Shown piece after piece: positions 1 to 32,000 of a DNA stretch of 32,000 bases. The stretch is from Caedibacter taeniospiralis. Its GTDB lineage: Bacteria; Pseudomonadota; Gammaproteobacteria; Francisellales; Francisellaceae. The DNA lies in the NCBI RefSeq assembly GCF_002803295.2, contig NZ_PGGB02000008.1, positions 30,001 through 62,000 of the forward strand. The letters are read 5' to 3'. Both the position numbers and the translations under genes were made by a program. Below the pieces are notes generated by a model. It was not told the DNA's origin. It searched no databases and worked only from the letters and a program-made list of their open reading frames with translations. Positions within the stretch are counted from its first letter, which is position 1; every line of letters begins with the position of its first letter.

Positions 1-1743
1 CGCCGTACGCTTATTATCACCTGTTACCATAGTGATCTTTATATTCAAATCCTCAAGCTTTTTAATTGCAGCCAAGGCGTCTTCGTTGATGGGATCGGCA
101 ACTGCGACAATACCCATGAGCTTTGATTCTAGCGCTACAAACATGACGGTTTGACCTTGCTGAGACATTTGATTGAAAGTATCCATAAATGCACTCACCT
201 CAACTTGGCAGTTTTCCATCATCCTGACATTTCCAATCGCAACATTTTTATCCTCTATTTTAGCGCTAACCCCCAACCCTGTATGGCTATAAAAATGGCT
301 GACTGGTAGTAAACTCAGTGACTTGTCTTTCGCTTTTTTAACGATTGCTTCTGCCAGCGGGTGCTCTGAATGCGCTTCAATACTTACCATAATCTGCAAT
401 AAATAATCTTCCGACACACCCTCAACACACTCAATCGCGATGACTTCAGACTCACCCTTCGTGATCGTCCCTGTTTTATCAAGTACAACATGGTTTAATT
501 GACTTGATTTTTGCAAGGCTTCACCATTACGAATCAAGACCCCCATTTGTGCAGCTTTCCCCATGCCCACAATAACTGAAATTGGCGTTGCCAACCCCAG
601 TGCACAGGGACAAGCAATAACCAAAACAGTGATGCTCGTTACCACTGCAAAACCGGCAGAAAAGCCGAGGTTAAACCAAATAAGCGCCGTAATCACAGCA
701 CAGATCATAACAGCAGGGACAAAGTAGCTTGAAACAACATCGGCAAGTTTGGCAATAGAGGGTTTTGTGCTTTGCGCATTTTTCACTAAAGTCACGATTT
801 GCGCAAGCAGAGTATCTTTGGTTGCCTTAGTTACCTTATAGGTAAAGCTCCCATTTTTATTTATCGTTCCTGCATAGACTTCATCATCAATGTTTTTAGA
901 TACTGCAATACCTTCCCCTGTTAGCATCGATTCATCAACATGCGATTTCCCTACCACAACAATCCCATCTAATGCAATTTTTTCACCAGGTCGGACTCTC
1001 AGCAAATCTCCAGGCTTTATGTAATTAATTGCTACCTCTTGCACCTTGGCATCCTTTAGCACCACGTGTGCCGTTTGCGGTTGCAACCCAATTAAATGCT
1101 GGATTGCCAGGGAGGTCCTTCCTCTTGCTTTTACTTCCAAAAAAGCACCTAAATTAACCAAAGCAATGATCAATAATGAGGCTTCGAGGTAGACGTGTCG
1201 CGCATTCTCTGGCATCCAGTAAGGAAAGAAAATAACCATCGCAGAGTAGCCCCAGGCGGCTAAAGTTCCAAGGCTGATTAAGGTATCCATGGTCGCATGG
1301 TGCTGCAAAAGCGCTTTATAGGCCGCATAATACATGTGCTGAGCAGCATAGAACAGGATGAACAACGTCAAACCTGTCATGCAAAGCCAAAACAGATTTA
1401 CGGCATCAGACGTTATCATAGCCGCTTGAGCAGACATCCCATAGACCATAATAAACAGCCCAAGTACCGTTGGAATGATAATCTTCAAGAGTTGAGCCAT
1501 ATCTGTTTTGTGAAGAATATCAGCTGTCACTTCTTCACGACTAGAACTCACCTGATAACCAATTTTAGCCAAAGCAGTGATGACTTCATCAGCATCGACA
1601 CTGCCAAGCACCAGGAGTGTACGCTCTGCAAAGTTTACCCGAACATTGTCGATCAGGGACAATTGCGCCAGCGTTTTTTCAATTTTACTGACACAGCTCA
1701 TACAAGAAACATTGTGTAATTTAAATTCTTGTGATGCTTTCAT
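1..1743 (-). CDS. copA: Heavy-metal (Cu/Ag-type) translocating P1B-type ATPase; C-terminal part lies beyond the window edge
   Basis: Absent from the ORF track because no stop lies in the window. Minus-strand ATG at 1743-1741 gives MKASQEFKLHNVSCMSCVSKIEK... (HMA domain with CxxC). VIACPCAL (CPC motif) is encoded at 621-598, the DKTGTIT phosphorylation motif at 480-460, and MVTGDN at 30-13. The frame stays open to position 1. Confidence 0.9.
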   Translation of the reverse strand, partial: MKASQEFKLHNVSCMSCVSKIEKTLAQLSLIDNVRVNFAERTLLVLGSVDADEVITALAKIGYQVSSSREEVTADILHKTDMAQLLKIIIPTVLGLFIMVYGMSAQAAMITSDAVNLFWLCMTGLTLFILFYAAQHMYYAAYKALLQHHATMDTLISLGTLAAWGYSAMVIFFPYWMPENARHVYLEASLLIIALVNLGAFLEVKARGRTSLAIQHLIGLQPQTAHVVLKDAKVQEVAINYIKPGDLLRVRPGEKIALDGIVVVGKSHVDESMLTGEGIAVSKNIDDEVYAGTINKNGSFTYKVTKATKDTLLAQIVTLVKNAQSTKPSIAKLADVVSSYFVPAVMICAVITALIWFNLGFSAGFAVVTSITVLVIACPCALGLATPISVIVGMGKAAQMGVLIRNGEALQKSSQLNHVVLDKTGTITKGESEVIAIECVEGVSEDYLLQIMVSIEAHSEHPLAEAIVKKAKDKSLSLLPVSHFYSHTGLGVSAKIEDKNVAIGNVRMMENCQVEVSAFMDTFNQMSQQGQTVMFVALESKLMGIVAVADPINEDALAAIKKLEDLNIKITMVTGDNKRTA

Positions 1744-1846
1744 CCTCTCCCTCCTTGTTTGCTTTGCCTTCTAACCCATATAAATTCTGCATGATAGAAC
1801 AGCTGCTGATCAAGGCAGATATTTCATATTTTTTGAAACTTTGCAG

Positions 1847-1874
1847 TTGACATCCAACCTGAATTCTATAGAAT
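1847..1874 (+). promoter_or_regulatory. Candidate sigma70 promoter for the tRNA-Thr/tRNA-Asp pair
   Basis: TTGACA (1847-1852), 16-nt spacer, TAGAAT (1869-1874), 11 nt upstream of the tRNA-Thr 5' end. Confidence 0.45.
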
Positions 1875-1885
1875 GCCTTCCTGTT

Positions 1886-1961
1886 GCCGACATGGCTCAA
1901 CTGGTAGAGCAGCCGACTTGTAATCGGCAGGTTCCGGGTTCAAGTCCTGGTGTCGGCACCA
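1886..1961 (+). tRNA. tRNA-Thr (anticodon UGU)
   Basis: Hand-folded cloverleaf. Acceptor GCCGACA/TGTCGGC, D stem GCTC/GAGC, anticodon stem GCCGA/TCGGC with loop CTTGTAA, T arm CCGGG-TTCAAGT-CCTGG, encoded CCA. 76 nt. Confidence 0.9.
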
Positions 1962-1968
1962 TCTACGC

Positions 1969-2045
1969 GGAGTGGTAGTTCAGTTGGTTAGAATACCTGC
2001 CTGTCACGCAGGGGGTCGCGGGTTCGAGTCCCGTCCATTCCGCCA
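1969..2045 (+). tRNA. tRNA-Asp (anticodon GUC)
   Basis: 77 nt, nearly identical to the E. coli tRNA-Asp body as I recall it (TAGTTCAGTTGGTTAGAATACCTGCCTGTCACGCAGGGGGTCGCGGGTTCGAGTCCCGTC). Acceptor GGAGTGG/CCATTCC, encoded CCA. Confidence 0.93.
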
Positions 2046-2093
2046 TGTATCTTTAGATAGCCTCCCAATGCAAGCCCTTAATTTAGTCCTCTG

Positions 2094-2564
2094 TTATTTA
2101 TGATAAGGATGACCCTGCAAGATCGTCCACGCGCGGTAGATCTGTTCCGCAAAAATAATGCGTACAATTGGATGTGGAAACGTCATTTTTGACAGCGATA
2201 TTTTTTCACGGGCGATGCGTTTAATTGACTCATCAATGCCATCAGGTCCACCAATCACGATGGCAACATTCGGGGTATTCTGCTGCCAGTTTTTCATTCT
2301 GGTCGCAAGCTCTTTGGTACTGATAGGCTGAGACTGAACATCTAACACCACCAGATGGTCTTGATCATTAAGCTTTGATAGAACCGTTTTGGCTTCCTGG
2401 GCTAACCAGCCATCGATAGATCCCGTCTTTGTGGGCTTTGCAATAGGCAACTCTACTAATTGCAATTGTATTGATGAGCCCGTTAAACGTTTTTGATATT
2501 CATCAAAGCCTTCCTGCACCCAATTTGGCATTTTTTCGCCCAAAGCGAGTAACTTAATCTTCAC
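2094..2564 (-). CDS. rlmH: 23S rRNA (pseudouridine1915-N3)-methyltransferase RlmH
   Basis: Track ORF 2094..2585. The family N-terminus (V)KIKLLALGEKMPNWVQEGFDEY starts at GTG 2564-2562, which overlaps the yaaA stop (GTGA). ~156 aa, SPOUT-type C-terminus (IGGPDG...TFPH). Confidence 0.88.
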   Translation of the reverse strand: MKIKLLALGEKMPNWVQEGFDEYQKRLTGSSIQLQLVELPIAKPTKTGSIDGWLAQEAKTVLSKLNDQDHLVVLDVQSQPISTKELATRMKNWQQNTPNVAIVIGGPDGIDESIKRIAREKISLSKMTFPHPIVRIIFAEQIYRAWTILQGHPYHK

Positions 2565-3334
2565 GGTTTGATACGAGTAAAGCACAAGGACTCTGTGCGT
2601 GAAAACTCTGGATTGAGCATATAACCGTCATAGTGAAAGTCTTTAAGTGCATCGATAGTATCAGCTTTATGATCCAGGATATAACGCGCCATCCTTCCAC
2701 GCGCACGTTTGGCAAAAAGCGCTATCGTTTGGTATTTACCTTTGTGATATTCTTTAAAATCAATCTCAAGCCATGTTGCCTTAACAGCTTTTTTATTAAT
2801 CGCCTTGCTATATTCGTCTGATGCCAAATTGACAATTGCCTTGTGTCCATCTCTCACGATGATTTCATTGAGTTTATGCGTTAGTGTTTCGCGCCAAAAG
2901 TCATACAACAACGTGTCATCAATCTTAAATTTTATGCCCATTTCCAAACGATATGCCTGAATCAAATCCAATGGTCGAATAAGACCATAGAGACCTGATA
3001 GCATTAATAAGTGGCATTGCGCGTATTCAATCTGATCCTGGTTTAGACTCAATGCCTCAAGTCCGCGATAAACATCACCGCTAAAAGCAAACAGTGCTTG
3101 CTTGGCATTGTCTTTTGTATAGTGCTCCACATCAAAGTTAAGATACATTTCAAAAACCCCTTCTGCAAGCTTCGGTGAAATTTTCATTAAGGATTCAAAC
3201 TCATCTGGGCTATAGTGTTTAAGCTTAACGACAAGCTCAGCAGTCTTGGCTTTAAACATCAGATCAGTCGTCACTTCAACGGGGGTGTTTTTACTAAAAT
3301 CCTGACTTTTTGCAGGAGAAATAAGGCTTAGCAT
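2561..3334 (-). CDS. yaaA: YaaA/UPF0246 peroxide-stress protein
   Basis: 257 aa. N-terminus MLSLISPAKSQDF and the overall length are typical of the YaaA family. Confidence 0.88.
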   Translation of the reverse strand: MLSLISPAKSQDFSKNTPVEVTTDLMFKAKTAELVVKLKHYSPDEFESLMKISPKLAEGVFEMYLNFDVEHYTKDNAKQALFAFSGDVYRGLEALSLNQDQIEYAQCHLLMLSGLYGLIRPLDLIQAYRLEMGIKFKIDDTLLYDFWRETLTHKLNEIIVRDGHKAIVNLASDEYSKAINKKAVKATWLEIDFKEYHKGKYQTIALFAKRARGRMARYILDHKADTIDALKDFHYDGYMLNPEFSRTESLCFTRIKP

Positions 3335-3496
3335 AATTACTTCTCATCACGAAATTTTCGCTATTGTAACCAGATTTACGCGCTTTTTCGATGCCTATTA
3401 CACAACCCTTTCTTCTCCATCATTTAAGGGGAACTAAACTGGGGCACTAAAAAATCATAAGCACGTCTGAGCTTAATTAAACTCTTCACAAAATTT

Positions 3497-3665
3497 GGGG
3501 TTGACCATCTTTCTGCCCACAAGGGCGTATTCAATACGCCCCTACGATTGTTGGCTTAGACAAAGTATCCGCCCAAAACAAGCAAGCTACCATCAAAAAC
3601 CTTGATGAAATCAAAGGTTATGATGGTGCTTTTTCACAAAGTGGGTGGAAAGATGGTCACCGCCC
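3497..3665. repeat. Nested palindromic intergenic element: ~24-bp imperfect inverted arms enclosing a REP-like hairpin
   Basis: Left arm GGGGTTGACCATCTTTCTGCCCAC (3497-3520) versus right arm GTGGGTGGAAAGATGGTCACCGCC (3641-3664). Inner hairpin GGGCGTAT-TCA-ATACGCCC (3523-3541). The core TTGACC..CACAAGGGCGTATKCAATACGCCCCTAC recurs inverted at 8284-8345. Confidence 0.6.
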
Positions 3666-3790
3666 GATTGTTCAAATGAAAAATGGGCTGAAATTCTGTC
3701 GAAGCCCAAAATTTAATGTGAGATCACGCTGGTGTGTACAGCAGGTTTTAGCTATGCTCATCCAGGATTCTACAAATATAACCAGGGGAT

Positions 3791-4627
3791 ATGGATTACA
3801 TGTTTAAGAAAATTACTGTTATTTTTTCGTTTCTGTTATTGGCGATGTCAGGCTTTCAATTAGCTGAAGCCAAACGCTTTGGCGGGGGATCAAGCCATGG
3901 TTACAGTCGCTCTGCCCCAGCACAGACACACAACACCGCGGCAGGCAGTGCAGCGCAAAAGCAAGGTGGCATGGGCATGTTTGGCAAGGTTCTAACTGCG
4001 CTTGGGCTTGGAGCGTTATTTGCCTGGCTGTTTAGCGCTCAAGGCATGACTGGAGTTTTAATCGTTGTGGCTTTAATTGCATTATTGATGTTCTTTATGC
4101 GTAGAAAAGCCATGCAACAAAATTCAGTTGCTAACACGCAACATAATGCGGCATACAAACAGCCATCCCCTTTGCATTCAGCGACCAACGCGTTTACCAG
4201 TCATCAAGTAAAGGAAGGCTCCACTCATGAGGAAGGGCAGGTTAGCAGTGCCATTAAAAATGGTCAGCTTCCTGACAGCACTCCTGAAACCGTATTTAAC
4301 CATCAAGCGCTTAACCTATTCAATCAACTGCAATCACTGAACAATAAAGCAGGTCTTGAAAAAATCAAAAGCTACATCACTGAAGACCTATATCATAGTG
4401 TCATCAGCGATATTGAGCAGAATGATGAGCTGGCGCAATTCAAAGACGTTAGCTGTAAAGTGGTTGATTGCGATCGCCAGGGCACTCAATGGATTGCCAG
4501 TGTCATGTTTGTCGGGCAGGTGCAAGAAGACAGCAATAGCGTATGGCAAAATTTTGAAGAAATCTGGCACTTTACGCGCAAAGATGGTGAACACCTGTGG
4601 CAAGTCGCTGGTGTTCAACAGTTTTGA
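3791..4627 (+). CDS. Tim44-like domain membrane protein
   Basis: 278 aa. Signal/anchor (FSFLLLAMSGFQLAEA), KRFGGGSS Gly-rich stretch, one TM segment (VLTALGLGALFAWLF...), and a C-terminal domain with the bacterial Tim44-homolog layout. Start could be ATG 3800 instead (better spacing from AGGGGA). Confidence 0.7.
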   Translation: MDYMFKKITVIFSFLLLAMSGFQLAEAKRFGGGSSHGYSRSAPAQTHNTAAGSAAQKQGGMGMFGKVLTALGLGALFAWLFSAQGMTGVLIVVALIALLMFFMRRKAMQQNSVANTQHNAAYKQPSPLHSATNAFTSHQVKEGSTHEEGQVSSAIKNGQLPDSTPETVFNHQALNLFNQLQSLNNKAGLEKIKSYITEDLYHSVISDIEQNDELAQFKDVSCKVVDCDRQGTQWIASVMFVGQVQEDSNSVWQNFEEIWHFTRKDGEHLWQVAGVQQF

Positions 4628-4732
4628 TTTTACATATAGTGCGTTCTAACACAGCAATACAGGCATTTGCACTTAAATTTTACTGATTGATTTACTTTGA
4701 GCATCAGTTTACCGATGTCAGATTAAGTAAAA

Positions 4733-5161
4733 ATGGAAACGACAACAATTGAGCTAAAGCCCTCTAAAGCGAAAATAATTGTAGTATCGCTACTTTTTAT
4801 GATTTCATTTTTTATCGTTTTTTATTTATTGCATGCGTGGTTTTTCTATTTAGGGCTATTGTTCTGCCTGTTTGCCGCAATGGGTAGCCTCATGAGTTAT
4901 TACAGCAAACAGAAAATTAATTGTATTCATGTGATTGAAACTGCGTACGCACGAGAAATAAATATTCTCTATGCTAAAACATGGCTTAATAATATATTCA
5001 TTGAGCGTTATATGCTGGTTGCGGGCGTTATTTACATGAAGTTAAGGGTAGCCCAGCATAAACCGATAAGGCTTTGGCTATTTAGGGATAATTTTACAAG
5101 CCTGGAAGCTCGCTACCAGCTCATTAAGGTGTTAATGTTGGCAAAAGATAGATTAAAATAA
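4733..5161 (+). CDS. Small inner-membrane protein, YgfX/CptA-like (DUF1434-like)
   Basis: 142 aa with two N-terminal TM helices. The C-terminal motif ..IRLWLFRDNFTSLEARYQLIKVL parallels E. coli YgfX ..HLWLAADSMDEAEWRDLRRIL as I recall it. Similarity judged by eye only. Confidence 0.45.
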   Translation: METTTIELKPSKAKIIVVSLLFMISFFIVFYLLHAWFFYLGLLFCLFAAMGSLMSYYSKQKINCIHVIETAYAREINILYAKTWLNNIFIERYMLVAGVIYMKLRVAQHKPIRLWLFRDNFTSLEARYQLIKVLMLAKDRLK

Positions 5162-5249
5162 ATGATCTCTAAATTATAAAAATGAATTTTTATAATCATT
5201 CACTCTCTGCTATCGTCTGTTTTCCGTTTTGAAGAATCGAAGTCCTGGA

Positions 5250-7112
5250 ATGAAGTTATCAAATATTGAAATTGTTATTGCTAATAGCACACACTGCCGT
5301 TTTGCCGAAGCGATTTCCAGACAAATTGAAGAGAGCGCCAAACAAAGAAAGACAGGTATTGCAAAGCGTAGTGTAAGCTATCTGCAGGGCAAACTACGCA
5401 CGCAACATGCGGTCATTGCGATTGATCAGCTGTTAAATACGGTGGCTGGTTTTTGCTACATAGAATCCTGGCAAGATAAGCGTTATGTCTCCAATTCAGG
5501 ACTCATTGTTTTTCCCGCCTATCGAAATCTGGGCTTATCAAAGATGATAAAAAACAAGGCATTTGAACTTGCGAGAACCTATTACCCAGAGGCTAAGATT
5601 TTTGGTTTAACCACCAATCCGCAAGTGATGCACATCAACTATGAATTAGGCTATGAGCCTGTAGCATTCACGGGACTGACTACCGATAAGACATTTTGGC
5701 AGGGGTGCAAGAGTTGCGTTAATTTCCCTATTTTACAATCAAAAGAATATCAAAACTGTCTGTGTACGGCGATGCTGTATGATCCTGTGAGAAAACAAGC
5801 ACAAAGAGAGCAGCAAAAGGAGCAGAAAATGAAAGTAATCGTCGCTTTTAGTGGAGGATTGGATACGAGTTTTTGTGTCAAATATTTGCAACACGAACAT
5901 GGGCTTGAAGTGCATACTGTCACCGTCAATACGGGTGGTTTTAGTACGATTGAGCTGACAGAAATTGAGAAGAAAGCGTATCAACTGGGGGCTAAAACAC
6001 ATCAATGTATTGATGCAACTAAAGATTTTTATCAGCAATGTGTGAAGTTTTTGATTTTTGCGAATGCGCTAAAAAATAACTGCTATCCCCTGTCGGTGAG
6101 TGCTGAGCGCACCTTTCAAGCCATGACAATCGCTAAAGCCGCTAATAGCATGGGCATCAGTAAAATCGCACATGGATGTACGGGAGCGGGGAACGATCAG
6201 GTGCGCTTTGATCTTATGTTTCATATTTTGTGTCCTCATATTGAAATTATTACCCCTATCAGAGATTTAAAACTCTCGCGCAGCAAAACTCAGGATTATT
6301 TGATTAAGCATGGAATTGCCTGCTCACAAAGCACAAAAAATTATTCAATCAATAAAGGCTTATGGGGAACTTCTGTGGGTGGTGTTGAAACCTTGACTTC
6401 TCATTTATATTTAACGGATGAGGCATGGCCAACGGGGCTAAGTAAAAGCACAAATGAAGCAGAAATGCTGAAAATTACTTTTATAAATGGTGAGCCGATT
6501 GCCTTAAATGATGAGTTATCCAATTCCATCCAAGTCATTCAAAAACTTAATAGCATTGCCAGCCAATACGGTATTGGACGTGACATTCACATCGGCGATA
6601 CCATTATTAATATCAAAGGACGTGTAGGCTTTGAAGCTGCGGCTCCATTGATATTGATTAAGGCGCATCACCTGTTGGAAAAACATGTACTGACTAAGGC
6701 GCAGCTTAAAATTAAAACCCTGCTTACCGACACCTATGCCGAGATGGTGCATGAGGGTCAGTTTTTGGATCCTGCAGTACGAGATGTTGAAGCACTATTA
6801 TTGTCATCACAAGCAAAAGTAACAGGAGATGTTTTCGTACTGCTTAAGCCATACCACTTTGTGCTGTTAGGCGTGCAATCTGAGCATGATTTAATGCAGG
6901 CGCAAAGTGCCAAATATGGAGAGGAAAACACAAGCTTTAGCGGTAATGATGTCAAAGGCTTCACTAAGGTGATGAGTAATCAGTTAGCCACCTATTACCA
7001 GCTACAAAACAACCTCAAAGTGACCAAGTCACTGGAGTTGCGTACTTTTACTGATTTTGACGACTACCCCGTCCGCTTCGCGTCCACCCCTTCGCTAACG
7101 AAGGGGAATTAA
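5250..7112 (+). CDS. argG: Fusion protein: N-terminal GNAT-type acyltransferase (arginine-cluster type) plus argininosuccinate synthase
   Basis: Track ORF starts at TTG 5229; ATG 5250 (MKLSNIEIV..) is more likely. Residues ~1-190 resemble the GNAT gene that precedes argG in Bacteroidetes (..SAKQRKTGIAKRS..AGFCYIESW..SGLIVFPAYRNLGLSK..). From MKVIVAFSGGLDTSFC (5829) onward it is ArgG (HGCTGAGNDQVRFD, SINKGLWGTSVGG). The last 27 codons and the stop lie inside the MITE at 7031-7230. Confidence 0.85.
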   Translation: MKLSNIEIVIANSTHCRFAEAISRQIEESAKQRKTGIAKRSVSYLQGKLRTQHAVIAIDQLLNTVAGFCYIESWQDKRYVSNSGLIVFPAYRNLGLSKMIKNKAFELARTYYPEAKIFGLTTNPQVMHINYELGYEPVAFTGLTTDKTFWQGCKSCVNFPILQSKEYQNCLCTAMLYDPVRKQAQREQQKEQKMKVIVAFSGGLDTSFCVKYLQHEHGLEVHTVTVNTGGFSTIELTEIEKKAYQLGAKTHQCIDATKDFYQQCVKFLIFANALKNNCYPLSVSAERTFQAMTIAKAANSMGISKIAHGCTGAGNDQVRFDLMFHILCPHIEIITPIRDLKLSRSKTQDYLIKHGIACSQSTKNYSINKGLWGTSVGGVETLTSHLYLTDEAWPTGLSKSTNEAEMLKITFINGEPIALNDELSNSIQVIQKLNSIASQYGIGRDIHIGDTIINIKGRVGFEAAAPLILIKAHHLLEKHVLTKAQLKIKTLLTDTYAEMVHEGQFLDPAVRDVEALLLSSQAKVTGDVFVLLKPYHFVLLGVQSEHDLMQAQSAKYGEENTSFSGNDVKGFTKVMSNQLATYYQLQNNLKVTKSLELRTFTDFDDYPVRFASTPSLTKGN

Positions 7113-7230
7113 TGGAGAAGCTTTCCAAAAATTCCCCTTCACTGGTGAAGGGGTGCCGAGCCTGCCTGACCACTCCAGAGCGGTCAGGTCTGCGAGGCGG
7201 GGTAGTGCAGCAAAAGTGCGTAACTCCAGT
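7031..7230. mobile_element. 200-bp MITE-like palindromic element with terminal inverted repeats and a 5-bp target-site duplication
   Basis: TIRs ACTGGAGTTGCGTACTTTTACTG (7031-7053) and the reverse complement of CAGCAAAAGTGCGTAACTCCAGT (7208-7230). Direct repeat AAGTC at 7026-7030 and 7231-7235. Internal hairpins at 7087-7106, 7134-7153 and 7165-7188. No coding capacity of its own. Confidence 0.7.
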
Positions 7231-7271
7231 AAGTCAGATGTGGCAAATGCAATGATAACAGGATAGTGGTT

Positions 7272-8255
7272 ATGGAAGAGAAGCGTATTACAACAGAGCG
7301 TAAAATCAAAGTAGGAGTCATGGGTGGGGCTGGGTATACGGCTGGTGAGCTTTTACGCATCTTAATGCTCCATCCAAAAGTCGAGGTTGTGTTCATTCAT
7401 AGTGAATCAAAACAAGGTGAACTCATTGCTGCAACTCATCATGACTATTATTTTATTGATGATAAACGCCGATTTGATGGAGAAATTCATCAAAATGTTG
7501 ACGTGGTTTTTTTATGTGTTGGTCACCATCAAGCGAAAGCAACACTCATCAAGCATGTCTTCAACCCAAAGACAAAGATAATCGATCTAAGCCAGGATCA
7601 TCGTGATACAAAACAAAATCCGACATTCATGTATGGTCTGGCAGATGTTGAAAAAAAACGCATAGCCTCAGCGCAGAACATTGCCAATCCTGGTTGTTTT
7701 GCTACGGCAATCACACTGGCACTTGTGCCTTTTTCTGCCCATTTTGAAGGTGATATTCACATCAATGCGATTACTGGCTCAACGGGGGCAGGGGTCATGC
7801 CAAGGGACACCTCACATTTTAGCTGGCGTTCAAACAATATTTCGGTTTATAAGGCATTTAGTCATCAGCATTTGGTAGAGATAAAGCAAGCGCTGAAGCT
7901 TCCTGACACAAGCCAGCTTCTTTTTATTCCAATGCGTGGGAATTTCAGTCGCGGCGTTTTTGCCTCTGTTTATTTTAAATCGTCATTAACTGAGCAAGGC
8001 GCCAAACTGTTATTGCAACAATTTTACGAGGACAGCCTTTTTGTCAAAGTACTTGAGCATGAACCCGATTTGAAAATGGTCGTGAACACCAATGCCTGTA
8101 TGTTGTCGATTAAAAAGCATGGGGATTATTTGCATATTGTCAGTGTTATTGACAATTTAATTAAAGGCGCTTCAGGACAGGCTGTACAGAATATGAATCT
8201 GATGTTTGGGTTACCTGAAGCGTTGGGGCTAAGGTTCAAAGCAAGCGTATTTTAG
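7272..8255 (+). CDS. argC: N-acyl-gamma-glutamyl-phosphate reductase
   Basis: KIKVGVMGGAGYTAGELLRIL Rossmann N-terminus and catalytic Cys in ANPGCFATAI. Bacteroidetes-like short form. Start is ATG 7272 or GTG 7266; the GTG would overlap the reconstructed pre-MITE argG stop. Confidence 0.9.
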   Translation: MEEKRITTERKIKVGVMGGAGYTAGELLRILMLHPKVEVVFIHSESKQGELIAATHHDYYFIDDKRRFDGEIHQNVDVVFLCVGHHQAKATLIKHVFNPKTKIIDLSQDHRDTKQNPTFMYGLADVEKKRIASAQNIANPGCFATAITLALVPFSAHFEGDIHINAITGSTGAGVMPRDTSHFSWRSNNISVYKAFSHQHLVEIKQALKLPDTSQLLFIPMRGNFSRGVFASVYFKSSLTEQGAKLLLQQFYEDSLFVKVLEHEPDLKMVVNTNACMLSIKKHGDYLHIVSVIDNLIKGASGQAVQNMNLMFGLPEALGLRFKASVF

Positions 8256-8283
8256 GTTTTGCCAGAATTTTCACCAATTTTGA

Positions 8284-8345
8284 TTGGCATAAATGTAGGG
8301 GCGTATTGCATACGCCCTTGTGATCAGCAATAAGGTCAATGCCAA
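8284..8345. repeat. REP-like nested hairpin between argC and argF' (same family as 3497-3665, opposite orientation)
   Basis: Outer stem TTGGCAT (8284-8290) / ATGCCAA (8339-8345). Inner hairpin GGGCGTAT-TGC-ATACGCCC (8299-8317). Its reverse complement, TTGACCTTATTGCTGATCACAAGGGCGTATGCAATACGCCCCTAC, aligns with 3501-3545. Confidence 0.6.
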
Positions 8346-8375
8346 ACAATTCATTCAAAAAAACAGGAGCAAAAC

Positions 8376-9389
8376 ATGCAACAGTATTTAAGTATTAAAG
8401 ATATCGACAATATCCAGGAGGCGATTCAATCGTGCATTGAAATCAAGAAAAGCCCTCATGAGAGATCGAGTTTGGGAAAAAATAAAACACTGGGTATTAT
8501 TTTTTTAAATCCAAGCTTACGCACCAAAATTTCAACCGTTAAAGCCGCACAGAATATCGGTTTAAATGTTTTGCCGATCGATGTCAACAGCGGTTGGGCG
8601 CTTGAATTTGAAGAGGGTGTGGTGATGGATGGGGATAAGCCTGAACATATTAAAGAAGCTGCTCAAGTGATCGCCAGTTATTGCGATATGGTTGCTATTC
8701 GTTCCTTTGCAAAACTCCAAGATAGAGAGAAAGATTATCAAGAGCAAATATTTAATGCTTTTAAGAAATACACTGATTGTCCGATAGTTAATTTAGAGTC
8801 GGCATTGCGTCACCCCTTGCAAAGCCTTGCTGATATTTTGACGATTGAAGAGTACAGGAAACGTAAAAAAATAAACAGACCCAAGGTCGTATTAAGCTGG
8901 GCGCCACATGTTAATCCTTTGCCGCATGCGGTAGCAAACTCCTTTGCCGAAGCTATGCAGCTTATGGACTACGATTTTGTGATCACGCACCCTGAAGGTT
9001 ATGAACTGGATGTTGAGTTTACGGGAGGTGCGCAAATTTGCTATGACCAAGACGAAGCGCTGAAAGATGCAGATTTTATTTATGTAAAAAATTGGTCAAG
9101 CACCAAAGAGTACGGCAAAGTGACTAACAAAGACCAAAACTGGATGATCAGTGAAGCCAAACTTAACCATGCTAAGAATGCCAAGGTGATGCACTGCTTA
9201 CCAGTAAGACGCAACGTGGTGATTGCTGATGATGTGCTTGATTCTCCGCGATCTATCGTGATTGAACAAGCGGAAAACAGGCTTTACGCTGCGCAATATG
9301 TGCTATCTGAAATGGTGTCAGCGTTCAAGTATAAAGATCAAGCGGTGATAGCGACTACTGACGAGGTTTATGCAGATGGCATTAAGTAA
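8376..9389 (+). CDS. argF': N-acylornithine carbamoyltransferase, predicted N-succinyl-L-ornithine type (ArgF')
   Basis: NPSLRTK (not STRTR), RHPLQSLAD (not HPTQ), SWAPHVNPLPHAVANSFAE, ITHPEGYELD and MHCLPVRRN match the Bacteroides fragilis ArgF' sequence as I recall it. DGDKPEH carries Pro89 (8640-8642) at the acyl-specificity position. Confidence 0.85.
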   Translation: MQQYLSIKDIDNIQEAIQSCIEIKKSPHERSSLGKNKTLGIIFLNPSLRTKISTVKAAQNIGLNVLPIDVNSGWALEFEEGVVMDGDKPEHIKEAAQVIASYCDMVAIRSFAKLQDREKDYQEQIFNAFKKYTDCPIVNLESALRHPLQSLADILTIEEYRKRKKINRPKVVLSWAPHVNPLPHAVANSFAEAMQLMDYDFVITHPEGYELDVEFTGGAQICYDQDEALKDADFIYVKNWSSTKEYGKVTNKDQNWMISEAKLNHAKNAKVMHCLPVRRNVVIADDVLDSPRSIVIEQAENRLYAAQYVLSEMVSAFKYKDQAVIATTDEVYADGIK

Positions 9390-10194
9390 AACGGCTAACG
9401 TGATTAAACTGGGAGGACGCGTCATGGATGATCAGTTGGAATTAAACGCATTATTAAAAGCGATTTCGCTTTGGCAACATCCGTGCATTATTATCCATGG
9501 CGGGGGTGAGCAAGTCAGTAAACTCAGCAAAGACTTAGGACTTAAACCACAATTTATCGATGGGCGGCGCGTCACGGATAAAGCTTCTTTAGAACTTGTG
9601 ATCATGATCCTTGCAGGTCTTATTAATAAAACACTGGTTGCCAAGCTTCAAGCTAATGGCGCTAATGCTTTTGGTTTAAGTGGTGTTGATGCAAATCTGT
9701 TGTTAAGCGAGAAACGCGGCATTGAAAAACACGATTTTGGCTTTGTCGGTGACATGAAGTGGGTCAATGTGAGTGTATTAATAAATATGTTAGACAGTGG
9801 TTTATTGCCCGTACTAGCACCCATCACACATAATGGCAGTGGGCAGCTGTTAAATACTAATGCCGATACGGTGGCGTATGAGGTTGCAAAGAGTATGGCA
9901 AATGTGTGCGATTACCAGGTTAGTTTGTATTACTGCATGGATTTGCCTGGAGTGTGTGAGAGCGTAGAAAATCCGCAATCATTGATTGAAGAGCTTGATC
10001 TAAGAGGCTATCAGGATTTGCGCACGCAGGGCAAAATTCATCAGGGGATGCTGGTAAAGCTTGAAAATTGCTTTAGTGCGATAGAGTCTGGGGTCAATAA
10101 AGTCGTGATCAGTAATGCACAAAATATAGCAAAAGCGTTGGTGAATGAACCACATAAGGCAACCACGATACAATTAAAAGAGGCAGTGAATTAA
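9370..10194 (+). CDS. argB: N-acylglutamate kinase
   Basis: VIKLGGRVMDD.., IIIHGGGEQVSKL, FIDGRRVTD and NTNADT are amino-acid-kinase family motifs. Overlaps the argF' 3' end; ATG 9376 is an alternative start. Confidence 0.85.
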   Translation: MQMALSKTANVIKLGGRVMDDQLELNALLKAISLWQHPCIIIHGGGEQVSKLSKDLGLKPQFIDGRRVTDKASLELVIMILAGLINKTLVAKLQANGANAFGLSGVDANLLLSEKRGIEKHDFGFVGDMKWVNVSVLINMLDSGLLPVLAPITHNGSGQLLNTNADTVAYEVAKSMANVCDYQVSLYYCMDLPGVCESVENPQSLIEELDLRGYQDLRTQGKIHQGMLVKLENCFSAIESGVNKVVISNAQNIAKALVNEPHKATTIQLKEAVN

Positions 10195-11310
10195 ATGGAA
10201 ACTGAAGTTTTAGCCCTGGAAGCATTGCGCGCGCAGATAGCCGAAAAACAGCAGCAAGCGTTAAATTTATTAACGTCTTTAATAGGAATTCCATCGATTT
10301 CAACCGAAGAAGAAAAAAGTGCGCTGTTTATTCAGGCGTGGTTAGCAAAGCATAAGATTCCATCCACGCTTATTGGCAATAATGTCTGTGCTAAAAATAA
10401 GTATTTTGATCAAGAGAAACCTTCGATTTTATTGTTATCTCATCACGATACCGTGCCACCTGCTAAGAGTTACACGCGTGACCCCTATCATGCCGAAATG
10501 ATCGAGGGCAAATTATACGGTTTAGGCGCTAACGACGCAGGGGGAGCATTGGTAAGCCTAATCACGGCATTTACCCACTTTTACAACATGCAAAACTTAC
10601 CCTTTAATCTCTTGTTGTGTGCAGCTGCGGAAGAGGAAATTTCTGGCAAAAATGGCGCCGAGCTTGCTTTGCCTTTTTTTGGTGAAATCGACTTTGCCAT
10701 CGTCGGTGAGCCCACGAGTATGGAGCTTGCTGTCAGTGAAAAGGGACTCATGGTGTGCGATTGTGTGGCGCATGGCAAAACAGGGCACGCCGCACGCAAT
10801 GAGGGAGATAATGCGATATTAAAAGCCGTTAGCGACATTAACTGGATCACAGGTTATCAGTTTGAAAAAACCTCGCCAACCTTGGGTGTGGTGAAGATGA
10901 GCGTGACGGTGATAGAGGCGGGAGTAAAACACAATGTCGTGCCAGAGAAATGCCATTTTGTTGTCGATGTGAGAACGACAGACGCCTACGGCAATGAAGA
11001 AATATTGGCGATCATGCGTCAATATATGTGCGCGGAAATCACGCCAAGATCAATGAGAATTAGACCCACGGCAACCCCACTTGATCATCCACTGATGCAA
11101 GCGCTTTTGGCTAAAAATATCAAATCTTACGGTTCACCAACCACGTCAGATCAAGCGATACTGAATTGCCCAAGCGTTAAATTTTCACCTGGGGATTCAA
11201 AGCGCTCACACAGTGCCGATGAGTTTATTTATGTTGCACAAATTAACGAAGGCGTGCAGTTTTTTATTGAATTTTTTCATGAACTAAAGGATCAACCATG
11301 GCGGAAGTAA
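10195..11310 (+). CDS. argE: M20-family deacylase (ArgE-like; acetyl/succinyl-ornithine or -citrulline deacylase)
   Basis: 371 aa. LLLSHHDTVP, metal-ligand region AAEEEISG and GHAARNEG are typical of the ArgE/DapE M20 peptidase family. The ATG directly follows the argB stop. Confidence 0.8.
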   Translation: METEVLALEALRAQIAEKQQQALNLLTSLIGIPSISTEEEKSALFIQAWLAKHKIPSTLIGNNVCAKNKYFDQEKPSILLLSHHDTVPPAKSYTRDPYHAEMIEGKLYGLGANDAGGALVSLITAFTHFYNMQNLPFNLLLCAAAEEEISGKNGAELALPFFGEIDFAIVGEPTSMELAVSEKGLMVCDCVAHGKTGHAARNEGDNAILKAVSDINWITGYQFEKTSPTLGVVKMSVTVIEAGVKHNVVPEKCHFVVDVRTTDAYGNEEILAIMRQYMCAEITPRSMRIRPTATPLDHPLMQALLAKNIKSYGSPTTSDQAILNCPSVKFSPGDSKRSHSADEFIYVAQINEGVQFFIEFFHELKDQPWRK

Positions 11311-12713
11311 ATGAGAATATACAGCACAGGCAAAAATTATGGGGAGGGCGTTTTACGGAAGAAAATAACCCTTTGTTTGTGCGCTTTAATGAGTCATTAA
11401 GCGTTGATTATCGACTGCTGCCCCATGATATAAAAGCCACCAAGGCATTTACACAAGCTTTGAGTGAGATAGCCGTTTTGTCAGAGAAAGAGTTGCATAA
11501 GCTGCATCAGGCACTGGATGAAATCGAGAAAGAAACTCGTGAAAATCCATCATTAATCCAACAAGCAATCTATGATGGCGTTGAGGATGTCCATACTTTT
11601 GTTGAGCAAAGCTTAGTGGATAAGATAGGAGAGCTTGCCTACAAGGCAAATACAGGGCGCTCACGCAATGAACAGGTTTCATGCGCCACAAGATTATGGG
11701 TGCTTGAGCACATTGATATATTGCTCCATTTAACCAAAGCCTTACAAAATGCGTTGGTTGAACAGGCACAAGAAAACATTGATGTGGTTGTCATGGGTTA
11801 TACCCATTTACAGCAAGCACAACCGATTACCTGGGGGCATTATTTTTTATCGTTTTATGAGATGTTTAAGCGTGATTGCGCACGCCTTTTAGATGTGAAA
11901 AAGCGCGTAAATATTTCACCACTAGGCATGGGGGCGATTGCAGGTAATTCATGGAATCTTGATCGCAAGAAAATGGCTGAAAACCTTGGATTTGCTGATA
12001 TTGTGCAAAACAGCTTAGATGCGGTAAGTGATCGCGATTATATTATTGAGCTTTTAGCGAATATTAGCTTGATTGGCGTACATTTAAGCCGCTTCGCAGA
12101 AGATATGATTATCTATTCAAGTAGTGAATTTAACCTGGTTGAAATGAGTGATTTGGTGGCGACGGGTTCATCGTTGATGCCGCAAAAGAAAAACCCGGAT
12201 GCGATGGAGCTCATACGCGGTAAAGCAGGACGCTTAAACGGATATCTCATTGCACTTTTAACAACAGTTAAAGGATTGCCATCGGGCTATAACAAGGATT
12301 TACAAGAGGACAAAGAAGCCTTATTTTTGGCGGTTGACAGTGTAAGCAACATGATTAAGGTGACAACGATCACCGTTCAAAGCTTAACTATTAAGCGTAA
12401 TAAAAACTATGATCATAGCTTGTGTGTGGCAACTGAACTTGCGGATTATCTTGCCAGAAAGGGGATTCCCTTTAGAAAAGCACACCATATCGTCGGACAG
12501 CTTACAGCTTACGCTTTGGCTTGTAGCAAGTCATTAAGCCAGTTGAGTCTTGGCGAATTTCGACAGTTTTCAGCTGAGATTAAAGAGGATGTTTATCCAA
12601 TATTAACGATTGACTCAGCCATTAACAGCAAAACAGCCATTGGCGGCACAGCAGTTGCAAATGTTGCGCTAGCCATAGCAGAAATTAACAGGGATATTGA
12701 AAACGGGATGTAA
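11298..12713 (+). CDS. argH: Argininosuccinate lyase
   Basis: KLWGGRFTE N-terminus, GYTHLQQAQPITWGH, and the fumarate-lyase signature GSSLMPQKKNPD. SD AAGGA lies 6 nt upstream. Overlaps the argE-like 3' end by 13 nt. Confidence 0.93.
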   Translation: MAEVNENIQHRQKLWGGRFTEENNPLFVRFNESLSVDYRLLPHDIKATKAFTQALSEIAVLSEKELHKLHQALDEIEKETRENPSLIQQAIYDGVEDVHTFVEQSLVDKIGELAYKANTGRSRNEQVSCATRLWVLEHIDILLHLTKALQNALVEQAQENIDVVVMGYTHLQQAQPITWGHYFLSFYEMFKRDCARLLDVKKRVNISPLGMGAIAGNSWNLDRKKMAENLGFADIVQNSLDAVSDRDYIIELLANISLIGVHLSRFAEDMIIYSSSEFNLVEMSDLVATGSSLMPQKKNPDAMELIRGKAGRLNGYLIALLTTVKGLPSGYNKDLQEDKEALFLAVDSVSNMIKVTTITVQSLTIKRNKNYDHSLCVATELADYLARKGIPFRKAHHIVGQLTAYALACSKSLSQLSLGEFRQFSAEIKEDVYPILTIDSAINSKTAIGGTAVANVALAIAEINRDIENGM

Positions 12714-12764
12714 CGCAAGTTGTATATCCATCGTAAATCATTTTTCAGACTTAATTGCGGGTAA

Positions 12765-13247
12765 CTAAAAATAGTGCGGTGAACTTTGCGTTTGCAAAGT
12801 TGCTTGAAGCACCATTGCATCTTCATGCTTATCACCAACGCGATAATAGTTTTTACGTATGGAAATCTGCTGAAAGCCATATTTTTTATAAATACTGATA
12901 GCAGGAATATTACTTACCCTTACTTCAAGAAAAAGTTTTTCAGTCTGTTTGTACGACAAATGATTCATTAAATAAGCTAACAGCCTCTGACCAAATCCTT
13001 GGTGTTGGTAGTGTTTTGCCACCGAAAAATTCAAGATTTCAGCTTCATCAAAAATGACGGATACAATCACAAACGCAATCAGGTGGTTATTTAAATCAAA
13101 AAGCCCCCACGTCTCCGTATGAGCGGAGAGAATACTGTCTTTCATTTGCGATGCCGACCATGGATATTCAAATACCTCACGCTCAATATCCATGATTTGT
13201 GGCAAATGATTTTCACTTAGGGGCAAAATCTGATACTGCATAGACAC
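12765..13247 (-). CDS. rimI: Ribosomal-protein-alanine N-acetyltransferase
   Basis: 160-aa GNAT (..EAEILNFSVAKHYQHQGFGQRLL..). Sits downstream of and overlapping a holD-like gene, as in E. coli. Confidence 0.8.
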   Translation of the reverse strand: MSMQYQILPLSENHLPQIMDIEREVFEYPWSASQMKDSILSAHTETWGLFDLNNHLIAFVIVSVIFDEAEILNFSVAKHYQHQGFGQRLLAYLMNHLSYKQTEKLFLEVRVSNIPAISIYKKYGFQQISIRKNYYRVGDKHEDAMVLQATLQTQSSPHYF

Positions 13248-13632
13248 TCATCATCGTTTGTTTTTTAACCTCTGCACAATTTAACTTATCAATGTTGATT
13301 GCAAAGCTTCCTGCATGCGGGTTTTCATCGAGGAAGTTTGCCAAGTCCAAGCTTTCATCATAAAGAATTATTGTGTTTGAAGCGATCACTTTTTCCAGCG
13401 CTTTATCATTTACCTCTATATAGCACACATCCTTGCATGAAAACATAGCCTTTAGGAAGGTAGAAAGTAACGTTTCTTGAGATGCTAAGCACAAAATAAC
13501 ACATAGCTTATTTGTGTCGACCATATGTGCGTGGCTGACAAATTCAGCATTATTTTTCTTTTGCCGTTTTACCTGCCATTGCGTAATACTCAAATGCTGT
13601 AAAATCGCGTATTGTCTCTCTCCCTTGGTCAT
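13213..13632 (-). CDS. holD: DNA polymerase III psi subunit-like
   Basis: N-terminus ..ERQYAILQHLSITQWQVKRQ resembles E. coli HolD RRDWQLQQLGITQWSLRRP as I recall it. ~139 aa, overlaps rimI. The track start 13635 is TTG; the ATG is at 13632. Confidence 0.6.
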   Translation of the reverse strand: MTKGERQYAILQHLSITQWQVKRQKKNNAEFVSHAHMVDTNKLCVILCLASQETLLSTFLKAMFSCKDVCYIEVNDKALEKVIASNTIILYDESLDLANFLDENPHAGSFAINIDKLNCAEVKKQTMMSVYAVSDFAPK

Positions 13633-13638
13633 CAATGA

Positions 13639-13959
13639 TTAAATTCCAATGCTTGATAATAAATTACAAATGGAACGCACAGCGTGCGTAACCCTGGGGT
13701 GGCTAGCTTCGTATTCGATTATTGCCTGTTCCAAATCACTAAAATCAGTCTCTTTGGGATCCTGCAATTTACTCACTTGGATTCTTTGCTTCACCAAGTC
13801 TGCGATTTCAATTGCTTGAGCCTTTTTTTCCTGAGGAAGACTCTCTAGTTCAGCTTGCAATTGATCTAGGAGATCGGATAGATTTTCTATATCGGAAAAA
13901 TTAAGTTTATCTGAATTTTTGAGTATCGCTTTAATCTCAGTAATCGTATCTTTTGGCAT
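13639..13959 (-). CDS. DUF4404-like small protein
   Basis: C-terminal ..EYEASHPRVTHAVRSICNLLSSIGI fits the DUF4404 pattern (E.SHP......L...GI). GGAG lies 7 nt upstream of ATG 13959, so that start is preferred over track start 13995. Confidence 0.5.
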   Translation of the reverse strand: MPKDTITEIKAILKNSDKLNFSDIENLSDLLDQLQAELESLPQEKKAQAIEIADLVKQRIQVSKLQDPKETDFSDLEQAIIEYEASHPRVTHAVRSICNLLSSIGI

Positions 13960-14029
13960 ACTTTGACTCCAGGTCCAACGGTTAGGTTGTTTCATTCTAT
14001 GGGCAAAAGGGGGTGTTTGACAATTAGCT

Positions 14030-15019
14030 TCAAGGGAATAAATTAATTTTATTTGGACAACGCAAAATACTATCGTAATTATGCAGGTTATACTTCTCTA
14101 CAAGACGCTTACAAACTTCAATTGCTCTTAATGAATTCCCATGCTTATCCAGTCTTGGAGAATAGATGGCAATACCCATCCTATCTGGCACAACTACGTA
14201 AATCCCCCCAGACACCCCACTTTTTGCAGGCAACCCGATTGAAAACGCCCATTCTCCCGAATAGTCATACATGCCGCAGGAATACATCAAAGATAAACAG
14301 TTTTTTGTCGTCTCAGGCTTAAAAACTTCTCTACGTGTCAATGGGCAACTTCCCGCATTGGCAAAACCTGCTGCAATAACTGAAAGAACCTCAGTATTTA
14401 ACTCGATTGAACACGCCTGAAAATATAGATTAAGCGTCTGATGCAGATCGGTATTTTTAGGGAACGCATGATGTTCGCGCATGAAATAACCCAAAGCATA
14501 ATTACGATCTGCCGTGTCCTTTTCTGAATTATATACCGCATTGTTAAAGGTGATCTTTTGACTATTACTCAACTCATGTAATGCTTTCATAATATGATTA
14601 AACTTACTCGCGGGATTCGCTTTGCGTTTGATCATGGAGCATGACATAATCGCTCCTGCATTAATCATTGGATTATGTGGCAACCCTTCGTCATTGAGTG
14701 TCAGCTCATTGAAGTTTTTTCCACTAGGTTCGCGACCCACATGCTTATGCACATGACTCAATCCATTTTCCTCCAACGCCAGTGCATACAGCACAGGCTT
14801 CACCATCGATTGCATGCAAAAGCGCGCCTTATAATCCCCCACACTAAACTGCTGACCATCTGTCGTGCATACAGAAATAGCAAACTGCTCAGGGTTCACT
14901 TTTTTAAGTTCTGGAATATAACTTGCCACTTTGCCACTTTTATTTAATTGCAGATCCTGGTAAATCTCTGCCAAATAGCCACAAAAATCCTTGAAGTTGA
15001 CTGACATTATCACACGCAT
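14030..15019 (-). CDS. glsA: Glutaminase A
   Basis: 329 aa. ASYIPEL, MQSMVKP (the S-x-x-K region), NPMINAGAI, AKSGVSGGI and SPRLDKHGNS are glutaminase family motifs. Confidence 0.9.
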   Translation of the reverse strand: MRVIMSVNFKDFCGYLAEIYQDLQLNKSGKVASYIPELKKVNPEQFAISVCTTDGQQFSVGDYKARFCMQSMVKPVLYALALEENGLSHVHKHVGREPSGKNFNELTLNDEGLPHNPMINAGAIMSCSMIKRKANPASKFNHIMKALHELSNSQKITFNNAVYNSEKDTADRNYALGYFMREHHAFPKNTDLHQTLNLYFQACSIELNTEVLSVIAAGFANAGSCPLTRREVFKPETTKNCLSLMYSCGMYDYSGEWAFSIGLPAKSGVSGGIYVVVPDRMGIAIYSPRLDKHGNSLRAIEVCKRLVEKYNLHNYDSILRCPNKINLFP

Positions 15020-15112
15020 TTCTAATATTGAAAATGCACCTTATTCTACTTCAATATTTTTATTTTGAAAGCGCTGTTATGTTCTGTTAAACATTTTGCA
15101 CCCCGAACAACA

Positions 15113-15514
15113 TTATAGCGACGGTGAAAAACAGCGTTGAGTTAAATAGAACCCAATAGCAACAGCGATAAGTGAAATGACAACGCTCAGCACAATATAG
15201 CTCAACGCCTTTAACCATTCGCCTTTTTGCAGCAACATCAGCGTGTCTAAGCTGAAACTTGAAAAGGTGGTAAAACCACCCAAAAAACCTGTCACCACCA
15301 AGGCGCGCAAATGGTGCGTTGCCATGTTTAGAAAAAAACGCTCTTGCAACAAAAGGGCTGCCATGACCCCAATGAGCAGGCATCCGACCACATTGATAAA
15401 TAAAATACCAAATGGGAAAGACCTGCCTAAGTATTTAGCCGCCAACTCAGCAACCCAGAAACGGCTGATTGAACCTAAACTACCACCTAGACCAACTAAC
15501 AACACAGCTAACAT
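15113..15514 (-). CDS. crcB: Fluoride ion channel CrcB/FluC
   Basis: 133 aa, four TM segments. GSLGSISRF, NVVGCLLIG and GFLGGFTTFSSF are CrcB signatures. SD AAGGAG lies 7 nt upstream. Confidence 0.9.
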   Translation of the reverse strand: MLAVLLVGLGGSLGSISRFWVAELAAKYLGRSFPFGILFINVVGCLLIGVMAALLLQERFFLNMATHHLRALVVTGFLGGFTTFSSFSLDTLMLLQKGEWLKALSYIVLSVVISLIAVAIGFYLTQRCFSPSL

Positions 15515-15545
15515 AACGATTCTCCTTTAAGTTTTTTTAAAAAAA

Positions 15546-15619
15546 CAGACGTCATCAATCTTAAAGGATGGTTTAAGCCAGAACGTTTAAGCTCAGCCTG
15601 GGAAGAACGTCATTTCCCC
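15546..15619 (-). promoter_or_regulatory. Candidate fluoride riboswitch (crcB motif) in the crcB leader
   Basis: Minus-strand RNA: GGGGAAAUGACGUUCUUCCC..(26-nt insert)..UUAAACCAUCCUUUAAGAUUGAUGACGUCUG. P1 is GGGAA/UUCCC. Loop GACGU can pair with 3' ACGUC (pseudoknot), in the same register as consensus GAUGGnnUUC ... AAACC-hairpin-UGAUGA-pk-CU. Located directly upstream of crcB. Confidence 0.55.
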
Positions 15620-15630
15620 AGCGCAATGCT

Positions 15631-15659
15631 ACCATAAAAATTTTATGCTACACAATCAA
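15631..15659 (-). promoter_or_regulatory. Candidate sigma70 promoter for the crcB leader
   Basis: Minus strand TTGATT (15659-15654), 17-nt spacer, TATGGT (15636-15631), ~12 nt upstream of the proposed aptamer. Confidence 0.4.
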
Positions 15660-15696
15660 TTCTTACAGTAAAAAAATGTGCATAACTCCAGTAATT

Positions 15697-16047
15697 TTAA
15701 ACCTGATGCAGACCATCCTTTCTGATAAATCGTCCACCAAGAATATGATAGTGTAAATGAAAAATGGTTTGACCACCCGCTCTTCCTGTATTAATTAGCG
15801 TTTTAAAGCCAGCATTCAAACCTAATGTTTCCGCAAGTTTAGGAATGGCAAGATTGATCTTTCCAACAAGTTCTAAATCCTTTTCTTCAACATGGTTTAA
15901 GCTATCAATGTGTTTTTTGGGAACGACCAGCACGTGCGTTTCAGCAACTGGAAAGGCATCGTGAAAGGCTAGAATATCACTGTCTTCATAGACTTTCTGC
16001 GTGTTTATTTCACCTCTAATAATTTTACAAAAAATACAATCGCTCAT
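15697..16047 (-). CDS. hinT: HIT-family nucleotide hydrolase (HinT-like)
   Basis: 116 aa. CIFCKII N-terminus and histidine triad HLHYHILGG. Confidence 0.9.
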   Translation of the reverse strand: MSDCIFCKIIRGEINTQKVYEDSDILAFHDAFPVAETHVLVVPKKHIDSLNHVEEKDLELVGKINLAIPKLAETLGLNAGFKTLINTGRAGGQTIFHLHYHILGGRFIRKDGLHQV

Positions 16048-16051
16048 TGTT

Positions 16052-17725
16052 CTAATCCTTTTGTTTTGAGATTAACGCATAAACTAATAGCACAACGCCA
16101 ACGCTACCGACTATTCCATAATGTTTAGCAAGGAATCGGTGAAGGTCATTTAATAATTCATTATTGTAACCGTAAATAATACCAAGCACAGTTAGCGAAA
16201 GTCCAAGACCTACCAGCACGCCACGCTTTTTTGACTGTTTTGGAGTTTTAGGCTGATTCATTTGGTTATTATCTTCAAACCTGGCTTTTTTAGCTTTACT
16301 ACTCAATAAATCAAACAACATCTCAGGGACATCAGGCAGGCGTTCACTTAAATCAGGAATGTTATCCATTGAACGCTTTGCAAAGCCTTTCCAGCCAACA
16401 CGTGTTTTCATCCATTTCTCCAAAAATGGCTTGGCAGTTGCCCATAAATTTAGCTCAGGATAAAGCTCACGCCCCAATCCTTCTATGTTAAGTAGTGTTT
16501 TTTGTAGTAGCACTAATTGTGGTTGAACGCTCATATTAAAGCGTCTGGCAACTTGAAATAAACGCATTAGCGTGTAACCAAAAGAAATTTCAGCTAAAGG
16601 CTTCTCAAAAATAGGCTCACACACGGTGCGAATGGCAGATTCCAGTTCATCAGCACGGGTGGCATACGGGACCCAGCCAGATTCGATATGAAGCTCGGCA
16701 ACTTTTTTATAATCACGATTAAAAAAAGCCAGAAAATTACCCGCAAGGTAATGCTGATCTTCACGCGTTAGCGTCCCAACGATGCCAAAATCAATCGAGA
16801 TATATTTAGGATCTTGAGGATCAGTGGCATCAATAAAGATATTGCCTGGGTGCATGTCAGCATGGAAAAAACAGTCCCTGAAGACCTGGGTATAAAATAT
16901 TTCAACACCACGCTCCGCCAAAAGCTTCAAGTCGGTATTAAGCAGTTTCAAAGTTTCAATATCCGAAACAGGAATACCTTTTATCTTCTCAATCGTCAGC
17001 AAATTATTGCGACAATATTGCCAGTATACTCCGGGGACATAATGGATATGACTATCCTTAAAGTTACGCTTAAGCTGCGAGGCATTGGCTGCTTCGCGCT
17101 GCAAATCAAGTTCATCTAACAGATTACGACTAATTTCTGCGACTACTTCCACAGGGCGCAAGCGCCTGGTTGCTGGGATATAGCGCTCTAGCATACGTGC
17201 AAGGGTTTTTAACAGTTCTGTGTCTTGAACCAGGATATTCTGGATATTGGGGCGTAGCACTTTAACAACCACTTCCTGACCGTTGGCTAGTGTTGCGCTA
17301 TGCACCTGAGCAATGGACGCGGAAGCCAACGGATTTACATCAAAGCTCATAAATGCTTCACTAATGGGCTGCTTTAACGCTTTTTCAATAACCTTGACAG
17401 CATATTCGCCTGAAAATGGGGGTACTTTGTCCTGCAGTTTAGCCAATTCACTGGCTAAATCCTGTGGCAATAAATCGCGTCTTGTGGAGAGTGCCTGACC
17501 AAATTTAATAAAGATCGGACCTAAGGTTTCAAGAGCCAGACGCAAACGCGTGCCACGATCAAGTATATTGCGAGCAAACCAGTAATAAGGATTAAAGATC
17601 AGCGTTATTTTAAGTACGCGCAACAACGGAAGATTTGCCATCATAGTGGTGACATTATATTTGTTAAGCACATAACCGATGTAGATCAGGCGCCACCATT
17701 TTCTGATTTTATTCATGTTTGACAC
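16052..17725 (-). CDS. ubiB: Ubiquinone biosynthesis atypical kinase UbiB
   Basis: 557 aa. LGPIFIKFGQALSTRRDLLP, ASIAQVH, FHADMHPGNIF and C-terminal TM helices. Follows ubiE-ubiJ as in other gammaproteobacteria. Confidence 0.92.
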   Translation of the reverse strand: MSNMNKIRKWWRLIYIGYVLNKYNVTTMMANLPLLRVLKITLIFNPYYWFARNILDRGTRLRLALETLGPIFIKFGQALSTRRDLLPQDLASELAKLQDKVPPFSGEYAVKVIEKALKQPISEAFMSFDVNPLASASIAQVHSATLANGQEVVVKVLRPNIQNILVQDTELLKTLARMLERYIPATRRLRPVEVVAEISRNLLDELDLQREAANASQLKRNFKDSHIHYVPGVYWQYCRNNLLTIEKIKGIPVSDIETLKLLNTDLKLLAERGVEIFYTQVFRDCFFHADMHPGNIFIDATDPQDPKYISIDFGIVGTLTREDQHYLAGNFLAFFNRDYKKVAELHIESGWVPYATRADELESAIRTVCEPIFEKPLAEISFGYTLMRLFQVARRFNMSVQPQLVLLQKTLLNIEGLGRELYPELNLWATAKPFLEKWMKTRVGWKGFAKRSMDNIPDLSERLPDVPEMLFDLLSSKAKKARFEDNNQMNQPKTPKQSKKRGVLVGLGLSLTVLGIIYGYNNELLNDLHRFLAKHYGIVGSVGVVLLVYALISKQKD

Positions 17726-18329
17726 CTTGTGCTGTTAGGTAACGCTCAAGCCTGGCTGTAACACGCTCAACATCTTGTTTGAGTTGCTGGACATCGGTAA
17801 AAAAGTCTTCAAGCTCTTCCTTGCAAGGGATCAGTTCTTTCTCATATTGGAGGTATTCTCTTAATTCGATCGGGAATTGCGCTTTGCTGACAAGCCACCA
17901 ATGCTTAATAGCATCAAACGGTTTGGATAACAATGAGCTTAATGTTGTTGTTTGCCCCTGCGTGAGCGTGAACATGAGATCAGGATGAATTGCCTTAAAA
18001 AAATCACGATATGCTTCAAGTACATACATATCGCCTTCAAATGATGCCTCCGCTTTTTGAATATAGCGCTGTGGACTGGCACTCAACGCCATAGCGATTA
18101 AAACACCTGAATCAGCGGAGAGTATATTTGTCTGATGTGTGCCATCCGCTACATCAAAGATTAAATTATCTGCGGTGGGGATTAAGCAAAAGCGCATTGC
18201 AAAATCATTTAACTGAATCGTCAATGTCCTTTGTTTCAGGCGATCCAGCAGATAGGATTTTTGAGGATCTAAACTCAGAATTTTGTCGAGCAGGAAATTG
18301 ATAGATTTCACGATCATAAGCTCTTTCAT
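17709..18329 (-). CDS. ubiJ: Ubiquinone biosynthesis accessory factor UbiJ (SCP2-like)
   Basis: 206 aa between ubiE and ubiB (conserved position). Length and C-terminal coiled segment fit; sequence similarity judged weakly by eye. Confidence 0.65.
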   Translation of the reverse strand: MKELMIVKSINFLLDKILSLDPQKSYLLDRLKQRTLTIQLNDFAMRFCLIPTADNLIFDVADGTHQTNILSADSGVLIAMALSASPQRYIQKAEASFEGDMYVLEAYRDFFKAIHPDLMFTLTQGQTTTLSSLLSKPFDAIKHWWLVSKAQFPIELREYLQYEKELIPCKEELEDFFTDVQQLKQDVERVTARLERYLTAQGVKHE

Positions 18330-18338
18330 ACGATCACC

Positions 18339-19106
18339 TTAATATTTTACGCCCATATGAAGGGCGACAACACCCCCTGTCATGTTTTGATATTCAACTT
18401 TGTCAAAACCAGCTCTTAGCATCATTTGCTTCAAAATTTCCTGGTCTGGATGTTTGCGAATGGACTCTGCCAGATAGCGATAACTATCAGCATCTTGTGC
18501 TATGAGTTGTCCCATAAAGGGTAATATTTTAAAGGAATATTGATCGTAAATCTCGCTTAATAATGGCATTATTGGCTTTGAAAATTCGAGCACCAGGAGT
18601 CGTCCACCTGGTTTTAATACGCGATACATCGAGGCAAGTGCTGCATCTTTATCCGTAACATTTCTAAGCCCAAATGAAATCGTAATGCAATCAAAGGTAT
18701 TCTCAGCAAAGGGTAGACATTCAGCATTGGCCTGAACATATTCGATATTGCCAATGCAACCGCGATTAGTCAGCTTCTCACGCCCAACGTCCAGCATAGA
18801 AGCATTAATGTCACTCAAAATAACCGTGCCCTGCTCTCCCACTTTTTGGGTAAATTGATAAGCCAGATCCCCTGTGCCACCTGCGAGATCCAGGATTTTC
18901 TGTCCAGGTTTAACTCCTGCCTTTTGAATAGTGATTTTTTTCCACAAACGATGAATGCCAAAAGACATCAGATCGTTCATGATGTCGTATTTTGCCGCCA
19001 CAGAATGAAACACTTCGGCAACTCTTTGCTGCTTATCTGCCCATTTAACTTCTTCAAAGCCAAAATGCGTGATTTTTTCTGAGTTATCTTGTAATCGTTT
19101 GTCCAT
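18339..19106 (-). CDS. ubiE: Demethylmenaquinone/ubiquinone C-methyltransferase UbiE
   Basis: The family N-terminus [45 protein letters not shown] begins at ATG 19106. SAM motif LDLAGGTGD. The track ORF extends 51 codons further upstream without family support. Confidence 0.92.
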
Positions 19107-19367
19107 AAATAGATTGATAGGGAAATGCTGTTGCCAGCCAGTATAACGTGAAAGCCTTAGTGAAACTACTGATGCGTTCGTCTTTATGCACAATACGGGC
19201 TGTGACTCAGCAATCCCGCCTGTTGCGCCAACTAGGTTCTGTGAACCAAAAAACCACATGAACCGAAGTTAGATTAATTTAGTTAAAAAATGATTTGAAA
19301 AATTGCAATCCTTAAGTCGACCCAAATTTAACTGTGATGGGAAAAACAACAAAAGGATTGCAGAACG

Positions 19368-19600
19368 GATTATGACATAAGTGAGTACGCTTGGGAAGAG
19401 ATTTATATGTTTTTAACAACCGTAAAAGGTATAACATTGCAGAAGTGGCGAGTCACTACGAATCTTTATAGAAGGCGTTTACTTCGTTTTATGGTCATTG
19501 GAGAACAGTTCATAAAGTTTTTAAGCATTCGGCAGAACTGGGTATTTGGGAGGAACTAAAGGAAAGTGTTAGCGACGTACAACGATTTCCCACTTGCTTG
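19368..19600 (+). pseudogene. Degraded N-terminal remnant of an IS5-family (DUF4096-type) transposase
   Basis: Three frame-shifted pieces: DYDISEYAWEEIYMFL.., ..LYIEGVYFVLWSLENS, and HKVFKHSAELGIWEELKESVSD. They match the ..LTD.QWE.I..LLP.., RLF..AVLWVLR.GA.W and HKRF.RW...G.WE.. pattern of IS5-family N-termini. Several stops; no catalytic region. Confidence 0.5.
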
Positions 19601-19642
19601 AATTTAAAATTCTGAAACACTTGCCAGAAAAGACCTCGAGAG

Positions 19643-19719
19643 TGGTAGCTACGACTGGACTTGAACCAGTGACCCCAGCATTATGAATGCTGTGCTCTAA
19701 CCAACTGAGCTACGTAGCC
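19643..19719 (-). tRNA. tRNA-Met, elongator type (anticodon CAU)
   Basis: Reverse complement GGCTACGTAGCTCAGTTGGTTAGAGCACAGCATTCATAATGCTGGGGTCACTGGTTCAAGTCCAGTCGTAGCTACCA. Close to E. coli metT as I recall it. G1-U72, not the initiator C1xA72. A lysidine-modified tRNA-Ile2 cannot be formally excluded. Confidence 0.85.
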
Positions 19720-19732
19720 ACAATAGGGACGA

Positions 19733-19761
19733 ATTATTGGCAAGATTACATTTGTTGTCAA
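19733..19761 (-). promoter_or_regulatory. Candidate promoter for tRNA-Met
   Basis: Minus strand TTGACA (19761-19756), 17-nt spacer, AATAAT (19738-19733). A-rich UP-like tract upstream (A8) and a GC-rich discriminator (TCGTCCC) before the tRNA 5' end. Confidence 0.45.
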
Positions 19762-19937
19762 TATTTTTTTTCCAGTTTTATCGACACTGTAAATACTGTA
19801 TCTTGCTTCAGAATATTAATCCTCCTCGTGTGAGGATAGCACCGACCACTCTTACCGATATGGTTGAGTACATTACTCACTCCAGGTCCTTTTTATCTCC
19901 CTGATAAGACATTGCCGCCAAAAGTGGTCAATAGGTA

Positions 19938-19966
19938 CTGATTTTTGCCTGAATTGTGTCTATAAT
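19938..19966 (+). promoter_or_regulatory. Weak candidate promoter for the ProQ/FinO-domain gene
   Basis: Perfect TATAAT at 19961-19966 with a poor -35 (CTGATT) at 17-nt spacing. It would give a ~105-nt leader. Confidence 0.3.
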
Positions 19967-20080
19967 GTCCGCCTTATTGCTGCAGCACTATGGATTGATT
20001 AGCCCGCTCAAGGCTATTTAGATCGGTAAAACCACGCAGTCGATGGCACCAAGTATAAACTTAACGTAGGAACATTTTAA

Positions 20081-20878
20081 ATGTCTGATGGTAGAAATAA
20101 GCTCAATGATTTTTCATTATTAAAGTCGTTGGTTGGGAGCAAAAGCATAAAAGACAAAACAGATCGTTTACGTAAAGCACATGCGGAAAAACGTAATGAA
20201 ACTGATGAAAAAAAACTGGCAAGTTCCGCTCCAAGACCGGGTGCGCGAGCTCAGCCAGTACATCAAACAAGACAGGAGCGCGTTAATCAACAAAAAACAC
20301 CTTTCCGCATGCCACAATATGGTCAAAAGCAGCATGAAGAGCTTACTATTGAGATGCCTGACATTGAACAACAAGATGAAATTATCGTCGAAATCGATTT
20401 GCAAAAGGAACTTTATAAAGAGGAACAGCGCTTATTTAAATGGTTATGCCTGCGCTTCCCTAAGTGCTTTAATCCCAAGGATAAACACCCCTTAAAAATC
20501 GGCATCAGTGAGGACATCGAGGTTATCTATTACAATGAACACTTTGCCCCAGTTGACCAGTATATTCTGAAAAAAGTGATCAAACGCTATGTTGGCGATA
20601 CCCGCTATCAACGCTCAGTACTTGAGCATAAGCAAAGGTTCAATCTCTATGGAAAACCCGTAGAAAGCTTTAGTGATGAGCATGTTGCTTATGCAAAACA
20701 GCGTTTGGATGAGATTGCAGAAAAAGCTTATCTACGTTCGCAAGGCATCGATATTAAAACCTACTATCAGCAAAAGCATGCACAAGAAAAGCCAGAAAAT
20801 ACAGAGGCTGATAATGCTCCCATCTTAAGAGATTCCAATATTGAACCTCCTTTAAACGACAATAATTCTATCCGTTAA
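20081..20878 (+). CDS. ProQ/FinO-domain RNA-binding protein with a long basic N-terminal extension
   Basis: 265 aa. Central ..LFKWLCLRFPKCFNPKDKHPLKIGISEDI...ILKKVIKRYVGDTRYQRSVLEHKQRFNLYGKPV.. matches the ProQ/FinO fold signature. Residues 1-100 are K/R/Q/E-rich and low complexity. Confidence 0.8.
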   Translation: MSDGRNKLNDFSLLKSLVGSKSIKDKTDRLRKAHAEKRNETDEKKLASSAPRPGARAQPVHQTRQERVNQQKTPFRMPQYGQKQHEELTIEMPDIEQQDEIIVEIDLQKELYKEEQRLFKWLCLRFPKCFNPKDKHPLKIGISEDIEVIYYNEHFAPVDQYILKKVIKRYVGDTRYQRSVLEHKQRFNLYGKPVESFSDEHVAYAKQRLDEIAEKAYLRSQGIDIKTYYQQKHAQEKPENTEADNAPILRDSNIEPPLNDNNSIR

Positions 20879-20894
20879 ACTCATCATCCTCGAC

Positions 20895-23800
20895 ATGTTG
20901 CCCATACTCGATAAATTCTCAACCCAATACGCAATCTCTGAGCAGTTTGCCAAAGAGTTAGCCGATACTGAGTTTAACGGCGATATTCACAATGATTACG
21001 CCACGAGAATCACTAGCTCCATCGACAACAGCATTTATCAAGTTGTGCCCGAACTGGTTATTTTCCCCAAAAGCCACCTCGATATTGAAAAGATTTTTCG
21101 TCTTGCCGCTACTGAGCCCTTTCGAAGCCTGAAATTTAGTGCCCGCGGCGCGGGCACGGGCACTAATGGTCAATCCTTGACTACAGGAATTATCATTGAT
21201 ACCAGTCGTTATATGAATAATGTTGTGGAAATCAATCTTGAGAATAATTATGTTATTGTCGAGCCTGGGGTGGTCTTAGATCAGCTCAATGAAATTCTTG
21301 CTCCTCATCATGTGTTTTTTGCGCCCAACCTATCCCCTGGTAATCGCGCCACAATCGGAGGCATGACCAGCACCGATGCCTGCGGCAAAGGTTCGCGGAT
21401 TTATGGGCGCACCAGTGAACACCTGCTTGAGCTTGAGTGCGTTTTGAGTGATGGTGAACGAGTATCCTTTGAAGAAATAAGCGCCTTAAATCTAAATAAG
21501 TTAATTGCCAGTTGTACGCAACGAAACTCACTCCTGGCACATATCTACCAGGTAGTTGATAGTGAAATTATTCAAAAGTACGACAAAATTAAGGCTCAAT
21601 TCCCCAAGTTAGACAGGTTTATGACAGGTTATAATCTGGCAAAATGTTATGATCCCATCCTGCAGAAAATCAACATTAATCATCTAGTCTCTGGTGCTGA
21701 AGGAACTCTGGCTTTTATCACCCGGTTAAAACTGAAGCTAACCCCTATTCCTCACCACAAAATTCTATTTGTGATCAGCTACAGTGACTTTGATCAAGCG
21801 CTGCGCGATGCTAAGAGTCTATTGAGTCTTAATCCTGCCGCGATTGAAACCATTGATGATAATATCTTAAAGCTCGCTAAAGAGGACGAAATTTATCCAC
21901 AAATTCGCCCGATGCTGGAAACCCATGCCAATCATGAAATCGCCGCCATCAATCTCGTTGAGTTTATTGCACACAATGAGGACGAGCTCAGTAAATCCAG
22001 CATCATTGCCCAACAACATTTTAAAGCGTATAACCGCCTTTTTCATTTAGCCTCCGACAAGGATGAAATGGCTATCCTGTGGGAGCTTAGAAAAAAAGGG
22101 GTTGGACTCTTAGGTGCCATGAAAGGTAATCGAAAACCCATCCCCTTTATGGAGGATACAGCGGTTCCTCCTGAGAACCTGGCTGATTATATTATTGAAT
22201 TAAGAGCCTTACTTGATAGTTATAATCTACGCTATGGCATGTTTGGACATGTTGATGTTGGTTGCCTGCATATGCGCCCTGCCTTAGATATGAATGATCC
22301 CAAAGATCAGGCACTGGTAGTAAAACTGACCAAAGAAGTCAATGACCTGGTAAAAAAATATGCTGGAGTCTATTGGTCAGAGCACGGAAAAGGCTTTAGA
22401 AGTGAGTACGTCAAAGACTATTTTGGCGAAGAGTTGCACATCTCCTTACAGAAAATTAAAGGAGCCTTTGATCCTGACAATAAGCTAAATCCAGGAAAAA
22501 TTGTTGTCCCCTTTCAAAGCGAGGATCAATTAGTGAGGGTAAATGGTCCATTTAGAGGCCTCCAGGACGCCAAGGTCAATCCACAGACGCAGGCGATGTT
22601 TTCTGGTGCATTCGATTGTAATGGCAATGCTGCCTGTTTGAACTACCACCCAGATCAAGTCATGTGCCCATCTGCTAAAGTTTCACACAACTGGGTGTAC
22701 TCACCCAAGGGAAGGGGCGCAGCGCGCTCTTACGTGAATGGTTAATACAACTTGCTGAAAAAAACCATCAGCCCCAACCTCTCACCAAAACACCACTTGG
22801 CACCAGGAGTAAAATAAATACCAGCGATTTCTCTTATGAGGTCTACCAGTCACTTGATAAATGCCTTGGCTGCAAAGCATGCGCCACCGCTTGCCCTATT
22901 AAAGTTGATATTCCCGCGATGAAGCCCCTATTCTTAGCCGAGTATCACAAACGTTACCAACGCCCCTTAAAAGACTATGCAATAAAGTACGTTGAGAAAA
23001 CTGCCAAATGGCAAACTTTGTTTCCTCATTTTATGAACTCACTACAGTCCACGGCTTTTGTAAAAACATGGGTTCAAAACAAGCTCAAACTGATGGACGC
23101 CCCGCTACTCTCCAAGGAAACGCTCAAAGCAGGGCTTAAGAAACGCAATGCCCCAAAGTTTAGCTTTGCTGATTTGCGCACTAAGTGCCAGAGTAATGAC
23201 ACACAGAAAGTCGTCTGCATCGTTCAAGATGCGTTTACGAGTTTCTATGATGCTGAAGTTGTGCTAGCGGTATACGATCTACTTACCAGGCTTGGCTTCC
23301 ATGTTTATGTGTTGCCTTTTTATGAAAATGGTAAAGCAGCACACGTTAAAGGTTTTCTACCTTATTTCCAAAAGAAAGCAGCACACGCCACCGCTTTTTA
23401 TAATAAAATTGCACATTTACAAGTTCCATTAGTAGGTATTGATCCTAGCATGACACTGGTCTATCGCGATGAATATAAAACCATGTTGAAAGATGAGGTT
23501 AAATTTAAAGTTGAACTGCTTCAAGAGTGGCTGGTCAAGCAGCTACCGCTGATAAATCTTCCTGCCAGAGATGCTACTGAGAGTGAAGTCATTTCTCTGT
23601 TTGCACATTGTTCTGAGCGTTCACTGGCAGCTGTATCAATGATCCACTGGCAAAAAATATTTAAAGCCTTTGGCGTAAAACTTTCCATTGAAAAAGTTGG
23701 TTGTTGCGGCATGGCGGGCACTTTTGGTCACGAAACAGACAATCTTGAGTTATCCAAAAAAATTTATGCGTCCAGCTGGCAAAAAAAGTTCGATGTCAAC

Positions 23801-23914
23801 AATACAGATAAGACACACCTTGCCACTGGATTCTCATGCCGCTGCCAGGTTAAGCGCTTTAGTAATAAGCAGCTATTGCATCCAGCGCAATTGCTTGTGA
23901 AACTATTGAATTAA
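20895..23914 (+). pseudogene. ydiJ: YdiJ-family FAD-linked oxidase / Fe-S oxidoreductase (D-2-hydroxyglutarate dehydrogenase-like), disrupted by a frameshift
   Basis: ORF 20895..22745 carries the FAD/PCMH domain (STDNSIYQVVPELVIFPKS, ARGAGTGTNGQS). A different frame, open from 22679, continues ..SALLREWL..CLGCKACATACPIKVDIP.. into ORF 22919..23914 (CCG-type C-terminus, VGCCGMAGTFGHE). The frames are joined by removing one copy of the AAGGG duplication at 22707-22716. Confidence 0.8.
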
Positions 23915-23998
23915 TCTGCGTGAATATTCATTGAATTTGTATCATACCCCTGGATTTTAATGCTATTTTTTGTTAATTTCACACACCTGTGAGTCTTT

Positions 23999-24075
<77 letters not shown>

Positions 24076-24077
24076 TC

Positions 24078-24995
24078 TCACTGCAACTTCATGCCACTGG
24101 CTTGTGCTGCTTGATAGACAACTTCCGTGCCAAGTTTTTGACTAAGCTGGTCCAGTAAATTAAGTGGTTTAGTATAGTCAACTACTTCCATGTTGTTAAA
24201 TTTCTCACGTTGCAAGCTGTCAACAGAGCCAAAGCCATCGATCAAACCATACTTTTTAGCCTGCATGCCAGAGAAAGGCACCCCAGAGAAAATTTTATCG
24301 TCTGCTTTGTTATCCAATCTCTCACCTCTTCCTGCTTTGACTGCATCGATAAAGACCTGATGCGTTTCAGACAGCATAGCTTCCATCTCTGCAACCTGTG
24401 AGGCACTTTGCGGTTCAAATGGATCTAAAAACCCTTTGTCTTTACCTGCCGTATAAAGCCTCCTTTCAACACCAATTTTCTTAAGTAACTCGACAAAGCC
24501 AAAGCCTCCCGCACGAACTCCAATCGAACCTGTGATCGTCATTTTATTGGCATAAATATCTTTTGCTCCTGAAGCGATATAGTAGCCACCTGATGCGCAA
24601 ACATCCACACACACCGCATAAAGCGGAGTGCTCGGATACTTATTCTGTAAAAAGCGCATATGCTCGTATATATCATCAGATTGTACAGGCGAACCACCTG
24701 GACTATTGATTTGCATAATGACTGCTTTGGTATTTTTATCCTTGAACGCTGCATCCAGGCTCGCATTAATCCGCTGTGCATTGGCATTACTATCATCAGC
24801 AATAATCCCATCCACCTTAATTAAGGCTATATGATCATTGGTCACGTCTGTTTTACTGCTAAACTCGCTAAATAGCAATCCAATAATGGCGATAGCAACA
24901 GCCAACCAGCAAAAGCGCCAAAATATGCGCCAGCGACGCGCTCGGCGCTGTTCCAGAATATAAGCATCTGCAATACGCTTTAAATGTTTCGACAT
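24078..24995 (-). CDS. sppA: Signal peptide peptidase SppA, 36K type (SohB-like S49 peptidase)
   Basis: 305 aa. N-terminal TM anchor, INSPGGSPVQS and ASGGYYIA, the Ser-protease S49 motifs. Confidence 0.85.
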   Translation of the reverse strand: MSKHLKRIADAYILEQRRARRWRIFWRFCWLAVAIAIIGLLFSEFSSKTDVTNDHIALIKVDGIIADDSNANAQRINASLDAAFKDKNTKAVIMQINSPGGSPVQSDDIYEHMRFLQNKYPSTPLYAVCVDVCASGGYYIASGAKDIYANKMTITGSIGVRAGGFGFVELLKKIGVERRLYTAGKDKGFLDPFEPQSASQVAEMEAMLSETHQVFIDAVKAGRGERLDNKADDKIFSGVPFSGMQAKKYGLIDGFGSVDSLQREKFNNMEVVDYTKPLNLLDQLSQKLGTEVVYQAAQASGMKLQ

Positions 24996-25083
24996 AAAAA
25001 ATTCCTTATTGTGAAGAGATTGTTGGAGTTATTACACACGGGTGGCTTATGGTAGAGGAAATAAGAAAAAAATGCAGCAGGAT

Positions 25084-26859
25084 TTACGCTTTGTTACCTA
25101 AAACAGTTTGAATGGCCAGCTCCTTAAGCTGTGCACTGGAAACTTCTGCAGGTGCTTCAGTCATCAAACAGCTTGCGGTTTGCGTTTTGGGGAAGGCGAT
25201 AACATCGCGAATATTGGTTGTGTGTGTAATGAGCATCGTTAAGCGATCTAAACCAAACGCAATACCGCCATGAACGGGTGCTCCATATTGCAGGGCATCC
25301 AATAAGAAACTGAATTTTTCTTTGGCTTCTTCTTCAGTAATGCCTAGTAGACCAAATACCATTTGCTGCATTTTCTGATCATGAATGCGTATTGAGCCAC
25401 CACCTACTTCATAACCATTAATTACCATATCATACGCCCGCGATAAGGCGTTCTCTGGATAAGCTTTTAGCGCATCTACCGAATCTACTTTGGGTGCGGT
25501 AAATGGATGATGCAAAGCATAATACCTGCCATCGGCTTCTTCAAACATCGGAAAATCAATCACCCAAAGTGGCGCCCACGCCTTAGTGTAAAGTTTCAAA
25601 TCCTCACCGATTTTCACTCTAAGCGCACCCATTGAGTCGTTGACAACGTTGACCTTTCCTGCCCCAAAGAAAATAATATCGCCATCATTGGCACCCGTAA
25701 TCTCCAGCACTTGCGATAATGCGGCTTCTGAAAGATTCTTCACAATCGGCGATTGCAAACCCTCTCTGCCTTGAGACTTGTCATTGACTTTGATATACGC
25801 CAAGCCCTTGGCCCCATAAATACCAACAAAGTTAGCGTAATCATCGAGCATTTTGCGTGTCAACAGTGCATTGCCATCGGGCAAGCGCATTGCGATGACC
25901 CGAGACTTATCATCATTTGCAGGAATCGAGAATACTTTAAAATCCTCATTTTTCATAATGCTTTTCACATCAACGAAATAAAGCGGGATACGTAAATCAG
26001 GTTTATCTGAACCATATTTACCCATCGCCTCGGCGTAAGTGATGACGGGTAAACTTTGAGGAAAATCCACGTTTGCCACCTGCTTGAATAACGCATGGAT
26101 CATTTTTTCCATAATCGACATAAGCCTTTCTTCATCAATAAATGATGCTTCAATATCAATCTGGGTAAACTCAGGCTGTCTGTCAGCGCGCAGATCTTCA
26201 TCGCGAAAACATTTGACGATCTGATAATAGCGATCAAATCCTGAAATCATAAGTAACTGTTTGAATAACTGTGGAGATTGCGGGAGAGCATAAAACTTAC
26301 CGTGATGATTTCTACTTGGCACCAGATAGTCGCGCGCGCCCTCGGGCGTTGCCTTGGTGAGAAAAGGTGTTTCAATATCTAAAAATCCATGCTCATCCAG
26401 GTAGCGACGAACAAATTGTGAAATGCGCGCACGCTGCATCAGACGGTTTTGAATCTCAGGGCGACGTAAATCAATATAACGATACTTCAACCGCACATCT
26501 TCACCAACATGTTGATGCTCATCCAGCTGAAAGGGGATTGTTTTTGCCTGATTGATCAGTATCAAATCCTGACCGATAATCTCTATTTTACCGCTTGTCA
26601 GATTTGAGTTTTCCTGACCTTCCGGGCGCATTTTAACAAGTCCTTTGGCCTTAATAACGTATTCATGACGCACATGATCCGCTAATTTAAACACTTCCTG
26701 ATTTTCTGGCTCATAAACCAGCTGAACCAGACCCGTTCGATCACGAATATCCAGGAAAATCACCCCCCCATGATCTCGACGCCTATGCACCCACCCGCAA
26801 ATTTCGACGATTTGACCGACAAGAGTTTCATTAACTTCTGAGCTGTAATGACTACGCAT
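25084..26859 (-). CDS. aspS: Aspartate--tRNA ligase
   Basis: The family N-terminus [41 protein letters not shown] starts at ATG 26859. Class II motifs [16 protein letters not shown] and GGIAFGLDR. The track ORF adds 14 unsupported codons. Confidence 0.95.
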
Positions 26860-26987
26860 TTTTATCCTTTGATCCTTAAATATTTTCTTTTGGTTTTTCA
26901 AGCAACGCCTGCCTACCTTACTGGAGTTAATCTTGGGAGAACGAATGGCAGCAAGTGACGATCAGATTTGCCTAAACTATTCGATGG

Positions 26988-27698
26988 CTACGTTAATTTT
27001 TTAAGTTCAGCCTTAGCCTTTACTGCAACCTCATGCTGAGGATACTTGTCAACAACCTGCAGCAAATGATTTTTTGCAGCTTTCACATCTCCTTTACTGA
27101 GCTCAAGCAACGCCAAAGCATAAGTAGCATCTGCGATTTTAATGCTTCTGGGGTAACGGGTGACGATGGTTTTGAACTGCTCATACGCAAGATCAATCTT
27201 ACCATCGATCAAGTAAACCTGACCTAGTAGATATAATGATTCAGAGTAATGCTCGCCATTGTAGTAGGCTTTTAAATACTGCTTCAACATGGTTTCAGCT
27301 TCTGAGTAGTTTTTGGCTAATAGTGCGCTATTTGCCTTATCAAAAGCGGCATTATCCTGCTGCAACTTTAGTGCTTGCGGCGATGGCTTATTCACCTCTT
27401 CTTGAAGTGCAGCTATTTGCTTTTCAAACTGTGCAAGCTTATTGGCAACAACATCATTGAGCTGATTAATCTTATAGGCGTTAAGCTCAACTTTCCCTCT
27501 TAAATCACTCAGTTGCTGCGTGAAAGCCTGACTGCCTGACTGACTCTGCTGAGTGATCAGATACTGTACCTGGTTATTGAGCTTGGCAGTTTGAAGTTGC
27601 AAGCTCTGTACATCGGTGCTTATATCAGCAAAAGAGGCAGAGGGCAGGAAAATCGCCGCAATAATGACCCGTTTAATTTTTGTGTTTACTTTAACCAC
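26988..27698 (-). CDS. cpoB: Cell-division coordinator CpoB (YbgF), Tol-Pal associated TPR protein
   Basis: Signal peptide ..KIKRVIIAAIFLPSASFA, N-terminal coiled coil, C-terminal TPR repeats (YLLGQVYL.., YALALLEL..). Start placed at GTG 27698 after SD AGGTGG, downstream of the pal stop at 27712. The track start 27863 lies inside pal. Confidence 0.78.
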   Translation of the reverse strand: MVKVNTKIKRVIIAAIFLPSASFADISTDVQSLQLQTAKLNNQVQYLITQQSQSGSQAFTQQLSDLRGKVELNAYKINQLNDVVANKLAQFEKQIAALQEEVNKPSPQALKLQQDNAAFDKANSALLAKNYSEAETMLKQYLKAYYNGEHYSESLYLLGQVYLIDGKIDLAYEQFKTIVTRYPRSIKIADATYALALLELSKGDVKAAKNHLLQVVDKYPQHEVAVKAKAELKKLT

Positions 27699-27711
27699 TT
27701 TCACCACCTGA

Positions 27712-28377
27712 TCAACCACAGCTTTGACCAAACTCAAGCTCAGCACGACGATCCAGATAATAGGCGTGTTGCTCAGCTTTTGCCTTACATACATTATTTT
27801 CAACACCATTACACATCTGTGCATAAAACTGTGAAGGAGCCGCCACTGGCTGAGATTTACCATAACTTACTGTACATATCTGGTTTACATTAACCCCTTG
27901 CTGCAATAGATATTGTCGTACACCATCAGCACGACGTTGCCCAAGGTTTAAGTTATATTTTTCACTTCCACGCGGATCGGTGTGTCCAGCCAGGCGAAGC
28001 GGCTGCTTATATTTTACTAAATAAGTTGCCACTTGATTGAGGCAATTTTTAGCATCATCGGCTAATGCCGTGCTGTTAAACTCAAAGTAAACCGTTTTGC
28101 ATGCCGACATGCCCTGCAGGGTCGCCATCATTGCTTGTTGCTCTTGCGCTGAGTATTGATCAATATTGGCAATCTGACTTTGCAGTTCTGCAATACTCTG
28201 GCTGTCTAACGCCCCAGTCTCAACCAAACCATTCGTCTTGGCACCTAATCCCGTACCACCTTCAGGTCCAATTCCCTCGATGGGAGATTGAGGCTGCGAA
28301 GCACATCCTGCCATAAGCACAATAGATAAAAGACTGGTTGCCGTTAATAATTTTTTCTTTGTTTGCTTGTTGGTCAT
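27712..28377 (-). CDS. pal: Peptidoglycan-associated lipoprotein Pal
   Basis: Lipobox LMAGC, and an OmpA-like domain (VYFEFNSTAL.., LAGHTDPRGSEKYNLNLGQRRA, RRAELEF). Located between tolB and cpoB. Confidence 0.88.
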   Translation of the reverse strand: MTNKQTKKKLLTATSLLSIVLMAGCASQPQSPIEGIGPEGGTGLGAKTNGLVETGALDSQSIAELQSQIANIDQYSAQEQQAMMATLQGMSACKTVYFEFNSTALADDAKNCLNQVATYLVKYKQPLRLAGHTDPRGSEKYNLNLGQRRADGVRQYLLQQGVNVNQICTVSYGKSQPVAAPSQFYAQMCNGVENNVCKAKAEQHAYYLDRRAELEFGQSCG

Positions 28378-28446
28378 AGTGATTCCTTATTTATCTCTAA
28401 ATTAATTTTGGTGCTTTTCTTATTGTCTTATCGTTTCAGCCTTGGG

Positions 28447-29763
28447 TCACACCGCAGGTGACCATGCAGGAGACTGGATTGCGCCTTGGGTATTAGATGG
28501 TAAGCTAATTTGAACCTTGCCGTCAATGGACACCATTGCAAGATTTGCTCCCCCTGATTCCTGACCTTTGGCATAAATAATCATATTGCCATCAGGAGAC
28601 ACGCTTGGAGAGGCATCCATTACCCCATTTGTCAGCACGGTAATCTTCTTGCTGTTTAAATCAACCTTGGCAATCTGAGTCCCTGAGTTTTGTTGATACA
28701 TGAAGACAATGCTCTGCCCATTAGGGGTATATTGTGGGTCAAATGCCTGTTTAGCGCCATAAGTGAGGCGCTCTGAGGATGGATATTTGCTGCTAAGATC
28801 GGTGGTGTAAATTTGCGGGTTCCCACCACGATCAGAAACAAAGGCAAGCTCTTTTCCTGAAGGTGAAAAGGCAGGGGCGGTATTAATCCCGTTGAGCGTG
28901 AGCTTCTTATAGAGCTTATCGTTAGCCAGATTCATCAAGTAGATATTGCTGTTTTCCGAGTAACCCTGTGATAACGCCATGGCCAAAGTATTTCCATCTG
29001 GGGAGAAGGCGGGTGAGCTGTTAATGCCCTTATAGCTGGCAATTTTTTTTCTGACACCCGTATACACTTCAATGGTGTAAATTGCCATATTCCCCTTGCT
29101 GTAGCTGACATATGCCAGATATTTCCCATCTTTTGACCAGGCTGGAGACATGATCGGGTCTTTTGTTTGACGCAATAACACATGGGGGTTAAAGCCATCA
29201 TAATCAGCAACGATCAGCTGATAAACTGCTTTTTTAACATTATAGGGATTTTCAACATCAACATATGCAAGCTTAGAGGTAAAGTAACCCTTACTGCCTG
29301 TAATCGCTTCGTATAAAAAGTTACTAATTGTATGTGCCAACAGACGCAGCTGATCTTTTTGCACATTCGTAAACTTACGTGCATTTAATACATTGCCACT
29401 AAGTTTACTCACCAGCTCATAGGTGACATCATAGCGTCCATTACGCTCGTCTATGCTGCCAATGAGGATGTAATCCGACTGCCATTTCGACCAGATAATA
29501 TCCTTGCTACTTTCCACAGACTGTGGGAAACGAGTTGTTTGTGATGCAATCCGCCCAGAATTACGCAAGTCATCGGCGATGATCGCGGCAATTCCATCTG
29601 GAATTTGCGCATCGCTCACTCTTGCGCCCTTAAATGGCATGACAGCCACAGGAATTTGCTGTGATACGCCCTGAGTAATGTTAATGGTTAATCGTGCCTG
29701 TGCGGATAGTACCGCGATAAATAGCGCAAAAATAATGAGACACAACTGTTTTAATCTATACAT
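28447..29763 (-). CDS. tolB: Tol-Pal system beta-propeller protein TolB
   Basis: 438 aa with a signal peptide. Repeated ..SPAWSKDG / SPAFSPDG / APAFSPSG / DPQYTPNG / SPSVSPDG propeller blades. Confidence 0.93.
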   Translation of the reverse strand: MYRLKQLCLIIFALFIAVLSAQARLTINITQGVSQQIPVAVMPFKGARVSDAQIPDGIAAIIADDLRNSGRIASQTTRFPQSVESSKDIIWSKWQSDYILIGSIDERNGRYDVTYELVSKLSGNVLNARKFTNVQKDQLRLLAHTISNFLYEAITGSKGYFTSKLAYVDVENPYNVKKAVYQLIVADYDGFNPHVLLRQTKDPIMSPAWSKDGKYLAYVSYSKGNMAIYTIEVYTGVRKKIASYKGINSSPAFSPDGNTLAMALSQGYSENSNIYLMNLANDKLYKKLTLNGINTAPAFSPSGKELAFVSDRGGNPQIYTTDLSSKYPSSERLTYGAKQAFDPQYTPNGQSIVFMYQQNSGTQIAKVDLNSKKITVLTNGVMDASPSVSPDGNMIIYAKGQESGGANLAMVSIDGKVQISLPSNTQGAIQSPAWSPAV

Positions 29764-29766
29764 ACT

Positions 29767-30867
29767 TTATCCTTCTTGACCAAATCTAAAATCTATACCT
29801 TCCGCAATCAGTTTTCTTGCGCCATCATCTGTGGGCATGACGGGCGCCTGCACATTCTTAAATGCCAATAAAAGCGCGCGATCACACTGCGTGCTGCCGC
29901 TTGAGACTGAAATACGAGGAGCATGTCCTGCCATCACCATCACCGTTGGTAGCTTCTGCGCACTTATCTTACGACAATCATCCATTATCCACACAGCTTC
30001 AATTCGCGCTTTATAGGCGCTTGCATAAGCCTGTAATGCCTGATCTGTCGCGCTTTGTGCGCTAGCCCTTGCACTCTGGGCATTCAAGTCACTTAATGCA
30101 GACTGCCTAAGCGCATTTAACGCCGCCTCACGCGCGGCTTTTGCTGCCGCCTCTTGGGCTTTTTGCTGCACCAGTTTTTCAGCTGCTAACTGTGCTTCTT
30201 TGTTCTTTTTTTCTGCTGCAAGCGCTTTTTGTTTGGCAAGTTCTTGTTGTTCTTTTCTAAGCTTTTCCGCTTGTTTCTGCTTCTGTATTTCTTGCTTTTT
30301 AGCCAGGGCGTTTTGCTTTTCTTCTTGCGCTTTTTTGGCTTCTTGCTCTGCCTTACGCTTTTCTTCTTGCGCTTTTTTGACCTCTTGCTCTGCCTTACGC
30401 TTTTCTTCCGCCAGCATTGCTACTTTTGCTTCTTCTGCCTGCTTTAATGCTGCCTGACGTTGTAGTTCTGCCTCATGCGCGCGAGCTGTTTTCTCTTCTA
30501 TCTCTTTCATCTTTGCTTGATGCTGCTCCTGAGCCAGTTTTTGCTCATAGACCTGCTTTTGCGCTAACTGATAGGCATTTACCTCTTCTTCAAGATACTG
30601 AGTTGAAATCGCCGTGGCCTGAACAATTTCAGTGGTATCTACTGTCTTAATCGTTCTCTGACCTGCTAAGTTCAATGTGTTTTTTTTACCTTGCAACACA
30701 CTCGCTAAAATAACTAATCCAATGACAAAAACAACGTGCAGCATAATGGAATAACAAAAGCTTAAACGTTCAGGGGTAGCAGTTGCCGCAACATATAGTC
30801 TTTTTAAGCGATTATACACGTTAGCACCCAAAACTTGCCTTGAGTTTTGACTACGATTTTGAGTCAT
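29767..30867 (-). CDS. tolA: Tol-Pal system protein TolA
   Basis: N-terminal TM anchor, long K/A/E/Q-rich helical domain II, and a small C-terminal globular domain. Positioned between tolR and tolB. Confidence 0.8.
   Translation of the reverse strand: MTQNRSQNSRQVLGANVYNRLKRLYVAATATPERLSFCYSIMLHVVFVIGLVILASVLQGKKNTLNLAGQRTIKTVDTTEIVQATAISTQYLEEEVNAYQLAQKQVYEQKLAQEQHQAKMKEIEEKTARAHEAELQRQAALKQAEEAKVAMLAEEKRKAEQEVKKAQEEKRKAEQEAKKAQEEKQNALAKKQEIQKQKQAEKLRKEQQELAKQKALAAEKKNKEAQLAAEKLVQQKAQEAAAKAAREAALNALRQSALSDLNAQSARASAQSATDQALQAYASAYKARIEAVWIMDDCRKISAQKLPTVMVMAGHAPRISVSSGSTQCDRALLLAFKNVQAPVMPTDDGARKLIAEGIDFRFGQEG
30321..30404. repeat. 2 x 42-bp tandem repeat inside tolA (14-aa unit KRKAEQE[V/A]KKAQEE)
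   Basis: 30321-30362 and 30363-30404 differ at only a few positions (CTTCTTGCGCTTTTTTGGCTTCTTGCTCTGCCTTACGCTTTT vs ..TTGACCTC..). Confidence 0.8.
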
Positions 30868-31282
30868 CAGTTACCAATCCCACACTAGCGACACCAGCCT
30901 TTTGTAAAAGCACCATGGCTTCAACTACCTGACCATAGCTTGCCTGTTTATCACCACGAACATATACCTGCTTGTCTTTATCCCGCGTTAATGTGTCCAC
31001 AACTAACTGGCTCAACTGGTTCGCTGTTAATGGGGCAGTTTCATCATTTCGGTTAATAAAATATTGACCTTGCTGATTCACCGTTACAATCAAGGGTTTT
31101 TGTTCTGACGGTGGAATTTTCTTAGCCTGTGCCTGTGGTAAATCGACTTTCACACCTTGCGTCAACATCGGTGCGGTGATCATGAAAATAATCAACAGCA
31201 CCAGCATCACATCGATGTAAGGTACCACGTTAATTTCAACCATCGCTTTGTGTTTTGTGCGGCGAGATGCTCTGCGGTGCAT
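30851..31282 (-). CDS. tolR: Tol-Pal system protein TolR
   Basis: 143 aa. EINVVPYIDVMLVLLIIFM is the ExbD/TolR signature. The start overlaps the tolQ stop (TAATG). Confidence 0.9.
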   Translation of the reverse strand: MHRRASRRTKHKAMVEINVVPYIDVMLVLLIIFMITAPMLTQGVKVDLPQAQAKKIPPSEQKPLIVTVNQQGQYFINRNDETAPLTANQLSQLVVDTLTRDKDKQVYVRGDKQASYGQVVEAMVLLQKAGVASVGLVTDDSKS

Positions 31283-31977
31283 TATGCTTCCTCACTCAGA
31301 TTTTGCTTATACGCCTCTCGATATAACAAAGTACAAAGCTCATCCTGAAAGTTTTCATAATCTAATAAAACTGCATCGACGGAGCGTGAATAACGGTTAT
31401 AACCAACCACCGCAGGAATAGCGACAAACAAACCAAGTGCTGTTGCAATCAATGCTTCGGCAATATGGGGTGCCACCATGGATAAAGTCGCCTGTTCAAC
31501 TCCACCCAATGCAGTAAAAGATGCCATAATTCCCCAAACCGTTCCTAGTAAACCCACGTAAGGCGCAATAGAGCCAATGGTGCCTAAAAGCGAGATTTGA
31601 TGTTCAAGCTTTTCACTCTCCTGCATCATTGCCACACGCATTGAACGCTCAACCCCTTCAAGCACAACATCTCCATGTAAAGTTGCCTGAGCGCGCAAAC
31701 GCATAAACTCACGAAAACCACAGCTAAACAAATAGGATAGCCCACGCTTTTTATGCTTATTTTGCTGTAGCTCCTGATAAAGCTTATGAATATTCCCACT
31801 CGACCAGAAGTGTTTTGCAAAAGCCTTGGATTCGATTTTTGCTGACTTAATCACCTGATAACGTTGAATCATAATTGCCCATGACCAAATGGAACCCAGG
31901 ATTAAAATTAAGATAATTAATTGCACCACAATATCTGCATTTAATATCAGCTGCCAAAACGATAAATTATTGGTCAC
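31282..31977 (-). CDS. tolQ: Tol-Pal system protein TolQ
   Basis: 231 aa, three TM segments. LGTIGSIAPYVGLLGTVWGIM is the MotA/TolQ/ExbB motif. Confidence 0.92.
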   Translation of the reverse strand: MTNNLSFWQLILNADIVVQLIILILILGSIWSWAIMIQRYQVIKSAKIESKAFAKHFWSSGNIHKLYQELQQNKHKKRGLSYLFSCGFREFMRLRAQATLHGDVVLEGVERSMRVAMMQESEKLEHQISLLGTIGSIAPYVGLLGTVWGIMASFTALGGVEQATLSMVAPHIAEALIATALGLFVAIPAVVGYNRYSRSVDAVLLDYENFQDELCTLLYREAYKQNLSEEA

Positions 31978-32000
31978 ATCCGTCCCTTAGTCACTAAATA

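Follow-up and report, generated by a model that had tools for sequence, protein, structure and literature searches.

A Bacteroidota-type arginine operon, probably using succinylated intermediates, in a gammaproteobacterial chromosome of the Fastidiosibacteraceae lineage

The succinyl pathway of arginine synthesis in Bacteroides fragilis and B. thetaiotaomicron employs an N-succinylornithine carbamoyltransferase (SOTCase) as ArgF' (BT3717; structures 1js1/2fg6), the GNAT protein BT3761, for which genetics supports a role equivalent to ArgA (PMC8121099), and the desuccinylase BT3549, whose role was likewise addressed by genetics (PMC7311316). Of 106 Bacteroidetes genomes analysed by GapMind, 70 have a gap-free arginine pathway, and for 69 of these it predicted the succinyl route. 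The acetylornithine carbamoyltransferase (AOTCase) of Xanthomonas campestris, a gammaproteobacterium, belongs to the same superfamily branch and is likewise knotted; its pathway, too, uses an N-acylated ornithine and deacylates after carbamoylation. Three residues of this enzyme, E92, N185 and K302, separate AOTCase from SOTCase (review PMC4581275), and Shi et al. 2007, as cited by GapMind, reported that mutation of one position, the Glu/Pro site, switches the specificity. In the argAGCBEH cluster of Caldithrix abyssi (Cabys_1732-1737), a GNAT-type ArgA adjoins argG, and this protein, Cabys_1732, is an acetyl-specific enzyme, an N-acetylglutamate synthase, according to a report of unpublished work. 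Calditrichia metagenome-assembled genomes (MAGs; P0136, P0141) carry GNAT::ArgG as a fusion in the order fused gene-argC-argD-argB-M20-argH. Finally, the GapMind 2026 preprint inferred an N-succinyl route from ArgF' position 92 in the proteobacterium Steroidobacter denitrificans and its relatives; ArgE was not identified in S. denitrificans itself.

We found that the window, the whole 32-kb stretch of DNA analysed here, carries a single arginine operon consisting of a fused GNAT::ArgG gene, argC, argF', argB, an M20 deacylase gene and argH (Table 1). The six ORFs are tightly packed or overlap, and every one is intact with its signature motifs; SLRT, HPLQS, HCLP and SINKGLWGTSVGG were all identified in their translations. 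Protein families were assigned by NCBIfam/Pfam profile search, which placed the M20 ORF in the ArgE/DapE family. All sequence features named in the original prediction were recovered at the positions it gave. We consider this locus to be, with a probability of roughly 0.78, a functional Bacteroidota-type arginine operon in a Fastidiosibacteraceae-lineage gammaproteobacterial chromosome, most likely working via succinylated intermediates and derived from an old inter-phylum transfer.

Table 1. Features of the arginine operon and its upstream region (positions in the window)
Feature	Position	Strand	Evidence
Upstream control region, candidate promoter/operator	5130..5249	+	sequence reading, conservation
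Six operon ORFs	5229/5250-7112, 7266-8255, 8376-9389, 9370-10194, 10195-11310, 11298-12713	+	
GNAT domain, residues 1-192 of fused protein	5250..5825	+	homology, AF2 fold, Cys motif
Short K/Q/E-rich linker, then ArgG (argininosuccinate synthase) domain	5826..7112	+	TIGR00032
argC	7266..8255	+	TIGR01850, 269 bits
argC-argF' spacer, 120 nt, argD site of sister genomes	8256..8375	.	comparison, tblastn
argF', knotted acyl-ornithine carbamoyltransferase, predicted N-succinylornithine (SOTCase) type	8376..9389	+	alignment, residues, NJ tree
ArgF' key residues	P89 (8640-8642), P183 (8922-8924), V282 (9219-9221), H178, N180 (8913-8915), R278		
argB, N-acylglutamate kinase, short form without C-terminal GNAT domain	9370..10194	+	TIGR00761, 200 bits
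M20 deacylase, predicted to desuccinylate N-succinylcitrulline as ArgE' does in the Bacteroidetes pathway	10195..11310	+	homology, operon position
argH, argininosuccinate lyase, canonical proteobacterial type	11298..12713	+	TIGR00838, 562 bits; ASL_C2 present

The region upstream of the operon, a candidate promoter/operator, contains a perfect 11+2+11 palindrome at 5173-5196, ATTATAAAAAT-GA-ATTTTTATAAT, together with the motif AATGAATT; about 45 nt 5' of the operon start codon lies a TGCTATCGT block. A AATAATGAATT(T/A)T ... TTTGCTATnGT block upstream of the fused gene is kept in the window, Cysteiniphilum, Facilibium, a Fangia-like contig and the MAG L083.

The original prediction regarded the GNAT partner of argG as a gene of its own. 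Instead, there is no stop codon between the two domains, and GNAT is the first domain of a single GNAT::ArgG ORF of 620 aa; the gene caller reports a fused product of 616-620 aa in two public assemblies, and the fusion is kept in 11 of 11 members of the gammaproteobacterial clade. An internal AGGAG (5818-5822) lies within the fused ORF, 6 nt ahead of an ATG at 5829. TIGR00032 covers residues 202-589 (295 bits), and the final ~30 codons extend beyond this profile into a hairpin repeat. The GNAT domain shared 49-53% identity with its counterpart upstream of argG in Bacteroidota operons. Its Pfam Acetyltransf_1 score was borderline (20.2 bits, cut-off 20.7); its AF2 model had a pLDDT of 91.6, with N-acetylglutamate synthases (2r8v, 5yge/5yo2; E ~1e-8, TM 0.62) among the best PDB folds. 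The Cys motif C153-x2-C156 ... C170-x-C172, a CxxC...CxC motif shared with the Bacteroides pathway, where a GNAT of the same family replaces ArgA, was present in 60 of 60 homologues. Based on the genetics of the homologous BT3761 (PMC8121099), the domain is predicted to be an N-acyl-L-glutamate synthase, most likely N-succinyl, and the ArgA-equivalent of the Bacteroidetes pathway. The ArgG domain showed 52-61% identity with Bacteroidota ArgG; its best PDB match scored 172 bits, compared with 54 bits for E. coli-type ArgG. Unlike in the Bacteroides pathway, GNAT and ArgG are one polypeptide here and the host is gammaproteobacterial.

As originally predicted, the carbamoyltransferase is not an OTCase; it is of the knotted acyl-ornithine type, with SLRT, HPLQS and DGDKPEH confirmed. 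MDGDKPEH is coded at 8625-8648, with CCT as the codon of P89. In the HMMER alignment, this stretch matched DGDKPEH of the B. fragilis SOTCase column for column; its aligned counterpart is DGDKEEH in the P90E mutant (2g7m) and DGDTEEH in the X. campestris AOTCase, so the specificity position holds Pro rather than Glu, as had been claimed. The closest characterised homologue likewise proved to be the succinyl-specific B. fragilis enzyme (364 bits, 52% identity), compared with 182 bits and 37% identity for the X. campestris AOTCase. Where the latter has E92, N185 and K302, the window enzyme has P, P and V, and thus all three discriminators of the review are succinyl-type. In B. fragilis numbering, Pro90, Pro181 and I/V282 are conserved, and the catalytic or binding residues W75, R110, E142, H176, K236 and R278 are kept. 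However, N180 corresponds to B. fragilis R178, one of three succinyl-carboxylate anchors. Asn occupies this position in the window, Cysteiniphilum and a Fastidiosibacter-like protein, whereas 108 of 108 Bacteroidota-like homologues have K or R. Because of this substitution, we strongly infer, rather than demonstrate, the succinyl specificity of the operon.

The Asn also speaks for a reading in which the intermediates of the operon are N-acetylated, like those of the Xanthomonas-type AOTCase pathway, and its likeness to Bacteroidota is phylogenetic only. In the same direction, NF003384, the AOTCase model, scored ArgF' at 286.6 bits, slightly below its cut-off of 288; the orthologues from Cysteiniphilum and Facilibium are entered in NCBI and UniRef as acetylornithine carbamoyltransferase; and the related Cabys_1732 is termed an N-acetylglutamate synthase, which makes it uncertain for the whole family what donates the acyl group in the first step. 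We consider this reading unlikely. The Glu of the acetyl preference is replaced by Pro, and position 178 does not discriminate between the two activities, since the acetyl-specific enzyme of X. campestris has a basic residue (K) there as well. The database names stem from a family model blind to this difference, and BT3717 is likewise misannotated according to GapMind.

The genes around argF' differ in type from those of Xanthomonas. The impression that these neighbours are Bacteroidetes-like held for GNAT, ArgG, ArgC, ArgB and M20 (40-57% identity to Bacteroidota, 24-31% to E. coli), using the operon proteins of Lutibacter and Marinilabiliales for comparison, to which ArgG showed 52-57% and ArgC 51% identity. 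ArgC was 48-51% identical to Bacteroidota and 31% to E. coli (best PDB match 143 bits), and ArgB 40-44% and 30%, respectively (best PDB match 145 bits, E. coli 73 bits). The M20 protein showed 42-51% identity with the M20 at the equivalent operon place in Bacteroidota and 24% with E. coli ArgE; its best PDB match was 3ct9 (339 bits), of the M20 family shared with the Bacteroides pathway, followed by DapE (81 bits) and E. coli-type ArgE (53 bits). Its predicted role follows from the BT3549 genetics. By comparison, the S. denitrificans lineage has an unrelated candidate ArgA (ACG33_RS14135), while the window has a Bacteroidota GNAT and M20.

The cluster is not the whole alternative pathway that the original prediction had in mind: its ArgH is of another type, and argD is missing. 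By its sequence, the operon ArgH is of the canonical proteobacterial type and not the Bacteroidota type: identity was 48% to E. coli, 48-50% to Pasteurellaceae/Enterobacterales and 31-34% to the operon ArgH of Bacteroidota and Calditrichia, and the two types split with 100% bootstrap. No class-III aminotransferase, ArgA or ArgJ was found anywhere in the 32-kb window, in line with the predicted absence of argA, argJ and argD from the cluster; argA is only formally missing, given the predicted ArgA-equivalent fused to ArgG. At the position of the argC-argF' spacer, which holds an 8-bp-stem hairpin (GGGCGTAT-TGC-ATACGCCC), Cysteiniphilum (L002 8616-9791), L083 and L084 carry a 391-aa class-III aminotransferase. 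This ArgD is 50-57% identical to Bacteroidota ArgD, and that of Cysteiniphilum is Bacteroidota-type. No argD remnant was detected by tblastn in the window. These comparisons indicate that argD was part of the ancestral operon and appears to have been cleanly lost in the window lineage.

Gene order matches that of Lutibacter among the Flavobacteriia (GNAT, argG, argC, then proC, argD, proA and proB, followed by argF', argB, M20 and argH) and that of Marinilabiliales, except that the window cluster lacks argD and the proline genes. In distance (neighbour-joining, NJ) rather than maximum-likelihood trees, the gammaproteobacterial clade was monophyletic (bootstrap 89% for ArgF', 100% for ArgG, 97% for GNAT). 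The ArgF' tree rooted on AOTCase placed it inside the Bacteroidota SOTCases as sister to Flavobacteriia (83%). In the E. coli-rooted trees of ArgC, ArgB and M20, it was basal or paraphyletic and not nested in Bacteroidota, and thus the direction of transfer rests on the ArgF' tree and the parsimony of the distribution. This topology, the low support at deep nodes and the fused GNAT::ArgG also known from Calditrichia MAGs and L090 would suit a donor outside Bacteroidota, whether a third lineage (e.g. Calditrichota-like) that gave the operon to both or a transfer from the gammaproteobacterial lineage to Bacteroidota. Such an origin is improbable in view of the ArgF' nesting. In addition, the GNAT and ArgG domains of the clade resemble the unfused proteins of Bacteroidota (58-61%) more than they do Calditrichia-type fusions (~50%), which form a separate clade, so that the Calditrichia fusion probably arose independently. 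The Calditrichia cluster also lacks argF' and has an ArgH other than the canonical type. Finally, this analysis turned up the pathway in only one family-level group of gammaproteobacteria, as opposed to nearly all gap-free Bacteroidetes genomes in GapMind.

The host lineage is Fastidiosibacteraceae-type (kin of Francisella) and closely related to Cysteiniphilum (79%), not Legionellales. The same operon was found in Cysteiniphilum, Fastidiosibacter, Facilibium, the Fangia-like contig, Francisellaceae MAGs and further MAGs. The auxotrophy listed for Cysteiniphilum litorale is for cysteine, not arginine. The flanks are, as claimed, ordinary proteobacterial housekeeping genes (rlmH, yaaA, rimI, glsA, crcB, ubiB/ubiE, proQ, aspS, tol-pal). 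Cluster and flanks agreed in GC (0.422 and 0.425) and GC3 (0.414 and 0.412), and their RSCU correlation was 0.91 (null 0.88 +/- 0.03), which argues that the acquisition was old, with vertical inheritance since, and that the cluster is no recent island. Lateral acquisition and an under-recognised distribution, which the original prediction had offered together, thus each hold in part, the acquisition probably being ancient and family-wide. The metagenome-type assemblies that alone represent the window genome, and an operon site that varies among genera, might point to a recent genomic island or to a chimera in which binning or assembly joined Bacteroidota DNA to a gammaproteobacterial contig. 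This is hardly credible and already contradicted by identical junctions (tim44-like/cptA-like upstream, then the operon) in two independent assemblies, carriage by cultured isolates including Cysteiniphilum with a 2.6-Mb contig, the matching composition, the absence of integrase, transposase and tRNA from the operon borders, the proteobacterial ArgH, and a proQ gene that in three genomes stays only a few kb away from the operon.

Under the favoured reading of a Bacteroidota-type succinyl operon, the GNAT domain would acylate L-glutamate, most likely from succinyl-CoA, after which ArgB would phosphorylate the N-acylglutamate and ArgC would reduce it to the semialdehyde. N-acylornithine would then be made by an aminotransferase that we infer to be encoded outside the window. 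ArgF' would carbamoylate N-succinylornithine to N-succinylcitrulline, the M20 hydrolase would remove the acyl group to give citrulline, and the ArgG domain and ArgH would convert citrulline to arginine. As for its history, the family ancestor may have gained GNAT-argG-argC-argD-argF'-argB-argE' from a Bacteroidota-like donor with the gene order unchanged; GNAT and argG would have been joined through stop codon loss, with a lyase of canonical proteobacterial type at the 3' end. argD would later have been deleted in several lineages, including that of the window, and the cluster would have been vertically inherited since and fully ameliorated. The whole Fastidiosibacteraceae family now has the Bacteroidetes-type arginine cluster, and public databases misannotate its ArgF' orthologues as 'acetylornithine' enzymes.

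ORF calling placed six closely spaced or overlapping ORFs on the + strand, and their identities were assigned by NCBIfam and Pfam profile matches (table). The original prediction of a Bacteroidetes-type arginine operon was confirmed, and its coordinates and motifs, including the MDGDKPEH segment with its Pro codon CCT, were correct. The gene order matches that of Flavobacteriia and Marinilabiliales, in which GNAT, argG and argC are followed by additional genes, argD among them, and then by argF', argB, M20 and argH. The interpretation built on this observation was supported, but five points needed correction: the lineage of the host, how old the transfer is, where ArgH comes from, the fusion of the ArgA-equivalent and the loss of argD.

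Positions of features (window coordinates unless a locus in a related genome is named), top profile matches, and percent identity of the window proteins to those of Lutibacter, Marinilabiliales and E. coli K-12
Feature	Position	Profile match	Lutibacter	Marinilabiliales	E. coli K-12
Arginine operon (+)	5229/5250-12713
GNAT domain	first 190-odd residues of the ArgG ORF	Pfam Acetyltransf_1, borderline, 20.2 (cut-off 20.7)	50	49-53	no hit
Cys motif	5706-5767 (GNAT residues 153-172)
Internal ATG	5829
ArgG	residues 202-589 of 627-aa ORF	TIGR00032, 295 bits	55	52-57	no hit
Hairpin copies	7087-7106; 7134-7153
Hairpin region incl. argG-argC spacer	7087-7187
ArgC	7266-8255	TIGR01850, 269 bits	51	51	31
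8-bp-stem hairpin	8299-8317
ArgF' carbamoyltransferase	8376-9389	NF003384 'N-acetylornithine carbamoyltransferase', 286.6 bits (cut-off 288); OTCase model TIGR00658, 131 bits	60	52-54	no hit
MDGDKPEH	8625-8648
Pro codon CCT	8640-8642
ArgB	9370-10194	TIGR00761, 200 bits	44	40-41	30
M20 hydrolase	10195-11310	ArgE/DapE family	51	42-50	24
ArgH	11298-12713	TIGR00838, 562 bits	31	31-34	48
Conserved upstream block	window 5130-5249; L002 (Cysteiniphilum) 5640-5762; L003 455-563; L082 7170-7280; L083 (MAG) 6010-6127
Upstream palindrome	5173-5196
tRNA genes (four)	1886-2045; 19643-19719; 23999-24075
ydiJ	20895-23914 (ORFs 20895-22745 and 22919-23914)
Putative ydiJ frameshift	near 22710-22720
arg operon adjoining lysine cluster	L083 1-5302; L089 17169-20992

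ArgF' carries the motifs of the knotted acyl-ornithine transcarbamylases (SLRT, HPLQ, HCLP and WAPHVNPLPHAV) and retains their W74, R109, E141 and K238. The published criteria for this branch are SxRT, HPxQ, HxLP, a proline-rich loop and an extended 80's loop with a substrate-binding Trp, together with a conserved Arg, Glu and Lys (R110, E142 and K236, B. fragilis numbering) (PMC4581275). Among PDB sequences, ArgF' matched the N-succinylornithine transcarbamylase (SOTCase) of B. fragilis (1js1/2fg6) with 364 bits and 52% identity, and the N-acetylornithine transcarbamylase (AOTCase) of X. campestris (3kzc) with 182 bits and 37% identity. The AOTCase discriminators are E92, N185 and K302 of the X. 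campestris enzyme, where SOTCases have A/S/P/V/Q, P and V/I/E, respectively (PMC4581275, 2015 review). All three positions were SOTCase-type in ArgF' (P89, P183 and V282), and in all 11 members of the gamma clade, which share a fused GNAT::ArgG, the first position was occupied by P, A, S, V or T and the second and third by invariant P and V, respectively. We further compared the succinyl anchors of B. fragilis, H176, R178 and R278 (PMC4581275). H178 and R278 are kept in ArgF', and the residue at B. fragilis position 178 is Asn (N180, window numbering). All 108 Bacteroidota-like homologues have K or R at this position, and the X. campestris AOTCase has K; in the alignment of homologues, Asn was present only in the window, Cysteiniphilum and one Fastidiosibacter-like protein. 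A basic residue at position 178 is common to SOTCase and AOTCase, so the position cannot tell succinyl from acetyl and gives no argument for acetyl, and Asn178 is an unexplained lineage-specific change within the predicted acyl pocket. Taken together, we strongly infer that ArgF' is succinyl-type, with a predicted preference for N-succinyl-L-ornithine.

The N-terminal part of the ArgG ORF is a GNAT domain, whose AlphaFold (AF2) model had a pLDDT of 91.6 and a pTM of 0.87. Comparison of the model with PDB folds gave 596 matches at E <= 0.001, the best 50 of which were all GNAT-family acetyltransferases, and the best matches included the N-acetylglutamate synthases 2r8v (N. gonorrhoeae) and 5yge/5yo2 (M. 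tuberculosis) with E ~1e-8 and TM 0.62. An R-N-L-G-L-S motif, taken as the acyl-CoA-binding beta-alpha motif of the GNAT superfamily, was found at residues 92-97. Moreover, the domain was 49-53% identical to the GNATs encoded upstream of argG in the Bacteroidota compared, Lutibacter and Marinilabiliales. These features argue for a predicted N-acylglutamate synthase of the BT3761/Cabys_1732 type (from B. thetaiotaomicron and Caldithrix abyssi, respectively) that replaces ArgA/ArgJ. The C-terminus of the domain carries a C-x2-C-N13-C-x-C motif that was invariant in 60 of 60 homologues, fused or unfused, and is probably a structural Zn site of the predicted N-succinylglutamate synthase family. 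Similarly, the M20 hydrolase matched PDB 3ct9, presumably BT3549, with 339 bits, followed by the next entry with 81 bits and E. coli-type ArgE with 53 bits. It was 42-51% identical to the M20 protein at the same position in Bacteroidota operons, indicating a predicted desuccinylase of the BT3549 type rather than ArgE/ArgJ.

The PDB comparators for the neighbouring proteins agreed with the identities in the table. ArgH was the exception to the Bacteroidota affinity of the genes. Its nearest relatives outside its own family were from Pasteurellaceae, Enterobacterales and Acidobacteria (47-51% identity), and it grouped with the ArgH of Proteobacteria and Acidobacteria, split from that of the Bacteroidota/Calditrichia operons with 100% bootstrap. 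Given the different affinity of ArgH, the arginine operon is, as judged from protein similarity, a mosaic. GapMind defines the Bacteroidetes-type pathway as GNAT ArgA, ArgB, ArgC, ArgD, ArgF', M20 desuccinylase, ArgG and ArgH, and no aminotransferase (ArgD) was encoded in the operon or elsewhere within the 32-kb window. A Bacteroidota-type class-III aminotransferase gene, argD (50-57% identical), lies between argC and argF' in Cysteiniphilum and in L083 and L084, and no trace of it was found in the operons of the window, Fastidiosibacter, Facilibium, L082, L086 and L089. Given the tree, these absences mean that argD was apparently lost repeatedly within the gamma clade. The 120-nt argC-argF' spacer of the window, which is the argD site of sister genomes, contains a perfect 8-bp-stem hairpin, GGGCGTAT-TGC-ATACGCCC.

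The closest ArgF' homologues were from Cysteiniphilum (78-79%), Facilibium subflavum (64%) and a 'Francisellaceae bacterium' MAG (62%), followed by hundreds from Flavobacteriia (57-61%); homologues of the fused protein and ArgH were also found in Fastidiosibacter lacustris and Fangia hongkongensis. NCBI taxonomy assigns these four named genera to Fastidiosibacteraceae, Thiotrichales, and proQ shares 84% identity between the window and Cysteiniphilum, indicating that the host is a Cysteiniphilum-like gammaproteobacterium outside Legionellales. A Legionellales/Coxiella origin, suggested at first by the GC near 42%, is ruled out by the same nearest relatives. Two public assemblies, L093 (GCA_013572825.1, JACCDZ010209778.1) and L001 (GCA_031972495.1), carry the locus at 99-100% identity together with the same upstream genes; the assembly with contig numbers >200,000 may be a eukaryotic host genome, with the bacterium as an associate or contaminant.

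Distance trees (NJ, Kimura distances, 100 bootstraps) recovered the gamma clade as monophyletic for ArgF' (89%), ArgG (100%) and GNAT (97%), and the ArgF' tree rooted on AOTCase placed it inside Bacteroidota as sister to Flavobacteriia (83%). The NJ trees of ArgC, ArgB and M20 rooted on E. coli were uninformative on the direction of transfer because of the long outgroup branch and low support. The cluster had a GC of 0.422 and a GC3 of 0.414, versus 0.425 and 0.412 in the flanks, and the cluster-flank RSCU correlation of 0.91 was within the null of 0.88 +/- 0.03 obtained from random gene subsets. No mobility genes were found at the operon borders, which together with GC3 and codon usage rules out a recent genomic island. 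Moreover, none of the four tRNA genes in the window (Thr-TGT, Asp-GTC, Met-CAT and Arg-CCG) adjoins the operon, which leaves no tRNA-linked site of integration. The chromosomal neighbours of the operon vary among genera, and proQ remains nearby in three genomes. These data are best read as a single ancient transfer into the family ancestor, with a Bacteroidota-like donor, and subsequent vertical descent with rearrangement. At two of the more distant clade members, L083 and L089, the arg operon adjoins a lysine/diaminopimelate cluster (dapB, dapA, dapD-like and lysA); in L083, a YoeB/YefM toxin-antitoxin pair lies immediately upstream, with an IS (DDE_Tnp_1) close by.

GNAT and ArgG form a single ORF, with products of 583-630 aa, not only in the window but also in Cysteiniphilum, Fastidiosibacter, Facilibium, the Fangia-like contig and five more MAG lineages; in Lutibacter and Marinilabiliales they are encoded by separate genes. 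The linker is a variable K/Q/E-rich stretch, and some clade members have no Met at the ArgG boundary, which shows that the fusion is real. The window keeps AGGAG 6 nt ahead of the internal ATG, from which ArgG may therefore also be translated separately. Fused proteins were also identified in Calditrichia MAGs and Flavobacteriales insect endosymbionts. One origin for all of them was not supported: the three fused clades are separate and interleaved with unfused Bacteroidota sequences, which points to at least three independent fusions. In the window, two copies of the hairpin CCCCTTC-N6-GAAGGGG were detected (zero expected by chance; no further copies in the window), the first within the 3'-terminal ~30 codons of the fused ORF, past the end of the ArgG profile, and a third GC-rich hairpin lies downstream in the argG-argC spacer. 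The hairpins resemble a small repeat element by which the fused ORF was lengthened.

Upstream of the fused gene, a block of the form AATAATGAATT(T/A)T ... TTTGCTATnGT is conserved in five genomes, and in the window it contains a perfect palindrome, ATTATAAAAAT-GA-ATTTTTATAAT. Its TGAAT-like half-sites resemble ARG boxes, which makes it a candidate ArgR operator. L084, L086 and L089 have a divergent LysR-type regulator upstream instead. An Rfam search of the window identified only the four tRNAs, with no riboswitch or leader, and a promoter/terminator scan gave fewer sites than shuffled controls. Elsewhere in the window, ydiJ (D-2-hydroxyglutarate dehydrogenase) is broken into two ORFs, and another reading frame runs on through the stop as ...GKGRSALLREWLIQLAEK...CLGCKACATACP, which indicates a single frameshift, reflecting either a pseudogene or an assembly error.

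We consider it distinctly unlikely that the gamma-clade pathway has functionally diverged from the Bacteroides model through fusion-coupled flux or control together with an acyl-group shift at ArgF'. Under such a scheme, joining the first enzyme (GNAT) obligately to the seventh (ArgG) could link flux or feedback control at the entry and exit of the pathway, and this coupling could stand in for the arginine-sensing kinase domain that is present in classical ArgA and absent in GNAT. The change from K/R178 to Asn in ArgF' of Cysteiniphilum, Fastidiosibacter and the window could likewise mark a carried acyl group other than the succinyl of B. fragilis. The reading we prefer is the known succinyl pathway in a new setting: new are the host lineage and the modified operon architecture, and this is no new kind of system.

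Work on B. fragilis established the succinyl pathway, and genetics added the GNAT BT3761, a predicted N-succinylglutamate synthase, and the M20 protein BT3549 (PMC8121099, PMC7311316). GapMind (2020) presents it as the route of Bacteroidetes, and according to Kublanov et al. (2017) GNAT ArgA occurs only in Bacteroidetes and C. abyssi. For Steroidobacter-like proteobacteria, whose ArgA is different, a 2026 GapMind preprint inferred a route through succinylated intermediates. No report of this operon in Fastidiosibacteraceae was found in the searchable literature. A route and a GNAT-type ArgA described as essentially confined to Bacteroidetes (the GNAT also in Caldithrix) are now found, as predicted from sequence, in a family of Gammaproteobacteria to which the emerging pathogen Cysteiniphilum and several protist symbionts belong. 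The operon, with its lyase of other origin, offers a clean example of an inter-phylum transfer after which two genes fused and the aminotransferase was repeatedly lost, and the GNAT::ArgG fusion is a natural construct for the study of the predicted N-succinylglutamate synthase. Public names ('acetylornithine carbamoyltransferase' for ArgF', plain 'argininosuccinate synthase' for the fused protein) obscure both what ArgF' probably acts on and the presence of a first-step enzyme in the fusion, so that metabolic reconstructions of these organisms would wrongly report a missing ArgA.

Follow-up and report, generated by a model that had tools for sequence, protein, structure and literature searches.

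The first step of the succinyl variant of arginine biosynthesis has been attributed to the ArgA2 family of GNAT acyltransferases. Members of this family, such as BT3761 of B. thetaiotaomicron and Cabys_1732 of Caldithrix abyssi, were proposed to be N-succinylglutamate synthases on the basis of fitness data with arginine rescue, genetics and comparative genomics published between 2017 and 2022 (PMC5317091, PMC8121099, PMC9026213, bioRxiv 10.1101/741918). An ArgA2-type first enzyme is already included in GapMind. Kublanov et al. described the distribution of this type as limited to Bacteroidetes and C. abyssi (PMC5317091).

Fusions between other GNATs and enzymes of the arginine pathway have also been described. 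In H-NAGS, found in Moritella and the Alteromonas-Vibrio group, a short NAGS is joined to ArgH; NAGS/K of Xanthomonas and NAGS-ArgC of Haliangium are likewise GNATs fused to arginine-pathway enzymes (PMC4490483). Separately, in-frame internal initiation is known to yield N-terminal proteoforms, e.g., the alpha and beta forms of E. coli IF2, ClpB, and the long and short forms of CheA (CheA-L/S), and such initiation has been studied genome-wide (bioRxiv 10.1101/520783).

The locus described here shares features with each of these systems. It lies in a stretch of 32,000 nucleotides of the Caedibacter taeniospiralis genome, which we call the window, and consists of a single forward-strand ORF running from an ATG at 5250 to a TAA ending at 7112. 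The 620-aa product joins a GNAT domain of roughly 180 aa to a complete argininosuccinate synthase (ArgG). Like BT3761 and Cabys_1732, the GNAT domain appears to belong to the ArgA2 family given the homology of its relatives, is encoded first in an arg operon and is accompanied by a succinyl-type ArgF' (PMC9026213, PMC8121099, PMC5317091). It differs from them in being covalently fused to ArgG, and in its occurrence in a gammaproteobacterium. As in H-NAGS, a single-domain GNAT glutamate acyltransferase is attached to an arginine-pathway enzyme. However, the partner is ArgG rather than ArgH, ArgB or ArgC, the GNAT is N-terminal whereas that of H-NAGS is C-terminal, and the GNATs of H-NAGS, NAGS/K and NAGS-ArgC belong to another lineage (the NAT domains of classical and short NAGS are only about 15-19% identical to that of the window). 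The same ArgA2-ArgG architecture is seen in a 588-aa protein that Flavobacteriales endosymbionts of insects, Blattabacterium among them, encode, annotated as "argininosuccinate synthase domain-containing protein" and ~51% identical, but that fusion is an independent event, being sister to unfused Flavobacterium genes in a neighbor-joining (NJ) tree, and has no Met at the junction. Our literature searches brought up no description of an ArgA2-ArgG fusion.

Our preferred explanation, which we regard as likely, is that 5250-7112 encodes a stable bifunctional ArgA2-ArgG protein heading a succinyl-type arg operon, and that this gene most likely also gives free ArgG by internal initiation. The new element is the conserved Shine-Dalgarno (SD) sequence and start codon at the junction; the identity of the first enzyme is already known from other bacteria.

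A mechanical ORF call extends from a TTG at 5229 to 7112. Homologues begin at the ATG at 5250-5252 (MKLSNIEIV...), which has little or no SD. The ATG of the ArgG part (5829-5831) is in frame with this start, because the intervening 579 nt make up 193 whole codons. The ORF is continuous and both domains are identifiable, so the in-frame fusion of a GNAT to ArgG that had been noticed in a sequence-only reading holds. That reading also placed an AAGGAG at 5817-5822, 6 nt upstream of this ATG, which is exactly what the sequence contains; the spacer is CAGAAA (5823-5828). The K/Q/E-rich linker between the domains comprises residues 180-193 (5787-5828) and is predicted to be helical at lower confidence (pLDDT 64-70).

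It might be supposed that the long ORF is an artefact of assembly or sequencing, with a missed stop or a frameshift between two genes. Errors or decay do occur in this group: a 96%-identical relative (L086) has frameshifts in its arg operon and an annotated protein of 477 aa. However, 16 related loci read as DNA, from independently assembled genomes or MAGs with different linkers, show an uninterrupted frame over the junction, and database entries of 620 aa are 99% identical to the window's protein. Because these 16 loci keep the frame open despite linkers that vary from 27 to 108 nt, the missed stop that the earlier reading had wished to exclude can be ruled out, and we consider an artefact of any kind to be extremely improbable.

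The GNAT domain (residues 1-179; 5250-5786) is poorly captured by profile databases. Neither Pfam nor NCBIfam has a specific model for it, giving only sub-threshold matches (Acetyltransf_1, 17.1 bits against a cut-off of 20.7; PRK07757, 25.8 against 154), and a PDB search with its sequence retrieved no informative relative (best match E = 0.0025). An AF2 model predicts a GNAT fold (pLDDT 91.3, pTM 0.84). With this model, Foldseek returned 639 matches in the PDB with E <= 0.001. The 50 matches listed are GNATs without exception (probability 1.00), and the NAGS structures 2R8V, 5YGE/5YO2 and 3E0K rank near the top. The domain carries the CoA-type motif R92-x-x-G95-x-S, of which R92..G95 is invariant. 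A cluster of the form CxxC-x13-CxC (C153, C156, C170 and C172; 5706-5765) is invariant in 25 fused and 80 standalone proteins, and may have a metal-binding role. Pfam finds no AA_kinase domain in the fusion protein, which is thus unlike the classical two-domain NAGS (ArgA), composed of AAK and NAT domains, in which the N-terminal amino-acid-kinase domain holds the arginine site.

Sequence relatives are more informative as to family. The domain is 55-62% identical, over 89-100% of its length, to the best 120 of more than 7,900 standalone GNATs. These relatives are ~190-240 aa long, and those for which a source is named come from Bacteroidota. Fused proteins annotated as Calditrichaeota or Calditrichia are 50-53% identical to the window's fusion over the whole protein. 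Judged by this homology, the domain is a member of the ArgA2/BT3761/Cabys_1732 family, and N-succinylglutamate synthase is its predicted activity. The link to BT3761 (Q8A1A5) and Cabys_1732 was drawn from the papers' description of a GNAT that heads the arg operon, with >50% mutual identity, together with the fused Calditrichaeota/Calditrichia homologues (P0136 and P0141).

The fusion gene heads an arginine biosynthesis operon, with five genes directly downstream on the same strand (7272-12713). These are argC (7272-8255; TIGR01850, 268.9 against a cut-off of 233.6), an argF' of the N-succinylornithine carbamoyltransferase type (8376-9389), the acylglutamate kinase gene argB (9370-10194; TIGR00761, 199.9 against 151.3), a gene for an M20 deacylase of the ArgE/DapE family (10195-11310; Pfam M20 and M20_dimer), and the argininosuccinate lyase gene argH (11298-12713; TIGR00838, 561.7 against 279.5). 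The M20 deacylase scores below the cut-off of every NCBIfam model; it is presumed to be the N-succinylcitrulline desuccinylase, from its position in the operon and from published work (10.1101/741918). The operon (argA2::G-C-F'-B-E-H) is of the Bacteroidota type, and probably reached the Fastidiosibacteraceae by operon transfer.

ArgF' is the most telling of these proteins as to the acyl group. It matches the N-succinylornithine transcarbamylase (SOTCase) of B. fragilis (1JS1/2FG6) with E = 4e-108, is 63% identical to it (1JS1), and scores 364 bits against 1JS1, compared with 186 bits against the X. campestris AOTCase and 98 bits against OTCase. We classified an ArgF' as succinyl-type if it has Pro, Ala, Ser or Val at the specificity position. 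Here, the motif DGDKPEH aligns its Pro with Pro90 of the B. fragilis enzyme, while the P90E mutant (2G7M) reads DGDKEEH. Because ArgF' combines this diagnostic Pro with 63% identity to the SOTCase, the assignment of the pathway to the succinyl variant is supported, in agreement with the context that had been proposed from the window alone.

An alternative is that the GNAT uses acetyl-CoA, and is therefore an N-acetylglutamate synthase, or that it has another substrate, e.g., in regulatory acylation. On unpublished data, Cabys_1732 was reported to be an N-acetylglutamate synthase isoform (PMC5317091), which weighs against a firm choice of acyl donor. The literature that we searched also yielded no biochemical specificity for the ArgA2 family, and the GNAT part has only the sub-threshold profile matches given above. 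On the other hand, the succinylornithine-specifying Pro of ArgF' and its much higher score against SOTCase than AOTCase speak against an acetyl pathway, as do the 190 Bacteroidetes genomes in which ArgA2 and a succinyl-type ArgF' occur together (PMC9026213) and the reported N-succinylglutamate kinase activity of B. fragilis ArgB (10.1101/741918). We therefore think it quite unlikely that the succinyl assignment is wrong here, and we infer that succinyl-CoA is the acyl donor.

The sequence-only reading had taken the first enzyme of the succinyl pathway to be unassigned, and the fusion to be Rosetta-stone evidence that would reveal it. The premise is out of date, because the ArgA2 family has already been assigned as N-succinylglutamate synthase; the question of a missing enzyme was largely answered before, and is not opened by the fusion. 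The Rosetta-stone argument nonetheless stands in a weaker form: the fusion, which recurs at least three times, corroborates the ArgA2 assignment without discovering it, as independent support for a role of ArgA2 in the succinyl pathway.

The ArgG domain has the ATP-pyrophosphatase P-loop AFSGGLDTS at residues 199-207. Its native part (5829-7031) scores 295.3 bits with TIGR00032 (cut-off 268.2), and the Pfam domains Arginosuc_synth and Arginosuc_syn_C cover residues 195-579. The 3' end of the ORF is foreign. The last 27 codons and the TAA (7032-7112) derive from an inserted element, replacing a tail that reads DVANAMITG* in a relative; the blastn alignment breaks there, and the pLDDT of the tail is below 50. 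The element is a MITE-like insertion of ~199 bp (7032-7230) with 23-nt terminal inverted repeats and a flanking AAGTCA duplication.

When proteins are clustered at 90% identity, fusions of this kind make up at least 27 clusters, including those of Cysteiniphilum, Fastidiosibacter, Fangia and Facilibium, and several marine MAGs also carry them; the linkers are very variable among the gammaproteobacterial fusions. Representatives at 50% identity include two fused entries (P0241 and P0242), which is not a census since fused proteins were absorbed into other clusters. In the NJ tree there are at least three independent origins, with the gammaproteobacterial clade monophyletic; the fusions of Blattabacterium-type endosymbionts and of a Calditrichia-like group arose independently of it. 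The range of the succinyl pathway, previously Bacteroidota and Calditrichia, thereby grows to include the Fastidiosibacteraceae, a gammaproteobacterial family related to Francisella. Annotation conceals this, as the fusions are named "argininosuccinate synthase" only and one of them is cut short at 477 aa in its RefSeq model. With the first enzyme hidden in this way, pathway reconstructions will list ArgA as missing in these genomes.

Unfused counterparts suggest how the fusion arose. In all 70 of the Flavobacterium-type loci examined, the GNAT gene is directly upstream of a separate argG, and stop-codon loss is therefore a plausible origin. The two genes share a reading frame in each of these 70 loci, with 1-6 in-frame stops between them; this most likely reflects a bias in how the tblastn-based retrieval ranks its hits. 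The junction SD and ATG had been interpreted as what two adjacent genes leave behind when the upstream stop is lost. As an account of origin this is plausible, but the further view that they are a decaying fossil is unlikely, for the reasons that follow.

Among the 16 genes of the gammaproteobacterial clade, the junction codon is ATG in 13, GTG in 2 and AAG in 1 (L083). Of the 15 fusions with ATG or GTG at the junction, 13 show an SD core upstream of it at a spacing of 4-10 nt, although these counts overstate independent support because the sequences are phylogenetically related. The variants found are AAGGAG, AGGGAG, AAGGAGG, GAGGA and AAGGA; two clade members, L082 (AAGGTG) and L085 (AGGA at 11 nt), have weak SD-like sequences, and the SD is absent from L083. 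As background, we considered 735 internal in-frame ATGs in the window and related loci. At a distance of 4-10 nt, an SD-like core of at least 4 nt precedes 3.7% of them, and a 6-mer precedes 0.4%; the per-site expectation inside the same genes is 4.7%. SD-like cores are enriched ~10-fold at the first ATGs of ORFs in these genomes, and SD-led initiation is therefore in use in them. The junction SD and start are found across genera whose proteins are only about 60-80% identical.

In a competing explanation, the former gene boundary has left the SD and ATG behind as a neutral relic, or they come about as a by-product of a Lys/Glu-rich linker, and the full-length fusion is the only product. AAG-GAG encodes Lys-Glu, which is unremarkable in a K/Q/E-rich linker; the clade is monophyletic, such that part of the conservation is shared ancestry; and L083 lost the SD and the start yet kept the gene. 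However, the flanking linkers have diverged past alignment. In the long linkers of Cysteiniphilum (81-108 nt), the junction motif is always 6-8 nt from the start and is the sole SD-like 4-mer in 6 of 7 cases, the seventh having another 117 nt upstream. Codon usage is also difficult to reconcile with a by-product: codon -4 is either AAG or AGG, which is rare (2-10% of Arg codons), and codon -3 is GAG, while most other Lys codons of the linker are AAA. Outside L083, the only substitute for the junction Met is a Val encoded by GTG, seen in two lineages, whereas the independently fused proteins of other phyla lack the Met and have arbitrary residues at this position. The loci that we read from Bacteroidota, the donor phylum, show no SD before argG, and for this reason the SD was probably gained or kept within the gammaproteobacterial lineage.

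Predicted mRNA folding at the internal start is weaker than the gene mean in 13 of 13 genes tested, but in the window 35% of folding windows are as weak or weaker, which is not significant and leaves accessibility on the side of a relic. Predicted pairing with the anti-SD is -7.9 kcal/mol at the window's internal start. In the window, Cysteiniphilum and Fastidiosibacter, it ranges from -5.6 to -7.9 kcal/mol at the internal site and from -0.1 to -3.1 kcal/mol at the 5' start. Such duplex energies are unspecific, with 14.6% of internal ATG and GTG codons reaching -6 kcal/mol or below, and we used counts of motif and spacing instead. On balance, we judge a neutral relic to be unlikely, though a serious contender.

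SD-like motifs within ORFs have also been proposed to slow ribosomes, a contested idea. The motif might thus be an intragenic pause or structure signal, e.g., for co-translational folding of the GNAT, rather than an initiation site, and its position exactly at the domain boundary would fit. However, pausing leaves the ATG or GTG 4-10 nt downstream unexplained, as well as the joint loss of SD and start in L083, and we regard it as very unlikely.

The junction SD and start thus look like a working internal start: they are kept across unalignable linkers, tolerate an exchange of ATG for GTG and use biased codons. This comparative evidence goes against the proposed fossil and favors the suggestion, made at the same time, that the locus yields two products, the fusion and free ArgG; their expression we infer from the conservation of the SD and start. 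No promoter-like site for a separate argG transcript was found within 5250-5829 in a consensus scan whose total did not exceed that of shuffles, and the Caedibacter Dual-Seq transcriptome paper makes no mention of arginine genes. As with IF2, ClpB and CheA, an in-frame SD and start inside the ORF would give a shorter protein corresponding to the C-terminal part. The difference is that this site is a former gene boundary, and that the predicted short form is a complete and different enzyme. We know of no conserved internal start reported for the H-NAGS, NAGS/K or NAGS-ArgC fusions.

Under our preferred explanation, the N-terminal GNAT would make N-succinyl-L-glutamate from glutamate and succinyl-CoA, and the short linker would tether this first enzyme to argininosuccinate synthase, which catalyzes the second-to-last step. 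Ribosomes would most likely load mainly at the internal start, because the junction has a strong SD and an initiator while the 5' start is almost devoid of an SD (anti-SD pairing of -1.0 kcal/mol at 5250, where the other arg genes reach -5.4 to -7.4). Free ArgG (427 aa, ~47 kDa) would then be the abundant product and full-length ArgA2-ArgG (620 aa, ~70 kDa) the minor one, and this dual output would set a low ratio of the first enzyme to ArgG. A point against this is that in the more distant clade members L009, L081 and L082 the 5' start, too, is preceded by a reasonable SD. If the proposal is correct, a former gene start kept alive within a fusion is a natural example of how an enzyme ratio can be set after gene fusion.

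Mixed ArgG oligomers could then carry a few acyltransferase domains. A more tentative extension, which we consider somewhat unlikely as a whole, is that the two-output unit has been under long selection, with fusion subunits co-assembling with ArgG and thereby tethering the first enzyme at a fixed sub-stoichiometric ratio. The first, flux-controlling acyltransferase would be held beside the second-to-last enzyme in such oligomers, and ArgG might serve as a scaffold or regulatory partner, which is the role of the kinase-like domain in classical NAGS. The full-length AF2 model (pTM 0.58) shows no confident interface between the GNAT and ArgG domains.

Upstream of the fusion gene, two forward-strand elements may bear on its transcription. 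A promoter-like site, TTGGCA-17-AATGAT (5138-5166), is a weak candidate, as the number of sites in the consensus scan is not above that of shuffles. A palindrome-like sequence, TGAAT-N10-ATTCA (5183-5202), whose spacing is unlike that of the canonical ARG box, is a candidate operator; its core, AATGAATTTT, is shared without change by the window and six related upstream regions.

The arginine operon begins with the fusion gene, whose + strand ORF is unbroken. Its mechanical span runs from TTG 5229 to TAA 7112, and counted from ATG 5250 (MKLSNIEIV...), the start common to all homologues, it encodes a protein of 620 aa. Two argininosuccinate synthase Pfam domains match residues 195-579, and with 295.3 bits the protein exceeds the NCBIfam equivalog cut-off for argG (268.2). 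For the N-terminal 193 residues, all GNAT sequence matches were below threshold (Pfam, NCBIfam and PDB sequence search). An AlphaFold2 model of this domain, based on an alignment of 80 homologues, nonetheless has a GNAT fold (pLDDT 91), and its top structural matches include three N-acetylglutamate synthases (NAGS): 2R8V of N. gonorrhoeae, Rv2747 of M. tuberculosis (5YGE/5YO2) and the Vibrio enzyme 3E0K, which align at TM about 0.55-0.61 and share 15-19% identity. At the junction of the two parts, the + strand sequence reads exactly as the sequence-only reading had described it: AAGGAG (5817-5822), then six bases, then the in-frame ATG of the ArgG part (5829-5831). That reading had asked whether a stop codon was missed here. 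The DNA of the 16 gamma-clade (gammaproteobacterial) loci rules this out: the frame over the junction stays open in every one of them, across linkers of 27 to 108 nt, so the fusion is real.

A search with the full-length fusion protein found the fused architecture in about 27 clusters at 90% identity, whose organisms we took from genome contigs. They include Cysteiniphilum species (79-81% identity to the window protein), Fastidiosibacter lacustris (71%), Fangia hongkongensis (66%), Facilibium (64%) and several marine MAGs; the cluster of the window protein itself (99%) is labeled Caedibacter taeniospiralis. The fused architecture is also seen in Blattabacterium and further insect endosymbionts of the Flavobacteriales, as well as in a Calditrichia-like group. 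In a rough neighbor-joining tree, all gammaproteobacterial fusions fall into a single clade, those of the endosymbionts have unfused Flavobacterium genes as their sister group, and the Calditrichia-like proteins lie apart. Because the three fused groups are placed separately, this rough tree implies at least three independent fusion events. In databases the fused proteins are named only “argininosuccinate synthase”, and we found no paper describing an ArgA2-ArgG fusion in the literature searched. Known analogues are ArgH-NAGS (H-NAGS), NAGS/K and NAGS-ArgC (PMC4490483).

The fusion’s GNAT domain matches more than 7,900 standalone GNATs of about 190-240 aa; the top 120 share 55-62% identity with it, and those with a named source are from Bacteroidota. 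In all 70 Flavobacterium-type loci examined, a separate argG lies directly downstream of the standalone GNAT gene. The two genes also share a reading frame in 70/70 of these loci, with 1-6 in-frame stops between them; the GNAT stop and the ArgG P-loop are 24-165 nt apart. The shared frame probably reflects a bias in how the retrieval ranked loci.

It had been supposed that the first enzyme of the succinyl pathway is not firmly assigned. This premise is out of date, since the ArgA2 family is already covered in earlier literature. Kublanov et al. described Cabys_1732, which lies in an argAGCBEH locus, as a novel N-acetylglutamate synthase isoform (PMC5317091). Liu et al. showed that growth in the absence of arginine depends on BT3761, a gene co-fit with argC/G/H/B and repressed by arginine; they proposed its product, 59% identical to Cabys_1732, as the N-succinylglutamate synthase (PMC8121099). 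The name ArgA2 is from Ashniev et al., who report 190 Bacteroidetes genomes having ArgA2 together with the succinyl-type ArgF' (PMC9026213), and an ArgA2-family enzyme is present in GapMind (10.1101/741918). No published report on the acyl-CoA specificity of the family was found in the literature searched.

Across the ArgA2 family (25 fused proteins and 80 standalone ones), four cysteines are invariant, in the arrangement CxxC-x13-CxC (C153, C156, C170 and C172; 5706-5765). This pattern suggests a possible structural metal site, which to our knowledge is not usual in GNATs. No mention of the cluster was found in the literature searched on ArgA2.

The fusion gene is followed on the + strand by argC (7272-8255), argF' (8376-9389), argB (9370-10194), an M20 deacylase gene (10195-11310) and argH (11298-12713). 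The assumption of a succinyl pathway is supported by ArgF', because it is close to the Bacteroides fragilis N-succinylornithine transcarbamylase (1JS1, 2FG6; 63% identity, E = 4e-108) and has proline in DGDKPEH, where the engineered P90E mutant 2G7M has DGDKEEH. The Xanthomonas N-acetylornithine enzyme is far more distant.

The junction SD and ATG had been interpreted as fossils of two separate genes. At the position of the ArgG initiator, 13 of the 16 gamma-clade genes have ATG, two have GTG (Fangia L009, and L081) and one, L083, has AAG. Of the 15 genes that have a start codon, 13 also have a GGAG/GAGG/AGGA core 4-10 nt before it, compared with 4.7% expected per site from the remainder of the same genes, although these sequences are related to each other. 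For 735 ATGs that lie internally and in frame in the same loci, the share with such a core is 3.7%. Only weak motifs occur at the junction in two members of the clade, and L083, the gene whose start codon is gone, likewise lacks an SD. At this position, the fusions that arose independently in other phyla have arbitrary residues. Linker composition alone does not explain the SD, because in 6/7 of the long, K/Q/E/N-rich Cysteiniphilum linkers the motif is the sole SD-like 4-mer; the seventh (L001) has one additional SD-like 4-mer, 117 nt upstream. The motif is made up of AAG, or of the rare codon AGG (2-10% of Arg codons), and then GAG, while the remaining linker lysines are mostly encoded by AAA. 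In the window, Cysteiniphilum and Fastidiosibacter, predicted anti-SD pairing is almost absent at the 5' start (-0.1 to -3.1 kcal/mol) and is -5.6 to -7.9 kcal/mol at the internal site; the other arg genes of the window have -5.4 to -7.4 kcal/mol. In the window, predicted mRNA folding around the internal start is not significantly weaker than elsewhere in the gene.

From these comparisons, a working internal start is more likely than a fossil. Such a start would yield free ArgG (427 aa) besides the 620-aa fusion, and would set a low ArgA2:ArgG ratio. While the enzyme family was already assigned, the sequence-only reading holds as to a real fusion and a succinyl variant, and its suggestion of two products is plausible given the SD and start conservation. 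The conserved junction start appears modestly novel; it is the part of the fusion gene that goes beyond prior knowledge, and it is testable.

L086, a C. taeniospiralis-type contig with 96% identity to the window, has a broken arg operon (5560-9700): the GNAT part has a frameshift, argC is split into two ORFs, and about 466 bp are inserted in argF'. The RefSeq protein of this locus, WP_395946165.1, a 477-aa “argininosuccinate synthase”, starts within the GNAT domain. Homopolymer errors in the sequencing could account for this damage, as could pseudogenization, the organism being an obligate endosymbiont.

The window has its own insertion, a MITE-like element of about 199 bp (7032-7230) that is absent from L086 and every other fetched locus. 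It has 23-nt terminal inverted repeats (7031-7053 and 7208-7230) and two GC-rich hairpins (7087-7106 and 7134-7153), and is flanked by an AAGTCA duplication (7026-7031 and 7231-7236). The element sits in the final argG codons and supplies the last 27 codons and the stop; the resulting 27-aa tail is predicted to be disordered. The old tail, DVANAMITG with its stop, is still present at 7237-7266, immediately before argC.

Upstream of the fusion gene, a AATGAATTTT core with a TGAAT-N10-ATTCA arrangement (5183-5202) is kept in L001-L009, about 60-100 nt before the fusion start, and Cysteiniphilum has an extra perfect palindrome, TGATGAATTTAATTCATCA. The motif may be a candidate arginine-responsive operator, with spacing unlike that of the canonical 18-bp ARG box. 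In its place, the more distant relatives L082, L083 and L085 have a divergent LysR-type regulator. The two upstream neighbors (4733-5161 and 3791-4627) are a small membrane ORF, with a below-threshold match to the CptA/YgfX toxin family (25.6 vs 27.3 bits), and a Tim44-like domain protein. In L086, the CptA-like region is apparently broken into small ORFs. Downstream of the operon, the - strand encodes a RimI-like GNAT (12765-13247), a glutaminase (14030-15019) and a ubiquinone-related cluster of UbiB/ABC1 (16052-17725), an SCP2-domain protein (17709-18329) and UbiE (18339-19259), all of which are ordinary housekeeping genes.

Follow-up and report, generated by a model that had tools for sequence, protein, structure and literature searches.

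Genes and inserted element at the argG-argC junction

The window (the whole 32-kb stretch of DNA analysed here) carries a run of arg genes on its plus strand, in which a GNAT-ArgG fusion is followed by argC. The fusion, defined from the open reading frame (ORF) list and Pfam matches, encodes 620 amino acids from ATG 5250 (positions 5250-7112, with an alternative 5' limit of the ORF at 5229; product P0125), and argC, encoding N-acetyl-gamma-glutamyl-phosphate reductase, was assigned to 7272-8255 from Pfam, the gene calls of relatives and alignment. Downstream of argC, Pfam matches identified an acetylornithine/ornithine carbamoyltransferase-type gene and then argB. Another three plus-strand ORFs lie past argB, only the first of which could be named, from a C. 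halobium counterpart located downstream of argB and with peptidase M20 (Pfam) domains.

The 3' end of the fusion ORF runs into a 200-bp element (7031-7230), which the original prediction had described as a MITE with terminal inverted repeats (TIRs) differing by transitions only, flanked by an AAGTC direct repeat representing a target-site duplication (TSD). Inverted-repeat analysis and a pattern scan bore out this description, placing TIRs of 23 nt at 7031-7053 (left, plus strand, ACTGGAGTTGCGTACTTTTACTG) and 7208-7230 (right, minus strand, CAGCAAAAGTGCGTAACTCCAGT; reverse complement ACTGGAGTTACGCACTTTTGCTG). The two arms are complementary at 20 of 23 positions (87%), all three differences being transitions, and inspection of the sequence located the 5-bp copies of AAGTC at 7026-7030 and 7231-7235. 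A 19-nt end, ACTGGAGTTACGCACTTTT, corresponds exactly to the right arm and departs from the left arm at two positions. When up to three mismatches were allowed, this pattern matched just the two arms in the 32 kb (chance expectation 0.01); at four mismatches, the window scan returned one extra solo match at 15674-15692.

Between the arms lies a G+C-rich inner inverted repeat spanning 7085-7155 (7085-7116 pairing with 7124-7155), which itself contains two self-complementary hairpins of the CCCCTTC...GAAGGGG type, CCCCTTCGCTAACGAAGGGG at 7087-7106 and CCCCTTCACTGGTGAAGGGG at 7134-7153. An optional hairpin module, CCTGACCACTCCAGAGCGGTCAGG, occupies 7165-7188; among the aligned copies of the element it is found only in that of the window and in L027, and it recurs in L033, a short copy. 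The G+C content of the element is 0.50-0.60, relative to approximately 0.40 in its flanks. For a 210-nt stretch of the plus strand, the predicted fold had an energy of -118.6 kcal/mol against a mean of -65 for shuffled sequences (z = -11.9), and the minus strand of the element region gave z = -8.6 against shuffles. When the right, untranslated half of the element was folded alone, local hairpins were predicted.

The element was found to be without coding capacity for a transposase, its longest ORFs being of 41-47 amino acids and located in the hairpins, and no transposase similarity was detected across the 32 kb of the window, nor any transposase of the IS701 type in the fetched JACCDZ contigs. 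Scans of the element for promoter-like sites, including outward promoters, and for plus-strand terminator-like sites were negative, whilst a terminator-like pattern of a hairpin plus T-run was seen on the minus strand (7153-7134 plus AATTTTTGG). An Rfam scan of the whole window at gathering score returned four tRNAs only, with no match on the element, and a relaxed scan of the element yielded nothing but non-specific hairpin matches to plant miRNAs, well under the threshold. BLASTN searches of the element against plasmid and phage collections gave no match.

Filled and empty sites in related genomes

Two contigs of C. taeniospiralis (L041 and L042), 96-98% identical to the window, lack the element. 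Their alignment with the window runs to 7031 and resumes at 7231 with a 6-nt overlap, and the empty site reads ...GTGACCAAGTCAGATGT... (in fuller form ...GTGACCAAGTCAGATGTAGCAAATGCAATGATAACAGGATAGTGGTTATGGAAGAG...), with one copy of AAGTC, as anticipated for a TSD at the argG-argC site. The ArgG protein of C. taeniospiralis (WP_395946165.1; P0123), taken from the 90%-identity cluster of the ArgG of the window, ends in ...YYQLQNNLKVTKSDVANAMITG (shorter form ...KVTKSDVANAMITG). This is identical to the ancestral tail ..SDVANAMITG, with its stop codon at TAG 7264-7266, that had been reconstructed from the window by removing the element. Cysteiniphilum sp. QT6929 and C. halobium (84% amino acid identity) are also element-free, their argG stop codon being separated by 6 nt from the ATG of argC, and their ArgG tails, ...SSIKAAVTG and ...KTTVVTE, resemble the ancestral ...AMITG.

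The insertion was also found in JACCDZ010209778 (L017) and DALYEQ010000027 (L043), where the flanks are 99.7% identical to those of the window. The evidence for the 200 bp being an insertion is decisive, and the distribution of filled and empty sites dates its acquisition to the interval between separation of this lineage from C. taeniospiralis and divergence of the three strains sampled.

A family of related copies

Copies of the element were collected with a scan for the 19-nt end in genome and metagenome collections, followed by local BLAST and inspection. Family matches were retrieved from at least seven contigs of the JACCDZ assembly (that of the 99.7%-identical sister contig L017), from three contigs of a Caedibacter metagenome-assembled genome (MAG) and from six Cysteiniphilum contigs, with four Cysteiniphilum genomes bearing copies. 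Those of JACCDZ lie at unrelated loci and comprise a 200-bp copy with 90.5% identity (L027, 5550-5749), a 173-bp copy (L037, 8301-8473), variants of 123 bp (L037, 410-532), 108 bp (L033) and 87 bp (L036), and partial copies in L038 and L025. Likewise at unrelated loci are copies of 170-177 bp in Caedibacter sp. MAG-148 (L010, L004 and L005), and others of 172-183 bp in C. litorale, Cysteiniphilum sp. JM-1 and sp. 19S12-1 (L003, L014, L007 and L011). Perfect 5-bp TSDs flank seven of the ten complete copies, with the sequences AAGTC, TATTA (twice), AAATA (twice), AACTA and TATTT.

The smallest, 87-bp form consists of two arms and one ACCCCG...CGGGGT stem; in the longer forms these are supplemented by between one and three hairpin modules. 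Two subfamilies could be distinguished, differing in the sequence of the hairpin stem (the Cysteiniphilum type being CCCCTCTTGCAAAGAGGGG) with the pairing kept; 7 of 44 pairs are altered on both sides. As these compensatory changes preserve the pairing of the interior hairpins between subfamilies, selection on structure could have acted on the family rather than pure neutrality. The element was also considered as a potentially ORF-friendly sequence, open in most frames in the manner of the Rickettsia palindromic elements (RPEs), but six-frame translation of nine copies gave stop codons in most frames.

Several copies abut or enter host genes. The last ~30 codons of an HlyD-like ORF (L037, 443-1366) are supplied by a MITE copy, the copies in L036 and L014 each complete a host stop codon by providing its final base, and those in L033 and L036 lie within gene strings, a few nucleotides from gene ends. 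Given the HlyD-like ORF and the L036 and L014 cases in addition to argG, the capture of host-gene tails is a recurrent by-product of this family.

Some matches to the TIR did not represent elements. Those in C. litorale (L002) and C. marinum (L009) were dismissed as copies of an insertion sequence (IS), being solo ends beside lpxC and a 5S rRNA gene, and those in Paenibacillus (L006), a Desulfovibrionaceae organism (L008) and a Chromatiales MAG (L013) were lone 19-mers that are probably due to chance.

IS701-family elements with matching ends

The metagenome TIR scan also led to an intact candidate parent IS. Two full-length copies, located on metagenome contigs (1179 bp at 158-1336 of L021, and 1-1180 of L031), have a 19-nt end identical to that of the MITE, and encode an ORF of 362-379 amino acids that scored 282 bits on the NCBIfam model NF049921, 'IS701 family transposase' (cut-off 250). 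The interiors of the MITE and the IS are unrelated, likeness being limited to approximately 20 nt at the ends, hence the MITE does not appear to be a simple internal-deletion derivative of the IS. The 1179-bp copy in L021 has no clean TSD, so that the 5-bp rule is drawn from the MITEs only. ISAba11, a characterised member of the IS701 family, has a target duplication of 5 bp. Across IS701 and its sister families these duplications are of ~4-5 bp, in IS701 proper of exactly 4 bp and in the emerging families as a group of ~5 bp (PMC2266710).

Decayed copies with the same 19-nt end were identified in Francisella sp. 19X1-34 (L012) and, beside a tRNA, on a Logan contig (L020). When the 51-aa transposase fragment of the former was used as a query, nothing was retrieved apart from the fragment itself and a single decayed Logan copy. 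The ends of IS701-type elements from Piscirickettsia salmonis and an F. novicida plasmid are partly similar (...TTACGCA...), and related halves in P. salmonis match DDE_5 and NF049921. An IS located beside the arg genes of Cysteiniphilum sp. QT6929 (L015, from 7175) was rejected as a relative, given that its ends are different.

Consequences for ArgG, argC and the operon

As originally predicted, argG reads into the element and terminates at its TAA (7110-7112). The number of element-derived residues had been given as 27 but is 26 (LELRTFTDFDDYPVRFASTPSLTKGN, codons 7032-7109), since the serine codon TCA (7029-7031), which spans the left junction, is present with or without the element. The 26 new residues (LELRTF...TKGN) stand in place of nine old ones (DVANAMITG), whose codons survive untranslated as an orphaned ancestral 3' end (GAT..GGA TAG, 7236-7266) equivalent to the end of argG in C. 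taeniospiralis. In the ArgG alignment, no orthologue outside the insertion-bearing strains had a tail of the LELRTF type, in agreement with the original prediction.

The element entered argG 15 residues past the point at which the Pfam Arginosuc_syn_C match ends, in a region where alignment showed both the length and the sequence of the tail to vary among orthologues, with ArgG proteins of the Bacteroidota type stopping at about this position. In strain L043, a frameshift (+CC) within the element has changed the tail to ...FASTPLR*. The location outside of the conserved domain, the variability in orthologues and this existing frameshift argue for a new tail that is tolerated rather than used; the replaced tail was most likely dispensable and the insertion neutral or nearly so.

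The original prediction had argC starting at GTG 7266, overlapping the ancestral argG stop codon (TAGTG). This start was rejected, given its poor spacing from the Shine-Dalgarno sequence AGGA (7260-7263) and the gene calls of relatives, which support ATG 7272. The latter, 8 nt after the AGGA, is most likely the start of argC, its equivalent being called in L017, L043 and L041, and lies 5 nt past the ancestral TAG, so the ancestral junction was probably close but non-overlapping. With the element present, the spacing between the argG stop codon and the argC start has grown from 5 to 159 nt; the large increase that had been proposed is therefore evident, although the untranslated gap after TAA is not ~155 nt but 159 nt if argC starts at ATG 7272 (153 nt for GTG 7266).

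All of the arg genes downstream of the insertion are intact in each of the three insertion-bearing strains. The element-free operon of C. taeniospiralis is the decayed one: its GNAT portion is split, as are its argC and carbamoyltransferase genes. The insertion is thus unlinked to loss of the pathway, as the operon is intact with the element and decayed without it.

Origin and significance of the insertion

The element is, in our view, very probably a non-autonomous MITE related to IS701-family insertion sequences, inserted into the last codons of argG. Its identity as a MITE, which the original prediction had already proposed, is indicated by the small size, the lack of a transposase, the TIRs, the constant 5-bp TSD, the dispersed copies (in the assembly of the sister contig, the Caedibacter MAG and Cysteiniphilum), the exact empty site in L041 and L042 and the ends shared with an IS. 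Mobilisation would presumably have occurred in trans: a DDE transposase of the IS701 type, supplied from elsewhere, would recognise the 23-nt TIRs and insert the element by cut-and-paste into AAGTC, at a point 10 codons short of the argG terminus, with duplication of the 5 bp. Through the insertion, ArgG lost its last nine residues and gained 26 residues along with the element-borne TAA, and the start of argC now lies behind G+C-rich hairpins.

Three other explanations were weighed, of which co-option of the element as an intra-operon regulatory RNA module kept by selection is the least improbable, though we consider it very unlikely. The TIR stem and G+C-rich hairpins would in that case stabilise the mRNA or be a site of processing by RNase III or RNase E, uncoupling expression of GNAT-ArgG from that of ArgC and the downstream enzymes. 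The very stable predicted fold (z = -11.9) would be in keeping with such a role, as would precedents among the Correia and ERIC elements (PMC10969869), and the other copies near gene ends within gene strings (L033 and L036) can be read in the same way. Three strains retain the insertion together with an intact operon, but with a divergence of only ~0.3% between them this is little informative. Similarly, the compensatory changes at 7 of 44 pairs, which would suit selection on an RNA, amount essentially to one split between two subfamilies, and pairing of the TIRs is needed in any case for transposase binding. Ribosomes translating the argG tail across 7031-7112 would also open the left side of the long stem, and the modelled TIR stem could accordingly not form during translation of this stretch; the tail is already frameshifted in one strain, and the element has no promoter-like or plus-strand terminator-like site. 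A broader version of this idea is scarcely more probable, namely that the nested G+C-rich hairpins of the whole family have been selected as RNA processing or stability modules, and that the argG-argC copy was co-opted to reset the expression of ArgG relative to that of the arginine enzymes encoded downstream, the lineage having kept the arginine synthesis lost by its obligate-endosymbiont sister.

It is very improbable that the element is instead another kind of palindromic repeat, either a RAYT-moved element of the REP/BIME type or one of the Rickettsia type, with no dependence on IS701. Its nested palindrome architecture and an interior unrelated to that of the IS are features that such a repeat might share, and a separate REP-like palindrome, GGGCGTATTCAATACGCCCCTAC, is also present within the window. 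These are outweighed by the identity of the 19-nt ends to those of full-length IS701-family elements, and by the consistent 5-bp target duplications of the copies, which to our knowledge REP and RAYT elements do not make; furthermore, the element ends the ORF that it enters rather than being read through. The remaining explanation, that the 200 bp are native or were introduced by misassembly, relatives having acquired their shorter junction by deletion, is the least credible of all, having in its favour only the formal possibility of precise excision. The element is carried by three independent assemblies (the window, JACCDZ010209778 and DALYEQ010000027), its G+C content is foreign to its flanks, it has paralogous copies at unrelated loci, and the junction is element-free in both the nearest relative and the more distant Cysteiniphilum.

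Insertion of an IS701-related MITE, observed filled and empty in near-identical genomes, thus provides a textbook-clean example of what is nonetheless an ordinary event, and the general picture is unchanged, as MITE tail swaps and insertions in operons have already been documented. The MITE family of the Caedibacter/Cysteiniphilum group (Fastidiosibacteraceae), which has a candidate IS701-family partner, appears to be a new sequence family; no mention of a MITE was found in the searchable Francisella and Cysteiniphilum literature or in the C. taeniospiralis genome paper. Recognition of the family may be of use in annotation, in that ORF calls are shortened or lengthened by the element and its copies can lie at the ends of contigs, and in strain typing of the emerging Cysteiniphilum pathogens and of Paramecium symbionts. 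The filled and empty alleles also form a natural pair with which the effect of a structured intra-operon insert on the downstream cistron could be studied.

Comparison with known elements

The element most closely recalls previously described bacterial MITEs, such as MITEAba12 of Acinetobacter and QMITE1 of Coxiella (PMC10969869), which are likewise small, with TIRs, a fixed TSD and no transposase. These are also multicopy, with ends matching those of an autonomous IS, vary in their presence among close relatives and are sometimes fused to host ORFs, a situation described as 'not unusual' in a 2024 review, in which Correia and ERIC elements are also said to alter transcripts via RNase III or RNase E (PMC10969869). 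The present element differs in that its ends match the IS701 family, and its interior is composed of optional nested hairpin modules rather than a deleted IS. With IS701-family elements of the NF049921 type it has in common the 19-nt ends, identical to those of the 1.18-kb elements, though it codes for nothing; its duplication of 5 bp is within the ~4-5 bp given for IS701 and its sister families but differs from the 4 bp of IS701 proper.

The Correia elements of Neisseria and the ERIC elements of enterobacteria, like the element described here, are bounded by TIRs; they measure ~100-160 bp and are co-transcribed in operons. Pairing of the TIRs gives rise to a long stem in the RNA, at which RNases can cleave, changing the levels of neighbouring cistrons (PMC10969869; PMC2649163). 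Their sequences are nevertheless unrelated to that of the present element with its predicted stem, and Correia elements duplicate TA as opposed to 5 bp.

The likeness to RPEs put forward in the original prediction holds in a loose sense, in that both are palindromic repeats of intracellular or host-associated bacteria that lie inside a coding gene and add residues to a metabolic enzyme. However, RPEs are read through in frame, whereas the element in argG brings its own stop codon after 26 codons and replaces a non-conserved C-terminal tail, and is further set apart by its classical TIRs, its TSD, a parent IS and a gammaproteobacterial host.

Traces of the MITE family at other loci

The capture of a C-terminus by the MITE inserted at the end of argG is not an isolated case. 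In L037, a contig of the JACCDZ metagenome assembly, the gene for an HlyD-like protein (443-1366, minus strand) has a MITE-derived C-terminus, the last ~30 residues (WSYPLSLHYPASQARHPFTGEGVDAKRTG) coming from a 123-bp MITE copy; this ORF is a second C-terminal capture by the family found in argG. A solo degenerate MITE end, ACTGGAGTTATGCACATTT, is located within the window at 15674-15692 on the minus strand, directly at the stop of the ORF at 15697-16047; it has no partner arm and is probably the leftover of an old MITE copy.

The window also contains two copies of a REP-like palindrome, GGGCGTATTCAATACGCCCCTAC, at 3523-3545 (plus strand) and 8295-8317 (minus strand), one of which lies in the spacer between argC and the carbamoyltransferase gene. 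A further copy of the palindrome, at 80-102 of L001, an unrelated proteobacterial MAG contig, adjoins a MITE end. Separately, an IS701-type transposase gene on the Piscirickettsia salmonis plasmid L018 is interrupted at 2917-3187 by about 270 bp of inserted G+C-rich sequence.

Apparent small polymorphic insertions

An intergenic 112-bp segment (3553-3664) is flanked by 8-bp direct repeats, CGATTGTT, at 3545-3552 and 3665-3672; its terminal inverted repeats are weak. In L017, a contig 99.7% identical to the window, this segment is missing and there is a single CGATTGTT. The segment looks like a second small mobile insertion that is strain-polymorphic. The entire 287-bp intergenic block containing it (3420-3706), for which neither clear terminal inverted repeats nor a clear target-site duplication could be found, is absent from both L043, another contig bearing the argG-argC insertion, and the C. 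taeniospiralis contig L041. The absence of the block, 112-bp segment included, thus marks this spacer as a hotspot where insertions or deletions are nested.

Possible origin and apparent decay of the arginine cluster

The protein encoded at 5250-7112 is a single fusion of a GNAT acetyltransferase domain and ArgG, and such fusions (585-630 aa) were found in the window's organism, Cysteiniphilum, Fastidiosibacter and Facilibium. C. taeniospiralis, which is an obligate endosymbiont of Paramecium, has the GNAT part, argC and the carbamoyltransferase gene only as fragments, each one being split (L041 2105-6991), whilst the whole operon is intact in the window's organism, which is 96-98% identical. 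Arginine synthesis appears to be decaying in the C. taeniospiralis lineage only, and not in the window's organism. The ArgG part of the fusion shares about 60% identity with Bacteroidota ArgG, which suggests that the arg cluster is of Bacteroidota type and was acquired horizontally.
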